Source of the DNA: a phage
Assembly (NCBI GenBank): GCA_014685065.1
Contig: GCA_014685065.1_3930.1
Direction: 5' to 3' (one strand)
Length of the DNA stretch: 64,000 nucleotides
Shown here: in pieces, positions 1 through 64,000 of the stretch
Position numbering within the stretch: the stretch's first letter is position 1
How the letters are laid out: each line of letters opens with the position of its first letter
The notes under the pieces: model-generated
The model's database searches: none
What the model was told of the DNA's origin: nothing
What the model saw: only the letters and a program-made list of their open reading frames with translations
Made by a program: the position numbers and the translations under genes

Positions 1-40
1 AAAAAAAAGGTGATGTAAGCCTATCAAGACCCACATCACC
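1..40 (-). terminator. candidate rho-independent terminator downstream of nrdD
   Basis: Inverted repeat ggtgatgt (9-16) / acatcacc (33-40); plus-strand A8 at 1-8 gives a T-run after the hairpin on the minus strand. Loop is long (16 nt). Confidence 0.4.
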
Positions 41-50
41 TTGTCAAGTT

Positions 51-2195
51 TTACATAGAGACTCTATCACGAATCTCAGCGATTTTTGCATCGTTCATTC
101 GGGATTCACCTTTAATCTTAGTCCATCCAAGATACCCACACACCCTGTTAATCACAGAGATATCATGTGAATGGCAAACCTCACATTCTTCAACATCAGC
201 CTTTGGTCTGTTACCACAATGTTCACAGATTGCTAAGTCAAAGTTAAGTCCCTGATAAAAACCTTTCAACATCCCTCTTGTAATACAACTTTTAAGTGCT
301 GTTAAGTTTTCTGGGTTAGCTACCCTTACATACTGGATTCTGCCACCTCTACAGATATGGAAGAATGGCTCTTCTAAGTCCTGCTTCTCAAATGGTGAGA
401 TGTCTGCTGCAACATTCATATGGAAACTGTTTGTAAAGTATTCCTTGTCAGAGACACCTTTAATAACGCCAAACATATCTCTGAACTGTTTTAGCTGAGT
501 TCCACAAAGTGATTCTGCTGGAGTGCCATATACCGCATACAGGAAACCATCTTCGTTCTTAAACTCTTCAGTTTTCATGTTAATGTATGCCAGAACATCG
601 TATGCAAAACTATAGCTTCCAACTTCATGAAGTCGTTTACCTTCAGCAAGAACAGACAGCTCATCAAGAGCAGTAACCCCAAAAGAAGCTGTGAAGGATT
701 TCACAATATCCCAACCAACCCTGTCAGTAGGTTTCTTATTCCCTTTGTACAGACCACCCTGTGTGAATGCAAGAGGGTTAGAACTTGCTGGCATATTAGC
801 AATCATTTCGTAACGTTTCTTGTGGAAGCTGCGAATCATCTCTAGGTACTTATCAAGCTCTTTCCAGAAGTCTAAACCATTCTCTTTAGAATACTGGTAA
901 ATCATTGGTAAGTTCAAAGATACAGCACCAATGTTAGCACGACCAACGTAGAACTCTTCTCCTTCCTCATTAAGATATGGAGACAAGAAAGCTCTGCAAC
1001 CCATCGGTGAAATAACCTTACCAGAACGCTCAAAAGCCTCTGCTACAGCACCATGACCAGATACACTTAAGAAGTCTGGATACATTGCTTTAGAGCAACA
1101 CTCAATAGCTTTACTGTACAGGTGGCCTTGACAGATATTCTCATCGTGTCTCTTCTGGTCATAAATATAAACCAGTTTAGGGAATACAACAGGCTTCTTG
1201 CTCTTACCTTGTCCATTCATACGAACATCTAGGAGAGTACTTGCAATCATGTATTGCAGTCGGTTATCTTCATTGGACATATCTGAGTCAAGTAACCCGA
1301 ATGTCAAAGTTGTGAATGCAAAATCCCCACGACTACAAGGTACAGTGTTTAGTTTCATTTCAAGTGACTGGAAACCCTGAGTCAGTTCAATCTGTAGCTG
1401 CTCCATGACATAATTGTGGTAATGTTCTTTAGGAATACCATAAGATGCTGCTTTCTCAGCATGATAGTGTAGAGACTTCTTAGCATACGGTACAAGTACC
1501 TTATCAATCTCTGCTAAAGTAAAGCCACCAAATTGCTGTGCAGTTGCTGAAAGAACTACATCACCAATAACCTGTAAGGCTGACAGTACAGACTTCGGTT
1601 CACAATATTCGATGCCAGACATTTCAAAGCCACCTTTCAGGACTTTACCAATGTCAAACAGGCAACAGTTGATACCACCAAAAATTAGGTCTCTTAAATC
1701 ATGGATGTAGATAAACCCTTTTTCAATGGCTTCAAGTTCCTCTGGTGTTAAATGGTACTGTTTAAAGATTTCTTTAGTCAGATAACCACGAATAATTGAA
1801 CCTTTTGTAGAAATTAAACTGCTGTCAAAATTAGCGTTTTCTCGGTCACCTAAGAAGAGTGTATCTTTAGTCTTCTGGTAGAGTTCATCCCAATTTTGAG
1901 CAACCTCTTTACGGTAATTTCTATATGTTGAGTAAGACTCATAAATCTCGTGATTGACTTCTGCCAAAGCACCCTCAACAATACTGTGAATATCATTTAC
2001 CGAAATTAGCAAATTATTCTGCTTAGTGGACTTTACCAGAATCCTCATAAATGCTGACTCAAGAGCTTGAGTAACATCTGGTGGAAGCTCTTTATAACCA
2101 ACTCTGTTAGCTGACTTTGTGACTGCTGCTAAAACTTTTTTGATATCAGGTTCCTCAAGTGAGCCATTCTTTTTAATAATCTGTACTTTGTTCAT
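51..2195 (-). CDS. nrdD: anaerobic ribonucleoside-triphosphate reductase (class III RNR)
   Basis: 714 aa; N-terminal ATP-cone-like region, C-terminal glycyl-radical motif RVCGYLG preceded by a Cys cluster (CEHC...CEVC). Confidence 0.9.
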   Translation of the reverse strand: MNKVQIIKKNGSLEEPDIKKVLAAVTKSANRVGYKELPPDVTQALESAFMRILVKSTKQNNLLISVNDIHSIVEGALAEVNHEIYESYSTYRNYRKEVAQNWDELYQKTKDTLFLGDRENANFDSSLISTKGSIIRGYLTKEIFKQYHLTPEELEAIEKGFIYIHDLRDLIFGGINCCLFDIGKVLKGGFEMSGIEYCEPKSVLSALQVIGDVVLSATAQQFGGFTLAEIDKVLVPYAKKSLHYHAEKAASYGIPKEHYHNYVMEQLQIELTQGFQSLEMKLNTVPCSRGDFAFTTLTFGLLDSDMSNEDNRLQYMIASTLLDVRMNGQGKSKKPVVFPKLVYIYDQKRHDENICQGHLYSKAIECCSKAMYPDFLSVSGHGAVAEAFERSGKVISPMGCRAFLSPYLNEEGEEFYVGRANIGAVSLNLPMIYQYSKENGLDFWKELDKYLEMIRSFHKKRYEMIANMPASSNPLAFTQGGLYKGNKKPTDRVGWDIVKSFTASFGVTALDELSVLAEGKRLHEVGSYSFAYDVLAYINMKTEEFKNEDGFLYAVYGTPAESLCGTQLKQFRDMFGVIKGVSDKEYFTNSFHMNVAADISPFEKQDLEEPFFHICRGGRIQYVRVANPENLTALKSCITRGMLKGFYQGLNFDLAICEHCGNRPKADVEECEVCHSHDISVINRVCGYLGWTKIKGESRMNDAKIAEIRDRVSM

Positions 2196-2219
2196 TATTG
2201 CCCCTTTACATGCTAAAAA

Positions 2220-2235
2220 GGTCTCCGAAGAGACC
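2220..2235 (-). terminator. hairpin with tetraloop between small ORF and nrdD (terminator/attenuator candidate)
   Basis: GGTCTC-cgaa-GAGACC; on the minus strand it is followed by TTTTTA. Confidence 0.4.
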
Positions 2236-2243
2236 CTTTCATT

Positions 2244-2450
2244 TTAAATCTTTTTAGAAAACTTCGCAAAGAGTTCTCTTAGTTTTTCAGTGATACCTAA
2301 CTGTATCTCTAATATTTCGAAGATAACCCATAGTAACATGGCTCCAAACAATGAACCTTGTTCAAAGTCAGTAAATAGGTTAACGATAAGCATACCAATC
2401 ACAATAGCTGGTGCATCAACAACCAAACCTTCCCAAATGCGTTTAAGCAT
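2244..2450 (-). CDS. small hydrophobic protein, unknown function
   Basis: 68 aa ORF with a hydrophobic core (AIVIGMLIVNLF...LLWVIF); ATG start, compact spacing with neighbours. Confidence 0.4.
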   Translation of the reverse strand: MLKRIWEGLVVDAPAIVIGMLIVNLFTDFEQGSLFGAMLLWVIFEILEIQLGITEKLRELFAKFSKKI

Positions 2451-2685
2451 TATTCACCTCTGCCATAAAATTCTGTAGCGTACCAACAGGTTTTAGGTTT
2501 TGCCCATCAGTTTTCATGATGAATGGCATCTGACGAACTGGCATCTGTGCAATATCAATCAGGTCTGATAGTTCATAGTCCTGCCCTAACATTCTCACAA
2601 CATGGTCAATACCACGAGCTTTTGCAAAATTCTTTGCAGTCTCGCACTGAGGGCATCCAGTTTTGGAGTAAATTACATAAGTCAT
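2443..2685 (-). CDS. glutaredoxin/thioredoxin-like redoxin (NrdH/NrdC-like)
   Basis: 80 aa with CPQC active-site motif near the N-terminus; located between nrdD and nrdB. Confidence 0.7.
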   Translation of the reverse strand: MTYVIYSKTGCPQCETAKNFAKARGIDHVVRMLGQDYELSDLIDIAQMPVRQMPFIMKTDGQNLKPVGTLQNFMAEVNNA

Positions 2686-3758
2686 TAAGGAACCTCTAAA
2701 AATCCACTATTCAAATCATCTACAACAGTATTCAATAGGTACGCGCCATTCTGTTGTTCCTGATTAGCATTCTGCTCTTTATCAATTTCCATCTTCTTAA
2801 TCATGTACTTCAAAGGTGGTTCTTTAGGAGCTACAAAATCTCTGGGAATGCCAAACATATCATACAGTGGGGCAGCATTATAGTAAACCCACTCATGAAG
2901 AAGCTTTGTATTTAAGCCAACTACAGCACGTCCTTCGGAGAAGATATAATACGACCATTTCTCTTCACTTTCAACTACTTCATCTAAGATTACTTTAATC
3001 TCTGGAAGAATTTGTTGAAAAGCTTTCTGCCACTCATCATCTCTTAAAGTTTCTTTTAAAACTTCAATATCAATTTTAGTGTGAAGGATTTCATCAAGCA
3101 TAATCTTCTGCACAGCTTGAGCAATACCCTGAAATTTATCTTGAGCATCAAGTGCAAAAGTGCATGCAAAGGATGCCATAAAAGATATACCTTCAAGTGC
3201 AGTCACTGCAAACAGCCCTTTCAGAATCACTTTATGGAAGTGTAAAGGGTCTTTGTCCAGAAGTGAATCACGCACATAACTCAGACGATAGTTTATACCT
3301 TCATCCAGTAATTCTTCAAGAACACGATTCACAGTTTTTAATCGGTCTTGCACAGCAACATTCTGGTTAATCTCATCTAAGATTGTTTCAGGGTTTTTAA
3401 TACATTGCCTTACAATCTCTGAGTAAGTAAGGGCATGTAGGTTTTCAATCTCAGACTGCTTCATAATTGCAGTTGCATAGATGTCATCAGAGATAAATGG
3501 TGCAAAGGCAAATGCCAAGCTCTTAGCAACTTGAGTATCTGCTTCCCACTGCCACTTAAGAATCTCAAGCATTACACCTGACATTGATGCTGGGACACTC
3601 TCAAAATCAAGACGTGATTGTTCAAAAGGGAACTCATCTTCTGACCAGTCTTGTGCTTTTTGTTGTTTATAAAGTTCAAAGATTTTTGGGTAGTGTTTAT
3701 TAAGTGAGTCAAAAGTTTTTCTCTCACCACCTAAAAAGATTGGGTGCTGGTTAATCAT
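2685..3758 (-). CDS. nrdB: ribonucleotide reductase class Ia beta subunit
   Basis: Start trimmed to ATG at 3756-3758 (MINQHPIFLGG...), which overlaps the upstream stop as ATGA. Assigned as R2 subunit from overall sequence character and its position beside nrdA. Confidence 0.85.
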   Translation of the reverse strand: MINQHPIFLGGERKTFDSLNKHYPKIFELYKQQKAQDWSEDEFPFEQSRLDFESVPASMSGVMLEILKWQWEADTQVAKSLAFAFAPFISDDIYATAIMKQSEIENLHALTYSEIVRQCIKNPETILDEINQNVAVQDRLKTVNRVLEELLDEGINYRLSYVRDSLLDKDPLHFHKVILKGLFAVTALEGISFMASFACTFALDAQDKFQGIAQAVQKIMLDEILHTKIDIEVLKETLRDDEWQKAFQQILPEIKVILDEVVESEEKWSYYIFSEGRAVVGLNTKLLHEWVYYNAAPLYDMFGIPRDFVAPKEPPLKYMIKKMEIDKEQNANQEQQNGAYLLNTVVDDLNSGFLEVP

Positions 3759-4012
3759 AGTGTGATTTCTCCTTTCTTTATCATTTCTAAGGCTTGTTTT
3801 CTGTCTAAAACTTCCCAATTTTCTTTGTTAAACATCTCATAAGGTCTTGCGTAGATTTTACCATCTGCTGTAGAGATGTAAGAGATACCAGCAACCCATG
3901 AGTCATCATTTTGTTTTATCATCATGTCTGTGCTACTCACATAGTACATCGTTTTCCGAGGCTTGTGGAGCAAGTATATAGGTCGCTCATGTTTTTCTAT
4001 TAAATCTTTCAT
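3755..4012 (-). CDS. hypothetical protein between nrdA and nrdB
   Basis: ORF trimmed to internal ATG (MKDLIEKHERP...) preceded by GGAGAG; the longer upstream extension overlaps the nrdA 3' end. Confidence 0.4.
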   Translation of the reverse strand: MKDLIEKHERPIYLLHKPRKTMYYVSSTDMMIKQNDDSWVAGISYISTADGKIYARPYEMFNKENWEVLDRKQALEMIKKGEITL

Positions 4013-4067
4013 GGTCTCTCCAAAGTTATTTTTAGAGGGTCTTTTACGACCCTCATAGTTGTTAAAA

Positions 4068-6302
4068 CTAAACACCACAACCCTCGCAATAAGCATCTTG
4101 CAGTGCAGATTTACCTACACCAATGCGACTGTTAAGGTAGTACATGGTTTTCATACCTACCGAGTTGGCATAAATCATGTACTTCAAAGCTTGAGCCAAT
4201 GATACCTTCTTAGCTTTTGCGTAGTCAACATAGAAATCTGAAGAGATAGCTTGACCAGTGAACTTTTGAACAATTGCATAACAATCAATCAGGTCAAAGG
4301 TGTCAATACCCCAAGCAATTTCATATACATACTTCAACTCTTCATAATCTGGAACAATAAACAGTACGTTACCAGTTGCAGACTTTTTAGTTAAAATAAA
4401 GTCACGAATTGGATACAAGCCATTTGTCGTATTGGTTGCCAGTGAAGAACTCTCATTAGGCATGTAAGCTTCTAATACAGAGTTTCGGATTCCACCATTT
4501 TCTTTGATACGTTGTGCTAAGTCATCCCAATCATATCGTAGTTTTGCATCATGCTTTTCATCAATCTTCTTGTTAGCTGTCTTTGGAGGAACCCAGCCTT
4601 CGGGATACTTAGTGAACTTCATGTATTCTGGAACGCCACGCTCTTTAGCAAGTCTCAGCGAGGCTTCATGCAGATAGTAAGAGTGCATCTCTGCAAGTTC
4701 ATGAAGTTTCGTTTTACCTGCTCGTGAAGAGTAGTTCACGTAGTTCTTCGCAAGGTAATGAGCCACATTTGTAAGGCCAATCCCAACAGAACGACGCTTC
4801 TGAACATGGTTACGCATCGACGGATACGGATAATCCATAAGGTCAATAACGGAGTCAACCATTGCAAGAGCATAATAAGCAACGTCAGCGTATTCATCTT
4901 CTGAAATTCTCCCTGCAACCAAACTAGCTAGGAAGCAAAGAGCTACCTCACCATCCTCTTTCACAGCATCATCTCTGTAAAGGTCTGTCTCTTTCTCAAA
5001 GCCGTACACTGGCAACACAATTTCCATACAAAGATTTGACATCTTCAAAGGCTCTTTAAATGGTGTATGTGTGTTTGCATTATTCGTGAAGAATGGGTAC
5101 ACACGGCCTGTTGCATAACGCTGCTGGATAAACAGTTTAGCAATTTCACGAGCCTTTACTCGTCTGTGCTTAACACCTGAATGCACTGCGTGACCAACTG
5201 CCATAGCAAACTCATCAGCAGATGCTGTGTAGAACATGTCATAGAGTTTTGGTGCATCTTTGTAAGAGAATAGCAACCAATCTGTATCATACTGAACACA
5301 CTGCCAGAAATAATCGTTTGTGCCGAATGAGTAGTCCATCTCATTAATACGTTTAGAAGGAACCGTTGTAGGGTGCTTCAAACGCAGTAAATCTTCAATC
5401 TGCGGGTCTAGAGCAGTGTAGAAGTTATTAGCTGAACCACCACGACTCTTCTGTTTGTTTGCCTCTACAGATGAGCGTACAAGCTTGTAATAAGGTAGTT
5501 TACCCATGTGCTCAATAGTATTTTGACGGATACCATCACCAATAGTACGAGTCTCCATCAGCATCCCAATGCCAGCTTGCTTTGTAGTCATATCATAAGC
5601 AACCTTTGCAGCAATACCGAGAGATTCGGCAGTGTCATTTGCCTTAATCAAACAGCATGACGCATAACCTGATTTAGTTGCTCTTAAACCGTTTAAATAT
5701 GGCGTAGGCGCGTTAATCTTCAGGTCAGATAGGTAAGTGTACAGCTTGATAACATCTTGCAGTCTACGGTGCTTTGGTTGCTTCTCAAAGGCTTTCATAG
5801 CCATACCCATGAACATAAATTGTGGTGACTCAAAAAGTCTTCCCGTTTTAATATCACGGATACCATACTTGTCTCTGAACTGTTTCAAGACTGCATAACC
5901 GTAAGAGATATCTTTTGAGTGCACAATGTAACCTTGCAGGTATTCAAGCTCTTCCTGTGAGTAGTCCATCTTCTCCCAAAGTCCTGCTCTCTCCATATTT
6001 TTAACGAAGGTAACCAGCGTAGGAACCTTAGTAAAGCCTCCAAAGGCTTCTTTGTAGATAATACCCAAAAGTAGCCGTCCAGCCATATCTGAGTACTCTT
6101 GAGTTTGTTTATCAACACAAACATCAATCATGGCTTGGTGCATCTCTTTTGTAGTGCAACCCTCATAGACACGTTTCATAGCTTCCATAGTGACTTCTGA
6201 CCAGATAATTCCACGTTTATCTGCCCATGATGCCCACTTATTCAGTCTTTCTGGGTCAAAGCTTACTACTGTACCGTTTGATTTTTTAATTGTCTTAATC
6301 AT
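4068..6302 (-). CDS. nrdA: ribonucleotide reductase class Ia alpha subunit
   Basis: 744 aa; N-terminal ATP-cone-like region; C-terminal tail cysteines (CEGCGV). Confidence 0.9.
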   Translation of the reverse strand: MIKTIKKSNGTVVSFDPERLNKWASWADKRGIIWSEVTMEAMKRVYEGCTTKEMHQAMIDVCVDKQTQEYSDMAGRLLLGIIYKEAFGGFTKVPTLVTFVKNMERAGLWEKMDYSQEELEYLQGYIVHSKDISYGYAVLKQFRDKYGIRDIKTGRLFESPQFMFMGMAMKAFEKQPKHRRLQDVIKLYTYLSDLKINAPTPYLNGLRATKSGYASCCLIKANDTAESLGIAAKVAYDMTTKQAGIGMLMETRTIGDGIRQNTIEHMGKLPYYKLVRSSVEANKQKSRGGSANNFYTALDPQIEDLLRLKHPTTVPSKRINEMDYSFGTNDYFWQCVQYDTDWLLFSYKDAPKLYDMFYTASADEFAMAVGHAVHSGVKHRRVKAREIAKLFIQQRYATGRVYPFFTNNANTHTPFKEPLKMSNLCMEIVLPVYGFEKETDLYRDDAVKEDGEVALCFLASLVAGRISEDEYADVAYYALAMVDSVIDLMDYPYPSMRNHVQKRRSVGIGLTNVAHYLAKNYVNYSSRAGKTKLHELAEMHSYYLHEASLRLAKERGVPEYMKFTKYPEGWVPPKTANKKIDEKHDAKLRYDWDDLAQRIKENGGIRNSVLEAYMPNESSSLATNTTNGLYPIRDFILTKKSATGNVLFIVPDYEELKYVYEIAWGIDTFDLIDCYAIVQKFTGQAISSDFYVDYAKAKKVSLAQALKYMIYANSVGMKTMYYLNSRIGVGKSALQDAYCEGCGV

Positions 6303-6310
6303 TTTTGAAT

Positions 6311-6341
6311 CCTACAGATGAAAAGAGCCTCCGAAGAGGCT
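6311..6341 (-). terminator. candidate rho-independent terminator upstream of nrdA
   Basis: GAGCCTC-cgaa-GAGGCTC hairpin followed on the minus strand by TTTTCATC. Confidence 0.4.
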
Positions 6342-6348
6342 CCCTAGT

Positions 6349-6687
6349 TTAAATCTTGAAAATTTGCTCATTCTGCCACATATCGTAAAACTTATCACTT
6401 ACTTTTGTGACTGAAGAAGTGTGCATACAGTTCAGGGAGAACCATGATGATGTATTATCATCCATAAGTGTTTCAAGTTTTTGTGTAACGTTCACATCCA
6501 TGTCTGCAACAACGTAATTGCCTCGCATCTTGCAAACAATTCTTCCAAACAAGATTGCACTTCTACCTCTTCGGTCATCACAGTACATAACTGTGTCCCC
6601 GTGCTTAACATCTTGTCCGAGGCTGTCAACGCCTAACTTAGCACCTGAGACAATATCATCATAAGATAGCTTTTTTGCTTTAGACAC
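6349..6687 (-). CDS. hypothetical protein
   Basis: 112 aa ORF in the minus-strand gene train; no recognisable motif. Confidence 0.45.
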   Translation of the reverse strand: MSKAKKLSYDDIVSGAKLGVDSLGQDVKHGDTVMYCDDRRGRSAILFGRIVCKMRGNYVVADMDVNVTQKLETLMDDNTSSWFSLNCMHTSSVTKVSDKFYDMWQNEQIFKI

Positions 6688-7012
6688 GGTATTTCTCCAA
6701 GTTTCTTTTTAGATATAACCAACCATAGTCAGTCCTTTCTACACCCATAAAGAGTGGAGCCATCACAACTTTACCGAAAGTATTCCTGTGTTGGCAGATT
6801 TCAAAGGAATATTCTTTCTCAATATCAATCCCATATTTGTACAGGACTGCTTTTAAAACTTGTTCATTGTCCAGAAGTGTATCTGGAGTCTCACCATATT
6901 TTTCTAGTAACGGGTCATTCATGAACACCGTCATAGAAATATTGTAGTTTGAGAAGTGGCTCTTCTGAGCCACACCCTCTTTATTAATGTTCTGTGAATC
7001 CATTATAACCAA
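6680..7012 (-). CDS. hypothetical protein
   Basis: 110 aa ORF overlapping neighbours by a few nt (operon-like packing). Confidence 0.45.
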   Translation of the reverse strand: MVIMDSQNINKEGVAQKSHFSNYNISMTVFMNDPLLEKYGETPDTLLDNEQVLKAVLYKYGIDIEKEYSFEICQHRNTFGKVVMAPLFMGVERTDYGWLYLKRNLEKYRV

Positions 7013-7739
7013 CCCCTTTTAACCAGCACTTCAGGTTATTAGCATCATAATTCAGTTTCGGGTATGAGGTTACATGGAACTGCTCACCATCATAATAGAC
7101 AATATCTGCAATCCATAGTCCATTCTCTTTACAGAAGTCTTTATCTGCTTTAGAGGTAATTGGATTAACTTCTACAAAACCATCTACACCCAAATCCTTT
7201 AAACTATCTACAATACCTTTGCAGATAACGCATGTCTCAGATACTACCACAAAAAGTTCTTGGCTTTCAAGTTCTACAATGTATTCACCAAGCTGTACTT
7301 TAGGGAGATTCGATTGCTTCATAATCTTCCCATCTGCTGCACGAACAATGGCATACCACTCTTTACCATCAACTACTGACATTCTGATAATACACTCTTG
7401 ACCAGTACGCTTCTCAATATCTGCAAGACGTTTTAAAGCTTCTTCATAGTCATCTGTGTACTTCAGGTCATTATTACGGCAAACAGCTTTCATAGCACCG
7501 TTATGGTCATGTTGTGACAGGTAAATCAAACCGTCAAGAACATATTGCAAATCTGCCTGAGCATCCAGTGTCTCAATGGGGTCTTTCTCTTCAATTGCTT
7601 TTACAAGCTCTTTTGCTTCTTCCAGCATACACAGAGACTGGGATTTTAAAGATTCCCAATACTCATCACTGTAAGGTTGCTTTTGAGTGTTTCCACAACG
7701 AAGATTCCAGTTTTTTACTGCTTCTCTTGAGTTAAACAT
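6984..7739 (-). CDS. hypothetical protein with possible MazG-like NTP pyrophosphohydrolase N-terminal region
   Basis: 251 aa; N-terminal acidic helix pattern LEEAKELVKAIEEKD...DLQYVLDGL is reminiscent of MazG-type pyrophosphatases. Weak, by eye only. Confidence 0.35.
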   Translation of the reverse strand: MFNSREAVKNWNLRCGNTQKQPYSDEYWESLKSQSLCMLEEAKELVKAIEEKDPIETLDAQADLQYVLDGLIYLSQHDHNGAMKAVCRNNDLKYTDDYEEALKRLADIEKRTGQECIIRMSVVDGKEWYAIVRAADGKIMKQSNLPKVQLGEYIVELESQELFVVVSETCVICKGIVDSLKDLGVDGFVEVNPITSKADKDFCKENGLWIADIVYYDGEQFHVTSYPKLNYDANNLKCWLKGVGYNGFTEH

Positions 7740-7977
7740 TTGGACTCCTTAAAAATCTGTTAACCTTTAGCTCTCGTGTTTCAATATATTCCAGATGCTC
7801 ACGTAGCTCTTGGCGTTTAAGCATTAGATGCTGCATTTGTGATTCAACAGCTTCAACTTCTTTAATTATTGACTCTCTAGCATTTGCAAGAATGCGCTCA
7901 AGTTCTTCAATCTTACTGTCAACTTTTGCTACATGACTCACAGCTTTACTTTTGTTAAACATTTTATTCTCTCTCAA
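7732..7977 (-). CDS. hypothetical coiled-coil protein
   Basis: 81 aa, charged heptad-like sequence. Confidence 0.4.
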   Translation of the reverse strand: MRENKMFNKSKAVSHVAKVDSKIEELERILANARESIIKEVEAVESQMQHLMLKRQELREHLEYIETRELKVNRFLRSPNV

Positions 7978-7983
7978 TAGTTA

Positions 7984-8481
7984 TCAAGCACAATTTGCTT
8001 TCATTACCTTATGGATTCTTTTTTCAGCATCTTCATAAGTTTCTTTAGTAATAAACTTAATTGCTGCAATATTGGCATTGTAGAAGAGTCTGAGCTTCGA
8101 GTCAATCCTTTTTGTCATTACATCGAATTTATGTTGAAGGTTTGCTTCACCATAGACTAGGCCACCTTTTGTGTAGTAGGTTTGGATAATGTAAAAGTCA
8201 AAAAATTCTTTTCCAAAGCTCTCAATATCTTTTTTAATATACTCAGAAGAGGTTTCGTAAGTCATCCAATCACTTTCCTTAGTGACTACCTTCTTCCGAG
8301 TCTTCCCAGCAACTTTTCTTTTGGTCACACTGTTAAGCTGTTTCTTTCCAATATAATATTGTCCAGTCTTCTTACAGTGTACTAAATAGACAAAGCCAAA
8401 ATGTTTAGTGGGGTCAACTTCCCCACATAAAGATACCCAATGACCATAGGTAGGGCAATTGCCAAATCCTTTAATCTTCAT
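7984..8481 (-). CDS. putative GIY-YIG-like nuclease domain protein
   Basis: 165 aa; FVYLVHCKKTGQYYIGKK resembles the GIY-(10-11)-YIG motif; basic C-terminal half. Confidence 0.35.
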   Translation of the reverse strand: MKIKGFGNCPTYGHWVSLCGEVDPTKHFGFVYLVHCKKTGQYYIGKKQLNSVTKRKVAGKTRKKVVTKESDWMTYETSSEYIKKDIESFGKEFFDFYIIQTYYTKGGLVYGEANLQHKFDVMTKRIDSKLRLFYNANIAAIKFITKETYEDAEKRIHKVMKANCA

Positions 8482-9511
8482 TCATACACGGCTCCCAATT
8501 ATATTTCTTAAAAGAGAAATTATCTTTTGGATTTCTCTCTTGATACGCTATCCAGAAATGCTGTTCCATTAACTCTAATGGTGTTTTGGTAACAGTCTGT
8601 CCATCCCATGACACATAGGTATAAGAGTCTTTTTTAGCATAAAGTTCATAGATAGCATCAAGACACTCTTTGTAGGTCTCTTTACCATCTAAAGCATTCA
8701 TCACAGCTACTTTACCAGCCCCTTTTAGGCCGAAGTAGTTGTCTGCATTGTCTCCAGCAACAGCCTGATAACACAAGAATTTAAAACCTACACCAACTGT
8801 TTTTGCAGCTTTTGGTTTTGATTTGATAGGACAATCCCAGATATCACCAACATTATTATCAGCAATAAAAATTAGTGGTGATTTTTCATAAGTCATATCA
8901 ATACAATAAGTTCCTTCAGCTTGTCGAAGGTCTTTGTCAATACTCATAAGAGCAGCTTTCTTACCCATCTTTTCAGCTTTAGCAATTACGATTGAATCGG
9001 CTTCGAATCCTCCCTTTAAGAGTTTGAACTCTGGTCTTGACAGAAGATACTCACGACAAGCAACTAAGTGTGTTGGTGTGACAGCATCTTTACGGTTCCC
9101 TTGATATTGGTGCTCAAGACCTTTAATGTCTTTATGTTTATGCACACCTTTCTCTGTTAAATAGCCTACCCAAGTTCTTTCTTTACCAACAATCTTAAGC
9201 CATTCCTGAAGCACCTGTTGAGTAGCCATGATAGCTTCTTTTTCACTCTTAGCTTCTTTCCAAGTCTGTCTTTCCCATTCATCTTCATCAAATGTCAGGC
9301 CAAGTTCTTCCACAAGGATTCTCTGGTCTGCTAACCATCTTGCAGCATCTTTCGCATTATCAAATGGCTCAGATTCTTCTGCTGTGAGTTTATTGACGTA
9401 TTTATATTTTGATTTCTCAACTACACAAGCACCTTTATAGGCAATACTGTCAGAGTCAATAAAAACATGTGTAACTGAATCGGGAAGTTTTGTTAATGTG
9501 TACTTCTCCAT
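8471..9511 (-). CDS. 5'-3' exonuclease / flap endonuclease (T7 gp6-like)
   Basis: 346 aa; acidic motifs FIDSDSIAY, SIDKDLRQ and GDNADNYFG match the PIN-like 5'-3' exonuclease family. Confidence 0.8.
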   Translation of the reverse strand: MEKYTLTKLPDSVTHVFIDSDSIAYKGACVVEKSKYKYVNKLTAEESEPFDNAKDAARWLADQRILVEELGLTFDEDEWERQTWKEAKSEKEAIMATQQVLQEWLKIVGKERTWVGYLTEKGVHKHKDIKGLEHQYQGNRKDAVTPTHLVACREYLLSRPEFKLLKGGFEADSIVIAKAEKMGKKAALMSIDKDLRQAEGTYCIDMTYEKSPLIFIADNNVGDIWDCPIKSKPKAAKTVGVGFKFLCYQAVAGDNADNYFGLKGAGKVAVMNALDGKETYKECLDAIYELYAKKDSYTYVSWDGQTVTKTPLELMEQHFWIAYQERNPKDNFSFKKYNWEPCMNED

Positions 9512-9527
9512 TATGGCTCTCCATATG

Positions 9528-9556
9528 AAAAAGCCCCATACGGAGTACAGGGCTTT
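9528..9556 (-). terminator. weak terminator candidate between SSB and exonuclease genes
   Basis: GCCC...GGGGC hairpin followed on the minus strand by TTTTT. Confidence 0.3.
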
Positions 9557-9572
9557 AAAGTAACTTTAGAGA

Positions 9573-10430
9573 TTAATCTTCTGTATCGAAGTCTTCATCC
9601 TCTTCGTCATCTGGGTCTGGCAAATCTTCATCATCACCATCATCAGAATCATTCGAAGATTTATGGTCTGTTGCGTCTTCTTCAGTGATTTCACCGTTAT
9701 CTTCGACACCATCAAGACCAAGCATAGCCAGTTCATCTTCATCCAGTTCAGGTTCACCATTAGCACCGTTACCACCAGTGTAAGGTACAAGAGTATCAAT
9801 GATAAACTGTTCCTGAATAGGTTTAGTCAGAACATTGTTCTCAAAAGTGTAGAAGTGAGTAGAAAGAATCACACTACCAAAAGAACCGTTACCAACTGCA
9901 ATATCTGGATGAATTACATCATAGTTCTTATCATCTTCATGCTTATCAGATGCTTGAGCTTTGATTTTCTTCATCGGCTGTTTAACAGCTACACGTTTAC
10001 CGTTTACTTCTTCAATCAGCATTACAGGGAATGACTGTTTAGCTGTCCATACAGCACCATCTTTATAAGCTGCTGCACGACTTACTTTCAAGATGTAGTA
10101 AGTGTCTGCTTCAAAAGGTGGTTTGCAGCCAAACTTCTCTTCGAAGTCATCTGCATCAACTGCTTCAGTAGTAACTTTATCCCAACCCTCTGGGTTCTTC
10201 TTAGACTTAGTAAACTCTTTAAAGAGTTTGTTACCGTCTTCTGCCAGAATTGATACGCTGTAGTTACAATCTTTTCCTGGGAATTTCTTGTCAATAGACT
10301 TACCTTTTCCCGGACGTGGTGAAGTGTTCAGGTAATAAAACCAGACATCTTTCAGCAGGTAACGCAGAGTTTGACGTTCAGTACCGTTGTACTTCTCTAC
10401 CGGAGCTTTCATTTTAACAACTTTAGACAT
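9573..10430 (-). CDS. single-stranded DNA-binding protein (T7 gp2.5-like)
   Basis: 285 aa with a strongly acidic C-terminal tail ending DEEDEDFDTED; sits inside the replication module. Confidence 0.6.
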   Translation of the reverse strand: MSKVVKMKAPVEKYNGTERQTLRYLLKDVWFYYLNTSPRPGKGKSIDKKFPGKDCNYSVSILAEDGNKLFKEFTKSKKNPEGWDKVTTEAVDADDFEEKFGCKPPFEADTYYILKVSRAAAYKDGAVWTAKQSFPVMLIEEVNGKRVAVKQPMKKIKAQASDKHEDDKNYDVIHPDIAVGNGSFGSVILSTHFYTFENNVLTKPIQEQFIIDTLVPYTGGNGANGEPELDEDELAMLGLDGVEDNGEITEEDATDHKSSNDSDDGDDEDLPDPDDEEDEDFDTED

Positions 10431-10466
10431 TATTTAAACCTCTATCTCAATTTATGAAGAGTACCA

Positions 10467-10495
10467 ATTCTAATTTGTTGATACTCTATTGTCAA
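10467..10495 (-). promoter_or_regulatory. sigma70-like promoter for the SSB gene
   Basis: On the minus strand: TTGACA - 17 nt - TAGAAT, about 40 nt upstream of the SSB start. Confidence 0.5.
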
Positions 10496-10502
10496 ATACT
10501 AA

Positions 10503-10652
10503 TTACTGGAAGTTGTGCTTATCTTTAGAAGCTGCTTTACGTGCAGTTTTTCCAGTTCTTACACGTTTTTCTTCATAGTATTTTGCTGGTTTTCCAGCAG
10601 TGGCTTTTAAGGAATCCCCAAAAACTTTTTCAAATGCTTTAGAGTGTTTCAT
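10503..10652 (-). CDS. small basic protein (49 aa), absent from the ORF track
   Basis: ATG at rc of 10650-10652, stop TAA at 10503-10505; MKHSKAFEKVFGDSLKATAGKPAKYYEEKRVRTGKTARKAASKDKHNFQ. Lys/Arg-rich. Confidence 0.3.
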   Translation of the reverse strand: MKHSKAFEKVFGDSLKATAGKPAKYYEEKRVRTGKTARKAASKDKHNFQ

Positions 10653-10942
10653 GATATTCTCCGATATACTTGATATTCAAACACATTTTCTTTCATTATA
10701 AACAGCCAACCAATATTATGCTGAGGCAGTGTAATGATGACTGTAATCATACTTTGATGGAACTGCTGTTCTATTTCAACTTCTCCATCGCATTTCATGT
10801 GGAGCATTCTATAGAACCTATCAATCTTTGTCAAACACTCTTCATGAAATTTATTTAAACTTTTTTCTTCAAATAAGGGTGTGAACCCCCCTCTTTTATA
10901 GCTATCACTCAGTTTCGAACGGGCAGTCATCTGCATCCTCAC
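10649..10942 (-). CDS. hypothetical protein (uncertain)
   Basis: 97 aa ORF overlapping the 3' end of the primase-helicase gene; may be spurious. Confidence 0.3.
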   Translation of the reverse strand: MRMQMTARSKLSDSYKRGGFTPLFEEKSLNKFHEECLTKIDRFYRMLHMKCDGEVEIEQQFHQSMITVIITLPQHNIGWLFIMKENVFEYQVYRRIS

Positions 10943-12896
10943 TTAATACAGGTGGAATCGTTGAGCTTTGACGCTGCTCTTCAGTATAGACTTCACCAGT
11001 CTCACGGTCAAACACTTCATCCTCATAATGTGGCAAAGAGTCATCGTAATGGTCTTCAGCTTCACCAATACCAAACTGTTGGCGAATATTTTCTGCTGCA
11101 CCATCAATGTCAACTCCACAACCAGAGGCTTTAATGAGACGTCCTGTATCTGGATTGTACCAAGTATGACCAGCAATACCTGTTGACTTACCGTGACGAC
11201 GGCATTTAGTTAACTTGATTTTTGTCAAGTTTTTCTTAACAGGGTCTGGGTCAACCTTGTTACGCATTAACAGAATGTTGTTCATAGAAATCTGGAAATA
11301 CGCACCAGAACCTTTAATATCCTCTTCAGAGATATCTCCACCTTCGGAGTTAGCCTTCTGACCACCTGCACTCTTACGAACGTGACAGACGTTCACCTGT
11401 GCATACTGGTAGCGTTTGCAACGACGCAATAGCTCAGATAAAACTTCCTCTTCATCCGTATCTGAACGTGACAGAGCCAACGTAATAGGGTCAAGAATAA
11501 TAATCTTACAGTCTAAGCTGTTAACAAGATAGTCAACAAACTCCAGCAAGTTATCTTGGTCAATTGCCCCTTGATGGTCAACGATGTGGATACGACGACC
11601 TTTAGACAGTTCTGCGTGTGCTCCTTTTAATTCATCCCAATCCCGTTCATCATAAGGAATCTCAGAAATCTGCTTGCTCAGGTGGATTGCACAGAGCATC
11701 TCCATCAACTCTTCATAGGTATCTTCTACAGGAATTACACCGATATTATAATCAGTTTCTTTCCAAGCTGAATAAATCATCTCACGAGTGTAAGCTGACT
11801 TACCTACTGAAGATGGTGCTGCAATAGTTGTAATCTCACCTAAACCGTAACCACCATAAGTCAGCCTGTTCAAATCTCCGAAAGATTCTGGGAAAGGAAT
11901 CAATGGAATCTGACCACGATTCTTCATTGCCTCAAAACCATCTGCAAAGTTCTTGATACCAGCAGGACAGTAACGAGGTGCATTGTAGATACGCTGCTTA
12001 AATCCTTCCAGAACTGTGTCTTTCTCTTTATAGAACTTTGTCCACCACTCGTTAAGGTCTTTTACGCCTTCTGGATACTGGAATAAACGAACCTTCTCAA
12101 TAGGTAGGATACCAGCAGCCTCTTTAGTGGCTTTAGCACCTGCTTCATCGTTATCAAAGCACAAGTAAATCTCATCAAATGATGTAATGTACTGATAGTT
12201 ATCTTTGATAGACTTGATGTTTGCACCTGATGGAACAGATACGTGACAGTAATTCTTACGACGAGATTTATCCTTAATCGCAAGAGAAGTCATATAGATT
12301 GCTGTCGCACATTCCATCTCACCTTCCCAGATGAATAGACGGTTACCACCTTCTGGAGCAATCCATGAACCGAACATTGCCAGTTCACCTTTAATGTCTC
12401 CAACACCACCAGAAAAGTCTTTTAACTTACCTCGTAGGTGTTCTTTTGGATGGTCTTCTGGGTAACGGTGACGAACACGGTAGCCAACATGTTCTAGCTT
12501 ACCATCTTCATTACGTTTGTAAGTTGGATAGAAGTGCGCATCAATTTCACCGTCACTGTCAATATCAACCTTGATACCTAAGCGTTCAAGGACTTTTGCA
12601 GGAATCTTCCTATCTTTCAAGTCCATTGCTTCTAGGTTTTCTTTTACATCGTCTAAATCCATTCCACGGAAAGTACGGTTTTTATTGTCTGAACCAGTAG
12701 AATAAGTGCTCACGATTTGTCCTTTATCAAAATCCCACTCTGGGAAACCTTTGTTACAACTAAAGCAAGTCATTGAATAAGAATCATCGTCATGATGATA
12801 GATTGAACCAGCATCTGATGAACCACAACGTGGACATGCGCAATGACCAACAAACTGACCAGCCTCTTTCAATTTACGACCTTTAGACATTAGCAC
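10905..12896 (-). CDS. bifunctional DNA primase/helicase (T7 gp4-like)
   Basis: 663 aa; N-terminal zinc ribbon (CPRCGS...CFSCN), central primase-like region, C-terminal helicase with Walker A GLGEITTIAAPSSVGKS. Confidence 0.9.
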   Translation of the reverse strand: MLMSKGRKLKEAGQFVGHCACPRCGSSDAGSIYHHDDDSYSMTCFSCNKGFPEWDFDKGQIVSTYSTGSDNKNRTFRGMDLDDVKENLEAMDLKDRKIPAKVLERLGIKVDIDSDGEIDAHFYPTYKRNEDGKLEHVGYRVRHRYPEDHPKEHLRGKLKDFSGGVGDIKGELAMFGSWIAPEGGNRLFIWEGEMECATAIYMTSLAIKDKSRRKNYCHVSVPSGANIKSIKDNYQYITSFDEIYLCFDNDEAGAKATKEAAGILPIEKVRLFQYPEGVKDLNEWWTKFYKEKDTVLEGFKQRIYNAPRYCPAGIKNFADGFEAMKNRGQIPLIPFPESFGDLNRLTYGGYGLGEITTIAAPSSVGKSAYTREMIYSAWKETDYNIGVIPVEDTYEELMEMLCAIHLSKQISEIPYDERDWDELKGAHAELSKGRRIHIVDHQGAIDQDNLLEFVDYLVNSLDCKIIILDPITLALSRSDTDEEEVLSELLRRCKRYQYAQVNVCHVRKSAGGQKANSEGGDISEEDIKGSGAYFQISMNNILLMRNKVDPDPVKKNLTKIKLTKCRRHGKSTGIAGHTWYNPDTGRLIKASGCGVDIDGAAENIRQQFGIGEAEDHYDDSLPHYEDEVFDRETGEVYTEEQRQSSTIPPVLSEDADDCPFETE

Positions 12897-13083
12897 CTCT
12901 TCGTTGTAGTTCTGCCTTCAATCCGTTTTCAATCTTGTCCAGTTCATGAATTTCATCTGCAATCTCTTTCCTTCGTGATTCAACTCTCTTAAGACGTTCA
13001 ATCATTACCTCATTGGAAAGAGATGAGAGTTCCACTAAACGGTGGTCAATAACTTTAAAATTGTCTTTTACTCTCATCTTCAT
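12883..13083 (-). CDS. hypothetical coiled-coil protein
   Basis: 66 aa charged ORF. Confidence 0.4.
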   Translation of the reverse strand: MKMRVKDNFKVIDHRLVELSSLSNEVMIERLKRVESRRKEIADEIHELDKIENGLKAELQRRGANV

Positions 13084-13091
13084 TCTCTCTT

Positions 13092-13835
13092 TTAAACTTT
13101 AATGATGGCTCTTAGCTTGTTCTCAAGGTCTGCAAGAGTACCATTATTATGAATAATGTCACGCTCATATTTTGTAGAAATCCCATTTTCTGAAACATGT
13201 GATGAAACTTTGTCCACATTGTCTCTTTTTACTTCAATAGTTTGGTGTGCAAATCTACTCAGCCATTCAGCTTCAGAGTCAAATCTTAAATCACTGATTA
13301 AGACAAAACCATATTGATTTCTAAGTGAGCACATTTCATGGAATCTAACCATTCTTTTTTCAAGGTCTTTAGACCAGAACTTGTCGCCCATTACTTTACG
13401 GACAACTTCAGTACCCCAAATCTGTTGAATTTGTCTTGATGAGAATTTATACTTTTTACTAAACCCCAGACGTGTCAATAGAGTCGGTTTAGCAACCTTC
13501 TTAAGCTCCATGATTAATCGTCCGGTTAACTCTGACATAAGCTTGGAGTCCATATGGTAACGTTCATCTCTGAAGGTGAACTCCATAGCTTCCGTAACTT
13601 TAAACATCAGTTCAGGATATGATAAGTCAAAAACCTGTGGAGTCTCTTTAGTTTCACCGTACAGGTCATTCCAAGTCAAGTCAAATATCTTTGATGCAGA
13701 TAGTTTAAGGTTGTCTGCAAAGGCCATTACTTCAACATTATAGCCGTATTCATCCTCTAAGATGTTCTTCACAATAGAACATGAGGTGTCTTTTCCAGAA
13801 CGTGCCTTTCCAGTAAATGCAATAATATTACTCAT
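13092..13835 (-). CDS. deoxynucleoside monophosphate kinase-like protein
   Basis: 247 aa; N-terminal P-loop IIAFTGKARSGKDT closely resembles the T4 gp1 dNMP kinase start; similar length. Confidence 0.65.
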   Translation of the reverse strand: MSNIIAFTGKARSGKDTSCSIVKNILEDEYGYNVEVMAFADNLKLSASKIFDLTWNDLYGETKETPQVFDLSYPELMFKVTEAMEFTFRDERYHMDSKLMSELTGRLIMELKKVAKPTLLTRLGFSKKYKFSSRQIQQIWGTEVVRKVMGDKFWSKDLEKRMVRFHEMCSLRNQYGFVLISDLRFDSEAEWLSRFAHQTIEVKRDNVDKVSSHVSENGISTKYERDIIHNNGTLADLENKLRAIIKV

Positions 13836-13896
13836 TTTATCTCCCTTAATTACTAAAAAGCCCCCAACTAAGGAGGCTTGTAAGATTTATAAAGAC

Positions 13897-14697
13897 TTAG
13901 TGCAGTTGGTCAGCATACTCTTTTTCAGCCATAGCTGAGATTTGCTTCACAAAATCATCACCGAAGTTAATGCGTAGCTTCTCTTCAATGATTGAAGCAC
14001 CAATATTCACCAAAACATCATTGATTGCTTGCATACTAACGCCACCAGTCATTTCCTCAATGAACTCAATGCTCACACCCATCATCTGTGACAGTTGGAT
14101 TAGTGCAACGATATTCATCATCGTAGAGATAGCTGGAATCATCAGTGCAACTTTCACCTGAAGTGGTTCAATGTCAGCTACAGAGTCATTTTCAACAGCT
14201 TCTTCCAAAGACTCTTTAGTTTGCTGGATAATCTCTTTGATTCGTGGGTTTAATTCTTCTACGCCCCAATCAAGTTTTTCATATCGTGAAAGTTTCTCTT
14301 CCATACGCTTCTCAAGAACAGCCATAACAGCACTCGTTGATGAGATAAGCGTATCAATAATGAAATCAGTGTCCTTAGTCAGCAACAGTTCCTTATCTTC
14401 GTCTGACATCCTGATATAGTCATTCTTTTGCATTTCATAAAAAATGAACTCAGCAAGTGCATCAACACCAACCGCAATAGATGCCAGAGCAAGTGTAGTG
14501 TCTGTTAACATCATGTTGACCTGTTCTGCAAAAGCACCGTTATCAGACTTGTCTTCAGGCAAGTTATAGCTTGCAGGCATAAACTGTTCTGTGTAGTTGT
14601 TACCACGAAGAATCATAGCCATGCTTTCTACGGCATTGATTAAGAATGCTTCATCAACACCTTTATCTTCAAGCATCTTTTCTACATCGATATTCAT
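13897..14697 (-). CDS. hypothetical acidic protein
   Basis: 266 aa ORF, acidic, no recognised motif. Confidence 0.5.
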   Translation of the reverse strand: MNIDVEKMLEDKGVDEAFLINAVESMAMILRGNNYTEQFMPASYNLPEDKSDNGAFAEQVNMMLTDTTLALASIAVGVDALAEFIFYEMQKNDYIRMSDEDKELLLTKDTDFIIDTLISSTSAVMAVLEKRMEEKLSRYEKLDWGVEELNPRIKEIIQQTKESLEEAVENDSVADIEPLQVKVALMIPAISTMMNIVALIQLSQMMGVSIEFIEEMTGGVSMQAINDVLVNIGASIIEEKLRINFGDDFVKQISAMAEKEYADQLH

Positions 14698-14698
14698 A

Positions 14699-15121
14699 TT
14701 ATTTCTCTCTCAGTTGGTTAAGTTTCTTTCTAGAACATTTTAAGTTTTCGGATGAAGAAAAGTCAAGTGTCTTTTCAGAACGTGGATAATAGTGCCTATC
14801 CCAAGAAGTTTCAACATCGTTAATCAGTGATGCTAGATTACACAGGTCTGTACCACTTTGCAACCTCTTTTTAAGAGAATCTAGTAAAGCAACTGTGTCT
14901 TTAGCTTTACGTCTCGCTGTAGCAACATCTTTCATATGCTCAAATACAGAGCATTTTAAGTCATCTTCATAGTCTTCAGACAACTCTATTTCATGTTGTA
15001 TATCAACCATTCTCCTGTGATGGTGAGCATATTCCCGTTGAGCAGCAATGTCAAGTTCTTCCAACTTCTGCAAAGCTCTAACAAAGTCAGCTATGTCTGG
15101 GTGAACAAACATTTTCTGCAT
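14699..15121 (-). CDS. hypothetical protein
   Basis: 140 aa ORF; first gene of the minus-strand operon beside the divergent intergenic region. Confidence 0.5.
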   Translation of the reverse strand: MQKMFVHPDIADFVRALQKLEELDIAAQREYAHHHRRMVDIQHEIELSEDYEDDLKCSVFEHMKDVATARRKAKDTVALLDSLKKRLQSGTDLCNLASLINDVETSWDRHYYPRSEKTLDFSSSENLKCSRKKLNQLREK

Positions 15122-15296
15122 GTAAGCCTCTTTTAAGTAGCTATTAAGTTTTAATCTTTTATCTTAACGTATTCTATACGTTATACTTTAAAGCTTTTTA
15201 AAAGCTATTAAATAATCTTTTAAGAGTTTTAAAGTATCTGTATAGTTAAACTGTTAAGTAACCTTTTAAGTAAAAACCCACTTCGCAAAGATTAAC

Positions 15297-15320
15297 ACCT
15301 TGTCAAGTGCATTGTCAACT
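15297..15320. promoter_or_regulatory. conserved motif CACCTTGTCAAGT-N3-TTGTCAAC in divergent intergenic region
   Basis: Near-identical 24-nt element also at 57385-57408; partial copy at 37-49. A TATAAT hexamer lies at 15328-15333. Confidence 0.35.
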
Positions 15321-15378
15321 TGCTTTTTATAATTTTTTGCAGTAATGTATGAGGTTAATGATTTTAGAGGGAGTAAAA

Positions 15379-18078
15379 ATGGAAAACGTAGATTTTAAAA
15401 ACTTACATTTAGTTGGTGATACAGAAACTGATGGTTTACTCCTTGAGTTCACTAAAGTGCACGTAATGGCTTTCGCAGACTATAAATCTGATGATGAAGA
15501 GCCACCTGTATGGGTCTTTACAGATGAGCCTATCCTCGGTCACAAGTACACTAAGTACATCAAGGGTGGCTTACGTGAAGGTATTGAGTTTGCGTTAAAG
15601 GCAAAACGTCTTTGCATCCACAACGGTCTCGGTTATGACTGGTGGGTTTTCAATCACATTGCACCTGATTTATGGAACTTTGATAATCCAAAGTGTAAAC
15701 CGTGGAGTAATTTCTTTCAGGATTCTCTTATTCAGTCTCGTGTTCAATGGATGGATAGACCAACTCCAAAAGGCTATAAAGGTGCTCATGGCTTGGCAGC
15801 ATGGGGTGCTCGTGTTGGTGTTCGTAAACCAGAGATTGAACATTGGGGTGTGTGGAATGCAGAAATCTTCACTCGTGTTGTAGAAGATATCCGTATTAAC
15901 GCCAAAACTAAACGGGCACTTGATAACGAGTATCTCAAGCTTAAGAAGTGTGGCATAGACACTTATGAAACCTACATGCGAGCTAAAGAGACATCTTTCT
16001 GGATGAGCCAGCAAGCTATCAATGGTTGGAAAGCTGATAAAGAGCTTATGGAGTTCCATGTAAAGGAACTTGACAAGCTGACTAATGAGCTTGCTTCAGA
16101 GGTTGAACCACATCTACCTCCAACTATTAAGACCAAAGGTAAAGTAACTGGTGAAGAGTTTGCAAAGGCTTGGAATGAGTATGTTGAAACATTTGGTCAT
16201 GCAGATGGGTTGAAGAGAATCACCAAGTATCCTAAGACGAAGTACCGTCAACAGGTGCGTAACGGTGAGATGCAGACATACGAAATCAAACCATTTGGTA
16301 AGCCAACTACAAAGATTTTTAACATTGAAAAGAGAAATTGCTATACGCCAACCAACTCTGTAACTGGTGAAGAGTACAAGGAAGGTTTTGTAGCAATGAA
16401 GGATGCTCGTGCAATTTGCAATGAGTTGAATGCAAAGATTGGTAAGAAATGCAAAGACTGGAAGCCAGTAAAAACAGTTAAGACTGTGAAGTACTATAAC
16501 AGCCATGTTGTTAACCACTTTGAGCTTGAGTCAAGTCGCTACACAGGTTTGATTGATGCACCATATACACCAATCGAGTTCGAAGTTTCTCGTATGACTC
16601 AGGTAGCAGTTGTTAAAGACTACTTGAAATCAGTTGGTTGGATTCCAGATGACTGGAACTATAAGAAAGACTCTGATGGTCGTCCTGTTAAGGTTTGTCG
16701 CTTCAAAGACAACAAAAAGATGATTACAAAGCATCCTAAATGGCAGGAGATGGTTGAACGGTGTGGTTTGAGTTATGTTGAACATGAAGGTGTCCAGTAC
16801 ATTGAGCATAACTGGTCTGTTAAGAAGTACACAGATTTGCTTGAACCTTGCTTAATCCGTACTTCACCAAAACTTACTGAGTCATCTTATGATACGATTG
16901 AAGGTGAGCTTGGACAGAAGATTGCTAAGTACTATACTTTGATGCACCGACGCAGAACTATTGAGAACTCAAAGGATGATGAAAAAGGTTGGTTGAACCA
17001 GATTCGTCCTGATGGTCGCCTTAGTGCTGGTGCAATGGTGTTTGGTACTTCAACTGGACGTATGACACAATATGGTATTGTAAACGTACCGTCTGGTGCT
17101 GCTGTCTATGGGGAACCAATGAGGGCAGTGTGGATTTGTGAAGAGGGAACCAACGTAGTATCTGTAGATATGAACTCAGCCCAGCTAGTTCTTCTTTGTA
17201 ACTTTATGGGTGATAAAGACTTCACCAAAGCGGTAACGCAAGGTAAAGAAGAGATTGAGTTCATTCGTCAAGAAGATGGACGCTATTACTGCAAACATTT
17301 TGATGAGTACCTCAACCCAGAGATTGATAAGTACCTTCGCTATGACTCTGAGAATGACCTGTACGTTGTCTATTCAGGGACTGATGCACATACACTGAAC
17401 AGTATTTACTTTAACTTGAACGATGAGCAGGACATCTTGACTTGTCGAGCTACTCAGGATGAGAATCTTCTTCATGAGATTAGTAAGGGTCGTAAGAAAG
17501 CTAAGAATGGTATCTATGCACTGCTGTTCGGTGCAGGTGATGAGAAGTTTGCTAAGACGATTAAAGCTGCAACTACTCAGGAAGGTGCGCTGACTAAACA
17601 GACTTACTTTATTCGTTTGCCTAAAATTAAAAAGCTGCTAGATGACTTGGAAGCTGACTACAAAGCAACTAAAAAGGCACTTGAAGAGGTATTTGGTAAG
17701 ACTGCTGCAATCTCTAAAGGTGGTTTTGTAAAGGTTGCTGGAGCTTGGTTGTGGTGTAAATCTCCACACAAATTATTGAACTATCTTTTGATGGGTTCAG
17801 AGGCTCAGATTCAAAATGAGGCGATTAACCTTGCTTGTCGTCGTATGATTGACGAAGGCTTGATGAAGTTGAATGGTCGCAAACCAGCTATTGGTGCTCG
17901 TTTACTCTGCGCATATCACGATGAGACGAGTTGGGAATGTCCAGAAAGCATGACGGCAGAGGTGAAAGCGGTTACTGACTGGTATTATGGACAAGCTTCT
18001 AAGAACTTAGGTCTTAAGAAAGAAACACTTGTTACAGGTACTGGTAAGGTTGGTAAAAGCTGGCTTGAGGTTCACTAA
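15379..18078 (+). CDS. DNA polymerase, family A (T7 gp5-like)
   Basis: Start set at ATG 15379 (strong RBS GAGGGAG); exo motif GDTETDG near the N-terminus, motif B-like RKKAKNGIYALLFGAG, motif C-like YHDETSWE. Confidence 0.9.
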   Translation: MENVDFKNLHLVGDTETDGLLLEFTKVHVMAFADYKSDDEEPPVWVFTDEPILGHKYTKYIKGGLREGIEFALKAKRLCIHNGLGYDWWVFNHIAPDLWNFDNPKCKPWSNFFQDSLIQSRVQWMDRPTPKGYKGAHGLAAWGARVGVRKPEIEHWGVWNAEIFTRVVEDIRINAKTKRALDNEYLKLKKCGIDTYETYMRAKETSFWMSQQAINGWKADKELMEFHVKELDKLTNELASEVEPHLPPTIKTKGKVTGEEFAKAWNEYVETFGHADGLKRITKYPKTKYRQQVRNGEMQTYEIKPFGKPTTKIFNIEKRNCYTPTNSVTGEEYKEGFVAMKDARAICNELNAKIGKKCKDWKPVKTVKTVKYYNSHVVNHFELESSRYTGLIDAPYTPIEFEVSRMTQVAVVKDYLKSVGWIPDDWNYKKDSDGRPVKVCRFKDNKKMITKHPKWQEMVERCGLSYVEHEGVQYIEHNWSVKKYTDLLEPCLIRTSPKLTESSYDTIEGELGQKIAKYYTLMHRRRTIENSKDDEKGWLNQIRPDGRLSAGAMVFGTSTGRMTQYGIVNVPSGAAVYGEPMRAVWICEEGTNVVSVDMNSAQLVLLCNFMGDKDFTKAVTQGKEEIEFIRQEDGRYYCKHFDEYLNPEIDKYLRYDSENDLYVVYSGTDAHTLNSIYFNLNDEQDILTCRATQDENLLHEISKGRKKAKNGIYALLFGAGDEKFAKTIKAATTQEGALTKQTYFIRLPKIKKLLDDLEADYKATKKALEEVFGKTAAISKGGFVKVAGAWLWCKSPHKLLNYLLMGSEAQIQNEAINLACRRMIDEGLMKLNGRKPAIGARLLCAYHDETSWECPESMTAEVKAVTDWYYGQASKNLGLKKETLVTGTGKVGKSWLEVH

Positions 18079-18139
18079 TTAGTATTGACAAGGTGCTCAT
18101 GGAAGAGTACCTTATACTGTATCTTGTATAGGAGGTCAC

Positions 18140-18349
18140 ATGACGCTTTCAGAGATTGAAGTTCAGTTGCAATGTGCAGGTTATTCTCAAAAAGAGATTG
18201 AAGACATGCTTATTGTTATTTGCAGTGGTTATAGAGTAAACCCTGAAGCTCTGCGTATAGCAGATATCTTTATTGCTGGAGGGAAAATCGCAAAAGATAA
18301 GACAGGGTACTTAAAAGGTGAACGTGTAGACATCGAGAATTTGCTATGA
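18140..18349 (+). CDS. hypothetical small protein, paralog A
   Basis: 69 aa; C-terminus GKIAKDKTGYLKGERVDIENLL is shared with the ORF at 18552-18770. Confidence 0.5.
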   Translation: MTLSEIEVQLQCAGYSQKEIEDMLIVICSGYRVNPEALRIADIFIAGGKIAKDKTGYLKGERVDIENLL

Positions 18350-18555
18350 GTCACCGTGGAAGAACCCATGCAGCGATGATGAAAGGTGCTTCAAAGGAAA
18401 CTATCAAGAACCGTAAGCAGAAGTTGTTTGAGAGAATGAATAGACTCATTGATAACACTTCCCTGTCTGGTGGTGAGAAAGTTTTCCTTAAAAGTAACCT
18501 TAAAAGCATTGCACAAGAACTTGTAGATATTGAATATTGGAGACATCAAAAATGA
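18346..18555 (+). CDS. hypothetical basic protein
   Basis: 69 aa ORF, ATGA overlap with the upstream gene. Confidence 0.45.
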   Translation: MSHRGRTHAAMMKGASKETIKNRKQKLFERMNRLIDNTSLSGGEKVFLKSNLKSIAQELVDIEYWRHQK

Positions 18556-18770
18556 CACTTGCAGACGTTATTCAGCAACTTCACGACAATTGCTATACTC
18601 CAGAGTTGATTCAGGAGATGTGTATTGTAGTCATGCCTAGCAAGTTCGTAAAAACCTTTAACAGCGACACTTTAAGGTCTACACACATCCTTATCGTTGA
18701 CGGTAAGATTGCAAAAGACCGTACTGGAGTACTCAAAGGTGAACGTATTGATATTCTGGAGTTGCTATGA
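18552..18770 (+). CDS. hypothetical small protein, paralog B
   Basis: Start set at ATG 18552 (RBS GGAGA); C-terminus GKIAKDRTGVLKGERIDILELL. Confidence 0.5.
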   Translation: MTLADVIQQLHDNCYTPELIQEMCIVVMPSKFVKTFNSDTLRSTHILIVDGKIAKDRTGVLKGERIDILELL

Positions 18771-19036
18771 AGAAAATGTACAGTCTCTGGGGAAGTATTA
18801 TGTGGAAAGCAGTAATTGCGCTTGGTGTTGTTTTTCTATCTGGCTGCAACCCTTCTTATGAAGATAAAAATGCTTCTTACAGTCTCCCACCAGAGATGCA
18901 AGATTGCAGAGTATACAAGTTACATGGTGATGCTATAAGCAGAGATATTGTTGTTGTCAGATGTCCAAACTCCCAAACAACAACATCTTATAGCTATGGC
19001 AAAAATGGTCAATCACACACTACGGTTATTGAGTGA
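18767..19036 (+). CDS. putative lipoprotein
   Basis: 89 aa; hydrophobic N-terminus ending in lipobox-like LSGC. Confidence 0.5.
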   Translation: MKKMYSLWGSIMWKAVIALGVVFLSGCNPSYEDKNASYSLPPEMQDCRVYKLHGDAISRDIVVVRCPNSQTTTSYSYGKNGQSHTTVIE

Positions 19037-19046
19037 GGTTTTCACG

Positions 19047-19253
19047 ATGGAAGTCTTAGTAAACTACATCTATTGTTATGATGTTGTTCACTCCACTACA
19101 ACCGTAGCTCAACGTAATCCAATCGTCCCACGAGAAGGTGAGTTGGTTCGCATTGAGGGTTGGACTTACACTGTGGAAAGCATCATTCATAAGTTTGATG
19201 TTGCTGGCGATGTTCAAGTTATCGACGTAGAGATTGGTGGTAAGAGAAAATGA
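19047..19253 (+). CDS. hypothetical protein
   Basis: Trimmed to ATG 19047 after a GAGG RBS; the longer track ORF overlaps the upstream gene. Confidence 0.4.
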   Translation: MEVLVNYIYCYDVVHSTTTVAQRNPIVPREGELVRIEGWTYTVESIIHKFDVAGDVQVIDVEIGGKRK

Positions 19254-19468
19254 CTGTAGAAGATAAATTTAAGAACGCAGTTCTTACAGAAGATGGTGAG
19301 CTTGAAACATTCATTCTTCGTGTTGATGGTAAGCTATTCCGGTGTCGTTGTGGGTCAAACTGTTTCCACAAACCAGATAAAAATGACTTAGAGCTTTACG
19401 CATGTAATGCTTGCAATACTTGGTATCACTCAGAGGTTAAAAATGACAATTCTGTACAAACAAAATAA
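19250..19468 (+). CDS. hypothetical Cys-rich (zinc-ribbon-like) protein
   Basis: 72 aa with CRCGSNC...CNACN. Confidence 0.45.
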   Translation: MTVEDKFKNAVLTEDGELETFILRVDGKLFRCRCGSNCFHKPDKNDLELYACNACNTWYHSEVKNDNSVQTK

Positions 19469-20543
19469 AGATGGTTCCTTCAACGTCTGGTCATGTGTTG
19501 CTGTAGGTGACAAAGTTATTACAACCTATGGTAAAGAAAATGGCAAGATGATGTTTGAAGAGTATACAGCAGAACCTAAAAACATCGGTAAAAAGAATGA
19601 GCGTAACGCTGAACAGCAAGCCCTCTTTGAAGTTGCTGCTAAGTATAAAAAGCAAGTTGACCGCAAAGGTTATGCTTACACAAAAGAGTCTGCACAGAAT
19701 ACTGAGAAGGTAGGTGTACAGCTTGCTCATGATGCTGCAAAGGTTAGTCATGCAAAGTATCTGAAGTTCCCTGCTGATGCTCAACCAAAACTTGATGGTG
19801 TCCGTTGTAGAATTTCAAGAGATGCTGATTTAGTTAGCTTCACGGCTTATTCTCGTGAGAATACTATTTACAACGTCCCAGCAGAACTAATCCCAGATTT
19901 GCTTTTGTTGCTTAAATTGCATCCACAAGTCGAAGACTTTGATGGTGAGATTTATGCTCATGGTTGGGACTTAGAAGATATTGTGTCTATGATTAAAAAT
20001 GCTGACAATCCAGACCGACATCTACTCCAGTTCTACTGGTACGATATCTGTGACAGTACTAAGACGTGGCCTGAGCGTAGAGATATTATTGAGACTTCAC
20101 CATTGAATGACTTTAGAGATGGCTGTAAAGTTATCCCTGTTAAGTCTCGTCGTGTAAATTCTTGGGAAGAGTTTGATGAAGCTCATGATAAGTGGGTTGA
20201 AGCTAAGTTTGAAGGTGCAATGTACCGTTCAATCTCTGAAGAATCTTTCTATGAGTGTGGTCACCGTTCATACTTCTTGATTAAGCACAAGAAGATGCAC
20301 ACTGAAGAGTTTAAAGTGACTGGTGTAAAGACTGATAAGCGTGGTCATGGTAAGTTCGTTGTAGAGACTCTTCCTAACGTCTTTGTAGATGTCTCATGGA
20401 AGACTACTCATGAGAAGAAACAGTATCTTGCTGAACATCCTGAAGAGTTTATCGGGAAACCTTTGACGGTTCAGTTCCAGAAGATGACTCGTAAAGGTTC
20501 TTTACAGTTCCCTGTTGGGTTAGTTATTCGAGACTACGAATAA
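19443..20543 (+). CDS. ATP-dependent DNA ligase
   Basis: Start set at ATG 19443 (RBS GAGG); adenylation motif I KLDGVRC present; about 366 aa. Confidence 0.85.
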   Translation: MTILYKQNKDGSFNVWSCVAVGDKVITTYGKENGKMMFEEYTAEPKNIGKKNERNAEQQALFEVAAKYKKQVDRKGYAYTKESAQNTEKVGVQLAHDAAKVSHAKYLKFPADAQPKLDGVRCRISRDADLVSFTAYSRENTIYNVPAELIPDLLLLLKLHPQVEDFDGEIYAHGWDLEDIVSMIKNADNPDRHLLQFYWYDICDSTKTWPERRDIIETSPLNDFRDGCKVIPVKSRRVNSWEEFDEAHDKWVEAKFEGAMYRSISEESFYECGHRSYFLIKHKKMHTEEFKVTGVKTDKRGHGKFVVETLPNVFVDVSWKTTHEKKQYLAEHPEEFIGKPLTVQFQKMTRKGSLQFPVGLVIRDYE

Positions 20544-20550
20544 AAAGTTG

Positions 20551-20578
20551 TTGACATAGAAAATTTGGTGAGTATACT
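20551..20578 (+). promoter_or_regulatory. sigma70-like promoter
   Basis: TTGACA (20551-20556) - 16 nt - TATACT (20573-20578), upstream of the 20821 operon. Confidence 0.55.
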
Positions 20579-20608
20579 GAGCAGCATAAACCAACGGGTA
20601 CTCACCAG

Positions 20609-20647
20609 CATCACTTAAGGGTCTTCTAAGAGGGTTTTTAAGTGATG
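20609..20647 (+). repeat. conserved 39-nt hairpin element, copy 1
   Basis: CATCACTTAAgggtcttctaagagggtttTTAAGTGATG, 10-bp stem; near-identical copy at 22001-22039. Confidence 0.6.
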
Positions 20648-20718
20648 TTTGGTGTGGTGCGGTGGTGTGGGGTGTAGTTTTGTGTTGTTAGGTGTTGTTA
20701 GGTGAGGTATGGGTGGAT
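20648..20718 (+). repeat. G/T-only low-complexity tract
   Basis: About 70 nt composed almost entirely of G and T (ggtgtggtgcggtggtgtggggtgt...). Confidence 0.6.
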
Positions 20719-20744
20719 GGTAGTAGCCACGTTAAAAATCTACC
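20719..20744 (+). other. hairpin GGTAG-16 nt-CTACC (covarying with 22111-22136)
   Basis: Second copy has GGCAG/CTGCC with the same loop start tagcc...aaaaat. Confidence 0.5.
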
Positions 20745-20802
20745 AAGTTTCTAAAGAGTCTTCTGTTGAGGGTTCTTTACAAACAACTTAACAATCAACT
20801 AA

Positions 20803-21408
<606 letters not shown>

Positions 21409-21410
21409 TT

Positions 21411-21851
21411 ATGAATACAAAAGCATTAGCAGCAAAGTTTAGTTACGGTGACACTGTATCACATTCTGAGATGGACACCTTCTTAGGTATTGTGAAGCCA
21501 ACTTATCAAGGTGACATTGTTAAGTACGAAGATGAAATGAAGGCTTATGCGCTTACACGTCTAAACCGACTTGAAAAGTTTATTGAAAAACTTCTTAAAG
21601 AAGAGAAGATTTATCTGGTTGCTTCAATGGGTGTTGGTTATCGTGTGGTTGAACCTAAGCATCAAGCAACTATTGCAAAACGCAAAATGTCTGGTAAGAT
21701 TGGTCGTGCTTTAAAGCAAGCCACTCAAGCGATTGAGAATGTGAACACTATGGCACTTAGTCATCAAGAACGTTCACGACTGATTGAACAGCAAAATCAC
21801 TTAGCTGCTATGAAAGCTAATATTAACAAGCAACGCAGAAAACCTTTCTAA
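21411..21851 (+). CDS. hypothetical protein
   Basis: 146 aa ORF immediately downstream. Confidence 0.5.
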   Translation: MNTKALAAKFSYGDTVSHSEMDTFLGIVKPTYQGDIVKYEDEMKAYALTRLNRLEKFIEKLLKEEKIYLVASMGVGYRVVEPKHQATIAKRKMSGKIGRALKQATQAIENVNTMALSHQERSRLIEQQNHLAAMKANINKQRRKPF

Positions 21852-21862
21852 GTTGACTAGGT

Positions 21863-21887
21863 AGCCTCTTCGGAGGCTCCTTTTTAA
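21863..21887 (+). terminator. rho-independent terminator
   Basis: AGCCTC-ttcg-GAGGCT hairpin followed by TTTTT. Confidence 0.6.
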
Positions 21888-21904
21888 AAGGTCTTTAAAC
21901 AGGG

Positions 21905-21965
21905 TCTTTTAACAAGGCTTAGCTTGGTTAGGTATGGTAAGGTGGTGTTTGGTGTTGTAAGGTAT
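21905..21965 (+). repeat. G/T-only low-complexity tract
   Basis: gcttggttaggtatggtaaggtggtgtttggtgttgtaaggtatggg. Confidence 0.55.
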
Positions 21966-22000
21966 GGGTAGTTAATCGGAGCTACATAAAAATTCGATTA

Positions 22001-22039
22001 CATCACTTAAGAGTCTTTTAAGAGGGTTTTTAAGTGAGG
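22001..22039 (+). repeat. conserved 39-nt hairpin element, copy 2
   Basis: CATCACTTAAgagtcttttaagagggtttTTAAGTGAGG. Confidence 0.6.
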
Positions 22040-22107
22040 TGTGGCACGGTAATGTTAGGTAGGGTCAGGTCAGGTCAGGTGAGGTAAGGTAAGGTAATGT
22101 ATGGAAG
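22040..22107 (+). repeat. G/T-only low-complexity tract
   Basis: Contains (caggt)x3 and (aaggt)x2 repeats. Confidence 0.55.
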
Positions 22108-22110
22108 GAT

Positions 22111-22136
22111 GGCAGTAGCCTTATAAAAAATCTGCC
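22111..22136 (+). other. hairpin GGCAG-16 nt-CTGCC
   Basis: Compensatory double change relative to 20719-20744. Confidence 0.5.
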
Positions 22137-22228
22137 AAATAAGCTATAAAATCTGTTGACAAGTCAGGTGTTATAGCTTATTTTTATACTCAATGTAATA
22201 CAAAATTTAATATAACTTTGAGGTCATT

Positions 22229-22612
22229 ATGAAAAAGATTTTATTAGCCGCTGCAATGGTTATGGCAATGAACTTACCAGTCAATGCAACAGAACTTCCA
22301 AATGTGGACTTATCAGGTGTTCCAAAAGACACTTGCCAGATTGTTAAAGGTGTTGCTCTGGCTAATGGTGAGCTACTTAAACCAATCTCTGAAGAGTCTT
22401 TGACAGAGATGACTGACAAGGTAACTGACTATCAGTATCGTGTTCTTGCAGAGTATTTCCTGCAATCTGCAAATATTAAAGAGAAGCACCATGATGATAT
22501 TGATGTACAGGCTATGCTCAACCATCGTATTCAGTTTAAAGAAGACTTGATGCAAAAAGCTATGTATGGTGTTGAGTATTTCTTAGAAAACAGAAGCTGC
22601 ACAGGTATTTGA
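22229..22612 (+). CDS. secreted/periplasmic protein with signal peptide
   Basis: 127 aa; N-terminus MKKILLAAAMVMAMNLPVNA is a typical Sec signal. Confidence 0.55.
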   Translation: MKKILLAAAMVMAMNLPVNATELPNVDLSGVPKDTCQIVKGVALANGELLKPISEESLTEMTDKVTDYQYRVLAEYFLQSANIKEKHHDDIDVQAMLNHRIQFKEDLMQKAMYGVEYFLENRSCTGI

Positions 22613-22613
22613 T

Positions 22614-22826
22614 ATGGCTCTTAAAAAGTTACATCCCAGAAGCGGTTATGGTAAGATAATTGATGATACAGACGGCTTTACAGTCTTTACAGTCATCTGT
22701 CAAGATGATTCACAGATTGAAAAGGCTCTTGATGATTACCTTAACGATGAACGTGAAAAGGTTAGGGCTACAAACATAGATTCATTGATTGACACTCCAC
22801 GCAAACGGAGGAAGAAAGATGAATGA
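22614..22826 (+). CDS. hypothetical protein
   Basis: 70 aa ORF with basic C-terminus. Confidence 0.4.
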   Translation: MALKKLHPRSGYGKIIDDTDGFTVFTVICQDDSQIEKALDDYLNDEREKVRATNIDSLIDTPRKRRKKDE

Positions 22827-23118
22827 GGTTTTTGACCCTTATGCTCCACAAGATGATTGGGAGGCTGACAGAGAGGCTGAAATGGAGAGTTATATTTGTC
22901 CAATGGATGTAGACGAAATGAGAGACTTCGTTGCACATCGTTTTAAGAGAGAGATTAAATCCAGAGGTCTTTCTCAAGAGCAAGTTGCTAAAATTTGTGG
23001 TATCTCTCAGGCTCGTGTATCCAACATAATCCACCTCACTGGGAATGTCTCTCTTGAGTATATGTTGGGAGTATGTGAAAAATTCGGTGTTAATTTCAAT
23101 TTAAGGTTGGCAGACTAA
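22819..23118 (+). CDS. putative HTH-type transcriptional regulator
   Basis: Start set at ATG 22819 (RBS GGAGGAAG); helix-turn-helix-like segment LSQEQVAKICGISQARVSNI. Confidence 0.5.
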   Translation: MNEVFDPYAPQDDWEADREAEMESYICPMDVDEMRDFVAHRFKREIKSRGLSQEQVAKICGISQARVSNIIHLTGNVSLEYMLGVCEKFGVNFNLRLAD

Positions 23119-23119
23119 T

Positions 23120-23479
23120 ATGAAACGTGAAAACATTATCCACTCTGAAAACTTTGCATTAGGCTTTTATGGTGTACCTACTCACCTTGAAAAGTATTAT
23201 GGTGTGAAGATTCTCTCCAATCTCATTATGGCTTACAAAGATGGTAAGATTAAGCATACTGAGAAGAAACGTGTCATGGGCTATATGGCTGTAGGTTCAG
23301 CAATCTCGAACATTAAGCTGGAAACAACTAGCAGCCAGATTGTGAAAGACCACTTCATCAAAGAGCTTTACCAGAATCTTGATGGTGTAGATGTTCAGGC
23401 TGTTTGGCTAGATGTTGATGGTCACAACTACACAAGTTTTGTCTTCAAAAACGATGACATTAAGTGCTTGTTCCCATAA
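23120..23479 (+). CDS. hypothetical protein
   Basis: 119 aa ORF. Confidence 0.5.
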   Translation: MKRENIIHSENFALGFYGVPTHLEKYYGVKILSNLIMAYKDGKIKHTEKKRVMGYMAVGSAISNIKLETTSSQIVKDHFIKELYQNLDGVDVQAVWLDVDGHNYTSFVFKNDDIKCLFP

Positions 23480-23492
23480 TAGGTGATTAACT

Positions 23493-24008
23493 ATGATTGA
23501 TATCTACTTACAAGATGCTCATGCAGATTTCCTTAAAGAAATGCTTAAAAAGTTTATGGCTTCACAGTATGAGAATGAAGCATCTTTTAAAATAGTTACA
23601 TGTGGCGACGAAGCTGGTTTTGTTGAGATTGAACATGAAGGTACTGGAAAGACTGTTTGTAAGCTACCTGATAGCATGTTCTCTAAAACGTTCTTAACAA
23701 AGACTAGTATAAATGTTAAGCTTGTTCCTCAGATTGAAACATACTCTGGTACAGATTACCCTAAAGGCTTCAAGTCACTGATGAAACACTTCTTAGATGA
23801 CTTTGTGAGTAATCTTCTAAGTGAGGTAACAGAAAGCCGTACAATATTAACTGTAGAGAATATAGGGAACACTATCAGGGTTACTTCTGACCGATATTCT
23901 ATGAGCCTCTTCGACTTTGTACCTAAGAACTTTGATGGTATTCTGGATGAAGAAGATGACTGTGTAGACTTTATATTGGTTCTTGAACCAGTTTTTGAGG
24001 TTAAATAG
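23493..24008 (+). CDS. hypothetical protein
   Basis: 171 aa ORF. Confidence 0.5.
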   Translation: MIDIYLQDAHADFLKEMLKKFMASQYENEASFKIVTCGDEAGFVEIEHEGTGKTVCKLPDSMFSKTFLTKTSINVKLVPQIETYSGTDYPKGFKSLMKHFLDDFVSNLLSEVTESRTILTVENIGNTIRVTSDRYSMSLFDFVPKNFDGILDEEDDCVDFILVLEPVFEVK

Positions 24009-24269
24009 ATGAAAATTGAACACTGCTATGAGTCTGATGGAACACCTATCCGTTGTCCACATTGCGGGTGTACAGACTTACAAGGTGAGGTAAGTGAAAT
24101 AGTCAACGGTCATATTGCTGAAGAAAGTACCCGATGCACAGGGTGTAATGAAATTATCGCTTTCTGGGCTTATGGTTCATACCAACCCTCTCCACATTTT
24201 ATCTACCATCGTAGTAAAGTTGTGAAGAGTGTTATCAACTGGTTCATTAAGAAAGGATTTACAAAATGA
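24009..24269 (+). CDS. hypothetical Cys-rich protein
   Basis: 86 aa; CPHCGC...CTGC. Confidence 0.45.
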   Translation: MKIEHCYESDGTPIRCPHCGCTDLQGEVSEIVNGHIAEESTRCTGCNEIIAFWAYGSYQPSPHFIYHRSKVVKSVINWFIKKGFTK

Positions 24270-24811
24270 TTAAATTAATCTTTGCAAGTGGTGAAAATGG
24301 TGAGTTTGGTACTCCAACTGGTATGCCGTGGCCTCGACATAAACAGGACATGCAAGAGTTTAAGAGACTCACTAAAAATAACTTAGTAGTGATGGGTAAT
24401 GAGACTTTTAAGACTCTGGGTAGTAAACCTCTACCAGAACGTGCAAACCTAATCTTAACAAATTCTGTACCATACTTAGGCATAGACTTTGGCAAAGATG
24501 ATGTAATGTATGCTAAAGCCAGTAAAGAGTCATTTGGAGCATTTTTGAAGTATCTTGATAGCTCTATTGATGAAGATGTCTTTGTAATTGGTGGTGCAGG
24601 TGTCCTTGTCAATGCTTTACCGTATGCTGGTGTGGTATTCCATACAGTCTTCCATAAAGTTACTGAAGAGGCCACTGTGCATTTACCTTTTGAAAACTTC
24701 TTTGAGAAGCTGTATGATAGCCGTGTATTTGCAAAGGTACAGTCAAGGCCATCGGATGATGGTAAAGCAACCTTTGAAATTTATGTTCCACAAGTAAAAG
24801 GACACTTTTGA
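24266..24811 (+). CDS. frd: dihydrofolate reductase
   Basis: 181 aa; N-terminus MIKLIFASGENGEFG...MPW mirrors DHFR (T4 frd starts MIKLVF); directly upstream of thymidylate synthase. Confidence 0.75.
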   Translation: MIKLIFASGENGEFGTPTGMPWPRHKQDMQEFKRLTKNNLVVMGNETFKTLGSKPLPERANLILTNSVPYLGIDFGKDDVMYAKASKESFGAFLKYLDSSIDEDVFVIGGAGVLVNALPYAGVVFHTVFHKVTEEATVHLPFENFFEKLYDSRVFAKVQSRPSDDGKATFEIYVPQVKGHF

Positions 24812-24812
24812 T

Positions 24813-25712
24813 ATGTCACAAGCTGATTTGAGTTACAAAAATATCCTGAACCATGTTTTATCCGTTGGTGAACTGCGTACTACACGAACTGGAGATGTTA
24901 TCTCTGCATTTGCTCCACCACAGTTTCGTTTTGATATGCGAACTGGTTTCCCACTCTTAACATCTAAACAGGTGTTTACACGGCAAGTTATTGGGGAAGC
25001 TTTATGGTTCCTGAATGGTGAGAATAAACTTGGTGAACTTCGTTACCGTACTTGGGGTGAAAATGATGGGGAACGCTGGACTATCTGGTCAGATGATTTT
25101 AAACGCTGGTTAAGCTCTAATTATTCCTCTGAACAAGACTGGTTAGAGGATGCAGGTGGTAGAATCTACGGGGTTCAGTGGAGAAACTTTGAGGGTCATG
25201 ATGGTTGTGTTGTAGACCAGTTAGAGACCTTAGTAGCGAAGATGAAGGGTGATATCACAGACCGTTACATGCTTGTTAACGCTTGGAATGCAGCAGATAT
25301 TGCAGCAAACTCAATGGCTTTAGCACCTTGTCATGTTCTGTTTCAGATTTATATCACCAACGAGGGTGAAGTTGACTTACAATGGTATCAGCGTTCTGTA
25401 GACACCTTTTTAGGACTTCCGTTTAACATTGCATCTTATGGTTTTATTCTGGAAGTTCTTTGCAAGATGACTGGATACACTCCACGGTACTTGATAGGTG
25501 TCTTTGGAGATACTCAGATTTATCAGAACCATATGAAGCAGGTCTATGAACTGATGAACAATGAAGAGTTCCATGCACCAACTTTTGAGATTGGTATCCC
25601 ACTTAACACTTTAAGTGACCTAAAACATCTCACTGCAAGTGACTTTATCGGTGGAATTAACAACTACCAACATGCAGGAAAGATTGAAGCGCCTTTGTCA
25701 GTAGGTAAGTAA
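24813..25712 (+). CDS. thyA: thymidylate synthase
   Basis: 299 aa; active-site region ALAPCHVLFQ. Confidence 0.9.
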   Translation: MSQADLSYKNILNHVLSVGELRTTRTGDVISAFAPPQFRFDMRTGFPLLTSKQVFTRQVIGEALWFLNGENKLGELRYRTWGENDGERWTIWSDDFKRWLSSNYSSEQDWLEDAGGRIYGVQWRNFEGHDGCVVDQLETLVAKMKGDITDRYMLVNAWNAADIAANSMALAPCHVLFQIYITNEGEVDLQWYQRSVDTFLGLPFNIASYGFILEVLCKMTGYTPRYLIGVFGDTQIYQNHMKQVYELMNNEEFHAPTFEIGIPLNTLSDLKHLTASDFIGGINNYQHAGKIEAPLSVGK

Positions 25713-25720
25713 AAACAAAA

Positions 25721-25745
25721 AAGGCTCCCGTCAAAAGGAGCCTTA
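25721..25745. terminator. bidirectional rho-independent terminator
   Basis: GGCTCC-cgtcaaaa-GGAGCC hairpin flanked by an A-run upstream and T-run downstream; between convergent thyA and the 123-aa minus-strand gene. Confidence 0.6.
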
Positions 25746-25750
25746 AAATT

Positions 25751-26122
25751 TTATTTTTCAGTATTCTTTGTGTTCTTCTCAGTAATAGCTTGGAGGGCTG
25801 ATACTGATTGAGCCAGATTATTCACACTGTCAGAGAATTTATCAAGAGTTTTGGTAAGTTTTGCGTTTTCACCCTTAACATTCTCTAACTGAACTTTCTG
25901 GTTCTCCATCCCTAGCTGAATCAGTCTCATGTCAGACTGTAAATCACGAATAGCTGAATAGTTACTTTTGGAATAATTATCTAGCTGCTGTAACTTTGTT
26001 GTGACAGACACTTCTTGTTTACCACTTGAAACTTGCATAGTGGTATACATCCCAATAACACTAAAAATACCAACTACAATTGCACCAATATTATTTTTAA
26101 AAGCTTCCTCTAGCCACTTCAT
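25751..26122 (-). CDS. membrane-anchored coiled-coil protein (possible lysis or tail-fibre accessory protein)
   Basis: 123 aa; N-terminal TM segment IGAIVVGIFSVIGMYTT then a coiled-coil-like region. Confidence 0.45.
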   Translation of the reverse strand: MKWLEEAFKNNIGAIVVGIFSVIGMYTTMQVSSGKQEVSVTTKLQQLDNYSKSNYSAIRDLQSDMRLIQLGMENQKVQLENVKGENAKLTKTLDKFSDSVNNLAQSVSALQAITEKNTKNTEK

Positions 26123-26317
26123 TTATTTCTCCCCCTTAAAAGCTTTTTCTAAGTTATCTACGAACTCATCATCAATAGGTGTGTCTGTTTTACTCGCAAG
26201 GTATCTTGCAAGCTTAAAGAACACTTTCTCAATCATGTATTCACTTAGAAGGGATAAAATGAGTTTCCAGAAGAAGCTACCTAGATTTTTTAGAAGAATT
26301 GCTAGGATTGTAGGCAT
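26123..26317 (-). CDS. small membrane protein (holin-like candidate)
   Basis: 64 aa, hydrophobic N-terminal half, charged C-terminus; immediately downstream of the tail-fibre genes. Confidence 0.4.
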   Translation of the reverse strand: MPTILAILLKNLGSFFWKLILSLLSEYMIEKVFFKLARYLASKTDTPIDDEFVDNLEKAFKGEK

Positions 26318-26396
26318 TTAATCACCTCATCAGCCAAGATGGTGAGAATACCCATAAAGAATATTAACACCATCTTAACAATCAGTCAACAAGGGA

Positions 26397-28781
26397 TTAA
26401 GCAGTTCTTACCCAAGCCATTAACTTGTAGAACTGGTTAGTAACACTAAATGCTGACCCAGAACCTGTACCACCAGTGTTACCACTGACTGTGTGGCTGT
26501 GAGCACCAATACCTACAGAGTGGGAATGGTCGCCAGCACCGCTTGTAGTACCAGACCATGTATGTGTATGGTTACCAGTTGTGTTAGTGTTAGGGAATTT
26601 ATTGTCCCTTCTGTCAAGCCAGTCAAGTGTTCTAGGGAGACTGTTACCAACTGTTGTATAACCGTACAAAGCATCACCACCATTAACTAATAACAAACCT
26701 AAGTGGTGAGCGTGGTTACCAGCAGCACTTGTTGTACCACTTACAGAGTGAGCATGACCACCAGTACTGTTAGTTCCCTTCGTACCATAATCAAAAGATG
26801 AAGTGGTAGCAGAGAAACTATGGGTGTGTGATGGTAAGTTACCAACAGCTAACGTCACAGAATCTGAACCACCTGTTGTAGCAACATCTGAACCGTTTGC
26901 TGCTGCAATTCTGATAGTTCTACCAACACCATTGTTCAGGTACGTCCAAGTTAACCCAGGAAGTGCTGTATTAGGGTCAACATTGCTGTTAAACCATGTC
27001 ACAATACCTACTGGATAGATTTTATTAAGGTCTGTAGAGTCACTAATTGCTTCTGCAATCTTCTGGTCAGTCTCTGCTTTAGTATATGCACCAAGCTCAT
27101 CAGGGGTTGGTTTCTGAGCTTCGTTGTAAACCTTAGACCATCCAGCCTCAAAACCAAGTCTGTCTCTGGCTGTTCTGTACCACATCCCACCATTTTTGTA
27201 ATCAAACATTAATTGTGCAGCAGGTGTTGATGACAATGAATTAACGAACATGTGCGAAACTAAACGGCTTGCCCCACCACCTTTGATTGTCTCAATATAG
27301 ATTCCTGAAGGTTGATTCCAAGCTACGCCACCATCTTCTTCTCTTACTGTGCCTCTGGCTGCTGACCAGATATACTTCGCATCTGTTGCAGATTGAACGT
27401 AGTATCTAGCATCTAAGTTAGAGAAATCAGATGGTTGAACTTGACCAGTGATAGCAAGACTCTTGTTAGCCACAATTACTGATGGTTCAAGGGCAATTTG
27501 AGTGCCAGAGTAGCTGTTGTTCCAAGTAACCACGTTGGAATTGTTTCCTCCTACACCAATCCACCATCTAGAGGTGTTTGCGGTGTCAACACCACGGATA
27601 TACAAAGGTTGATTTTGTGTTAAATTCTTTACAATCAACCCTTCATTGTTAGCAACAATAGTTTGTGTATTCGTGAAAGTATTAGACACATTAAGTTTAG
27701 GGAGATTACTCAAAGTTCCTGCTGGGATATATCTAGAATCTATATTAGTCCAATCAGACGGTTGAACTTGACCAGTGATTTGGACTGTTCTGCTCATGGC
27801 AATGGTGTTACCTAGTGAGATTTGTGTGTTTGCTAAGTAGTTATAGATGTTTACAGTGTTTTCATCGGTATCATTACCAATATACCACTTACGAGTTCCA
27901 TCTGATTTTTTTGCTTGGATATACAAAGCAGCAGTTGTATCTACATTTTGCAGAGTGATAGCATTAGCATTCTTCTTAACAACAAAGTTAGTGAAAATAT
28001 TAGAGCCACTAAAAGTATTATCACCAGCCAACTGTGCAAATTTCTGATTAGCCACTGTCTGAGTAAAATATCTAGCATCTAAGTTAGAGAAATCCGAAGG
28101 TTGAACTTGACCCATAACTCTCAGTGTCTTATTAAACGATGCTGTTGCATCAAGTGTCAACATTGAGCCAGTGGCGTGATTGTACAAATAAACATTAGTA
28201 TTGTTTGCATTTCCTTGCCCAACATACCAAGTTTGCTGGTTATTAGCATCCCTACCTTGAATATATGAAGCACCTGCATTGGTTGCTTTCTTAAGGGTTA
28301 ACTGCTCACCATCAGTTACAATTGCTTGCCTAATGCTGAAGTTATTTGTAACAGCAAGCCTTGCATATCTTGCATCATTCTCTTCATTAGTTCTCATCCC
28401 AAGCTCATTAGGACTTGGCTTATTCAGAGTGTGGTAAACAGTTGCTGACCTTGAAGCATCTGCAATAGTTAGTTTAAGACCGTTTGCGTTAATTTTAAAA
28501 GTCTTTAAAACATCCCCGATAGTAATCTCAGAAGAACCTGTTGGGTCAAATACTGCCTTACCGCCATAGAGTAACTTAACAATCCCTAAGTCACCTGTCA
28601 TAGTACTACCAGCAATCTGAACAAATCTCTCAAGTTTAAAAGATGCTAAGAAGTCTTGATAGGTCATTCGACGGTCTTCATCACCCAGCATTTCAGGTCT
28701 CTTTTTAACTCTGACATGAAGAAGGTCATCTGAACGGATTGTGTCGATTGAGTTTAATTGACTCAATTTGTAATCTGCCAT
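26397..28781 (-). CDS. tail fiber protein
   Basis: 794 aa; repetitive beta-rich body with recurring QVQPSDxxNxDxRY blocks; C-terminal His-rich HxH repeats ([29 protein letters not shown]). Confidence 0.75.
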
Positions 28782-28827
28782 TATAAATTTTCCTCTTAAA
28801 AGGGGCTATAAAGCCCCTGTAAAGAAA

Positions 28828-30015
28828 TTAAGCTGTTCTCTGCCATACATACAGTACGAAGGATGGCTGTTCAATGTTGAAAGCTTGTCCACCACCAACA
28901 CTGTTCGTGTTTCCACTATGCGTATGCTCAGAAGAAGAAACTGTCACAGTACCATTGTGCGTATGCGAACCAATACCAACTGTGTGACTGTGAGCACCAA
29001 TACCCACCATATGGTTGTGGTCACCAGTTGTGTTAGTGGTAACACTGAAAGAGTGGGTGTGCGCACCAGCGACTTCACAGACAACATCTGCTGAGTACCA
29101 CGATTGGTCATTCCTTGAAGACCAGACCATTGCAGGTCTCTCCGACAGACCACCACCTGCTTCATAAGTCAATCTGTGGTTGTGAGCACCAGCAGCACTT
29201 GTTGACCCACTACCAACGTGATTGTGGTTACCAGTTGTGTTAGTGGTCTTTGTTCCATAGTCAAAAGAGTTGGTAGTCTTAGTTCCATAATCAAAAGCTG
29301 AGATTGAAACAGTTGCATTATGAGTATGACCACCACCACTAAGAGACACAGAGTGTGAGTGTTGAGGCATGTTATTAACTGACAAAGTGACAGTTGAAGC
29401 ACCAAATACAGAACCTGCTGGCCTTGTATCAGAGTCATAACCAACCAACGCCCTACCTTTTGAAACTAACTCCCAAGTACCTCCACAAATTAAGTATGTA
29501 GAAGGGTTTGCAGAGTTCATAGAAAGATGGATAGTACCTACTGGATAAGAAGCCTGAACAGCCTTGTACAAGTTATTTACTGCTCTTGCTGTAGCATACT
29601 TATCTGCATCTTCATTATACAGGTTAGATGTTGTCCAGTTCTGAACATTACTTAAACCAACCTGTGCCTTAGTTGTATTGTGTGGGTTACTCTTGTCCTT
29701 GATATGTTGCTGGACAAGGTTATTAACCTCTTCTGAAGACATAATCTGTAGATTTGCTCTTGCCTCAGCTACATTAACAATATCTGATAAGTTATTTGCA
29801 GCGACTAACTGAAGAGCATTAATAACATTATCTAAACCAATTTGTGTTTTAGTAACACCATGAGGGTTATTTTTTAGGCTTGAGTGTGGGGCAAGTAATT
29901 GCTCAAGAGTACATCTCTTATCCTCAATACCCTGCTTAAGATGGAAGATATCACTAAGGTCAATTGGTAAGGCTGCTTGAGGCAAGGCACTAATTTGAAT
30001 TTCACCTACTGCCAT
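28828..30015 (-). CDS. tail fiber protein (second, shorter)
   Basis: 395 aa; the same C-terminal HxH repeat architecture (QHSHSVS, GGHTHNAT, GNHNHVG, GAHNHRL). Confidence 0.7.
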   Translation of the reverse strand: MAVGEIQISALPQAALPIDLSDIFHLKQGIEDKRCTLEQLLAPHSSLKNNPHGVTKTQIGLDNVINALQLVAANNLSDIVNVAEARANLQIMSSEEVNNLVQQHIKDKSNPHNTTKAQVGLSNVQNWTTSNLYNEDADKYATARAVNNLYKAVQASYPVGTIHLSMNSANPSTYLICGGTWELVSKGRALVGYDSDTRPAGSVFGASTVTLSVNNMPQHSHSVSLSGGGHTHNATVSISAFDYGTKTTNSFDYGTKTTNTTGNHNHVGSGSTSAAGAHNHRLTYEAGGGLSERPAMVWSSRNDQSWYSADVVCEVAGAHTHSFSVTTNTTGDHNHMVGIGAHSHTVGIGSHTHNGTVTVSSSEHTHSGNTNSVGGGQAFNIEQPSFVLYVWQRTA

Positions 30016-30017
30016 TA

Positions 30018-38033
<8,016 letters not shown>

Positions 38034-38034
<1 letters not shown>

Positions 38035-38273
38035 TACATTTTTCCTGCTCTTCTAAGTTCGTTGTAAGCAATTTCCTCTTTATACGACCTCTGAATCTCA
38101 AGAAATTGTCTCAATGATAGTAAATCAGAGAATGTCATAGCAAAGAGTTGGTCAAGTGTTTCTTTACACCCTTCCATACCATAAATAGCAAGCACAAATT
38201 TCATCTCGTCTGCTTCTTCATAGGTTGCCTCTACAGCAGCATCAGTTAGTGGTGTCTGTAGAGTGTTACCCAT
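38034..38273 (-). CDS. putative tail assembly chaperone
   Basis: 79 aa ORF directly upstream of the tape measure gene. Confidence 0.4.
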
Positions 38274-38275
38274 GT

Positions 38276-38674
38276 TTACTGAGAAGTTAGGCTTTTGAAA
38301 ATGCTTGCTTCGAAAAAACTTCCGAAGTTTGCCTCCAGCGCAAATGCTAAGTAATCAATAAATTCACCGTAGTTTGCTTGGAAGTACGTATCAATATTAA
38401 GTGGGAAGTCGTCAACAGTTGCCCCTTGAAATAATAAGGTAGCCATCTCTTCAAGGTTAATTTCTTCAATTCTGTCAAAACAAGCTTCAACAAGCTCTTT
38501 AAATGGAACCATTGGAGCTTCCTTCTTACCCTTGTCAGTCAGACTTGATAGCATCTGTGCAAAGGTTGGAACAACAATTTTACCCAACTTCATAGACATC
38601 TTAATACCATCTCTTGCCCCAAGCAGAACGATATTTACTTTCTTACCATTAATTACTCTAGATTCTGTTTTCAT
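38276..38674 (-). CDS. putative tail assembly chaperone
   Basis: 132 aa ORF between tube and tape measure genes. Confidence 0.4.
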   Translation of the reverse strand: MKTESRVINGKKVNIVLLGARDGIKMSMKLGKIVVPTFAQMLSSLTDKGKKEAPMVPFKELVEACFDRIEEINLEEMATLLFQGATVDDFPLNIDTYFQANYGEFIDYLAFALEANFGSFFEASIFKSLTSQ

Positions 38675-38700
38675 TGTGATTCCTTAATACTTTTAAAAGA

Positions 38701-38736
38701 AACAAAAAAGGGGAAGACCTTTTAAAGTCTCCCCCT
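38701..38736 (-). terminator. rho-independent terminator after tail tube gene
   Basis: On the minus strand GGGGGAGAC-tttaaaag-GTCTTCCCC followed by TTTTTTGTT. Confidence 0.6.
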
Positions 38737-38747
38737 TATAGGATTTA

Positions 38748-39194
38748 TTAAACACTTGACGCTGGAATTGTAGAAGTGTAGTCTAGCTTCTCACAACCAA
38801 AAATCCAAGTTTTAGAGTTCTGGTCACGACCAAGTTCAATCTGTGGTAATTCCTGCAACCAAGCATTAATACCAGTTGCCAGAACAGAGCCTGATGGGTC
38901 GTAGATTACGAAGTTAGAAGAGATATCTTCTTCAAGTTCCATATTGTCTTGTTTAGCTTGAATTGCAGAAAGCATCTGGTTAGAGAGAGAAGTCTGCATT
39001 AACTCAATCTCAATAGTACCTGTCTTGTCTGCATTTCTTGTCAGAGCAACTTGACCACCTGCACCAACAACTGGTGTCACAAGCGGTGATGTTCTCTGTA
39101 GACGCAAGAATGAATCTGGGGCAAAGCCTTCAATGGCAATACCATTCCAGCTACATACAACGTCTTTAGGGGAATATTGCTGATACATAGCCAT
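38748..39194 (-). CDS. putative tail tube protein
   Basis: 148 aa, directly downstream of the sheath-like gene and followed by a strong terminator. Confidence 0.5.
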   Translation of the reverse strand: MAMYQQYSPKDVVCSWNGIAIEGFAPDSFLRLQRTSPLVTPVVGAGGQVALTRNADKTGTIEIELMQTSLSNQMLSAIQAKQDNMELEEDISSNFVIYDPSGSVLATGINAWLQELPQIELGRDQNSKTWIFGCEKLDYTSTIPASSV

Positions 39195-39209
39195 TCCAAT
39201 TTACCTCTA

Positions 39210-40562
39210 TTATTCGTAAGCCACTGTACCTTTCAAGTCAACATCCAAGATAGCCCCTGCTAAGATACCTGCGAAGGTAACATCTTTCAGGATACGAGCT
39301 TTCTTGTCTGCCAAAGCAACTTGAGAGGCTTTAGGAACATTAACTGTGTAAGATGACAGGAAGTTTCTGTTGACTGCTCTTTGTAGAGAGGTTTCAATGA
39401 CTTGACGAATACGGGTAATACCAGTATCATCATAAGTAATCTTACCACCCTTCTGGTTAATTAGCAAGTCTCTCAGAGAAGTTTTCAGGTCTGATTCTAA
39501 CCAGTCAACGCCACGGACGATATCAATCCATTCCCCACCAGAAGTAATCCCTCTACGAACCACTGGAACACCACCATCAAGGTCAATAAAGTTACAGTGA
39601 CGTACATCTAAAGCAGACTTCTGAATACTTGTCAGAGGTCTCTGATTAGATGGTTGTAGAGAAGCTGCTACACCAGTTAGCTGAGCATTACCCCAAGCAA
39701 TTGAACCTGCATCATATGGAGCACCATAAGCAATGTATGCCATCTCTGGGTAGTCTTCTGCTGCTGCGTGATGCCACAAGCAAACTGTACGAGTGTACAT
39801 ACTCTTAGCAAGCTGTGCTGGAACATCATTTGCACTGGCTAATTCTGTACCTTGCAGGGCTGTTACATCGGAGTTAGCTGTAAAGAAGATTTTCTTGCGA
39901 GCCTGAATCTCAGAAGCCATTGCTAAGACAAACTGTTGAGTTCTGTCTTCTGCTGCAATGAAATACCAGTCAGTAGAGTAAGCTTCGATAGCTGCCAGAG
40001 CAGTTGATGCTGTATCGGCAGTTGTACTTGCAATATACACAGTCTGTGCTGTAGTTGTTACTTTCACAAAGTCATTATCACCAGCTTTGGTAATAATCAT
40101 TGTGGCAGAGCCATTGCTACCAGTTACGTTCACAGAAACCTTATCTTTGATTGTTGGGTCAGCTTCAATCTGTGTTTTAAACTGTTGCAACACGTTTTCA
40201 GCAGTGTCTTCAGCTTGCGCTGTATACTGATATGGTTGAGAAATTCCACCGCCAGCAGCTACAGTAATTGAGTAGTCTGTACTTTCAGCAACGGCATTAG
40301 GAATTGATACAGTGTACTGCATAGCACGTCTACCAATATAAAGCTGAGTTACTTTAGGAGTCTGACTCCAAAGTTGTTTAGCAGCCTTATATGCAGCAGA
40401 GTTTTCATCGAAATCTTCAGCAACTTCAGTTAAGGAAGTGTAACCACGGACTCTTTCTTCAAAGTTATCTGTTGAAGCTAAGAATAGTGGCAAACCAAAA
40501 CCTTCTCTTGTAGTTCCTGCGGTGTTCAATGTAATATCTACATTAACAATTGGATTCCACAT
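39210..40562 (-). CDS. putative contractile tail sheath protein
   Basis: 450 aa; size and sheath-tube-chaperone-tape measure gene order; C-terminal GAILDVDLKGTVAYE-type ending. Confidence 0.6.
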   Translation of the reverse strand: MWNPIVNVDITLNTAGTTREGFGLPLFLASTDNFEERVRGYTSLTEVAEDFDENSAAYKAAKQLWSQTPKVTQLYIGRRAMQYTVSIPNAVAESTDYSITVAAGGGISQPYQYTAQAEDTAENVLQQFKTQIEADPTIKDKVSVNVTGSNGSATMIITKAGDNDFVKVTTTAQTVYIASTTADTASTALAAIEAYSTDWYFIAAEDRTQQFVLAMASEIQARKKIFFTANSDVTALQGTELASANDVPAQLAKSMYTRTVCLWHHAAAEDYPEMAYIAYGAPYDAGSIAWGNAQLTGVAASLQPSNQRPLTSIQKSALDVRHCNFIDLDGGVPVVRRGITSGGEWIDIVRGVDWLESDLKTSLRDLLINQKGGKITYDDTGITRIRQVIETSLQRAVNRNFLSSYTVNVPKASQVALADKKARILKDVTFAGILAGAILDVDLKGTVAYE

Positions 40563-41162
40563 TTATTTTACCCCTTTGGAGTCTACATCTAGATGGATAG
40601 TATATTCTGGTGGCTCTTGTCCTTCTTCATAAACCAACTCACCATCAACAATGACACGCTCAATAATACTTCCACGTTCATCTTTCAGGACTGAATTTTT
40701 TACAAGAGTTACAACAAGAGGCGCAGAATTTTCGAAATCTGTATTGAGATAAGTGTAGTCATTTGGGATGGCTCCAGTGTCTAGTACTGTAGCTCCTGTC
40801 TCTTCAAGAATTAAATCCCTGACTGAACTCATCTCTAATCGTTGTTTAAGCTCAAGCATAATACTGTGAGCACCTTTACCATTCACCGTAATTAATACTG
40901 GAATCTGAAAAGCAATTCTGTAGCAAACTACATCATCCTCGACAAACTTATCAAGAACCCAACCATAAGGTGTTGCAGCATCTTGACAATATACGGTAAT
41001 AAATGGCTGGTCAGGTTTTAAACCTTTGTCATTTGAGTTATCAGAAGGGTAAGCTCTAATTACATTCGGTCTATTATTTTTATCACGAGCTAGTCTGTGA
41101 CCAATAACATCCACTAAGGTTCTAACTAGACCTTTTTCAAGTTCTGCTGTTTCTAACTGCAT
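40563..41162 (-). CDS. hypothetical head-tail joining/tail completion protein
   Basis: 199 aa; position between capsid and sheath genes. Confidence 0.35.
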   Translation of the reverse strand: MQLETAELEKGLVRTLVDVIGHRLARDKNNRPNVIRAYPSDNSNDKGLKPDQPFITVYCQDAATPYGWVLDKFVEDDVVCYRIAFQIPVLITVNGKGAHSIMLELKQRLEMSSVRDLILEETGATVLDTGAIPNDYTYLNTDFENSAPLVVTLVKNSVLKDERGSIIERVIVDGELVYEEGQEPPEYTIHLDVDSKGVK

Positions 41163-41538
41163 TCATTTTATCCCTTCTAATAATGATATATTCATAATGG
41201 GACGTATGGGCTAATTGCTGTGACCAATCCATAGTCATAAATACTTCATACTCATGACCATCAATCATAACAATATCAGACTCATTCCACTCTACATCAT
41301 CTGAAGTTCTAAGTTTATATGTGGTATACAGGATTCTTGTATCGGTAAGCCTAATACCTTCCGGTAAAGCAATCTGTGTACCATTCTTTACAGAACCTTT
41401 GATATATGGCTGGATATTACCTTTACAGTTAACCTCTACAATATCTTGTGAAGCTACCCAATCACCATCATCATTGTAATAACCGTCTTCAGAGACTTTA
41501 CGCTTTACTACAAAGCTGTGTCTGTTTAAGAGTCTCAT
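41137..41538 (-). CDS. hypothetical head-tail joining protein
   Basis: 133 aa. Confidence 0.35.
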   Translation of the reverse strand: MRLLNRHSFVVKRKVSEDGYYNDDGDWVASQDIVEVNCKGNIQPYIKGSVKNGTQIALPEGIRLTDTRILYTTYKLRTSDDVEWNESDIVMIDGHEYEVFMTMDWSQQLAHTSHYEYIIIRRDKMNAVRNSRT

Positions 41539-42017
41539 TTCTTAATACCCTTCTTAGTAGAAATTTTATAAGCAAGGTTATCTCTTAAGTCACCTGTCTC
41601 AACAAGAGGTGCGTTAAAGCCTTTTTTCTTGACTGTGGAAGGTGCGTTAGGAGGGAGGATAGCAGAATTACCAAAACCCCTTTTAATTGCCTTTTGAGTA
41701 TTCTTTGCAAATGCTTCTAAGGTATTTGAAGGGTCTGTATTGAGACTGCTAAGTTGCTTATATAGATTCTTCTTAGTCTGCTCTAACAAGGTCTGTTTGT
41801 TTAGCATCATAGTGATTTCAAACAACCTACGATATACTTTACCAGAAGCTGAAGGAACCCCAATAACTTCTTGTAAATACATTAAAGCAGGATAAGAAAA
41901 ACCAGAGCTATGTTGACCTTGTTCTTGAAAATACCCAACTTGAGCATTAGCCGTTTGCAAGTTCTTCATAGCCCCGACTAATTTTGCTCTCGCGGGGTGA
42001 ATAACCCTTTTAACCAT
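41535..42017 (-). CDS. hypothetical head-tail joining protein
   Basis: 160 aa. Confidence 0.35.
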   Translation of the reverse strand: MVKRVIHPARAKLVGAMKNLQTANAQVGYFQEQGQHSSGFSYPALMYLQEVIGVPSASGKVYRRLFEITMMLNKQTLLEQTKKNLYKQLSSLNTDPSNTLEAFAKNTQKAIKRGFGNSAILPPNAPSTVKKKGFNAPLVETGDLRDNLAYKISTKKGIKK

Positions 42018-42466
42018 TATTCATCTCGCTCGATAATAAATACGCCATTAACACGGTTGCAGTAATCTCTGCCTTCGTATCTGGCAGCATCACCATATTC
42101 TGTGTATTTCTTGACAGAGCAAGGATTTTGACGACGCATGTCAATATCACACTGATTAATACCACCTGCATAGGGTAGTCCTGAAACAGAGCTTTTAACA
42201 AGGTCGTCATAAACAGCTTTCAGAGATTTGAATCTGGAAGAGTTACGTAAATAAACACCACCAACCTTCTCATCTCCCATCTTGGCTACTTGAAAGAGTA
42301 AATATTTAAGAGCTTTGATGGCTGCTTTCTTTTCATCCTTTCCAGATTCTAGATAGAACCACTCTAGCACAGACTGTTCAATAAGAATTTCATCATTATT
42401 GGTGTCTGTGCAGAGGATTCTTACTCTATCAAGAGGGTTATTGGCTGGGTCGCCTGTATAACACAT
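42017..42466 (-). CDS. hypothetical head completion protein
   Basis: 149 aa. Confidence 0.35.
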   Translation of the reverse strand: MCYTGDPANNPLDRVRILCTDTNNDEILIEQSVLEWFYLESGKDEKKAAIKALKYLLFQVAKMGDEKVGGVYLRNSSRFKSLKAVYDDLVKSSVSGLPYAGGINQCDIDMRRQNPCSVKKYTEYGDAARYEGRDYCNRVNGVFIIERDE

Positions 42467-42487
42467 TAATAACCCTCCTTAAGAATA

Positions 42488-43591
42488 TTAGCCTTGAGCG
42501 TCAGCACGAACATCTACCAGCAACTGAGGACGAGTACAGTATGGCAGCATGTAAGAGTGAGCTTCGAAGTCAATACCTTCGTCACGGTCTTTTTCGTATT
42601 CGAATACGTATAGTTCCTGACCAAGTGTATTTGCATAACCCATCTTAGGACATGGGCCGTATGCAACTTCAAAGATGTTGTTAGCTTCACCCAACATAGA
42701 TACGTTAGGGAAAGCGTGCCCTACACCAACGTCTGCACCAGCACCATCAATGCTAACCAGAGTATGAACCTTACCACGCTTGTCTTTAAACTTACCGTTA
42801 TACTGGACAAACTTAACGCCACCGTAGTAGAAAGTGTTCATGTGAGCCTGAACGCCGTCGGCACCACCAGTTCTCAGAGAACCAGTAATCTGTTGCCAAG
42901 CCAGCGGAGTCTGCTGTGCAAGATAAGCATCACGAATCTTAGGGTGCTTAGTCAGTTTGCTGAAGAATACACGGTCAACAACTACGTGAATTTCTTCACC
43001 GTTGATTACAGTGCCAGTCTTAGCTTCATCTTCCATGTGCATACGCAGTTCTTCAATAGAAGCGTCGATGTCAGCATTAGGGTTGTCAAGGTCGAAGTAA
43101 ATAGTCTTCTTCTCAACGTCGAACTGCTTGTACAGGTCAGCGTACAGAGTACCACGAGCATCAACAACTTTACCCTTCAGAGCTTGCATAAACAGGAACT
43201 CACGAGTAATATCGAACTTGGTACGAATCTTCATCAGCTTCTTGGCACGTACTACAGCTTCAGTAGTCAGTTCGTTTGCAGTGCCTGGCTGACGTACACC
43301 CTGAATCTCATCAGGAGTAATGCTTTCAACTTCTTTGAAGTACATCATTGGGAAGCTGATTTGACGAACACGCTCAGGTGCGCTAGTCTCTGCTTTACGG
43401 CTATCACGGTCTACCGCATCAAGCAAGCTAACATCCCAATCAGTCAAGTCCATAAGGAAAGTAGTTTGGGTGATTGGTGCTGAACGGAATAGACCTAAGT
43501 TGGAAATATACCCATAAGTATTTGGAATAGACTGGACTTCACCAGTCAGGTCAGCAAGGAAAAATCTGCTTTTTTCAGAATTAGTCAACAT
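42488..43591 (-). CDS. major capsid protein (lambda gpE-like)
   Basis: 367 aa; C-terminal region FEAHSYMLPYCTRPQLLVDVRADAQG resembles the lambda E-family C-terminus; preceded by D-like and protease genes. Confidence 0.8.
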   Translation of the reverse strand: MLTNSEKSRFFLADLTGEVQSIPNTYGYISNLGLFRSAPITQTTFLMDLTDWDVSLLDAVDRDSRKAETSAPERVRQISFPMMYFKEVESITPDEIQGVRQPGTANELTTEAVVRAKKLMKIRTKFDITREFLFMQALKGKVVDARGTLYADLYKQFDVEKKTIYFDLDNPNADIDASIEELRMHMEDEAKTGTVINGEEIHVVVDRVFFSKLTKHPKIRDAYLAQQTPLAWQQITGSLRTGGADGVQAHMNTFYYGGVKFVQYNGKFKDKRGKVHTLVSIDGAGADVGVGHAFPNVSMLGEANNIFEVAYGPCPKMGYANTLGQELYVFEYEKDRDEGIDFEAHSYMLPYCTRPQLLVDVRADAQG

Positions 43592-43624
43592 TGTAAAATT
43601 CTCCAGAATGTCTTATTATTGTTA

Positions 43625-44002
43625 TTACAGGCCAGTTGGTACGAAATCAATACCTTTAGCAGCCAGAGCTGTCTTGACTGCATCAGCATCAACACCTGAT
43701 TCAAGAGTAAGCAGGTCTTTTAGTTCTGCGTCACGGTAAATACCAACAACTTTCAACTGACCGTGGTAAGACAGTTGTAGGTCTGCGTAAAAGTTAACGA
43801 TACATACAGAATCAGCCTGAGCTTCTTCCCCTGCTGCAACTTTAGTACCATCTGCTTTCAGGACTTCACCTACACGGTATTCTATTGAAGCAACTGGAGT
43901 GTACTCTTTGCGAGAGTGACCTGTTGGGGTAACCTGTTCCCAAAGAATGATATCATTCAGAGGTTCTCTTTTACCTAAGTGAGTAAAACCTTCATATGCC
44001 AT
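43625..44002 (-). CDS. putative head decoration protein (lambda gpD-like)
   Basis: 125 aa immediately upstream of the major capsid gene. Confidence 0.45.
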   Translation of the reverse strand: MAYEGFTHLGKREPLNDIILWEQVTPTGHSRKEYTPVASIEYRVGEVLKADGTKVAAGEEAQADSVCIVNFYADLQLSYHGQLKVVGIYRDAELKDLLTLESGVDADAVKTALAAKGIDFVPTGL

Positions 44003-44013
44003 TATTGTGTTCC

Positions 44014-45360
44014 TTATTTGATAAGAGATTTTAGAGCATTCTGGAGAGCCAGTTTGCGTTGTTCAGCGGTGTCTTCGGAAGCATTCTTAGCTGGTTCTTT
44101 TTCTTCTTCAACCAAATCAGCTTCGCCGTCATTACCCATTTCTTCCATAGCATTAGAATGTTCAAGAACAGCACCAGCAGTTTCTTTCAGCTTGGTAATT
44201 TCTGATTCTTTTTCTTCCATTGCAGAAGCATGGGACGCGATAGTTTCATTAAGTTTCTGGTTAGCACCTTCCATAGCATTCATAAACAGAACGCTCAGAG
44301 GGTTATCAAGACCAGCACCTAAAATAGTCGTTGCAGCTTCTTTTGCATCAAACCCAAAAGCTTCAGCAGAAGCAGAAATCTTATTAGTCAAATCTGACAA
44401 AGCAGCTTCCTGTTCTTTAGCTTTCATTTGAGCAACCTGAAGACGCAAAGCTTCTAGTTCTTGCTTTTCTTGTTCAGTCATTTCTTCACCTGAATTGTTA
44501 ACGTTTAAACTTACAGGAGCCTCTTCAGAACCTTGTAAGTAATTTAAGAAATCATCTTGAGACATGATTGAGTTAATTAAACCAAGTTCAAGAGCTTCCT
44601 GAGCAGAATAAACATTCGCCTCAGTATTCTTTACAGCTTCTTCAGAGAGATTACGAGATTCAGCTACAAAACCTGTAAAGGTTGCGTAGGTATCATTAAT
44701 TCTCTTTTGAAGTCTTTCTTTGCTTTCTTCTGAAAGTGCTTGGAATGGTGAACCCATACCTTTAAACTCACCAGCTTTGATGACGTTAATTGTTACGCCA
44801 TTCTTTTCAAATGCCTTAGTTAATTCCTGATGAACCATGATTACACCAATAGAACCAACATCTGCATCTGGTGATGCAATAATTTCTTCAGCAGAAGATG
44901 CAAGAGCGTATGCAGCGGAACAAGCGAACTCATCTACATAAGCAATAATTTTCTTTTGGCCTCTTGAAGCCATAATGTGACGTGCTAATTCAAAGCAACC
45001 TGAAGCTTCACCACCACCAGAATCGATGTGCAGAACAATAGTCTTGATTGACTCATCTGCTAAAGCTTCGTCAAAGCCTCTACGCAAACCTTCATAAGAG
45101 CTTAATCCACCTGTACACATTGCATCAATGAATGTCATACGATGGGTTAAACCACCCATAATAGGGATAATAGCAATGTCATCTTTCACTTTTAAAAGAC
45201 TTCTTGCTTCACCTTTGGGTTTATCAAAGTTTACTGCTGCTTGGACATCACCCAGCAATCTGTTATTCACATAAGTTGCTGCTGAGTGAGCTAATGATTC
45301 AGTGGCTAGTAAAGGTTGGTTGAATAATCTATCAGCAAGTCTGAAGATATTCGAACTCAT
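44014..45360 (-). CDS. prohead protease (S49/SppA family) fused to scaffold-like C-terminal region
   Basis: 448 aa; N-terminal half has S49-like segments (IVLHIDSGGGEASG, FACSAAYALASSA); C-terminal half is a charged coiled coil. Confidence 0.8.
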   Translation of the reverse strand: MSSNIFRLADRLFNQPLLATESLAHSAATYVNNRLLGDVQAAVNFDKPKGEARSLLKVKDDIAIIPIMGGLTHRMTFIDAMCTGGLSSYEGLRRGFDEALADESIKTIVLHIDSGGGEASGCFELARHIMASRGQKKIIAYVDEFACSAAYALASSAEEIIASPDADVGSIGVIMVHQELTKAFEKNGVTINVIKAGEFKGMGSPFQALSEESKERLQKRINDTYATFTGFVAESRNLSEEAVKNTEANVYSAQEALELGLINSIMSQDDFLNYLQGSEEAPVSLNVNNSGEEMTEQEKQELEALRLQVAQMKAKEQEAALSDLTNKISASAEAFGFDAKEAATTILGAGLDNPLSVLFMNAMEGANQKLNETIASHASAMEEKESEITKLKETAGAVLEHSNAMEEMGNDGEADLVEEEKEPAKNASEDTAEQRKLALQNALKSLIK

Positions 45361-45371
45361 TTTTACTCACC

Positions 45372-45704
45372 CTATTTGTTTAAATCTACAGAGACTGAAG
45401 AGATAACATAGATACCTTCTTCAGCGAAGAATTGAGGTTTGCTAAGAGCACCAGTTGCCACGCATTTATCGTTAGCATCCCACAAGCTATAGTGTGAGAC
45501 CGTTGCAGAAGCTGGAACAGTAATATTAACTGTATCTTCTGAGGCAATTAAGCCATTATCCGGTTCAGAAAAATAAATAGCCACTGGCTGAGTAACCTTA
45601 TTTGCTGTAGGGTCTGCCGTTGGGTCTACATTGTGTAAAATAATAGTCGTTGGGGTTAGCGTGGCGAGGATTTTATTCTTACCATCAATAGTTAATGTTC
45701 CCAT
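45372..45704 (-). CDS. hypothetical protein
   Basis: 110 aa. Confidence 0.4.
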   Translation of the reverse strand: MGTLTIDGKNKILATLTPTTIILHNVDPTADPTANKVTQPVAIYFSEPDNGLIASEDTVNITVPASATVSHYSLWDANDKCVATGALSKPQFFAEEGIYVISSVSVDLNK

Positions 45705-46204
45705 TAATTAAACCTTACTTTTTGTTTAAGGACTGTTGAATGGTTACCAGATTCATCTACCACATTTACAATCATATCATATACTTTGCCTTTGACAAGT
45801 ACTTTGTAATCATTTTGTGAAAAAATGTATTCAAGTCTGTTTGTTTCTTTATTAACTGTCATTGGAGATTGAAATGCAGTGTCGAGGGTAATGAAAGCGG
45901 CTTCAATGCTATTAACATTGATACGTTTATTCTCGCAGTTATATAACTTTACACCCAAAAGGCATGAACTGTCAAATGGAATTTTAACAATTTCACTACA
46001 ATTTCCTAAAATAAACGGTTTTCCACTCATTGGTGCATCAAGTAACCTGCAAATAGTGAAAACGTCAGAGGTTCCACCATCACTTACATAACCTGAAAGG
46101 CTGACCCTTGAGCCAGCCTCTACAGATAATTTGTCAGTGATAATAAGAACACCTCTATACGAATGCACTCGTGTAGCATTTGAAATAGAGATAACTTCAG
46201 CCAT
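45704..46204 (-). CDS. hypothetical head-associated protein
   Basis: 166 aa between portal and protease genes. Confidence 0.4.
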   Translation of the reverse strand: MAEVISISNATRVHSYRGVLIITDKLSVEAGSRVSLSGYVSDGGTSDVFTICRLLDAPMSGKPFILGNCSEIVKIPFDSSCLLGVKLYNCENKRINVNSIEAAFITLDTAFQSPMTVNKETNRLEYIFSQNDYKVLVKGKVYDMIVNVVDESGNHSTVLKQKVRFN

Positions 46205-47670
46205 TATTTATTTGCCTTATTTGCTGTGCTTGGGTCTTTCGCTGAAGGTGTCTTTGCAGTACCTTCTCCAGCGGTCTTATAACCATCTCCTGAACGGCTT
46301 TGACTATTTGGAGAAAGCTTTTCAGATACTGGCTGAGACTCATCAGCAGGAGGAAGACCAATATGCTCTCTAAGCTTGTTAGATAGCTCTTTGTCAACTT
46401 CCAAAGCACCTACTGCAACAGTCTTCTGGATATAAGAACCAATTGCTTCAAGGTCTGGAGTTTCGATATCATCATATGTGATTTGTACATGTTCTTCATC
46501 ATCCCACATATTAAGAGCATAAGTCTGTGCAACTAAATCACGGTTAATTACGTTCTTAATTTGCTTCAGCAGAATATCCACTGACATTGCTAGTAAGCTT
46601 GTCTTAGAATCTGCAAGAGAGAATGAACCGTATTTTGACTGACCCATAGCAAGAACATCTGACATGAATGCCATCATAATCTGCTTGGAATATCTGTCAA
46701 TAATAGAACCTGTATCATATGCTTTAGCACCCTGTCTAGAAACTAATGAGAACTCGAAAATATCCTCTTTAGTATCTGGGTCGATATATCTAGGCCAGAT
46801 TAAACCTGCTCTATCATTAGCAATCATATCGTTAACAACAGTTTTGCAGTATTGTACGAAAGCTTTCTTTTCAGGTTCTGCATTTTCATCCAGATAATCT
46901 GGTGGTAAACCAATCTTTGGCATACCTACCAAGTCTCTTGAAACACCAACGGCTTCGTACTCTTCAATCTGAACTTTATACTTCCACGGTACATAGGCAT
47001 TAAGTAATGGTGAACGACCTTCTGGGTTTCCATATTCATCATCATACTTAAACAGCATGAATTTAGCTCGTGGAAGTTTTCTTGTTAGTGGCCTTTCTCC
47101 GAGATTAATTGCCCCAGCAATATGTGAAACATTTCTCAGATTCTGTCTAACACCAGTAACTTTTCTAAAGTCTTCGTCAAAATACCACTTATCAAGTGTT
47201 GATTGGTTTCTGATTGGTAATTTAGCCCATCCAATTAGACCATCATCAAATTTTGACTGGTACTTTCCTTTTTTACCCTGTCGCTTCTTATAAACTTTCT
47301 CGTTAACACAGAACCCATAAGTGCAGAATGACATTACAGAATTAATAAAATCTGCCCAATCATGCTCCATGTCATCCATTAAAGAATTAAAGAAGTCTGC
47401 TCTTTCAAGCATTTTAGGGTCTTGCTCTTTTCCCTTTGGAGGTACGAATCTCCAGTTGACTTTTCTGACAAACATCTTAATAATATTTACAGATGCTGCT
47501 ACAGCAGGGTCACGCATCATTAATTGGAAAGTTTTAATACTTTCAGGGAACCTTAGTGCCTGACGAGGTTCTTCATAGATTCTTCCATTCTTAACCTTCA
47601 GACCCAAAGAACCTACTTCACCCATTCTAAATGGTGGTAAGCTTTCTTGTGTTTCTGTAATATCTGCCAT
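46204..47670 (-). CDS. portal protein
   Basis: Start trimmed to ATG at 47668-47670 (RBS AGGTGAG); about 488 aa; directly downstream of the terminase large subunit gene. Confidence 0.75.
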   Translation of the reverse strand: MADITETQESLPPFRMGEVGSLGLKVKNGRIYEEPRQALRFPESIKTFQLMMRDPAVAASVNIIKMFVRKVNWRFVPPKGKEQDPKMLERADFFNSLMDDMEHDWADFINSVMSFCTYGFCVNEKVYKKRQGKKGKYQSKFDDGLIGWAKLPIRNQSTLDKWYFDEDFRKVTGVRQNLRNVSHIAGAINLGERPLTRKLPRAKFMLFKYDDEYGNPEGRSPLLNAYVPWKYKVQIEEYEAVGVSRDLVGMPKIGLPPDYLDENAEPEKKAFVQYCKTVVNDMIANDRAGLIWPRYIDPDTKEDIFEFSLVSRQGAKAYDTGSIIDRYSKQIMMAFMSDVLAMGQSKYGSFSLADSKTSLLAMSVDILLKQIKNVINRDLVAQTYALNMWDDEEHVQITYDDIETPDLEAIGSYIQKTVAVGALEVDKELSNKLREHIGLPPADESQPVSEKLSPNSQSRSGDGYKTAGEGTAKTPSAKDPSTANKANK

Positions 47671-47686
47671 TCTTCTCACCTAGCTA

Positions 47687-49288
47687 TCAACGTCTAAGCC
47701 CCTCATATGGGTTTCCTCTCACTAAATCTGTGTGAGCACCCATTGATGGTGGCTTGAATAATTTAACTTCGTTAAGACTGTTGAAAGCATCACTGGTAGC
47801 ATCCACTTGGTCATCTTTAGTTTTACCGTCACCACAAAAGCCTTCAAGTTCTTGAAAGTAAGCTTCATTCCAACTACCTCTCAAGACTTTTACAAGTCCA
47901 GCTTCAGAAGCAGCAGAAAATCCCGCAAAGCGGGTAACTTTATCTTTATTTGTTGGTTTGGCTCTTGCTCGATAACCTTTCTCGGCAAGTTTCCTGATGA
48001 GGGATGTTGCGTAGGATTTACCAGCAGCGCCTGGGTCTTGAGGGATAAAAATACCAGTTCGCTTACCGTCACTTTCAGCAGTCAAATTAATTTGTGTTTC
48101 GACTCCAGAGGGTCTATCTCTAAATCTTACTACATCAATGATATAATAGCAACCGTCTTTTTTAGATTTACCCATCTTAACACCTGCTGTCCAGTCTGGA
48201 TTAGGGTTAATCTCAGATGGTAAAGTTGCTGCTAAGTCCCATGCTCTAACATCAAATACATCTTCTGGGAGTGAATCAACAATTTCACACCATTGTCTTT
48301 GCCAATAGTTTGAACCTTCTGCACGAGCCTTCCAGTTACCGAAACGAAGTCTTGCAACGTTTACAGGAGTGTTGTTTTCCAACTTACCACGGTACTTAGG
48401 CTCTAAGAAGTCAAGGATTGGGTTATCATCAATCGTACCAGAAATAAAGGTGTATGTTTGAGGAATCTCAAGGGGGAACATTTCAAGAATCTTGTCTCTC
48501 TCCCAATCAGAAACCATCACGCCATCGTGCATTACATACCAACGAATACGACCACATTTTTCAGGGTCTGGGTAGCCTTCTTCATCTAAGAATGGCTCTA
48601 CCCAATCGTAAATAAAGTGGTCTCTGTCTGGGTTCATGGAAATCTTCATGTATGAATCGCCTTCAGCACCAGAACGTAGACGGGTTTGTAGGTATGAAAT
48701 CTGTGAAGCAGAGAAGTGTGTACCTTCGTCAAAGTAAATAGCTGAGTATTCAATACCCTGATGACCTTCAGCGTGCTTTTCAAGTTCTAGGTAGGTAAAC
48801 TTGATAGTTGCCCCAGAAGGGAATGTGATAGTCATTTTCTGCTCGTGAGGAATCCCACCAAACTTACCAAATAGTTTCTTTGCAGCAGGCCATAAACCAC
48901 CTTGTAACTGTGTTGTATTTCGACGGAAATATACAGCATTATAGTTAGGGTCTTCAATAAATCTTAAAGAGTCCATTAACAATGCGGCAGTCTTACCAGC
49001 ACCAGCAGCACCACCATAGAGAACCAAGTCAGCATTAGTATTTAAAAAGACCTCTTGAGAACCCGGCTGAGGGGCTACATAGTTCTTATCAGTCATCAAT
49101 TTAAAGATAAGGCGAACTTGGTCTGGTGTGTATCTTAATAAAGTCAGAATTTGAGTTGGAAGGAATTTAGAGGGGTCTTTACCGAATGATTTAATAATTT
49201 CTTTTACTTCATCAGAAAGCCCCAACTCTCCAGCTAGGACTTTCCTAACATCTTCCACTCGCTTCTGCTTAACAGCATTTAAGTCCAT
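47687..49288 (-). CDS. terminase large subunit
   Basis: Start set at ATG 49286-49288 behind a GGAGG RBS (track start is TTG); Walker A GGAAGAGKTAA; about 533 aa. Confidence 0.85.
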   Translation of the reverse strand: MDLNAVKQKRVEDVRKVLAGELGLSDEVKEIIKSFGKDPSKFLPTQILTLLRYTPDQVRLIFKLMTDKNYVAPQPGSQEVFLNTNADLVLYGGAAGAGKTAALLMDSLRFIEDPNYNAVYFRRNTTQLQGGLWPAAKKLFGKFGGIPHEQKMTITFPSGATIKFTYLELEKHAEGHQGIEYSAIYFDEGTHFSASQISYLQTRLRSGAEGDSYMKISMNPDRDHFIYDWVEPFLDEEGYPDPEKCGRIRWYVMHDGVMVSDWERDKILEMFPLEIPQTYTFISGTIDDNPILDFLEPKYRGKLENNTPVNVARLRFGNWKARAEGSNYWQRQWCEIVDSLPEDVFDVRAWDLAATLPSEINPNPDWTAGVKMGKSKKDGCYYIIDVVRFRDRPSGVETQINLTAESDGKRTGIFIPQDPGAAGKSYATSLIRKLAEKGYRARAKPTNKDKVTRFAGFSAASEAGLVKVLRGSWNEAYFQELEGFCGDGKTKDDQVDATSDAFNSLNEVKLFKPPSMGAHTDLVRGNPYEGLRR

Positions 49289-49309
49289 TAAGCGCCTCCG
49301 CAAATAGAA

Positions 49310-49510
49310 TTATTCAGAGTCTGTAGCAGTCTCTTCTTTCTTAACTTCGAATTTAGCATCAACAGCATCAAGAAGTGCATCCATAGATGCCTCTTTAATA
49401 TCAATACCTGTTGCTACAGATAATCTGTCTGCAATTGCCATGATAGTGTTCTGCATAAATTCCAGCTTTTTGTTAGCTTCATAAAGTTCTTTATAAACGG
49501 TCTCGCTCAT
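49310..49510 (-). CDS. hypothetical small protein upstream of terminase
   Basis: 66 aa; too small for a typical small terminase, function unknown. Confidence 0.35.
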   Translation of the reverse strand: MSETVYKELYEANKKLEFMQNTIMAIADRLSVATGIDIKEASMDALLDAVDAKFEVKKEETATDSE

Positions 49511-49634
49511 TATGTTTTCTCCAAATAATTAACCATGTTTCCCCTTAAAAAAGACGGCACAGAGACCGTCAAGGAGAAACCACAATGTACGTCAGAGACA
49601 TACTGTATAAGTCTTCCTATAAAGTATAACTCTG

Positions 49635-49694
49635 TAAAAAAGCCCTGTCTAAAAATACTCTTCGGTAGCGAAAGGAAGAATACTTATAGCAGGG
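49635..49694 (-). terminator. compound hairpin + T-run, candidate terminator of the tRNA operon
   Basis: GCCCTG (49641-46) / CAGGGC (49689-94) with a nested TCTTC/GAAGA stem; on the minus strand followed by TTTTTT (A6 at 49635-40). Confidence 0.4.
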
Positions 49695-49732
49695 CATTAT
49701 TATTATTTTAATTGAGAGAGAGTAAAATAACT

Positions 49733-49808
49733 TGGAGAATCCGAAGGGACTCGAACCCTTATAAACCTGTTTTGCAGACAGGCACATAGCCATTTCTGTC
49801 ACGGATTC
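49733..49808 (-). tRNA. tRNA-Cys (anticodon GCA)
   Basis: Hand fold: acceptor GAATCCG/CGGATTC, T-arm GGGTTCGAGTCCC, anticodon loop CTGCAAA, CCA encoded. Confidence 0.6.
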
Positions 49809-49812
49809 AAAT

Positions 49813-49905
49813 TGGAGGAAGATACCAGACTTGAACTGGTACACCGATTTCTCAGCTACTGGCAGTTTAGCAAACTGCTCCCTTACCTTTTAGGGTTAAT
49901 CTTCC
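49813..49905 (-). tRNA. tRNA-Ser (anticodon GCT), class II
   Basis: 93 nt; acceptor GGAAGAT/ATCTTCC, anticodon stem GCAGT/ACTGC with loop TTGCTAA, long variable arm. Confidence 0.55.
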
Positions 49906-49906
49906 A

Positions 49907-50641
49907 TTATTTCTGTAATGCGTTCTTCATTTCTGGTGTTGCAATAGTGTCAATTACACCAGTTTTACAGGCATCATCAAACCAGTCTGGTAAGATACCT
50001 GCTAAGAACCCATTGATATTCGTTTTAAGGTACTCTGCAATAAGGGCAGCTTCTTCTTCAATCATCTGCACAACTTCATCTGCATAAGCTGTAATCTTTG
50101 AGATACCTTCATTAATCTTACTGACAGCTTGGTTAGCTAAATCAGAAACAGTATCAAGACCCTTGTCAATAGCGTCTTGTAAGTCACTTAATACATCGTT
50201 AACACTCTCTAGTGTACTGTTAATCGTATCAATAGCTTTTTGACCATATTCTGTAGCAACACCCATAATACCACTGAACGGTGTACAACCAACTTGTTCT
50301 CCTGCTGCACCCATAACATTGGAATATCCATTTGCTACCTGCATACGTGATGAAAACTCATCAATAGATTTTTGACCGTAGTCTGTCAGGGTCTTAGTAG
50401 TTGCTGTAGTGCTTGTAAGGCTTGTTGTAAAGCTGTTTAGAAGGACTGTTGTAAGTCCAGCAGCAACAAGTTTCTCCTGCATTGTAGGGTCTGTTACAGA
50501 ACTAATAGAGCTTACAAGTGATGTAGAAGCAGCTACGGTTCCACCGAGAACTGCTGCACCAGTAATAAGTGGGTTAGAAAACCCTTTACCGGTTTTTAAG
50601 AGATTAAAAATCTCCTTACCTTGTTCTGTCATCTCTTTCAT
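49907..50641 (-). CDS. hypothetical Ser/Thr/Ala-rich protein embedded in the tRNA array
   Basis: Track ORF trimmed to an internal ATG so it does not overlap the tRNA at 50660-50734; about 244 aa. Confidence 0.4.
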   Translation of the reverse strand: MKEMTEQGKEIFNLLKTGKGFSNPLITGAAVLGGTVAASTSLVSSISSVTDPTMQEKLVAAGLTTVLLNSFTTSLTSTTATTKTLTDYGQKSIDEFSSRMQVANGYSNVMGAAGEQVGCTPFSGIMGVATEYGQKAIDTINSTLESVNDVLSDLQDAIDKGLDTVSDLANQAVSKINEGISKITAYADEVVQMIEEEAALIAEYLKTNINGFLAGILPDWFDDACKTGVIDTIATPEMKNALQK

Positions 50642-50659
50642 TAAGCACCTTTGAAATTG

Positions 50660-50734
50660 GTAGTCCAGTGGGATTTGAACCCTCTTCTCATGTTTTTCAG
50701 ACACGCGCTTTAACCATATAAGCTACTTGGACTA
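50660..50734 (-). tRNA. tRNA-Phe (anticodon GAA)
   Basis: Acceptor TAGTCCA/TGGACTA, T-loop TTCAAAT, anticodon stem CGTGT/ACATG with loop CTGAAAA. Confidence 0.5.
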
Positions 50735-50739
50735 TAAAT

Positions 50740-50815
50740 TGGGGTGACCTACGGGATTTGAACCCGTATAGACCATGTTCACAGCATGGGTCATTGCCAT
50801 TTATGATAAGGCCAC
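50740..50815 (-). tRNA. tRNA-His (anticodon GTG)
   Basis: Anticodon stem CCATG/CATGG, loop CTGTGAA; T-arm ACGGGTTCAAATCCCGT. Confidence 0.6.
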
Positions 50816-50846
50816 ATTTAAGGACTCTCGTAAGAACCCTTAGAAG

Positions 50847-50922
50847 TGGCAGCGGCATAAGGATTTGAACCTTAATAGGACAGCTTCAGAGACTGTTGCA
50901 TTGCCAGTTATGCTATACCGCT
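50847..50922 (-). tRNA. tRNA-Gln (anticodon CTG)
   Basis: D-stem GCAT/ATGC, anticodon loop CTCTGAA, T-arm TAAGGTTCAAATCCTTA. Confidence 0.55.
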
Positions 50923-50927
50923 AAATT

Positions 50928-51006
50928 TGGTACTCCATATCGGATTCGAACCGATACATAACACAGATTTTAAGTCTGGCCTCTCTGCCAATTGGAGTAA
51001 TGGAGC
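50928..51006 (-). tRNA. tRNA with Leu anticodon TAA but short variable arm (class I-like)
   Basis: Acceptor GCTCCAT/ATGGAGT, discriminator A, D-loop AATTGGCA, anticodon loop CTTAAAA, T-arm ATCGGTTCGAATCCGAT; aligns with the tRNAs at 51751 and 52329. Confidence 0.45.
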
Positions 51007-51008
51007 AT

Positions 51009-51084
51009 TGGCGGGGGATGTTGGAATTGAACCAACTTCTTCGATTTCAAAGACCGAGGTTTTAACCTTGTAAACTAATCCCCT
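51009..51084 (-). tRNA. tRNA-Gln (anticodon TTG)
   Basis: Anticodon stem TCGGT/ATCGA, loop CTTTGAA; T-arm GTTGGTTCAATTCCAAC. Confidence 0.55.
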
Positions 51085-51092
51085 TTAAATCT

Positions 51093-51650
51093 TTACTTTC
51101 TCAGTGGATGAATAAAGAATGCCAACATAACTCTTTCCCTTGAGAATGCTCTTTCTTCTGGGACAACACTTTTTAGTTTCCATCCAATATAAATTCTCCA
51201 GTAAAACTGTTTACCAAAGACTTTAATTGATGGGATAAAAGCGAATAATCCCCAAGCATTACTGTTCCACATTAGGAGATAACCTGTCTGATTATCTTCA
51301 GGGTCAGAACTTACGTTGATATTACCTTTCCACTTAGTAACATCTTTTACATCTCTTCCTAATACATGGTAAGAGAAGTTATAAGCTTTGTTTCTCCAGA
51401 GCCATCCGACTCTCTGCATGTAGACACCCAGCTTACCAATCTTTCTAATCTTAGCCCATCGTTCGATATGACCTTCGTCACCATCAATTGGATTGTCATA
51501 TGTCTCCATCCATCTAAATCCGAAAGGTAAGTGGCCTTTCTTCTCACTGTAAAATGGAACTACGAAAGGTGCTAAGATAACTGCTAAGGTTGCTGCTAAT
51601 GGTTCTAGCAAAGCTAGGAAAATCCATGAAGCATATTTTAAATATCTCAT
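51093..51650 (-). CDS. hypothetical membrane protein embedded in the tRNA array
   Basis: 185 aa; N-terminal TM segment (WIFLALLEPLAATLAVILAPFVV), Trp-rich body. Confidence 0.5.
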   Translation of the reverse strand: MRYLKYASWIFLALLEPLAATLAVILAPFVVPFYSEKKGHLPFGFRWMETYDNPIDGDEGHIERWAKIRKIGKLGVYMQRVGWLWRNKAYNFSYHVLGRDVKDVTKWKGNINVSSDPEDNQTGYLLMWNSNAWGLFAFIPSIKVFGKQFYWRIYIGWKLKSVVPEERAFSRERVMLAFFIHPLRK

Positions 51651-51669
51651 CTAAATAGCCTCTTTAAAT

Positions 51670-51745
51670 TGGCGCAGGATAAGGGATTCGAACCCCTATT
51701 AACAGCTTCGTAGACTGTTGCTCTATCCATTTGAACTAATCCTGC
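51670..51745 (-). tRNA. tRNA-Arg (anticodon ACG)
   Basis: D-arm GTTC...GAGC, anticodon stem ACAGT/GCTGT with loop CTACGAA. Confidence 0.55.
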
Positions 51746-51750
51746 AAAAT

Positions 51751-51828
51751 TGGTGTTCCAAGACGGATTCGAACCGTCACTAGTACAAGGTTTGAGCTTG
51801 CATCCTCTGCCAATTGGGATACTGGAAC
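51751..51828 (-). tRNA. tRNA with Leu anticodon CAA but short variable arm (class I-like)
   Basis: Acceptor GTTCCAG/TTGGAAC, discriminator A, D-loop AATTGGCA, anticodon stem GCAAG/CTTGT with loop CTCAAAC. Confidence 0.45.
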
Positions 51829-51829
51829 A

Positions 51830-51904
51830 TGGTACTCACTAAAGGACTTGAACCTTTTTCTTCATCTTGTAAGGGTGGTGTTTTACCATATAAACTAAGC
51901 GAGT
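51830..51904 (-). tRNA. tRNA-Val (anticodon TAC), tentative
   Basis: Good acceptor, D-arm (GTTT/AAAC) and T-arm (AAAGGTTCAAGTCCTTT); anticodon stem is weak, loop read as CTTACAA. Confidence 0.4.
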
Positions 51905-51910
51905 ATGAAA

Positions 51911-51992
51911 GAGGTCTGAAGTTGTGCCGCTAACTCAACTCCGTGGAATTTGTTACGGTCTTCAGTTGACACCAGCGGTCTTTCACTTGACC
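51911..51992. other. tRNA-sized structured element without canonical T-loop
   Basis: Terminal inverted repeat GAGGTC / GACCTC about 80 nt apart with internal hairpins (CCGT...ACGG); no GTTCRA motif on either strand. Confidence 0.35.
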
Positions 51993-51999
51993 TCTGAAT

Positions 52000-52076
52000 T
52001 GGTGCTGCTCACAGGACTCGAACCTGCATTTCCATCCTTACAAGGGATGTGTAATAGCCAATTATACGAAAGCAGC
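52000..52076 (-). tRNA. tRNA-Thr (anticodon TGT)
   Basis: Perfect anticodon stem CATCC/GGATG, loop CTTGTAA. Confidence 0.6.
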
Positions 52077-52082
52077 ATTGTT

Positions 52083-52157
52083 TGGAGCATCCAGAGGGAA
52101 TCGAACCCTCAACCTCAGTTTGGAAGACTGTAATTTTCCCGTTTAAACTATGGATGC
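52083..52157 (-). tRNA. tRNA-Gly (anticodon TCC)
   Basis: Acceptor GCATCCA/TGGATGC, anticodon loop CTTCCAA, T-arm GAGGGTTCGATTCCCTC. Confidence 0.55.
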
Positions 52158-52163
52158 ACTAAT

Positions 52164-52240
52164 TGGTGGAGAAGCAGGGAATTGAACCCTGTACTTAAGT
52201 TTGCAAAACTTATGTTTTAACCATGTAAACTACATCCCCA
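52164..52240 (-). tRNA. tRNA-Ala (anticodon TGC)
   Basis: D-stem GTTT/AAAC, anticodon stem TAAGT/ACTTA with loop TTTGCAA. Confidence 0.6.
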
Positions 52241-52245
52241 ATGTT

Positions 52246-52321
52246 TGGTACAGGTGGAGGGAATTGAACCCATCGTCTTACTGATTAAGAGTCAGCCGCA
52301 TAACCATTTTGCTACACCTGC
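52246..52321 (-). tRNA. tRNA-Lys (anticodon CTT)
   Basis: Anticodon loop CTCTTAA; paralogous in sequence to the Lys(TTT) tRNA at 53966. Confidence 0.5.
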
Positions 52322-52328
52322 ATTAATT

Positions 52329-52405
52329 TGGTACACCTAGAGAGATTCGAACTCACACTGAGCAGATTCTAAGTCTGCTGCCTCTACCAATTGGGCTATA
52401 GGTGC
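52329..52405 (-). tRNA. tRNA with Leu anticodon TAG but short variable arm (class I-like)
   Basis: Acceptor GCACCTA/TAGGTGT, discriminator A, D-loop AATTGGTA, perfect anticodon stem GCAGA/TCTGC with loop CTTAGAA, variable region only about 5 nt. Confidence 0.5.
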
Positions 52406-52663
52406 ATTAAATCTTTTTAGAGAACTTCTAAGAACCTAAGCAACAAGGTTCCACAACAAGCTGTAATAACCTTAGAAGCCCTCTAAAAAGACCTAATTTG
52501 GTCTTTGCATAGTCTTGTTTAATCCGGTGACTAGAACCTTTGGAGAGCTTGATATTATCTCTTCTCCGTGACACCTACTAGGTGCTTTACTGTGCGTGTA
52601 CGACAATACACGAGGGATACCAAAGCAACATCCGAATGAAGCTTGGCTTTAAATCTTATTAGG
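52406..52663 (-). ncRNA. structured non-coding spacer within the tRNA array (candidate small stable RNA)
   Basis: No ORF and no tRNA; several hairpins (CTTCTAAG...CTTAGAAG 8 bp; AGACC-taattt-GGTCT; CGTGTA-cgacaa-TACACG). Confidence 0.3.
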
Positions 52664-52751
52664 CGGTAAGTAAAGGAGTCGAACCCTCACCGTATCTCTA
52701 CAGTGGCAACTGTTTTCAAGACAGTTTGGCTACCATTAGCCGCTACCTACC
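52664..52751 (-). tRNA. tRNA-Ser (anticodon TGA), class II
   Basis: 88 nt; perfect anticodon stem ACTGT/ACAGT with loop CTTGAAA; long variable arm; CCA not encoded. Confidence 0.55.
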
Positions 52752-52764
52752 CCTAATAAGACTT

Positions 52765-52847
52765 TGGCATGGGACGGAGGAGTTGAACCACTTTGAAACG
52801 GTTTTGGAGGCCGTTGCTCATGCCTTAGAGTCTTAACATCGTCCCAC
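52765..52847 (-). tRNA. tRNA-Trp (anticodon CCA), atypical
   Basis: 83 nt; acceptor GTGGGAC/GTCCCAT, anticodon region ACGGC-CTCCAAA-ACCGT; T-stem imperfect. Confidence 0.4.
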
Positions 52848-52989
52848 ACTATAATTCGAAGCTTACCGTATTTTCACAACACTGTAAAGCCCCTTCTCAG
52901 ATTATTTACATGTTCTGGAAAACATGAGATACAGACCACCTCCTTACACGGAGACCCGATAAGGTCGTCTAAGCAATCTGCTAACTATT

Positions 52990-53066
52990 TGGCACACCCT
53001 ACAGGATTCGAACCTGTAACTAACGATTTAGAAGACCGTTGCTCTATCCAATTGAACTAAGGGTGC
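52990..53066 (-). tRNA. tRNA-Arg (anticodon TCT)
   Basis: Anticodon stem ACGGT/ATCGT, loop CTTCTAA; T-arm ACAGGTTCGAATCCTGT. Confidence 0.55.
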
Positions 53067-53313
53067 ATTAATCTTTAAAGACTCTCTTAGAAAGCCCTTA
53101 AAGATGCCCACCTTATTAATCATACCGTGGGCGAGTACGCCAAATTCTTTGATGAGGGATTGGAAGACCTCACTGGTGTTTAGCCTATCAAGCTACTGCC
53201 AGAAAAACATTGTCGTTTGCATTTATTTTAAATTTGCAAAATAGACGCTACGCAACGAAAACTAAGGTTACTATAAAGTGGTCACATCTCAATGTCAACA
53301 ACTTTATTGAAAT

Positions 53314-53389
53314 TGGTACTGTGAGAAGGATTCGAACCTTCTGCCTTTCGGTTATCAGCCGAATGCACATCCATATGTGCTTTCACAGC
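53314..53389 (-). tRNA. tRNA-Ile (anticodon GAT)
   Basis: Perfect anticodon stem TTCGG/CCGAA, loop CTGATAA. Confidence 0.6.
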
Positions 53390-53868
53390 ATTGTTACCCC
53401 TTCGTGTACCTCTCTGTGGCAATTTGCACACAGTAATACACACTTATCAACTTCAGACTTCATTACCTCTATAGAGAAGTGTTTTTGTCCTACTGTGAAG
53501 TCCTTTGTATTAGGGTCTAAGTGGTGAAACTCTAAAGCCTTTATGCACTTATTGTATCCACAAATTGAGCAACAACCACCTTTGTAATCAACTAAAACCC
53601 TCTTAAGTTTGTCACGAGACTTTTTAACGTGTTGTGACTTCGCTTTCTTTTCTTCATCGGGGTTTTTGTATTGTTTCAGAATACCATTTGAAATACATTC
53701 ATCACAATACTTTCTTGATTTTGGTGTTTGTTTTCCACATGAATGACAAGAGCCTTCTTGTCTTCTTTTTGGATGACTCTTGTTGTTTACCCTTGCAGCA
53801 CAAGAGCGTGAACAATATTTTCCGCCTTTAACGGCTTTGTTGTCACAATCTTTATTAGCACAAAACAT
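53383..53868 (-). CDS. HNH homing endonuclease
   Basis: Trimmed to ATG 53866-53868 (RBS GGTGA) so it does not overlap tRNAs; Cys-rich N-terminal region; C-terminal HNH motif EFHHLDPNTKD...CANCHREVH. Confidence 0.7.
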   Translation of the reverse strand: MFCANKDCDNKAVKGGKYCSRSCAARVNNKSHPKRRQEGSCHSCGKQTPKSRKYCDECISNGILKQYKNPDEEKKAKSQHVKKSRDKLKRVLVDYKGGCCSICGYNKCIKALEFHHLDPNTKDFTVGQKHFSIEVMKSEVDKCVLLCANCHREVHEGVTML

Positions 53869-53884
53869 AATATCACCAACGAAT

Positions 53885-53961
53885 TGGAGGTTCAGATGGG
53901 AATCGAACCCACATTCATAGGGCTTATGAGACCCCTGCATTACCTTATCTGCGACTGAACC
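53885..53961 (-). tRNA. tRNA-Met (anticodon CAT)
   Basis: Acceptor GGTTCAG/CTGAACC perfect; anticodon stem GGGGT/GCCCT, loop CTCATAA. Confidence 0.55.
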
Positions 53962-53965
53962 ATAT

Positions 53966-54041
53966 TGGTAGAAGTGGAGGGATTCGAACCCATCGCCTGT
54001 CAGATTAAAAGTCTGCCGCATCACCATTCTGCTACACTTCC
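53966..54041 (-). tRNA. tRNA-Lys (anticodon TTT)
   Basis: Anticodon loop CTTTTAA; T-arm ATGGGTTCGAATCCCTC. Confidence 0.5.
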
Positions 54042-54045
54042 ATTA

Positions 54046-54181
54046 AAATTATCTTTGTAGATAAGCTATCCAGACTTGCTTAAGGTCTGTAGCGATGTGC
54101 CTTGTTGGGTTTAAATCTAGAATTTACCCTTTCACTCTTTGTGGTCGCATACTCACAGGTAAGCTTAATAACTTATCTACA
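54046..54181. repeat. 19-bp perfect inverted repeat flanking a ~98-nt spacer
   Basis: aattatctttgtagataag (54046-54064) is the exact reverse complement of cttatctacaaagataatt (54163-54181); inner CAGAC...GTCTG hairpin. Confidence 0.55.
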
Positions 54182-54241
54182 AAGATAATTACCAGACCGT
54201 TGTTTATCATCTTAAGTGCTACCATTACACCAACTCGACAT

Positions 54242-54266
54242 CTGCCGAGTGAAGGAATCGAACCTT
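54242..54266 (-). other. tRNA 3'-half-like fragment (T-arm plus acceptor 3' strand only)
   Basis: Canonical GAAGGTTCGATTCCTTC T-arm followed by ACTCGGC-A, but no complementary 5' acceptor strand found within 120 nt. Confidence 0.3.
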
Positions 54267-54497
54267 CGCCTTTTCTTTACCGGAGAAATAGATTGTTTAA
54301 GTTTTGCTGTAAACGGTCTTCTGTAAATTTGTTGAGCCAGACCAAGTTTTAAATTTTCAAAATTAAATTGGCTTGAAATTTCATACATTCTTGCTGTATT
54401 TGGTCTTCTGCTCCTTTAAAGAATACTCGTAAGAACCCTTTAAGGGAGGGGCTAAATAGCCCTCTCAAAACATCATCTTGAAATACTTATTATAATT

Positions 54498-54574
54498 TGG
54501 CGGTTACGAAGGGATTTGAACCCTCATCATCTCCCGTGACAGGGGAGTATTTTAACCAGTTAAACTACATAACC
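54498..54574 (-). tRNA. tRNA-Asp (anticodon GTC)
   Basis: Perfect anticodon stem CTCCC/GGGAG, loop CTGTCAC; D-stem GTTT/AAAT. Confidence 0.6.
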
Positions 54575-54580
54575 TTTATT

Positions 54581-54668
54581 TGGTGTGCCGTGTAGGAGTC
54601 GAACCTACCGAGTCTCAATGACAAGGGATTTACAGTCCCCACCGCTACCATCTACGGGATAACGACAC
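54581..54668 (-). tRNA. tRNA-Tyr (anticodon GTA), class II
   Basis: 88 nt; anticodon stem GGGGA/TCCCT, loop CTGTAAA; long variable arm. Confidence 0.5.
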
Positions 54669-54737
54669 ATTTAATTTCTATTCAGGCTAAGGACTTGCAC
54701 CTTACAAATCGGTGAGCAATCGCTTCTCTCCTAAATT

Positions 54738-54814
54738 TGGCGGTTAGTCAGGGATTCGAACCCTGTGCCATTCGCTTAACAGGCGACCGCACATACCTTA
54801 TGTGCTTCCTAACC
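54738..54814 (-). tRNA. tRNA-Asn (anticodon GTT)
   Basis: Anticodon loop CTGTTAA; T-arm CAGGGTTCGAATCCCTG. Confidence 0.5.
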
Positions 54815-54891
54815 TTAATACATTGCCAGACCGTGTTTTTTCTTTTATCCGCAAAAAGTATTTTGTTGCTGAATACGGTCTTCTGCAAAAT

Positions 54892-54968
54892 TGGAGGCGG
54901 GTGCAGGAGTCGAACCTGCCGATACCATGCTAATGAGACATGTGAGACGCCCTTTCTCTATACCCGCA
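54892..54968 (-). tRNA. tRNA with anticodon CAT (Met or Ile2), tentative
   Basis: Anticodon stem CATGT/GCATG, loop CTCATTA (position 37 is T, unusual); 1-72 mismatch in acceptor. Confidence 0.4.
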
Positions 54969-55059
54969 ATTCTTAATGACCAGACCAAATCTCTTCTTTG
55001 TCCGATTTACCTTCAGATGAATAAGATTAAGTTTGCTGTAATTGGTCTTCTGTCAAAAC

Positions 55060-55137
55060 TGGCGTTCCAGAAGGGATTTGAACCCTCAAATATCCACTTT
55101 GAAAGAGTGGTGACTTTACCATTTTGTCTACTGGAAC
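55060..55137 (-). tRNA. tRNA-Glu (anticodon TTC)
   Basis: Perfect acceptor GTTCCAG/CTGGAAC and anticodon stem CCACT/AGTGG, loop CTTTCAA. Confidence 0.6.
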
Positions 55138-55144
55138 ATTAATT

Positions 55145-55224
55145 TGGTCTCCGTTGAAGGATTTGAACCCTCGACCCCTTGCTCCCAAAGCAAGTGCTGC
55201 TAAACCAAACTGAGCTAAACGGAG
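55145..55224 (-). tRNA. tRNA-Pro (anticodon TGG)
   Basis: Perfect acceptor CTCCGTT/AACGGAG and anticodon stem CTTGC/GCAAG, loop TTTGGGA with G37. Confidence 0.6.
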
Positions 55225-55342
55225 ATAAACTTTTCAAACTCTATGTAACCACTTTAACATTATTTTTTAGTGGTTGTCAAGAACTTTTTTAAAATATTTT
55301 TCAGTATCTTAGAAAAGCTCTCATTTCGTTTCTATGTAGAAC

Positions 55343-55371
55343 ATATTAAAGGGTATCAAACACATTGTCAA
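55343..55371 (-). promoter_or_regulatory. sigma70-like promoter reading into the tRNA array
   Basis: On the minus strand: TTGACA - 17 nt - TAATAT; lies inside a GGGTAT...ATACCC hairpin just downstream of the vWA gene stop. Confidence 0.55.
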
Positions 55372-55389
55372 TACCCTTTTTAAAACTTT

Positions 55390-56805
55390 TTACCAGATGT
55401 AACGGTCAATCATTACTGCTTTGAGCATTACGCTGATTGGGTCAAACTTCTCACCACCAAGCAGAGCTTTTAAAGTGGCTGGAGAGAACCCTGATACCAT
55501 TGCTACACCATTATCCTTAACAGATACTTCGCAAGTACCATTACGGTTTGCTAAGTACCAGAATACCAGTTGTGGCATTTTGTATCCAGCTTTTTTGTAC
55601 TTACTACGAATCGCTTCAAAGTTTGTACGACCATTAGCTCCATCAACCTGATTGAACTCCATATCAGAGAAGATAATAAGCTTACTTGGCATATCTTTCT
55701 GAGTCAAGTTGTTTCTCTTACCTGTTTCAAGAATGCGGTCAAAAGCTGCTTGTAAGTTAGTTGAGCCATATTCAACGTGTCGCATCACCTGACGATGACG
55801 GTTTCGTAAATCACCACTCAGTTCGATGAAGTGAGGGTTTGTCGAATAAACCATCAACTCATTCTTAAAGCAACCTGTATTGCGTTCTGCTACATACAAG
55901 GCAAGTGATACACCAATATCCAGAGCAGTAATGGAGCCAAAATTCACCCAAGACATTGAACTTGATACATCAGACATACACAAGATGTTTTCACCTTCTG
56001 CCATCCAGTTTGGTAGTGCTTTCCACTGCTCATTAGCAACATCTGCATTACCATACTTGACAGATTTAATCACATCGTATGGGTAAACAGCACCAGCGTT
56101 AATCTTAGTCTCACCTTTTGATAAGGACTCGATGTAAGCTTTGTAACGCTCTCCATCTTTACGGTTAAACAGTTTTTGGTAACGTGCAGCAGCAAGTGAA
56201 GGAATCTTACTGTAGTCAATCTTACCAAACTCATTAGCAGAGATTTTTTGCTCAACTGTATCAGATAGTGCAGACAACAGTGTGCGATACTCTTTCTCAC
56301 TCAAGTTTGCAAACTTGCAGAAACGTTTTACAAACTGTTTGTGACGTGGTTTTACTCGTGGTAACCACTTAGCTGCTAAACCTGCTGTTGCAGGGTCTAG
56401 TAAAGCTGCTTCTAAATGTTTGAAGGCATCTGTCTCGAAACGAGTACCTACAAAGATTTTGAAGTCATCAAAGCGACCAAGCTCTGCAATCTTATCCATA
56501 ATGCGAAGAACCTGCGTAGGCTCTAAAACTTTATCTTCAATCGCTTGAAGTAAAACAGTTCGGAAAGCTTTACGCTCACCCATACCTTCTCGTACATCTC
56601 GCATATGCAGTAAAATACGAACTGCAACATCAACATCCTCATGCAAAGCTTTGTAGAACAAGTCTGGTAAGATTTCTACATTGCTACGGCTGGAACCAGC
56701 AGCTTTGTAAAAGTCCACAAGAGCAGACATTGATGAAGTATGGTTTACAGCACCATTTTCAGTTCGACCTGCATGAAGGTGCGCATGTTTAAATAATTCG
56801 CTCAT
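55390..56805 (-). CDS. von Willebrand factor A (vWA) domain protein, possibly Ro60/TROVE-like
   Basis: 471 aa; C-terminal region has a MIDAS-like DxSxS motif (MSDVSSSMS) and later LIIFSDMEF; N-terminal half is helical. Adjacent to the tRNA array. Confidence 0.5.
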   Translation of the reverse strand: MSELFKHAHLHAGRTENGAVNHTSSMSALVDFYKAAGSSRSNVEILPDLFYKALHEDVDVAVRILLHMRDVREGMGERKAFRTVLLQAIEDKVLEPTQVLRIMDKIAELGRFDDFKIFVGTRFETDAFKHLEAALLDPATAGLAAKWLPRVKPRHKQFVKRFCKFANLSEKEYRTLLSALSDTVEQKISANEFGKIDYSKIPSLAAARYQKLFNRKDGERYKAYIESLSKGETKINAGAVYPYDVIKSVKYGNADVANEQWKALPNWMAEGENILCMSDVSSSMSWVNFGSITALDIGVSLALYVAERNTGCFKNELMVYSTNPHFIELSGDLRNRHRQVMRHVEYGSTNLQAAFDRILETGKRNNLTQKDMPSKLIIFSDMEFNQVDGANGRTNFEAIRSKYKKAGYKMPQLVFWYLANRNGTCEVSVKDNGVAMVSGFSPATLKALLGGEKFDPISVMLKAVMIDRYIW

Positions 56806-56885
56806 ATTTTACTCTCTTCTCTCATTGTTGTTTGATGTGACAGACTTTAGAGCAACTTTATAGAGTCTGTCAACACCTTTTAAAA

Positions 56886-57257
56886 TTATTTTTTGAGGGT
56901 TGCAACAGCAGAGAACGTTGGTTTGTTATCTGTCTGAGACTGACCGCCGTTATCAGGGGTCTTCTTAGTGTCTGCTGCAATTGCTTTCATCTCACCTGCT
57001 GAGTGAGTCATGATAGTTTTACCGACCTCAATCATACTCTTGATGGTTACGTCATCTGTGTTTAACCCGAACTCTGCAAGCTTAGCCGCGTCCCTTGTAA
57101 CAATCGCCTCAAACAGCTTTGCAGCGAACTCAGCAGAATTATCAATGGTCAGTTGAGCTTTTACGAGTGAGCTTTTGTTACGAGAGCCTTTTGGTCTTCC
57201 AGATGGGTTTCCAGACTGGCCTTTTTTAAACTGGCCTTTGTTTGTTCTGTTTTTCAT
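56886..57257 (-). CDS. small basic protein with AT-hook-like GRP motif
   Basis: 123 aa; N-terminus KGQFKKGQSGNPSGRPKGSRNK. Confidence 0.45.
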   Translation of the reverse strand: MKNRTNKGQFKKGQSGNPSGRPKGSRNKSSLVKAQLTIDNSAEFAAKLFEAIVTRDAAKLAEFGLNTDDVTIKSMIEVGKTIMTHSAGEMKAIAADTKKTPDNGGQSQTDNKPTFSAVATLKK

Positions 57258-57384
57258 TGGTATGCCTCTTATAAGACCTCTTAAAAGGCTTTTAAGATAA
57301 AAGATAGATATCCAGAAAGATATCTGTTTAAATAGCCTTTTTAGAGGAACCTTTTAAGTTATCTTCTAAGTATTTATAAGCCTA

Positions 57385-57408
57385 CACCTTGTCAAGTACT
57401 TTGTCAAC
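57385..57408. promoter_or_regulatory. second copy of CACCTTGTCAAGT-N3-TTGTCAAC motif
   Basis: Near-identical to 15297-15320; sits in the divergent intergenic region between the 56886 (minus) and 57507 (plus) operons. Confidence 0.35.
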
Positions 57409-57506
57409 AACTTTTTTAACTTGCAATAGTTCTTGACTTGTTGTATGGATTACTGTACCATCTTACTTAAAGCTGTAGGTCTGCCTTGTTCTACAAAGGA
57501 GACTTA

Positions 57507-57668
57507 ATGAGAAAATCAAATAAACCGAAGAAAGGTAAGAATACCAATCACTGTAAGGAATCAAAAAGGGTAGAATTAATCTACTATTCGTCCTCTGAAA
57601 TTGGTCTGTACCTGTTCTTTCAAAATTACAGAAGACAAGAGGATTATCTATGTGTAGTTCCCAATTAG
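57507..57668 (+). CDS. hypothetical small basic protein
   Basis: Start set at ATG 57507 behind AAGGAGA; 53 aa. Confidence 0.4.
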   Translation: MRKSNKPKKGKNTNHCKESKRVELIYYSSSEIGLYLFFQNYRRQEDYLCVVPN

Positions 57669-57883
57669 AAATCGCAGATATTATAGATTTATATCAAACT
57701 GCAAAGAGTCATGGCTATATAACCTCAATTGGAAAGAATAGTCACTATGATGCTTTGACTGGAATGTATTTCAGGGCAATGGCTCAATCTAGTGAACAAC
57801 ACTTAATGGTTTCTTCCAGTGAGTTTACTTCGTTTCTCTATTGCAGCAAAATTATAAACCGCAGGAGAACTGAAAAATGTTAA
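57650..57883 (+). CDS. hypothetical protein
   Basis: 77 aa. Confidence 0.4.
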   Translation: MCSSQLEIADIIDLYQTAKSHGYITSIGKNSHYDALTGMYFRAMAQSSEQHLMVSSSEFTSFLYCSKIINRRRTEKC

Positions 57884-58467
57884 CAGTAAGTTTTAATTAC
57901 AATAGTGATGGCTCTGTATCAATTAATTCACCATATGCAAATGACCTGCTTAAAGAGCTAGTCAATCAGTGTGATAGAGGTCTTCACTATGTTCAAAATT
58001 CTTTTAAACAGAAGACTATTGCTAATAACTTGATGCGTGTAACAGTAACGGCATCGAATCAAAATTATGACTTTGATAGTGAAAGTCCGTACTCATTAGT
58101 TGCGCTTGGAGAGAGCAGCCAATTCAAACTTGTTTGCCACGACTCAGAAACATTCCTTAAGGTATTTTCCAACCTTATCCATAATAATAAGTACAGCTAC
58201 GTTGATGGTAGTGTAAATTTCTATCCAGCAAACTATACATGTTTGTTGGTTGATAATATGAGAAAAAGTAAGCAAGAGCCTACGGAAATTTCATTTGATG
58301 TGAACTCTAGTCCAGACGCAGAAACAAGTAAGAACTTTGATATGAGTTACGCATTGTCACTCAGTAAGAAATCCGAGTTCATTGATTATGTCAATGGATT
58401 TGGTTTTAAGTTTGATGAGAGTATGAATCTTAAAAAACTTAAGAACCTACTTAAGACCAAAGCTTAA
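57877..58467 (+). CDS. hypothetical protein
   Basis: 196 aa. Confidence 0.5.
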   Translation: MLTVSFNYNSDGSVSINSPYANDLLKELVNQCDRGLHYVQNSFKQKTIANNLMRVTVTASNQNYDFDSESPYSLVALGESSQFKLVCHDSETFLKVFSNLIHNNKYSYVDGSVNFYPANYTCLLVDNMRKSKQEPTEISFDVNSSPDAETSKNFDMSYALSLSKKSEFIDYVNGFGFKFDESMNLKKLKNLLKTKA

Positions 58468-58514
58468 GTGTGAATAGGGGCTGATGCCCCTTTAACTATT
58501 TATAAGGATATTTA

Positions 58515-58886
58515 ATGAAAGCTAAGAGTGCAAAAGACTTTTATTGCTTCCTACAATCCTATATCAATTCCGTGCAAAATGGTGAAAGATACAACCTTAA
58601 TGATGTTATCCCAACACCTTTGACATGGAGACTCAGTAAATGGCCTGAAGAAGACATTACACCAACAAGCAAACAACACACCTACAAACCTGAAATCAAT
58701 ATTCCAGACTCTGAGAACCTATTATATCCAATGTTCCATATTGTTGGTCTTGGGAGATTCCTTATGGATATTCAGTATGTAATTGGTAAAGGTTATAAGG
58801 TTAAAGGCATTGTTGTTGGTGATGTATCTCCACACCACAAAGGTTATTTTAGACTAAACGCACATTTAGAGGCTAAAAAGAAATGA
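58515..58886 (+). CDS. hypothetical protein, paralog of N-terminal domain of next gene
   Basis: 123 aa; shares KAKxxxDFxxFxxxxIxxVxxGxRY...W(P)EEDI...YKP...LLY...FxMDxQYxI with 58883-59767. Confidence 0.5.
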   Translation: MKAKSAKDFYCFLQSYINSVQNGERYNLNDVIPTPLTWRLSKWPEEDITPTSKQHTYKPEINIPDSENLLYPMFHIVGLGRFLMDIQYVIGKGYKVKGIVVGDVSPHHKGYFRLNAHLEAKKK

Positions 58887-59767
58887 TTAAAGCAAAGACT
58901 TACCCAGACTTTAAAGAGTTTGTGAAGGGCTTCATTGCAAACGTAAAGGCTGGTAAGAGATATGATTTTAGAACATATCAAGAGGCTATTTTACCACTTA
59001 CCTATAGTTCATATTGGCCTGAAGCTGATATTGCAGAAGTTGAGAAGTTTGACTATAAACCAGACTACAAAGTTCCATTTAGTGATGAATTGCTTTACAG
59101 TGTTGGTGCACAGATGAGAACTGCTGATTTCTTCATGGATTTGCAGTATGCAATCATCAATGGTAAAGATGTTGACACAATTTACTGTGAATGGTTGGCA
59201 AGAGTTAAGCCGTTCTCAATGTTGAATGCTAAGTTGAAAGATGTCATCACACCACCATCAATCACTCAGCAACCAACAAACCAAACAGTTAATGAGGGTG
59301 ATACACTCACTCTAAGTGTTCTCGCAACTAACGCCACTGGATATCAGTGGAAGAAGGATGATGAGGATATCTCAAGTGCCACTTCTGCAACTTACACAAA
59401 ACAGTCAGTAGCACCTTCTGATGCTGGCTCATACACTTGTGTTGTATCTGGAGAGGCTGGAACAAGTGTTACCTCAGATGCGGCAACAGTTACTGTGAAT
59501 GCACTTCCAGTAATCACTCAACAGCCAGCAAATCAAGAAATCACTGAAGGTGAGACCTTAACGCTGAATGTTGTGGCTACTGGTGCAACAGGTTATCAGT
59601 GGAAGAAAGGTGAGGAAGTCATCCCAGACGCAACTGCTGCAACTTACACCAAAGAAGGTGCAACCGCTGCTGATGCAGGAAGCTACACCTGTGTAGTTAC
59701 TGGTGCAGGTGGCTCTGTAACATCTAATGCAGCAACAGTTACTGTTAACCCAGCAGGGGAGGCATAA
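58883..59767 (+). CDS. protein with N-terminal paralogous domain and two C-terminal Ig-like repeats
   Basis: 294 aa; two tandem ~90-aa repeats with ITQQP..N...EG.TLTL.V.AT.ATGYQWKK......AT.ATYTK.....DAGSYTCVV.G..GSVTS.AATVTV. Confidence 0.55.
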   Translation: MIKAKTYPDFKEFVKGFIANVKAGKRYDFRTYQEAILPLTYSSYWPEADIAEVEKFDYKPDYKVPFSDELLYSVGAQMRTADFFMDLQYAIINGKDVDTIYCEWLARVKPFSMLNAKLKDVITPPSITQQPTNQTVNEGDTLTLSVLATNATGYQWKKDDEDISSATSATYTKQSVAPSDAGSYTCVVSGEAGTSVTSDAATVTVNALPVITQQPANQEITEGETLTLNVVATGATGYQWKKGEEVIPDATAATYTKEGATAADAGSYTCVVTGAGGSVTSNAATVTVNPAGEA

Positions 59768-60231
59768 TGCAACTCTCAAGAAAAGGTTTAGAAGCTATTA
59801 AGTTCTTTGAAGGTCTGAAGTTAGAGGCTTACGAAGACTCTGCCGGAATCCCAACAATCGGGTATGGTACAATCCGTATTGACGGAAAACCTGTTAAGAT
59901 GGGTATGAAAATTACTGCTGAACAAGCTGAACAGTATCTTCTTGCAGATGTTGAAAAATTCGTTGCAGCAGTGAATAAAGCCATCAAGGTTCCAACTTCT
60001 CAGAACGAGTTTGATGCACTTGTAAGTGAAACATACAACATTGGTATCACAGCTATGCAGGACTCTACATTTATCAAGCGCCACAACGCTGGTAATAAGG
60101 TAGGTTGTGCAGAAGCTATGCAGTGGTGGAACAAGGTTACAGTCAAAGGTCAGAAGGTCACTTCAAACGGCCTGAAAAACAGACGTAGAATGGAAGCTGA
60201 CATTTATCTTGACAGTGTATATCCAAAGTAA
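59767..60231 (+). CDS. endolysin, lysozyme/muramidase (GH24-like)
   Basis: 154 aa; N-terminal catalytic motif GLKLEAYEDSAGIPTIGYG typical of phage lysozymes. Confidence 0.85.
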   Translation: MQLSRKGLEAIKFFEGLKLEAYEDSAGIPTIGYGTIRIDGKPVKMGMKITAEQAEQYLLADVEKFVAAVNKAIKVPTSQNEFDALVSETYNIGITAMQDSTFIKRHNAGNKVGCAEAMQWWNKVTVKGQKVTSNGLKNRRRMEADIYLDSVYPK

Positions 60232-60241
60232 TATCTTCATA

Positions 60242-60266
60242 GGCTCCTTCGGGAGCCTTTTTTATT
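60242..60266 (+). terminator. rho-independent terminator after endolysin
   Basis: GGCTCC-ttcg-GGAGCC followed by TTTTTTATTTT. Confidence 0.65.
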
Positions 60267-60282
60267 TTCTAAGGAGAAAACT

Positions 60283-60681
60283 ATGAAACTTTGGGCTAGT
60301 GACTTTGGAACTTTTAAGTACACTCGTAATGGCTCGCTTGTACGCATTGTCGGAAACAATGTGGTTTCAAGAGGTGACAAGGTGTATACACGGTTTACTG
60401 TAGAGCTTGTTGAGCTGTCTCCTATTGAGTCTGTTAACAATGGTCTGTTCAAGTTTGAGACTTACAATGTCAATGAACATGGACAATTCAACCCTCTTGG
60501 TGAAAGTGGACTTGATATTATTTCAGAACACCCATTGACAAAAGAGCAACTTGCAGGTTACTATAAAACTGTTCTGGAAAGGCAGTTAGCAACACATGAA
60601 CAAGAAGCTAACTACCATCTACATCATTGCGAAACTTTAAGAGCAAAAATCGAACAAGCAGAGAGAGGTTTTTATGAATAA
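60283..60681 (+). CDS. hypothetical protein
   Basis: 132 aa; RBS AAGGAGA upstream. Confidence 0.5.
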   Translation: MKLWASDFGTFKYTRNGSLVRIVGNNVVSRGDKVYTRFTVELVELSPIESVNNGLFKFETYNVNEHGQFNPLGESGLDIISEHPLTKEQLAGYYKTVLERQLATHEQEANYHLHHCETLRAKIEQAERGFYE

Positions 60682-61072
60682 AGATGTTAGAGATATCCAA
60701 GTAAAAGTTGACACGTTTGGCCATGATGGTCGAGAAGATATAGGTTTTGCCGATGCAGTAATATACAAGTGCAACGGAGATTTATTCCTTCAGTTTACAG
60801 GGTCTGGAAGCACACTTCATCGAGTACGAGATGATGAAGATGGTTGTCCTGTATTTGGTTGGTTTGACAGGGAGTTCCCTCTTTACGCAATCCACTACCC
60901 AGATGGTGGAGAAGACTGGACAACCCAATCCATCTTTGATGAGCTTAATGGTGTTCCAGTTGAGCAAGAAGAGCAAGAGCCTGTTGAACTTACCTTCACT
61001 TTTATCAAAGAAGAGAAAGTAGGTGACTTGTCAGTAACTGAAGCAATTCAAGTCTCACAGGTGATTCGTTAA
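60674..61072 (+). CDS. hypothetical protein
   Basis: 132 aa. Confidence 0.5.
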   Translation: MNKDVRDIQVKVDTFGHDGREDIGFADAVIYKCNGDLFLQFTGSGSTLHRVRDDEDGCPVFGWFDREFPLYAIHYPDGGEDWTTQSIFDELNGVPVEQEEQEPVELTFTFIKEEKVGDLSVTEAIQVSQVIR

Positions 61073-61365
61073 TGAGTAAAGTGCAGGTTATTTTCCCTAT
61101 TTGTGACTTCTCACTAGAGCGTGAACTTGACCTGTACGAAGAGATTACTGACGAAATTATCTGGTCGGTTGTAGAAGAGGCTATCAAGAAACTGTATGGT
61201 GGCCTATTAAATCCATCAAGTAAAAAGCTCACTACTAAGCAAGTAGCTGATACGTACACTTCATATGATGCCTACAACAAGCCTTTTGAGAACACCTGCT
61301 TTGACCTTATGGTAGGTAATAATAAAGTCAACTATTTCTTCGTCAGAGAGTTTAACGATGAGTAA
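61072..61365 (+). CDS. hypothetical protein
   Basis: 97 aa. Confidence 0.45.
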   Translation: MSKVQVIFPICDFSLERELDLYEEITDEIIWSVVEEAIKKLYGGLLNPSSKKLTTKQVADTYTSYDAYNKPFENTCFDLMVGNNKVNYFFVREFNDE

Positions 61366-61702
61366 GCTCCACGTCATAGTGTACAAAAACTTCTCAGATA
61401 TCAAAGAGTCTTTAACAAATAAGCTTGACATGCAACGGAAAAGACTCTTTTTAATGTACGATATCGACAACTACGACCATCCTAAAGAGTTTAACTACAA
61501 AGATGGTACAAAGGTTGTTGAGTTTGAAGACTCTGTAACGGTGTATGTCAAGCATGACTTACCAGCAAAGTATATAGGGATGTTAGAGTACTACATATTC
61601 AAACATACTGGTATGCGTGGTGAATCTGTTAAGATATCTTCTATAGAAGTTTTTGAGAAACCTAACACACAACTTAAAAAGTATTTAATGAGGAAACTGT
61701 AA
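61358..61702 (+). CDS. hypothetical protein
   Basis: 114 aa. Confidence 0.45.
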   Translation: MSKLHVIVYKNFSDIKESLTNKLDMQRKRLFLMYDIDNYDHPKEFNYKDGTKVVEFEDSVTVYVKHDLPAKYIGMLEYYIFKHTGMRGESVKISSIEVFEKPNTQLKKYLMRKL

Positions 61703-62283
61703 TGTCCGAAGAGCAACAGAATATCACTCCACAAGTTACACTAGTCCAACACTTTGGAAACATTGAAGGGTGTGTTGCACTTTTTCAACCAAGTATCAAC
61801 TCTCCTGCAAAAGTTTGTAAGTTGACTATGAATATCAACAATATCAGTGTTTGTCTTGTTGATGAAGTTCAGTACTTCAAGTTCAATGACAGAGAAGTTG
61901 ATGCAGCTTTGTTGAAGTATCGTGCAAATCTCGAAAAAGACATTGACCACAAAGAGCTTGTAACACTGTTTGGTGACCTTCACAAGCTTCTTGAAAAGGT
62001 TATGAAACGAACATACTACATGAACAATGGTTCAATCATCACCACTTTGATTTCACCATGTATTTCAGAGCCAATTTTAACTGATGACGGTGGATACTAC
62101 GTGGTAGCATCAGCAGATTCTGATTGGTGGATGAAGAACACAGCACTTAAAACAGTGATTGAGGCTATCCGCGAACATATCCCTTCATTCAGCCCGTGGA
62201 AAGGTAAAAGTGATGATTTCATTGCACTGTTGAGTGAAGAGAGTAACAAGCGCAGTGCATTGCTGCCTAAAAAATACTCTTGA
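61702..62283 (+). CDS. hypothetical protein
   Basis: 193 aa. Confidence 0.5.
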   Translation: MSEEQQNITPQVTLVQHFGNIEGCVALFQPSINSPAKVCKLTMNINNISVCLVDEVQYFKFNDREVDAALLKYRANLEKDIDHKELVTLFGDLHKLLEKVMKRTYYMNNGSIITTLISPCISEPILTDDGGYYVVASADSDWWMKNTALKTVIEAIREHIPSFSPWKGKSDDFIALLSEESNKRSALLPKKYS

Positions 62284-62366
62284 CCAAGTATACAACACTT
62301 ATTATGATGGGAGCTATCGAGAGGTAGTTCCCTTTTTAGTTTCTAGATAAGAGACATGGTGAAAGA

Positions 62367-62585
62367 ATGAAAAAGTTAACTACAGTTGAAGATTACTACA
62401 AACTATCCCTGTTAGAGCAGTATCGCAGAAGCCAGAGTATCAGAAAATGCTATGGTAAAAACGCTGAAGGTGACTTTTACCGTTGCTATGATGCAGATTT
62501 AAATGGTGTAACACCTAGAGGGAAAGTCCTGCAAAGACTTGTTGACCTTGAGTGGAACAAAAGATTGAGAGGGGTTGGGAAATGA
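62367..62585 (+). CDS. hypothetical protein
   Basis: 72 aa. Confidence 0.4.
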   Translation: MKKLTTVEDYYKLSLLEQYRRSQSIRKCYGKNAEGDFYRCYDADLNGVTPRGKVLQRLVDLEWNKRLRGVGK

Positions 62586-63085
62586 TTTACGAAGAAAGAT
62601 ACAAGATAGATTTTCAGGATACTCGCCATCACACTTCTTTAAGAGTGACGAAACCAAATGGAGAGACTGGTATCATAGCACATTTCGGTGGTGATTATTG
62701 GTATGGTACAGGCTGCTTTGAAGGCTACACTCAAGAATACTTGAAAGCTTTCTACAGAGACTTTACAAATGACTACAACAGGGTTGTTGACGAAAAGAAT
62801 AAGTGCATTAAGCATGAACACCATGCCAGAGGTTGTTTAAGTACGGTAATGGTACTGGCATTTTTCCTAGCAACATTACTAGCTGTATCAACAATCAGTT
62901 CCATAGCTCAAGACTTAACCATTACACAGATTAATGCAAAGGTATATGATGTTTGGTACTTGTATGCTGTTCCTTTAGCTGGTATCATTATCTCACTACT
63001 AAGATTCAGAGTTCATAAGAAACGACTTAAGGACTCGGAGATTAAACTTGAAGAGGTAAGTAAAGAATGCAACCTACAATTATAG
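62583..63085 (+). CDS. hypothetical membrane protein
   Basis: Start set at ATG 62583; C-terminal region has two hydrophobic segments (VMVLAFFLATLLAVSTISSIA, YLYAVPLAGIIISLL). Confidence 0.45.
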
Positions 63086-63161
63086 CTGTATGTGTTCGTT
63101 TTGCAATCGCTGAAATGATTAACAAGGCAATCTTGAAAGATGCCTATGGAGAGACTAAGTA

Positions 63162-63386
63162 ATGATTAAGACACCTGTACCAATTTTTGGATTTCCTTCT
63201 ATTGAAGAGTTCAAAGTTTATCTTGACAAAAACTTCTACAATGAGCAACCTGTTACTCTGCTGAAGAGTGATTTATCAGAGCTTCTTGATATGGTTATCA
63301 AGGCAACTTCTGAGAAGGAACCTGAGCAGAAAGCTGAGAAGAAGACTAGTAAGAAATCCGATAAGAAGACTGAAAAGTCTGAGTAG
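63162..63386 (+). CDS. hypothetical protein
   Basis: 74 aa, Lys-rich C-terminus. Confidence 0.4.
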   Translation: MIKTPVPIFGFPSIEEFKVYLDKNFYNEQPVTLLKSDLSELLDMVIKATSEKEPEQKAEKKTSKKSDKKTEKSE

Positions 63387-63439
63387 TAGCTTGAGGGGTT
63401 ACTTGATAGCCCCTTTGTAGAAACTTAGAAGGTAGCGAA

Positions 63440-63868
63440 ATGAAAGAACTTATAGGTAAAGAGCTTGACGTTGTAGATGCAAAGACACAGAGGTATATAG
63501 CTACTGTTAAGTTTCTTGGAATGAATGATGCAAGTGATGATTACCCTCTCAACTGCATAGTTTTAGATAAGTTTAAGGTTTGTGGTATTAATTTTAATGA
63601 GGATAACTTTATAAGCTTTGATAAGGACGGTTTCTGGCGTGGTAAGAACCATCCTCAAGCAAATGAGTTTGATATGCGTCTAGTGATACCACAAAAAGGT
63701 AAATCACAAAATGTAAAAGATATCCTTGTAGAAGCCTATGCAGAAGGTATAATAGATGTTGTGCATGATGTTGAAAAAGCTTTAAAGCTTGTTATGCCAC
63801 ATTTAGAATCTGGAAAGCTGACTTTAGAGATGCTTAATAGGGTTATTCGGAGAGCTTATGAAAATTAA
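63440..63868 (+). CDS. hypothetical protein
   Basis: 142 aa. Confidence 0.45.
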   Translation: MKELIGKELDVVDAKTQRYIATVKFLGMNDASDDYPLNCIVLDKFKVCGINFNEDNFISFDKDGFWRGKNHPQANEFDMRLVIPQKGKSQNVKDILVEAYAEGIIDVVHDVEKALKLVMPHLESGKLTLEMLNRVIRRAYEN

Positions 63869-64000
63869 AGAAGTAGTGCAAAGAGCAATGCTTGACAACT
63901 CAACTAAAGATGAGATGTACAAAGAGATTTGTGATAAGTTGAATTGCTCAAGACATGCTGCTAAGGTTCTTGTACATTGTTTTATCTGGGAATGCTCAGA
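63858..64000 (+). CDS. hypothetical protein (5' partial, runs off window end)
   Basis: ATG at 63858 (MKIKEVVQRAMLDN...), open to the end of the window. Confidence 0.35.
   Translation, partial: MKIKEVVQRAMLDNSTKDEMYKEICDKLNCSRHAAKVLVHCFIWECS

What the first reader, a model, noticed from the sequence alone, without database searches (positions are those of the whole stretch)
55390..57257. vWA/MIDAS protein and AT-hook protein operon adjacent to the tRNA array
The 471-aa protein has a C-terminal vWA-like region with a DxSxS MIDAS motif preceded by a helical N-terminal half, the architecture of Ro60/TROVE-type RNA-binding proteins, which in bacteria and some phages sit next to tRNA-like Y RNAs. 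Its stop abuts the tRNA-operon promoter, and the tRNA array contains tRNA-like fragments and structured spacers. The upstream 123-aa protein has a GNPSGRPKG AT-hook-like motif. A phage Ro60-like RNP with tRNA-like partner RNAs would be notable, but the TROVE assignment is only an inference.
Basis: inference. Interest (0 to 1): 0.6.

Follow-up and report, generated by a model that had tools for sequence, protein, structure and literature searches.

The report
Phage Ro60-like protein and partner RNAs
This Felix O1-type phage encodes a ring-shaped RNA-binding protein resembling the human Ro60 autoantigen (already reported for a sister phage as an anti-defence factor), and four small RNA genes that look like its partner "Y RNAs" lie hidden between the neighbouring tRNA genes, belonging to an RNA class that accompanies this protein family in very diverse phages.

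Summary

What appears new is the RNA. Four elements in the tRNA-array spacers (54189-55050, tRNA strand) share a covarying terminal stem plus the motif (U)UACAGCAA. The fourth encloses a permuted tRNA-like domain, as in YrlA. Covariance models trained only on non-Felix phages recover them as the top window hits (E 3e-6 to 7e-9). In 45 non-redundant homolog loci, 27 have such modules within 700 nt of the gene, and all 103 hits lie on the gene strand. A related Erwinia phage that lacks the protein lacks the modules but keeps the tRNA array and the DUF5681 gene.

The 123-aa protein is DUF5681, restricted to this phage lineage, with no detected functional tie. The modules resemble Dictyostelium Class I RNAs; that link is untested.

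The parts
55390..56805 (-). Ro60-like ring protein gene (471 aa; Pfam DUF2828 + DUF7788 vWA/MIDAS; PHROG 850 'RNA-binding protein'); ortholog of Bas63 gp130
56886..57257 (-). DUF5681 protein gene (123 aa; GNPSGRPKG motif; PHROG 4114, unknown function); neighbour of the Ro60-like gene only in Felix-like phages
56844..56873 (-). Promoter-like site (TTGACA-18-TAAAGT) inside an inverted repeat, between the two ORFs
   Evidence: consensus match only
55343..55371 (-). Promoter-like site (TTGACA-17-TAATAT) within a 12-bp hairpin directly after the stop codon
55251..55280 (-). Promoter-like site (TTGACA-18-TAAAGT, with TG) about 25 nt upstream of tRNA-Pro
54977..55050 (-). E1: short Y-like RNA module (terminal stem + UUACAGCAA) filling the spacer between tRNA-Glu and tRNA-Met
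   Evidence: Motif; fold; model R1 33.6 bits, E 6e-6
54823..54883 (-). E2: short Y-like RNA module filling the spacer between tRNA-Met and tRNA-Asn
   Evidence: R1 34.6 bits, E 3e-6; Rfam RF01414 24 bits
54334..54408 (-). E3: short Y-like RNA module in the 456-nt spacer between tRNA-Asp and tRNA-Lys
   Evidence: R1 26.4 bits, E 5e-4
54189..54321 (-). E4: long YrlA-like module. Same closing stem and UUUACAGCAA, enclosing hairpin / T-arm (GAAGGUUCGAUUCCUUC) / hairpin / D-arm-like (GGUGUAAUGGUAGCAC), i.e. a permuted tRNA-like domain
   Evidence: model R2 63.2 bits, E 7e-9, full length, next hit 30 bits
49733..55224 (-). Array of 26 tRNA genes in which E1-E4 are embedded and with which they are presumably co-transcribed

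Best explanation
The 471-aa protein is a divergent Ro60-type ring protein: a TROVE-like HEAT-repeat toroid closed by a vWA/MIDAS domain. It belongs to a large, mostly phage-borne family (Pfam DUF2828+DUF7788). It most likely forms a ribonucleoprotein with four small RNAs, E1-E4, encoded in the spacers of the tRNA operon that starts 165 nt downstream.

Shown here or by others: the fold; the orthology to Bas63 gp130, which counters the Ppl defence; the existence, covarying helix and conserved ACAGCAA motif of the RNA elements; and their family-wide genomic linkage to the protein gene.

Inferred: (a) E1-E4 are transcribed with the tRNA precursor and released by the tRNA-processing enzymes, since E1 and E2 fill the spacers between flanking tRNAs almost exactly. 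(b) The protein recognises the terminal stem plus the single-stranded ACAGCAA motif, as Ro60 recognises the bulged Y RNA stem. (c) As with bacterial YrlA/YrlB, the RNAs gate the ring's cavity and/or tether it to other enzymes, and E4's tRNA-like domain could recruit tRNA-handling enzymes or PNPase. The particle would then survey or protect structured RNAs, in particular the phage tRNAs, during infection. (d) The same ring, which in Ro60 threads single-stranded 3' ends, could underlie the published anti-Ppl effect by shielding the 3'-OH ends that activate that 3'-5' exonuclease.

For: Identity with the studied protein: 98% to Bas63 gp130 in the same layout. Deleting gp130 sensitises Bas63 to Ppl, and gp130 rescues T7 (PMC11482910).

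RNA in the window: AGAAGACC-N5-8-CAGCAA occurs 4 times in the window and 0 times in 100 shuffles, always on the tRNA strand and within 1.2 kb of the gene. Each copy has a 3' GGUCUGG partner. All four fold alike, and both the outer and inner stem pairs covary between copies.

Independent detection: model R1, trained on 25 modules from non-Felix phages, gives E2, E1 and E3 as its three best hits in 64 kb (34.6, 33.6 and 26.4 bits; the next hit has E 0.26). Model R2, trained on 12 long modules from non-Felix phages, gives E4 at 63.2 bits against 30.3 for the runner-up.

Family-wide linkage: 103 of 103 R1 hits in 1.34 Mb of homolog loci lie on the gene strand. Of 45 non-redundant loci, 27 have a hit within 700 nt of the gene (0.77 per kb against 0.030 per kb elsewhere), and 8 of those loci have no tRNA within 10 kb. 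The exact-motif scan finds 24 of 45 loci, against a mean of 1.3 (maximum 5) for 60 permuted motifs and 2 on the opposite strand. The lineages include Listeria, Staphylococcus, Bacillus, Enterococcus, Campylobacter, Rhizobium and Aeromonas phages and mycobacteriophages.

Helix: 99.3% of cells are paired, against 33-45% when the partner columns are slid, and all 7 pairs have compensatory changes.

Bridge to known Y RNAs: in cluster-L mycobacteriophages the middle of three tandem modules is a sub-threshold Rfam YrlA hit (37.7 and 39.8 bits) directly downstream of the gene.

Natural knockout: Erwinia phage phiEa104 keeps the tRNA array and the DUF5681 gene but has neither the protein nor any module.
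Against: There are no expression or binding data for E1-E4, and no relevant transcriptome turned up. gp130 alone, on a plasmid or inserted into T7, restores plaquing on Ppl, so the phage RNAs are not required for that phenotype. No family member reaches Pfam TROVE, and the profile-versus-PDB sequence search gives only E 1.1 to Ro60. Rfam's YrlA model does not hit E4 even in a local scan, and the known Ro-binding motif GNCGAAN0-1G is absent. Twelve of 45 non-redundant loci have no detectable module, including Acinetobacter ME3. Yersinia P778 has no R1 hit, only one exact-motif hit. The training modules were chosen by my own stem-plus-motif scan, and the covariation count uses a model-fitted alignment, so those numbers lean towards the structure. 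CM E-values come from a shortened calibration. In many loci the modules abut the start or stop codon and could be parts of the mRNA.
Confidence: 0.6

Rival explanations
1. The protein works on its own as a protein-level or DNA-end-level inhibitor of Ppl. It may cap ssDNA 3'-OH ends or bind Ppl through its MIDAS face. The ACAGCAA elements would then not be its ligands.
For: gp130 alone suffices to rescue T7 on Ppl strains. Ppl is described as a ssDNA 3'-5' exonuclease activated by 3'-OH ends from homing endonucleases (PMC12904381). MIDAS sites are protein-ligand sites in many vWA proteins (established knowledge).
Against: This does not explain why the RNA modules follow the gene in about 60% of non-redundant loci on the same strand, including loci without tRNAs, nor why they vanish with the gene in phiEa104. 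The two roles are also not mutually exclusive.
Confidence: 0.2
2. The modules are cis-acting elements of the gene's own mRNA, for example binding sites in the 5' or 3' UTR for autoregulation or stabilisation, and not free trans-acting Y-like RNAs.
For: In many loci they lie 3-100 nt from the start or stop codon (L008 at 9 nt, L004 at 17 nt, L005 at 18 nt, L020 at 30 nt).
Against: In the window, in Bas63 and in L018 they are separated from the gene by promoter-like sites and tRNA genes. Thirteen of 16 distant copies sit beside tRNAs. They occur as tandem arrays of 2-4 units with individually closed terminal stems, and some carry a complete tRNA-like domain, as free YrlA RNAs do.
Confidence: 0.12
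3. The elements are merely processing spacers or decayed tRNA remnants of the tRNA operon, with no relation to the protein.
For: They lie between tRNAs. E4 contains tRNA-derived arms. Tandem tRNA junctions give background hits to the long model.
Against: The related 35-tRNA array of phiEa104 has none. Eight non-redundant loci have modules next to the gene but no tRNA within 10 kb. The invariant single-stranded CAGCAA and the invariant G after the stem are not tRNA features.
Confidence: 0.04
4. The protein is an ordinary vWA/MIDAS protein, such as a MoxR-type co-chaperone or a structural protein, and the Ro60 resemblance is an artefact of the predicted model.
For: Pfam files it as DUF2828/DUF7788 and not as TROVE. 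Some records call it 'vWFA protein'.
Against: Full-length matches go to three independent Ro60 structures, with 268-391 residues aligned, while other vWA proteins match only ~150-180 residues. The model is confident in both halves. No AAA+ partner gene is adjacent in the window. The linked Y-like RNAs fit Ro60 biology.
Confidence: 0.04

Closest known systems
Bas63 (Escherichia phage JohannRWettstein) gp130, PhageMaP preprint PMC11482910
   Same: Orthologous gene: 98% identical, with the same flanks (g129 upstream, tRNA-Pro 165 nt downstream). Reported there as structurally similar to Ro60 and as a counter of the Ppl defence, transferable to T7.
   Different: That work only speculated that 'some tRNA genes are possibly Y RNAs'. 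The candidates found here are not annotated tRNAs but spacer elements. In Bas63 they lie at record positions ~82070-82911, partly under the opposite-strand ORF bas63_0137.
Bacterial Ro60 (Rsr) with YrlA/YrlB Y RNAs (Chen et al. 2014, PMC4201824)
   Same: A ring protein with a vWA/MIDAS domain. Partner RNA genes lie within a few kb on the same strand. There is one long RNA with a permuted tRNA-like domain plus shorter RNAs sharing the protein-binding stem. RNA-repair genes are nearby in some loci (RtcB in Listeria phage, Rnl2 in Aeromonas phage).
   Different: The protein is not recognised by Pfam TROVE. The RNA motif is (U)UACAGCAA next to the 5' stem strand rather than GNCGAAN0-1G. Rfam YrlA is sub-threshold (mycobacteriophages) or absent (window). 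The RNAs are embedded in a tRNA operon.
Thermus phage phiLo Ro60 with Yrl1/Yrl2 (PMC12135203; PDB 9KOP, 9L5Y)
   Different: phiLo Ro60 is deposited as a TROVE-domain protein, and its Yrls carry the CGAA motif. Sequence identity to the window protein is only ~14-16%.
Cluster-L mycobacteriophage 'Ro-like RNA binding protein' (e.g. Lolly9 gp54)
   Same: Same protein family (33% identity over the full length, E 1e-71). Three tandem ACAGCAA modules lie directly downstream, and the middle one is YrlA-like.
   Different: The modules lie in a dedicated ~360-nt intergenic region ending in a terminator-like hairpin, not inside a tRNA array.
Dictyostelium Class I RNAs (Rfam RF01414; Kjellin et al. 2021, PMC7919456)
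   Same: Small size (42-65 nt), a short covarying terminal stem, a conserved motif CCUUACAGCAA directly 3' of the 5' stem strand, a variable interior and a conserved 3' CUG(U). RF01414 is the best-scoring curated family for E2 (24 bits), the stem and motif part of E4, and L054 (26.9 bits).
   Different: All scores are below the gathering score of 41.5. These are eukaryotic Pol III-type genes with a DUSE promoter. The known direct binder is an RRM protein (Rnp1A/CIBP). They are reported as absent outside Dictyostelia. No link to DUF2828 proteins could be tested here.

Membership tests
Ro60 / TROVE-vWA proteins | Sequence match to the Pfam TROVE domain (PF05731) | tested here: not met
   No TROVE hit at E<=1 for the window protein, nor at E<=5 for any of 36 homologs. 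The profile-versus-PDB search gives only E 1.1 to Ro60, in the MIDAS region.
Ro60 / TROVE-vWA proteins | Fold: alpha-helical HEAT-repeat toroid followed by a vWA domain | tested here: met
Ro60 / TROVE-vWA proteins | Complete MIDAS motif (DxSxS...T...D) | tested here: met
   D279, S281, S283, T349 and D381 are invariant in 36 homologs.
Ro60 / TROVE-vWA proteins | Y RNA gene(s) encoded nearby on the same strand | tested here: met
   E1-E4 lie 340-1200 nt downstream. There is family-wide linkage, and the mycobacteriophage members have YrlA-like hits. These are candidate RNAs only; expression is unproven.
Ro60 / TROVE-vWA proteins | Binds Y RNA and misfolded RNA 3' ends | not testable with these tools
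   Needs RIP/CLIP or EMSA.
YrlA (Rfam RF02553), for E4 | Reaches the Rfam gathering score (69 bits) | tested here: not met
   No YrlA hit at E<=10 in a local scan of 54170-54345 or at E<=1 over 48000-58500. The mycobacteriophage relatives score 37.7 and 39.8 bits.
YrlA (Rfam RF02553), for E4 | Permuted tRNA-like domain (T-arm, acceptor-like hairpin, D-arm) closed by a long-range stem | tested here: met
   Fold. The Rfam tRNA model matches the T-arm half at 23.8 bits. R2 gives 63.2 bits over the full length.
YrlA (Rfam RF02553), for E4 | GNCGAAN0-1G Ro-binding motif near the 5' end (Chen 2014) | tested here: not met
   The sequence reads ...GACCGUUUACAGCAAAAC...; the conserved motif is ACAGCAA instead.
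Dictyostelium Class I RNA (RF01414), for E1-E3 | Reaches the Rfam gathering score (41.5 bits) | tested here: not met
   E2 scores 24 bits, the E4 stem and motif 12.8 bits, and the L054 module 26.9 bits.
Dictyostelium Class I RNA (RF01414), for E1-E3 | Terminal stem + 11-nt motif CCUUACAGCAA next to the 5' stem strand + 3' CUGU | tested here: inconclusive
   Nine of the 11 motif positions (UUACAGCAA) and CUG are shared, and the architecture is identical. Homology as against convergence was not resolved.
AT-hook proteins, for the 123-aa ORF | Match to the AT-hook profile / R-G-R-P core flanked by basic residues | tested here: not met
   Pfam lists DUF5681 (E 2e-14) and no AT_hook at E<=1. The core reads S-G-R-P-K-G.

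The most novel reading that the evidence does not exclude
The 'terminal stem + (U)UACAGCAA + 3' CUG' RNAs are the cognate ligands of DUF2828/DUF7788 Ro60-like proteins wherever that family occurs. Dictyostelium Class I RNAs would then be the eukaryotic members of the same RNA class. They are abundant, developmentally regulated, of unknown mechanism since 2004, and believed unique to dictyostelids. That would give Class I RNAs a candidate protein partner and a Ro60/Y-RNA-type mechanism. It would also define a second, phage-rich branch of Ro RNPs with its own recognition code.
Probability: 0.2. Interest if true: 0.85.

Novelty: new variant of a known kind. Interest (0 to 1): 0.68.

Why it matters
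The protein already has a phenotype: its Bas63 ortholog counters the Ppl defence and can be moved into T7. Until now it had no defined RNA partner, and the published suggestion pointed at the annotated tRNAs. This analysis gives exact coordinates for four candidate partner RNAs in the window and in Bas63, so binding and deletion experiments can be done directly.

More broadly, a very large phage protein family (more than 2,500 database hits; 710 phage genomes) appears to be a second Ro60 lineage with its own RNA recognition motif. It is often wired into tRNA operons and sits near RNA-repair genes, which points to RNA or tRNA surveillance as a common phage function in the conflict with host nucleases. 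Several of these RNAs are currently overlaid by spurious small ORF calls. The resemblance to Dictyostelium Class I RNAs, if it reflects a shared protein partner, would open a long-standing question to direct test.

Tried and rejected
- Sequence routes to TROVE failed: Pfam at relaxed thresholds, NCBIfam, and phmmer or profile searches against PDB sequences. Only fold comparison showed the relationship.
- Rfam scans of the tRNA region gave no Y_RNA or YrlA hit.
- The 165-nt gap after the gene was considered as a Y RNA site and rejected. It holds two promoter-like hairpins and has no room for such an RNA.
- Other structured spacers (51905-51999 and 52406-52497) lack the motif and are not conserved in divergent relatives, so they were not pursued.
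- The tRNA-like element at 52771-52845 is conserved in P778 but looks like an aberrant tRNA-Trp, not a Y-like module.
- The idea that the DUF5681 protein is a functional partner was rejected. It is absent from all non-Felix homolog loci and is retained in phiEa104 without the Ro60-like gene.
- Unavailable material: supplements of Chen 2014 and PhageMaP, Avesson 2011 and the 2020 Annual Review, and the AFDB Foldseek library needed to look for eukaryotic homologs.
- Literature searches for DDB_G0281243 and for DUF2828 in Dictyostelium gave nothing usable.
Full report
WHAT IS THERE. The window is a Felixounavirus (Felix O1/wV8-like) genome. The 2.2 kb around the finding is 97.5% identical to phage wV8 and is present in 253 phage records. 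Both ORFs exist as described on the minus strand: 55390-56805 (471 aa) and 56886-57257 (123 aa). Twenty-six tRNA genes follow on the same strand, from 55224 down to 49733. The 471-aa protein matches Pfam DUF2828 (E 4e-29) and DUF7788 (E 6e-43), and PHROG 850 'RNA-binding protein' (E 1e-183). The 123-aa protein matches DUF5681 (E 2e-14). RefSeq already names the wV8 orthologs 'RNA-binding protein' and 'DUF5681 domain-containing protein'; other records say 'vWFA protein' or 'hypothetical'. The MIDAS residues D279, S281, S283, T349 and D381 are invariant in 36 homologs of 40-89% identity.

WHAT IS ALREADY KNOWN. The PhageMaP preprint (PMC11482910) studied the Felixounavirus Bas63. Its gp130 is 98% identical to the window protein (460 of 471 residues) and has the same neighbours: g129 is 99% identical, and tRNA-Pro lies 165 nt downstream. 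The authors report that gp130 has high structural similarity to Ro60 and lies directly upstream of the tRNA genes, that its deletion makes Bas63 sensitive to the Ppl defence, and that gp130 alone (on a plasmid or inserted into T7) restores T7 growth on Ppl strains. [quoted passage not shown] A 2026 review describes Ppl as a ssDNA 3'-5' exonuclease activated by nucleotide depletion and by 3'-OH ends made by phage homing endonucleases (PMC12904381). Homologs in cluster-L mycobacteriophages are annotated 'Ro-like RNA binding protein'. So the protein-level finding is not new.

THE FAMILY AND ITS SURROUNDINGS. The family is large. There are 2,585 hits at E<=1e-5 among the scored candidates and 710 phage records by tblastn, including Mycobacterium, Listeria, Staphylococcus, Enterococcus, Bacillus, Campylobacter, Vibrio and Aeromonas phages. 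In GenBank phages the gene repeatedly lies beside tRNA genes on the same strand (Listeria, Campylobacter, Rhizobium, Enterococcus, Bacillus, Yersinia). It also lies near RNA-repair genes: RtcB in Listeria phage, Rnl2 in Aeromonas phage, CCA-adding enzyme in Acinetobacter phage. In 80 IMG/VR loci reduced to 34 clusters at 70% identity, 20 have a tRNA within 10 kb. In 11 of those the nearest tRNA is within 1 kb (binomial p 7e-7 against a uniform expectation), and all 202 tRNAs share the gene's strand. This is a tendency and not a rule: 14 clusters have no tRNA nearby.

THE PARTNER RNAs. Rfam found no Y RNA in the window. It did give sub-threshold YrlA hits directly downstream of the homolog in two cluster-L mycobacteriophages of different genera (37.7 and 39.8 bits). 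Aligning that ~360-nt gap from three such phages showed three tandem modules of the form GUGGAC..(U)ACAGCAAUUAAC...GUCCAG, with the middle one enclosing the tRNA-like domain. The window contains the same design. AGAAGACC-N5-8-CAGCAA occurs four times in 64 kb (none in 100 shuffles), always on the tRNA strand, in array spacers 340-1200 nt from the gene, and each copy has a 3' GGUCUGG partner. All four fold to one architecture:
- an outer 4-bp stem that differs in every copy yet is always complementary (UGAC/GUCA, UUGC/GCAA, GAGC/GCUC, UUAC/GUAA);
- an AGA/G internal loop;
- a 7-8-bp stem AGACCNN/NNGGUCU, whose inner pairs covary (CCAA/UUGG against CCGU/ACGG);
- the motif (U)UACAGCAA.
E1 (54977-55050) and E2 (54823-54883) fill the tRNA-Glu/tRNA-Met and tRNA-Met/tRNA-Asn spacers almost exactly. 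E3 (54334-54408) and E4 (54189-54321) lie in the 456-nt spacer between tRNA-Asp and tRNA-Lys. Within the same closing stem, E4 contains a hairpin, a T-arm (GAAGGUUCGAUUCCUUC), a second hairpin and a D-arm-like hairpin (GGUGUAAUGGUAGCAC). That is the circularly permuted tRNA layout that defines YrlA (Chen 2014).

GENERALITY AND CONTROLS.
- Exact-motif scan. I scanned for a 7-bp arm, 0-4 nt, ACAGCAA, and a complementary arm 20-170 nt downstream. Over the window and 94 loci this found 128 modules on the gene strand, 11 on the other strand and 23 in shuffled sequence. In 45 non-redundant loci, 24 have a module within 700 nt of the gene (0.69 per kb against 0.036 per kb elsewhere). Sixty permuted motifs gave a mean of 1.3 loci (maximum 5), and the opposite strand gave 2. 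The modules sit in what had looked like empty gaps. There are three upstream in Listeria, Aeromonas and Bacillus phages, two upstream in Campylobacter and Rhizobium phages, and three downstream in Staphylococcus phage and mycobacteriophages.
- Short-module model. Covariance model R1 was built from 25 short modules, none from Felix-like phages. Its three best hits in the window are E2, E1 and E3 (34.6, 33.6 and 26.4 bits; E 3e-6 to 5e-4), and the next hit has E 0.26. Over 1.34 Mb of homolog loci it gives 103 hits at E<=0.05, all on the gene strand. Of the 45 non-redundant loci, 33 have a hit and 27 have one within 700 nt (11 of the 29 loci not used for training). The density is 0.77 per kb near the gene against 0.030 per kb elsewhere. 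Eight loci with modules beside the gene have no tRNA within 10 kb, and 13 of 16 distant hits lie within ~350 nt of a tRNA.
- Helix and consensus. The terminal helix is paired in 99.3% of cells (shuffles 60.7%; slid controls 33-45%), and all seven pairs show compensatory changes. The alignment is model-fitted, which favours the structure. C, G and C of CAGCAA and the G just after the 3' stem are invariant in 74 distinct hits outside the training set.
- Long-module model. Model R2 was built from 12 long modules of non-Felix phages. In those, RNAalifold recovers the T-arm and the following hairpin with compensatory changes in 10 of 12 pairs. R2 finds E4 at 63.2 bits (E 7e-9, full length), while the runner-up hits (<=30 bits) are tandem tRNA junctions. 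It gives 23 hits at E<=1e-4 in the loci, all on the gene strand.
- Bas63. The sister phage carries all four elements, at L001:32071-32144, 32238-32302, 32693-32767 and 32780-32912. E3 and E4 lie under the opposite-strand ORF call bas63_0137.

A NATURAL KNOCKOUT. Erwinia phage phiEa104 (Ounavirinae) has the DUF5681 gene followed directly by a 35-gene tRNA array. Its genome has no member of the protein family: the best tblastn hit has E 0.23 and the family profile finds nothing. It also has no R1 hit (best 16 bits, outside the array), only tandem-tRNA background for R2 (<=24.7 bits), and no [A/U]CAGCAA on the tRNA strand of the array, against four module copies in the window. The RNA modules therefore track the Ro60-like gene and not the tRNA array or the DUF5681 gene.

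THE SECOND ORF. The GNPSGRPKG motif belongs to DUF5681; Pfam's AT-hook model is not matched. Homologs occur only in Felix-like (Ounavirinae-type) phages (297 records). Among all homolog loci, the gene is next to the Ro60-like gene only in that lineage, down to 43-52% identity, and it persists without the Ro60-like gene in phiEa104. A promoter-like site lies between the two ORFs. I find no evidence of a functional pair, and the protein's function remains unknown. No solved structure matches it by sequence.

MECHANISM. Shown: a Ro60-like fold with an intact MIDAS; anti-Ppl activity of the ortholog (by others); a conserved, covarying RNA element class that is genomically coupled to the protein family; and one element with a tRNA-like domain. 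Inferred: the elements are transcribed with the tRNA precursor and freed by RNase P and 3' processing of the flanking tRNAs. They bind the ring through the terminal stem and the single-stranded ACAGCAA. As in bacterial Rsr-YrlA/YrlB and the phiLo Ro60-Yrl-PNPase complexes, they would gate the cavity or tether the ring to other enzymes, giving an RNA (probably tRNA) surveillance or protection particle during infection. Because gp130 alone counters Ppl in T7, the RNAs are not needed for that phenotype. A ring that threads single-stranded 3' ends could shield the 3'-OH ends that activate Ppl, but that is speculation. Overall confidence in the RNP model is about 0.6.

AN UNEXPECTED RESEMBLANCE. 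The only curated Rfam family that these modules approach is Dictyostelium Class I RNA (RF01414): E2 scores 24 bits, the stem and motif part of E4 12.8 bits, and a module from an uncultivated phage (L054) 26.9 bits over the full model. All are below the gathering score of 41.5. Class I RNAs are described as 42-65 nt, with a short covarying terminal stem, an 11-nt motif adjacent to the 5' stem strand (Rfam consensus CCUUACAGCAA), a variable interior and a conserved 3' CUGU. They are reported as absent outside Dictyostelia. Pull-downs gave GuaB, NdkC, Rnp1A/CIBP and an uncharacterised protein, DDB_G0281243. Whether Dictyostelium has a DUF2828-type protein could not be tested here. This may be convergence, and I give the shared-partner reading about 0.2.

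VERDICT. The Ro60 interpretation is supported at the level of fold and already published for the ortholog. The operon and AT-hook parts are not supported. The specific partner-RNA candidates and the family-wide ACAGCAA RNA class were not found in the literature I could search. Together they make this a new variant of the Ro60-Y RNA system that is immediately testable in Bas63.

Noticed in passing
window 52771-52845 (-): Non-canonical tRNA-like element upstream of tRNA-Ser(tga), missed by ARAGORN at default settings. The Rfam tRNA-Sec model gives 21 bits. It is 76.5% conserved in Yersinia phage P778, unlike the other spacers. The anticodon-like arm keeps a U-CCA-A loop (Trp) over three compensatory double substitutions. 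No tRNA-Trp is among the 26 called tRNAs.
   Followed up: partly
window 53383-54027 (-): HNH endonuclease ORF filling a ~495-nt spacer between tRNA-Met and tRNA-Ile. In Bas63 those two tRNAs are adjacent, so this is a homing-endonuclease insertion. It may be relevant because Ppl is reported to sense 3'-OH ends made by phage homing endonucleases.
   Followed up: no
window 56844-56873, 55343-55379, 55251-55280 (-): Each promoter-like TTGACA box in this region is embedded in a different inverted repeat (for example TGACAGACT...AGTCTGTCA and AAAGGGTAT...ATACCCTTT). This is a recurring promoter-in-hairpin design of unknown meaning.
   Followed up: no
window 51905-51999 and 52406-52497 (-): Two further strongly structured spacers without the ACAGCAA motif: a 95-nt element (MFE -30.7, z about -3) and a near-perfect ~30-bp hairpin (z -4.2). 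They are conserved only among close relatives.
   Followed up: partly
L001 (Bas63) 32749-33023; record 82748-83022: The annotated small ORFs bas63_0137 and bas63_0138 lie on the strand opposite the tRNAs. bas63_0137 overlaps E3/E4 and bas63_0138 lies just 3' of E4 in the same spacer. They are probably spurious calls over an RNA-coding spacer. Similar tiny ORF calls cover the modules in Enterococcus phage VRE9_2 and Staphylococcus phage S-CoN_Ph7.
   Followed up: partly
L003 (Listeria phage LMTA-34) 2428-2979: A ROOL RNA match (88.5 bits, E 2e-16, just under the gathering score of 99.1) lies ~1 kb upstream of the Ro60-like gene. It sits between tRNAs and the three ACAGCAA modules, with an RtcB ligase gene 1.3 kb downstream. 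The result is a dense cluster of structured RNAs and RNA-repair genes.
   Followed up: no
L002 5460-5724; L093 3946-4209; L094 3926-4180: Cluster-L mycobacteriophages carry three tandem ACAGCAA modules (the middle one YrlA-like), ending in a terminator-like hairpin, in an unannotated ~360-nt gap after the 'Ro-like RNA binding protein' gene.
   Followed up: yes
L012 (Acinetobacter phage ME3), L007 (Vibrio phage VH7D): Some family members show no module with model R1. In ME3 the gene is instead flanked by NUDIX and AAA ATPase genes, with a CCA-adding enzyme gene 3.3 kb downstream. These may use divergent RNAs or none.
   Followed up: no

Follow-up and report, generated by a model that had tools for sequence, protein, structure and literature searches.

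The window analysed here, a stretch of 64,000 nucleotides of phage DNA, carries two overlapping genes, ORF A and ORF B, directly upstream of an endolysin gene. The features of this locus, with the major capsid gene that lies apart from it, are as follows.

58477-58503, + strand: G+C hairpin GGGGCTGATGCCCC followed by a T-rich tail, between a 196-aa ORF and ORF A
58515-58886, + strand: ORF A, 123 aa, 14.3 kDa, pI 9.3, phrog_4463
58883-59767, + strand: ORF B, 294 aa, 31.6 kDa
58883-59242, + strand: capsid-binding domain (CapBD) of ORF B, residues 1-120, delimited by phmmer matches to 9ncf_S and 9c2d_S and by an AF2 model
59252-59503, + strand: Ig-like domain 1 of ORF B, residues ~124-207, from Pfam Ig_3, I-set and Ig_2 and the repeat boundaries
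59504-59767, + strand: Ig-like domain 2 of ORF B, residues ~208-289 (Pfam Ig_2, residues 209-288), with a short PAGEA tail and the stop codon
59767-60231, + strand: endolysin, a GH24 phage lysozyme (PF00959, E 9.1e-41), annotated as lysin in relatives
60241-60268, + strand: intrinsic-terminator-like hairpin with a T run, closing the ORF A/ORF B/lysozyme unit
42488-43591, - strand: major capsid protein, ~15 kb from ORF B, putative docking partner of CapBD

The three genes are tightly packed, with a stop/start overlap of ATGA at the ORF A/ORF B junction and of TAATG at the ORF B/lysozyme junction. The hairpin that precedes ORF A has a GGA Shine-Dalgarno sequence on its 3' side. The same hairpin sequence is given as a rho-independent terminator in Table 2 of the Felix O1 study (PMC3185647), and it is kept even in lineages with a decayed ORF A; a simple terminator scan of the window did not pick it up. 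As for promoters, CTATTTATAAGG, considered as a shared late-promoter motif 5' of ORF A, occurs in a single copy in the window, a count reached by 29 of 100 shuffles, and a sigma-70 scan of the window returned fewer sites than in shuffled sequences.

The source phage is a Felix O1-like myophage (Felixounavirus). The window has matches at 80-98% identity in 252 records of related phages, of which almost all are Felixounavirus or Mooglevirus, and the A/B arrangement is present at a coverage of at least 80% in 231 of these; given this recurrence, the succession of ORF A, ORF B and lysozyme is not a product of chance. More broadly, the order of 196-aa ORF, CapBD gene or genes, and lysozyme is a conserved synteny throughout Ounavirinae, seen in Felix O1, Sf14, Bas63, Kolesnikvirus, a Hafnia phage and metagenomic relatives.

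The first-pass annotation of this DNA had described a pair of paralogues upstream of the endolysin that share a conserved scaffold of 110 aa. The pair is real and sits exactly at 58515-59767, abutting the PF00959 lysozyme, and ORF A aligns with the N-terminus of ORF B at 38% identity over 101 aa (BLASTP, E 3e-16). The scaffold is indeed a conserved domain, CapBD, and its length has to be revised to ~120 aa because the phmmer match between ORF A and CapBD runs over residues ~2-118.

ORF B and the capsid decoration proteins of Felix O1-type phages

ORF B as a whole matches the decoration proteins of phages Bas63 (9ncf_S, E 3.9e-245) and Sf14 (9c2d_S, E 2.7e-190) in phmmer searches. Its CapBD is 96-98% identical to that of the Bas63 protein and 88% identical to that of the Sf14 protein, has a dN/dS of 0.044, and in an AF2 model superimposes on 9ncf_S with a TM of 0.80, nothing else in the PDB being matched. 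By orthology, these comparisons identify ORF B as the counterpart of Bas63 Hex-Dec (bas63_0124, 9NCF chain S), Sf14 gp20 (9C2D/9C3A chain S) and Felix O1 gp36, proteins that share with it the conserved Arg79 and Arg107, I-set-type Ig repeats and a slot 5' of the endolysin. This slot lies outside the structural module, on the other strand from the capsid gene and beyond the tRNA cluster, and the arrangement is alike in Felix O1, Sf14 and Bas63. The only difference from the solved orthologues lies in the number of Ig domains, ORF B having two, the Bas63 protein four and the Sf14 protein three; among relatives the number runs from one to four, and such variation has already been described in the structure papers.

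The Ig-like nature of the repeats, part of the first-pass annotation, is confirmed by Pfam, in which Ig_3 (5.9e-23), Ig_2 (7.4e-20) and I-set (3e-17) each hit two stretches of ORF B, residues ~124-207 and ~209-289. Their description as near-identical was overstated, as 58 of 83 aligned residues are the same (~70%), with a DNA identity of 66%. The expectation that Ig-like domains in phages belong to the virion surface was borne out: cryo-EM places the Bas63 and Sf14 proteins at hexamer centres of the capsid (PMC12609058, PMC11821841), and Felix O1 gp36, which at 294 aa and 31.6 kDa has the length and mass of ORF B, was detected in purified virions with 14 peptides and 44% coverage (PMC3185647).

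The capsid contacts of the domain have been assigned to Arg79 and Arg107, which meet Asp221 of the capsid protein (PMC11821841). ORF B carries both arginines. The major capsid protein of the window matches 9ncf_A (E 9e-245) and 9c2d_A (E 2.5e-232) in phmmer, shares ~98% identity with that of Bas63, and has an Asp at residue 221 of the alignment. By analogy with the solved orthologues, the N-terminal CapBD of ~120 aa would plug the centre of the 60 pentamer-proximal hexamers of a T=9 capsid in our source phage as well. ORF B would do so as a monomer, with Arg79 and Arg107 pairing with Asp221 of the major capsid protein and with its two acidic Ig-like domains pointing outward as a short fibre. 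For Hex-Dec and Sf14 gp20, Hoc-like roles in adhesion or aggregation have been proposed (PMC12609058, PMC11821841). Bas63 without g124, the gene that corresponds to ORF B, is viable but pays a fitness cost that depends on the host (PMC11482910). We found nothing that contradicts the assignment of ORF B as Hex-Dec. The decoration-protein identity is thus already known, with cryo-EM structures of orthologues in hand, and ORF B is an ordinary gene in the sense that its product is the Hoc-like protein already known to decorate the capsids of phages of the Felix O1 type.

The likeness to T4 Hoc is one of function. Like Hoc, Hex-Dec is a dispensable monomer at hexamer centres that bears an outward string of Ig-like domains forming an acidic fibre. 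Unlike the N-terminal domain of ORF B, however, the capsid-binding domain of Hoc is C-terminal and is reported to be topologically distinct (PMC12609058), and Hex-Dec occupies only a subset of hexamers. The PHROG families labelled 'Hoc-like head decoration' match residues 122-292 of ORF B and not its CapBD. ORF B works like Hoc and is not its homologue in the binding domain. Two PDB chains named 'Decoration protein', 5lxk_A and 8zvi_a, match Ig domain 2 of ORF B with E ~1e-11. We take both chains to be T5 pb10, a protein that has a single Ig domain and no detectable similarity to ORF B in its binding domain.

The position of ORF B, directly 5' of the lysozyme gene and overlapping it, had led to the suggestion of a cell-wall or lysis role, in which the Ig-repeat protein would act with the endolysin as a cell-wall-binding or envelope-adhesion factor. 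We regard such a role as very improbable. Orthologues of ORF B have been resolved on capsids and detected in virions, and the Pfam search of ORF B returned Ig-type families only, with no cell-wall-binding domain and nothing recognisable as an envelope-binding domain or membrane segment. In addition, transcription in Felix O1 is at its highest at 60 min for ORFs 36 and 37, as for morphogenesis genes, whereas the lysin has its maximum at 25 min (PMC3185647). The adjacency to the lysin is conserved gene order without shared function. What survives of the earlier idea is adhesion as such, in line with the published Hoc-type proposal that capsid fibres stick to surfaces; this is adhesion by the virion and not by a lysis protein.

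Placing ORF A and ORF B in the tail, as GenBank, UniRef and PHROGs labels do, has even less in its favour. Although phrog_3995 is labelled 'tail protein', many records carry the same label, and Felix O1 gp36 was first named 'major tail protein' (PMC3185647), the authors of the Bas63 study call this annotation wrong, since cryo-EM shows a capsid location (PMC12609058), and structures 9NCF and 9C2D refute it. The label owes its origin to the Ig domains, which tail-tube proteins also carry. Taken together, we put at about 80% the probability of an explanation in which ORF B is Hex-Dec, ORF A is a duplicate of CapBD, and the adjacency to the lysin reflects gene order only. The practical value of the Ig-repeat feature is mainly one of annotation, in that ORF B and hundreds of orthologues are still called 'tail protein' in GenBank and PHROGs despite two capsid structures from 2025.

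ORF A, an Ig-less paralogue of CapBD

ORF A is a full-length paralogue of CapBD without Ig domains. In phmmer searches it matches CapBD only (E 1e-11), it has no Pfam match, and it ends 3-5 residues past the domain, with no Ig extension. Its AF2 model is of moderate confidence (pLDDT 68.6) and in Foldseek searches of the PDB retrieved 9ncf_S and 9c2d_S alone, with a probability of 1.00 and a TM of 0.68-0.71; beyond these two phage chains, neither Pfam nor the PDB holds a relative of the CapBD fold, and phmmer found no PDB chain for ORF A itself. The fold is shared with the CapBD of Hex-Dec over the full 120 residues, and the two have 32 invariant positions in common, including WPExDI, F-MD-QY and LNA-L. 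Sequences of A and B form separate clades with 100% bootstrap support each. ORF A arose by an ancient tandem duplication of CapBD alone, without the Ig fibre, and its homologues are Felix O1 gp37, Sf14 gp21 and bas63_0125.

Several features set ORF A apart from the CapBD of Hex-Dec: the missing Ig fibre, the missing Arg79 and Arg107, a clade of its own that evolves faster, and the lack of any virion report. At the arginine positions, the whole A clade has Gly78 and His or Gln107, with a conserved Lys109, and for this reason ORF A may dock differently. Exactly where B has Arg79, the A clade has an invariant motif of its own, LYPMFHIVGLG, and a block of 25 residues is invariant across the clade. 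We also considered charge complementarity between ORF A and the acidic hexamer pore, and dropped the idea because the charge is not conserved, the pI within the clade ranging from 5.1 to 9.3.

Of 253 records from related phages, 233 have a full-length ORF A and about 20 lack it. In every lineage that has the gene, it goes strictly with Hex-Dec, to which it is coupled in translation. L019 and REP8 carry it as a pseudogene, and in SP3_SHan-2021 it was removed by A::B recombination, the one copy left being an A(1-47)::B chimera; this amounts to at least two losses in nature. Since it decayed in one lineage and was recombined away in another, any role of ORF A is non-essential.

Published virion data are negative for ORF A, though not decisively so. 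The 17 virion proteins reported for Felix O1 do not include gp37, though proteins of 9.7-13.7 kDa were detected; that list required at least 25% coverage, a cut-off that the portal only just reached (PMC3185647). ORF A would yield seven good tryptic peptides, and peptides suited to its detection are DFYCFLQSYINSVQNGER, YNLNDVIPTPLTWR, FLMDIQYVIGK and GIVVGDVSPHHK. Sf14 gp21 is not mentioned in the paper that combined cryo-EM and mass spectrometry of Sf14 (PMC11821841). The ORF A homologue is undiscussed, and the word 'paralog' absent, in both cryo-EM papers (PMC12609058, PMC11821841), and both studies state that the remaining hexamers show no density. For VpaE1, the main text names only gp54, gp58 and gp68 as new relative to Felix O1, which indirectly implies that its ORF40c went undetected.

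Possible roles of ORF A

ORF A is the remaining lead at this locus: a conserved, late-expressed, Ig-less copy of CapBD, a domain with a fold not seen elsewhere in the PDB. We tentatively propose, at odds somewhat short of even, that it takes part in late assembly, acting either on Hex-Dec or at the centres of capsid hexamers. ORF A would then be a transient or sub-stoichiometric cap or competitor without a fibre, present below detectable levels in mature virions and useful but dispensable. Several observations speak to some extent against this late-assembly role: the replaced contact arginines, the absence of the homologues from virion reports and of ORF A from the PDB, the empty remaining hexamers, the natural losses of the gene and the moderate confidence of the AF2 model. 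If ORF A does bind hexamers, it would offer a tool for studying how decoration proteins distinguish quasi-equivalent hexamers, and it might be used as a scaffold in capsid display; otherwise it would exemplify a structural domain recruited to another job.

Next comes a job away from the capsid performed on the old fold, for instance against a host defence or in altering the host. We consider it unlikely, even if several observations point that way: ORF A evolves ~3x faster than the CapBD of ORF B (dN/dS 0.12 against 0.044), both contact arginines are lost, the net charge is variable over the pI range given above, and the homologue went unseen in Felix O1 virions. Against it stand the strict linkage and translational coupling to Hex-Dec in every lineage that has the gene and, in Felix O1, late transcription alongside morphogenesis genes. 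The homologue is also not named among the Bas63 counters or triggers of defence.

It is also conceivable, though a little less probable still, that ORF A stays permanently in the virion at low copy number and plugs the 20 true three-fold hexamers closed to Hex-Dec, the two paralogues sharing out the sites. The late transcription and the coupling to Hex-Dec would fit this arrangement too, as would a fold that the AF2 model extends over the whole domain and the clade's own invariant LYPMFHIVGLG in place of Arg79. The site specificity of Hex-Dec has been ascribed to shifted Asp221 residues in the three-fold hexamers (PMC11821841). A monomer on a three-fold axis would smear under icosahedral averaging, and the coverage cut-off for the Felix O1 virion, at which the portal was barely included, could have hidden a protein of low copy number. 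However, both cryo-EM papers report no density on these hexamers, ORF A is missing from the Felix O1 virion list despite its seven good tryptic peptides, and its homologue is not listed for Sf14. To a second, fibre-less plug defined so as to serve either the 20 true three-fold hexamers or procapsid hexamers we give a slightly lower chance again. If such a plug exists, tandem paralogues would sense the small differences in geometry among quasi-equivalent hexamers and share out the capsid surface accordingly, and averaging together with coverage cut-offs would account for ORF A having been missed.

That ORF A is a functionless duplicate heading for loss appears highly unlikely. The pseudogenes in L019 and REP8, the recombination in SP3_SHan-2021 and the ~20 of 253 records without the gene are what one would cite for it, but the dN/dS of 0.12, obtained at dS > 1, indicates purifying selection, the frame is intact in a lineage that has the A/B pair with an A only 45% identical, and the 25-residue block is invariant.

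Least of all do we expect a -1 ribosomal frameshift at T-AAA-AAG before the ORF A stop, yielding an A-B fusion with two CapBDs. It is true that ORF B is read in the -1 frame with respect to ORF A and that AAAAAG precedes the stop by 4 nt. However, the Felix O1 study reported neither gp37 peptides nor a ~46-kDa species, the GAGG 5' of the ORF B ATG resembles an ordinary Shine-Dalgarno sequence, and the AAAAAG run is confined to Felixounavirus, being absent where A meets B in Mooglevirus-type and metagenomic pairs; on this last ground we rejected the fusion.

Overall, the CapBD family is small, with 13 clusters among 1.84 billion representative proteins. A word-index protein search with the CapBD of ORF B retrieved close forms of 210 aa only, and the distant members were reached by profile search. 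An Ig-less CapBD protein also occurs in single copy in another lineage (P0097).

Gene layout and position beside the lysin

The feature flagged by the first-pass annotation is real, but two cryo-EM papers from 2025, together with earlier virion proteomics and a knockout screen, have already accounted for it. On sequence comparison, the source of the window is a Felix O1-like myophage, since, of the 252 phage records similar to the 2.5-kb region (80-98% identity; 231 with a match spanning 80% or more of it), nearly all belong to the genera Felixounavirus or Mooglevirus, with Escherichia, Salmonella, Shigella or Citrobacter as host. The coordinates first assigned to the gene pair agree exactly with the ORF table.

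Features of the region, with the major capsid gene (window coordinates)
42488-43591, - strand, major capsid protein (~98% identity to that of Bas63)
58477-58503, G+C hairpin with a T-rich tail, preceding ORF A
58515-58886, + strand, ORF A, 123 aa, the Ig-less paralogue
58883-59767, + strand, ORF B, 294 aa, with two Ig-like repeats
59767-60231, phage lysozyme, 154 aa (PF00959, E 9e-41)
60241-60268, clear intrinsic-terminator-like site after the lysozyme gene

The ORF A stop overlaps the ORF B start (ATGA), and the ORF B stop overlaps the lysozyme start (TAATG). The minus strand carries the structural module at ~26-49 kb, and a cluster of 26 tRNA genes (49733-55224, - strand) separates its terminase end from the ORF A/B region.

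The same neighbourhood recurs in Felix O1 (lysis protein, 294-aa ORF, 123-aa ORF), Sf14 (gp19 lysin, gp20, gp21) and Bas63 (bas63_0123 endolysin, 0124 Ig-like protein, 0125). The order of a 196-aa ORF, one or more genes for the capsid-binding domain (CapBD, the N-terminal ~120 aa of ORF B) and lysozyme holds in lineages far outside the genus, among them a divergent 87-kb metagenomic phage, and lysin adjacency is therefore an inherited gene order. The partner of the CapBD differs: Kolesnikvirus phages of Erwinia have one 204-aa CapBD protein with a fused Big_2 domain, Hafnia phage SarahDanielle (3001-3966 of its locus) has a 321-aa protein with an unclassified 200-aa extension, and the lineage of protein P0097 (locus L040, 5001-5462) has a single Ig-less CapBD protein with only a Lys/Ser-rich tail. 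The pattern resembles domain shuffling around a constant anchor, in a constant slot before lysozyme. The CapBD and Big_2 gene of Erwinia phage Harbringer (2941-3555 of its locus) occupies that slot. By RT-PCR in Felix O1, transcripts of the lysin gene (ORF 35) peaked at 25 min, those of ORFs 36 and 37 at 60 min with the morphogenesis genes (PMC3185647). Pfam searches found no cell-wall-binding domain in ORF B. Together, the inherited gene order, the difference in timing and this domain content leave a lysis or cell-wall role for the Ig-repeat protein unsupported.

The Ig-repeat protein, an orthologue of capsid decoration proteins

Pfam Ig_3, Ig_2 and I-set each match ORF B twice (E 1e-17 to 1e-23), which bears out the Ig-like repeats first noticed from the sequence. 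They are clearly tandem homologues but not, as had been claimed, near-identical: 58 of 83 residues are the same (~70%), and DNA identity is 66%. The Ig part is strongly acidic (pI 4.05), and relatives carry one to four Ig domains, giving proteins of 210, 294, 377 and 461 aa, a variation also reported in both structural papers (PMC12609058, PMC11821841).

In a PDB sequence search, ORF B matched chain S of 9ncf ('Immunoglobulin-like domain protein', 460 aa; E 3.9e-245) and chain S of 9c2d/9c3a ('Tail protein', 372 aa; E 2.7e-190), from the capsid reconstructions of Bas63 (PMC12609058) and Sf14 (PMC11821841), respectively. The decoration proteins in these structures, Bas63 Hex-Dec and Sf14 gp20, are monomers that sit, on a T=9 shell, only on the pentamer-proximal (facet-edge) hexamers and not on the true three-fold-axis hexamers (PMC12609058, PMC11821841). 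In Sf14, gp20 Arg79 and Arg107 pair with Asp221 of the major capsid protein (PMC11821841); both arginines are present in ORF B, and Asp221 is kept in the window's capsid protein. As a control, the ORF B CapBD was modelled with AF2 (pLDDT 78.5); the model reached TM 0.80 to the experimental Hex-Dec chains and matched nothing else in the PDB. By orthology, ORF B is the Hex-Dec protein of this phage and is predicted to decorate its capsid as the solved proteins do.

The calculated mass of ORF B is 31,597 Da, against 31,610 Da for Felix O1 gp36, which was found in CsCl-purified virions (14 peptides, 44% coverage; PMC3185647). In a genome-wide knockout study, Bas63 could do without g124, its Hex-Dec gene, on three hosts, whereas the gene mattered more on E. 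coli S17-1 (PMC11482910). The Bas63 authors noted that over 10 kb separate the Hex-Dec gene from the structural module and that 'tail protein' is a mis-annotation of it in most genomes (PMC12609058); the 'tail' labels of phrog_3995 and GenBank are the same mis-annotation. A Hoc-like role in adhesion or aggregation has been proposed for the decoration protein (PMC12609058, PMC11821841). In Salmonella phage ST11 (3369-4250 of its locus), Hex-Dec is broken into three short ORFs and ORF A is intact, so that this phage is either a natural Hex-Dec null or a product of sequencing errors.

The Ig-less paralogue

The paralogous domain pair of the first-pass annotation holds: ORF A and the ORF B N-terminus are 38% identical over 101 residues (E 3e-16), and with HMMER the similarity reaches about residue 118. 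Pfam has no family for ORF A, which belongs to PHROG 4463, of unknown function. Among PDB sequences, the matches of ORF A are confined to the CapBD of the Bas63 and Sf14 Hex-Dec chains (E ~1e-11), and ORF A itself has no solved chain. The AF2 model of ORF A, of moderate confidence (pLDDT 68.6, pTM 0.69), contains two helices and a beta-hairpin, and its sole significant PDB matches are 9ncf_S and 9c2d_S (TM 0.68-0.71, probability 1.00; next E 0.6). Read against the control TM of 0.80, these values indicate that ORF A is predicted to have the CapBD fold over the whole domain.

The CapBD forms a very small family, of 13 clusters at E <=1e-3 when 1.84 billion representative proteins were searched with a profile. 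Of 253 Felixounavirus/Mooglevirus records, 233 have ORF A at full length, and it is present in 31 of 34 examined loci; 39 more distant Ounavirinae records have one CapBD gene each. The divergent metagenomic phage has an A-type protein (P0092, with 45% identity to ORF A) together with a B-type protein (P0093) upstream of lysozyme. In a neighbour-joining tree the A and B clades each have 100% bootstrap support, and the duplication is therefore older than the split of these lineages; its placement relative to Kolesnikvirus is poorly supported, with 3.5% for monophyly of A and B, which may be a long-branch effect.

Natural variants indicate that ORF A is dispensable and that a viable phage can carry its N-terminal helix in place of B's. 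ORF A is a pseudogene in locus L019 (2808-3001) and in Escherichia phage REP8 (2805-2998 of its locus), with the start codon lost and a ~220-nt internal deletion whose shared breakpoints point to one event; Hex-Dec and the upstream hairpin are intact in both. Salmonella phage SP3_SHan-2021 (MW296865.1; 3001-3879 of its locus) has a single 292-aa gene joining A(1-47) to the rest of B, an in-frame recombination between the tandem paralogues at their common WPE(E)DI motif that removed one copy; its identity band holds three phage records.

The evidence on ORF A location is negative but weak. The 17 virion proteins reported for Felix O1 do not include gp37, although the list, with a cut-off of at least 25% coverage, has proteins of 9.7-13.7 kDa (PMC3185647), and a VpaE1 study added only three proteins to the Felix O1 set, none from this region. 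Sf14 gp21 is never mentioned in PMC11821841, and the word 'paralog' is in neither structural paper (PMC12609058, PMC11821841). The Ig-less paralogue appears not to be discussed in the structural, proteomics and knockout papers on ORF B orthologues, and it is a modest, testable lead.

Members of the A clade share an invariant block of their own (LLYPMFHIVGLG.FLMDIQYV; B carries ...QMRTADFFMDLQY there), with Gly at the Arg79 position and His or Gln at the Arg107 position; Lys109 is common to the A clade and B. ORF A would be made late, from the same message as ORF B, and may still act on the capsid. We favour, at a probability of roughly 35-40%, a fibre-less cap or competitor, transient or sub-stoichiometric, at hexamer centres or on Hex-Dec. 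An acquired function with no link to the capsid is unlikely, and somewhat less likely still is a permanent plug of the 20 three-fold hexamers, where Hex-Dec is absent and both structural papers report no density (PMC12609058, PMC11821841). A functionless remnant is very improbable despite the pseudogenes, as dN/dS is 0.12 for ORF A, at dS >1 (0.044 for the ORF B CapBD, 0.07 for lysozyme and 0.065 for the 196-aa ORF); these values mark ORF A as a functional gene whose constraint is somewhat relaxed. Just ahead of its stop, a T-AAA-AAG run (58874-58886), with ORF B in the -1 frame, has the look of a slippery site and is not conserved outside Felixounavirus.

Neighbouring genes

Directly adjoining the tRNA cluster is a gene for a 471-aa DUF2828 and DUF7788 protein (55390-56805, - strand), labelled 'RNA-binding protein' in REP8, followed by one for a 123-aa DUF5681 protein (56886-57257, - strand); the pair is kept in two distant relatives (L038, L040). 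Downstream, homologues of a 132-aa ORF (60674-61072, + strand) are called 'D-alanyl-D-alanine carboxypeptidase' in some GenBank records (JLBYU28_152, ST11), a label that looks unsupported because a Pfam search gave no family at E up to 1. The 196-aa ORF (57877-58467, + strand; phrog_4034) always precedes the CapBD gene or genes across Ounavirinae. Its distant homologue in L040 has a faint Phage_Inh_N match, and its Felix O1 homologue, gp38, peaks at 25 min.
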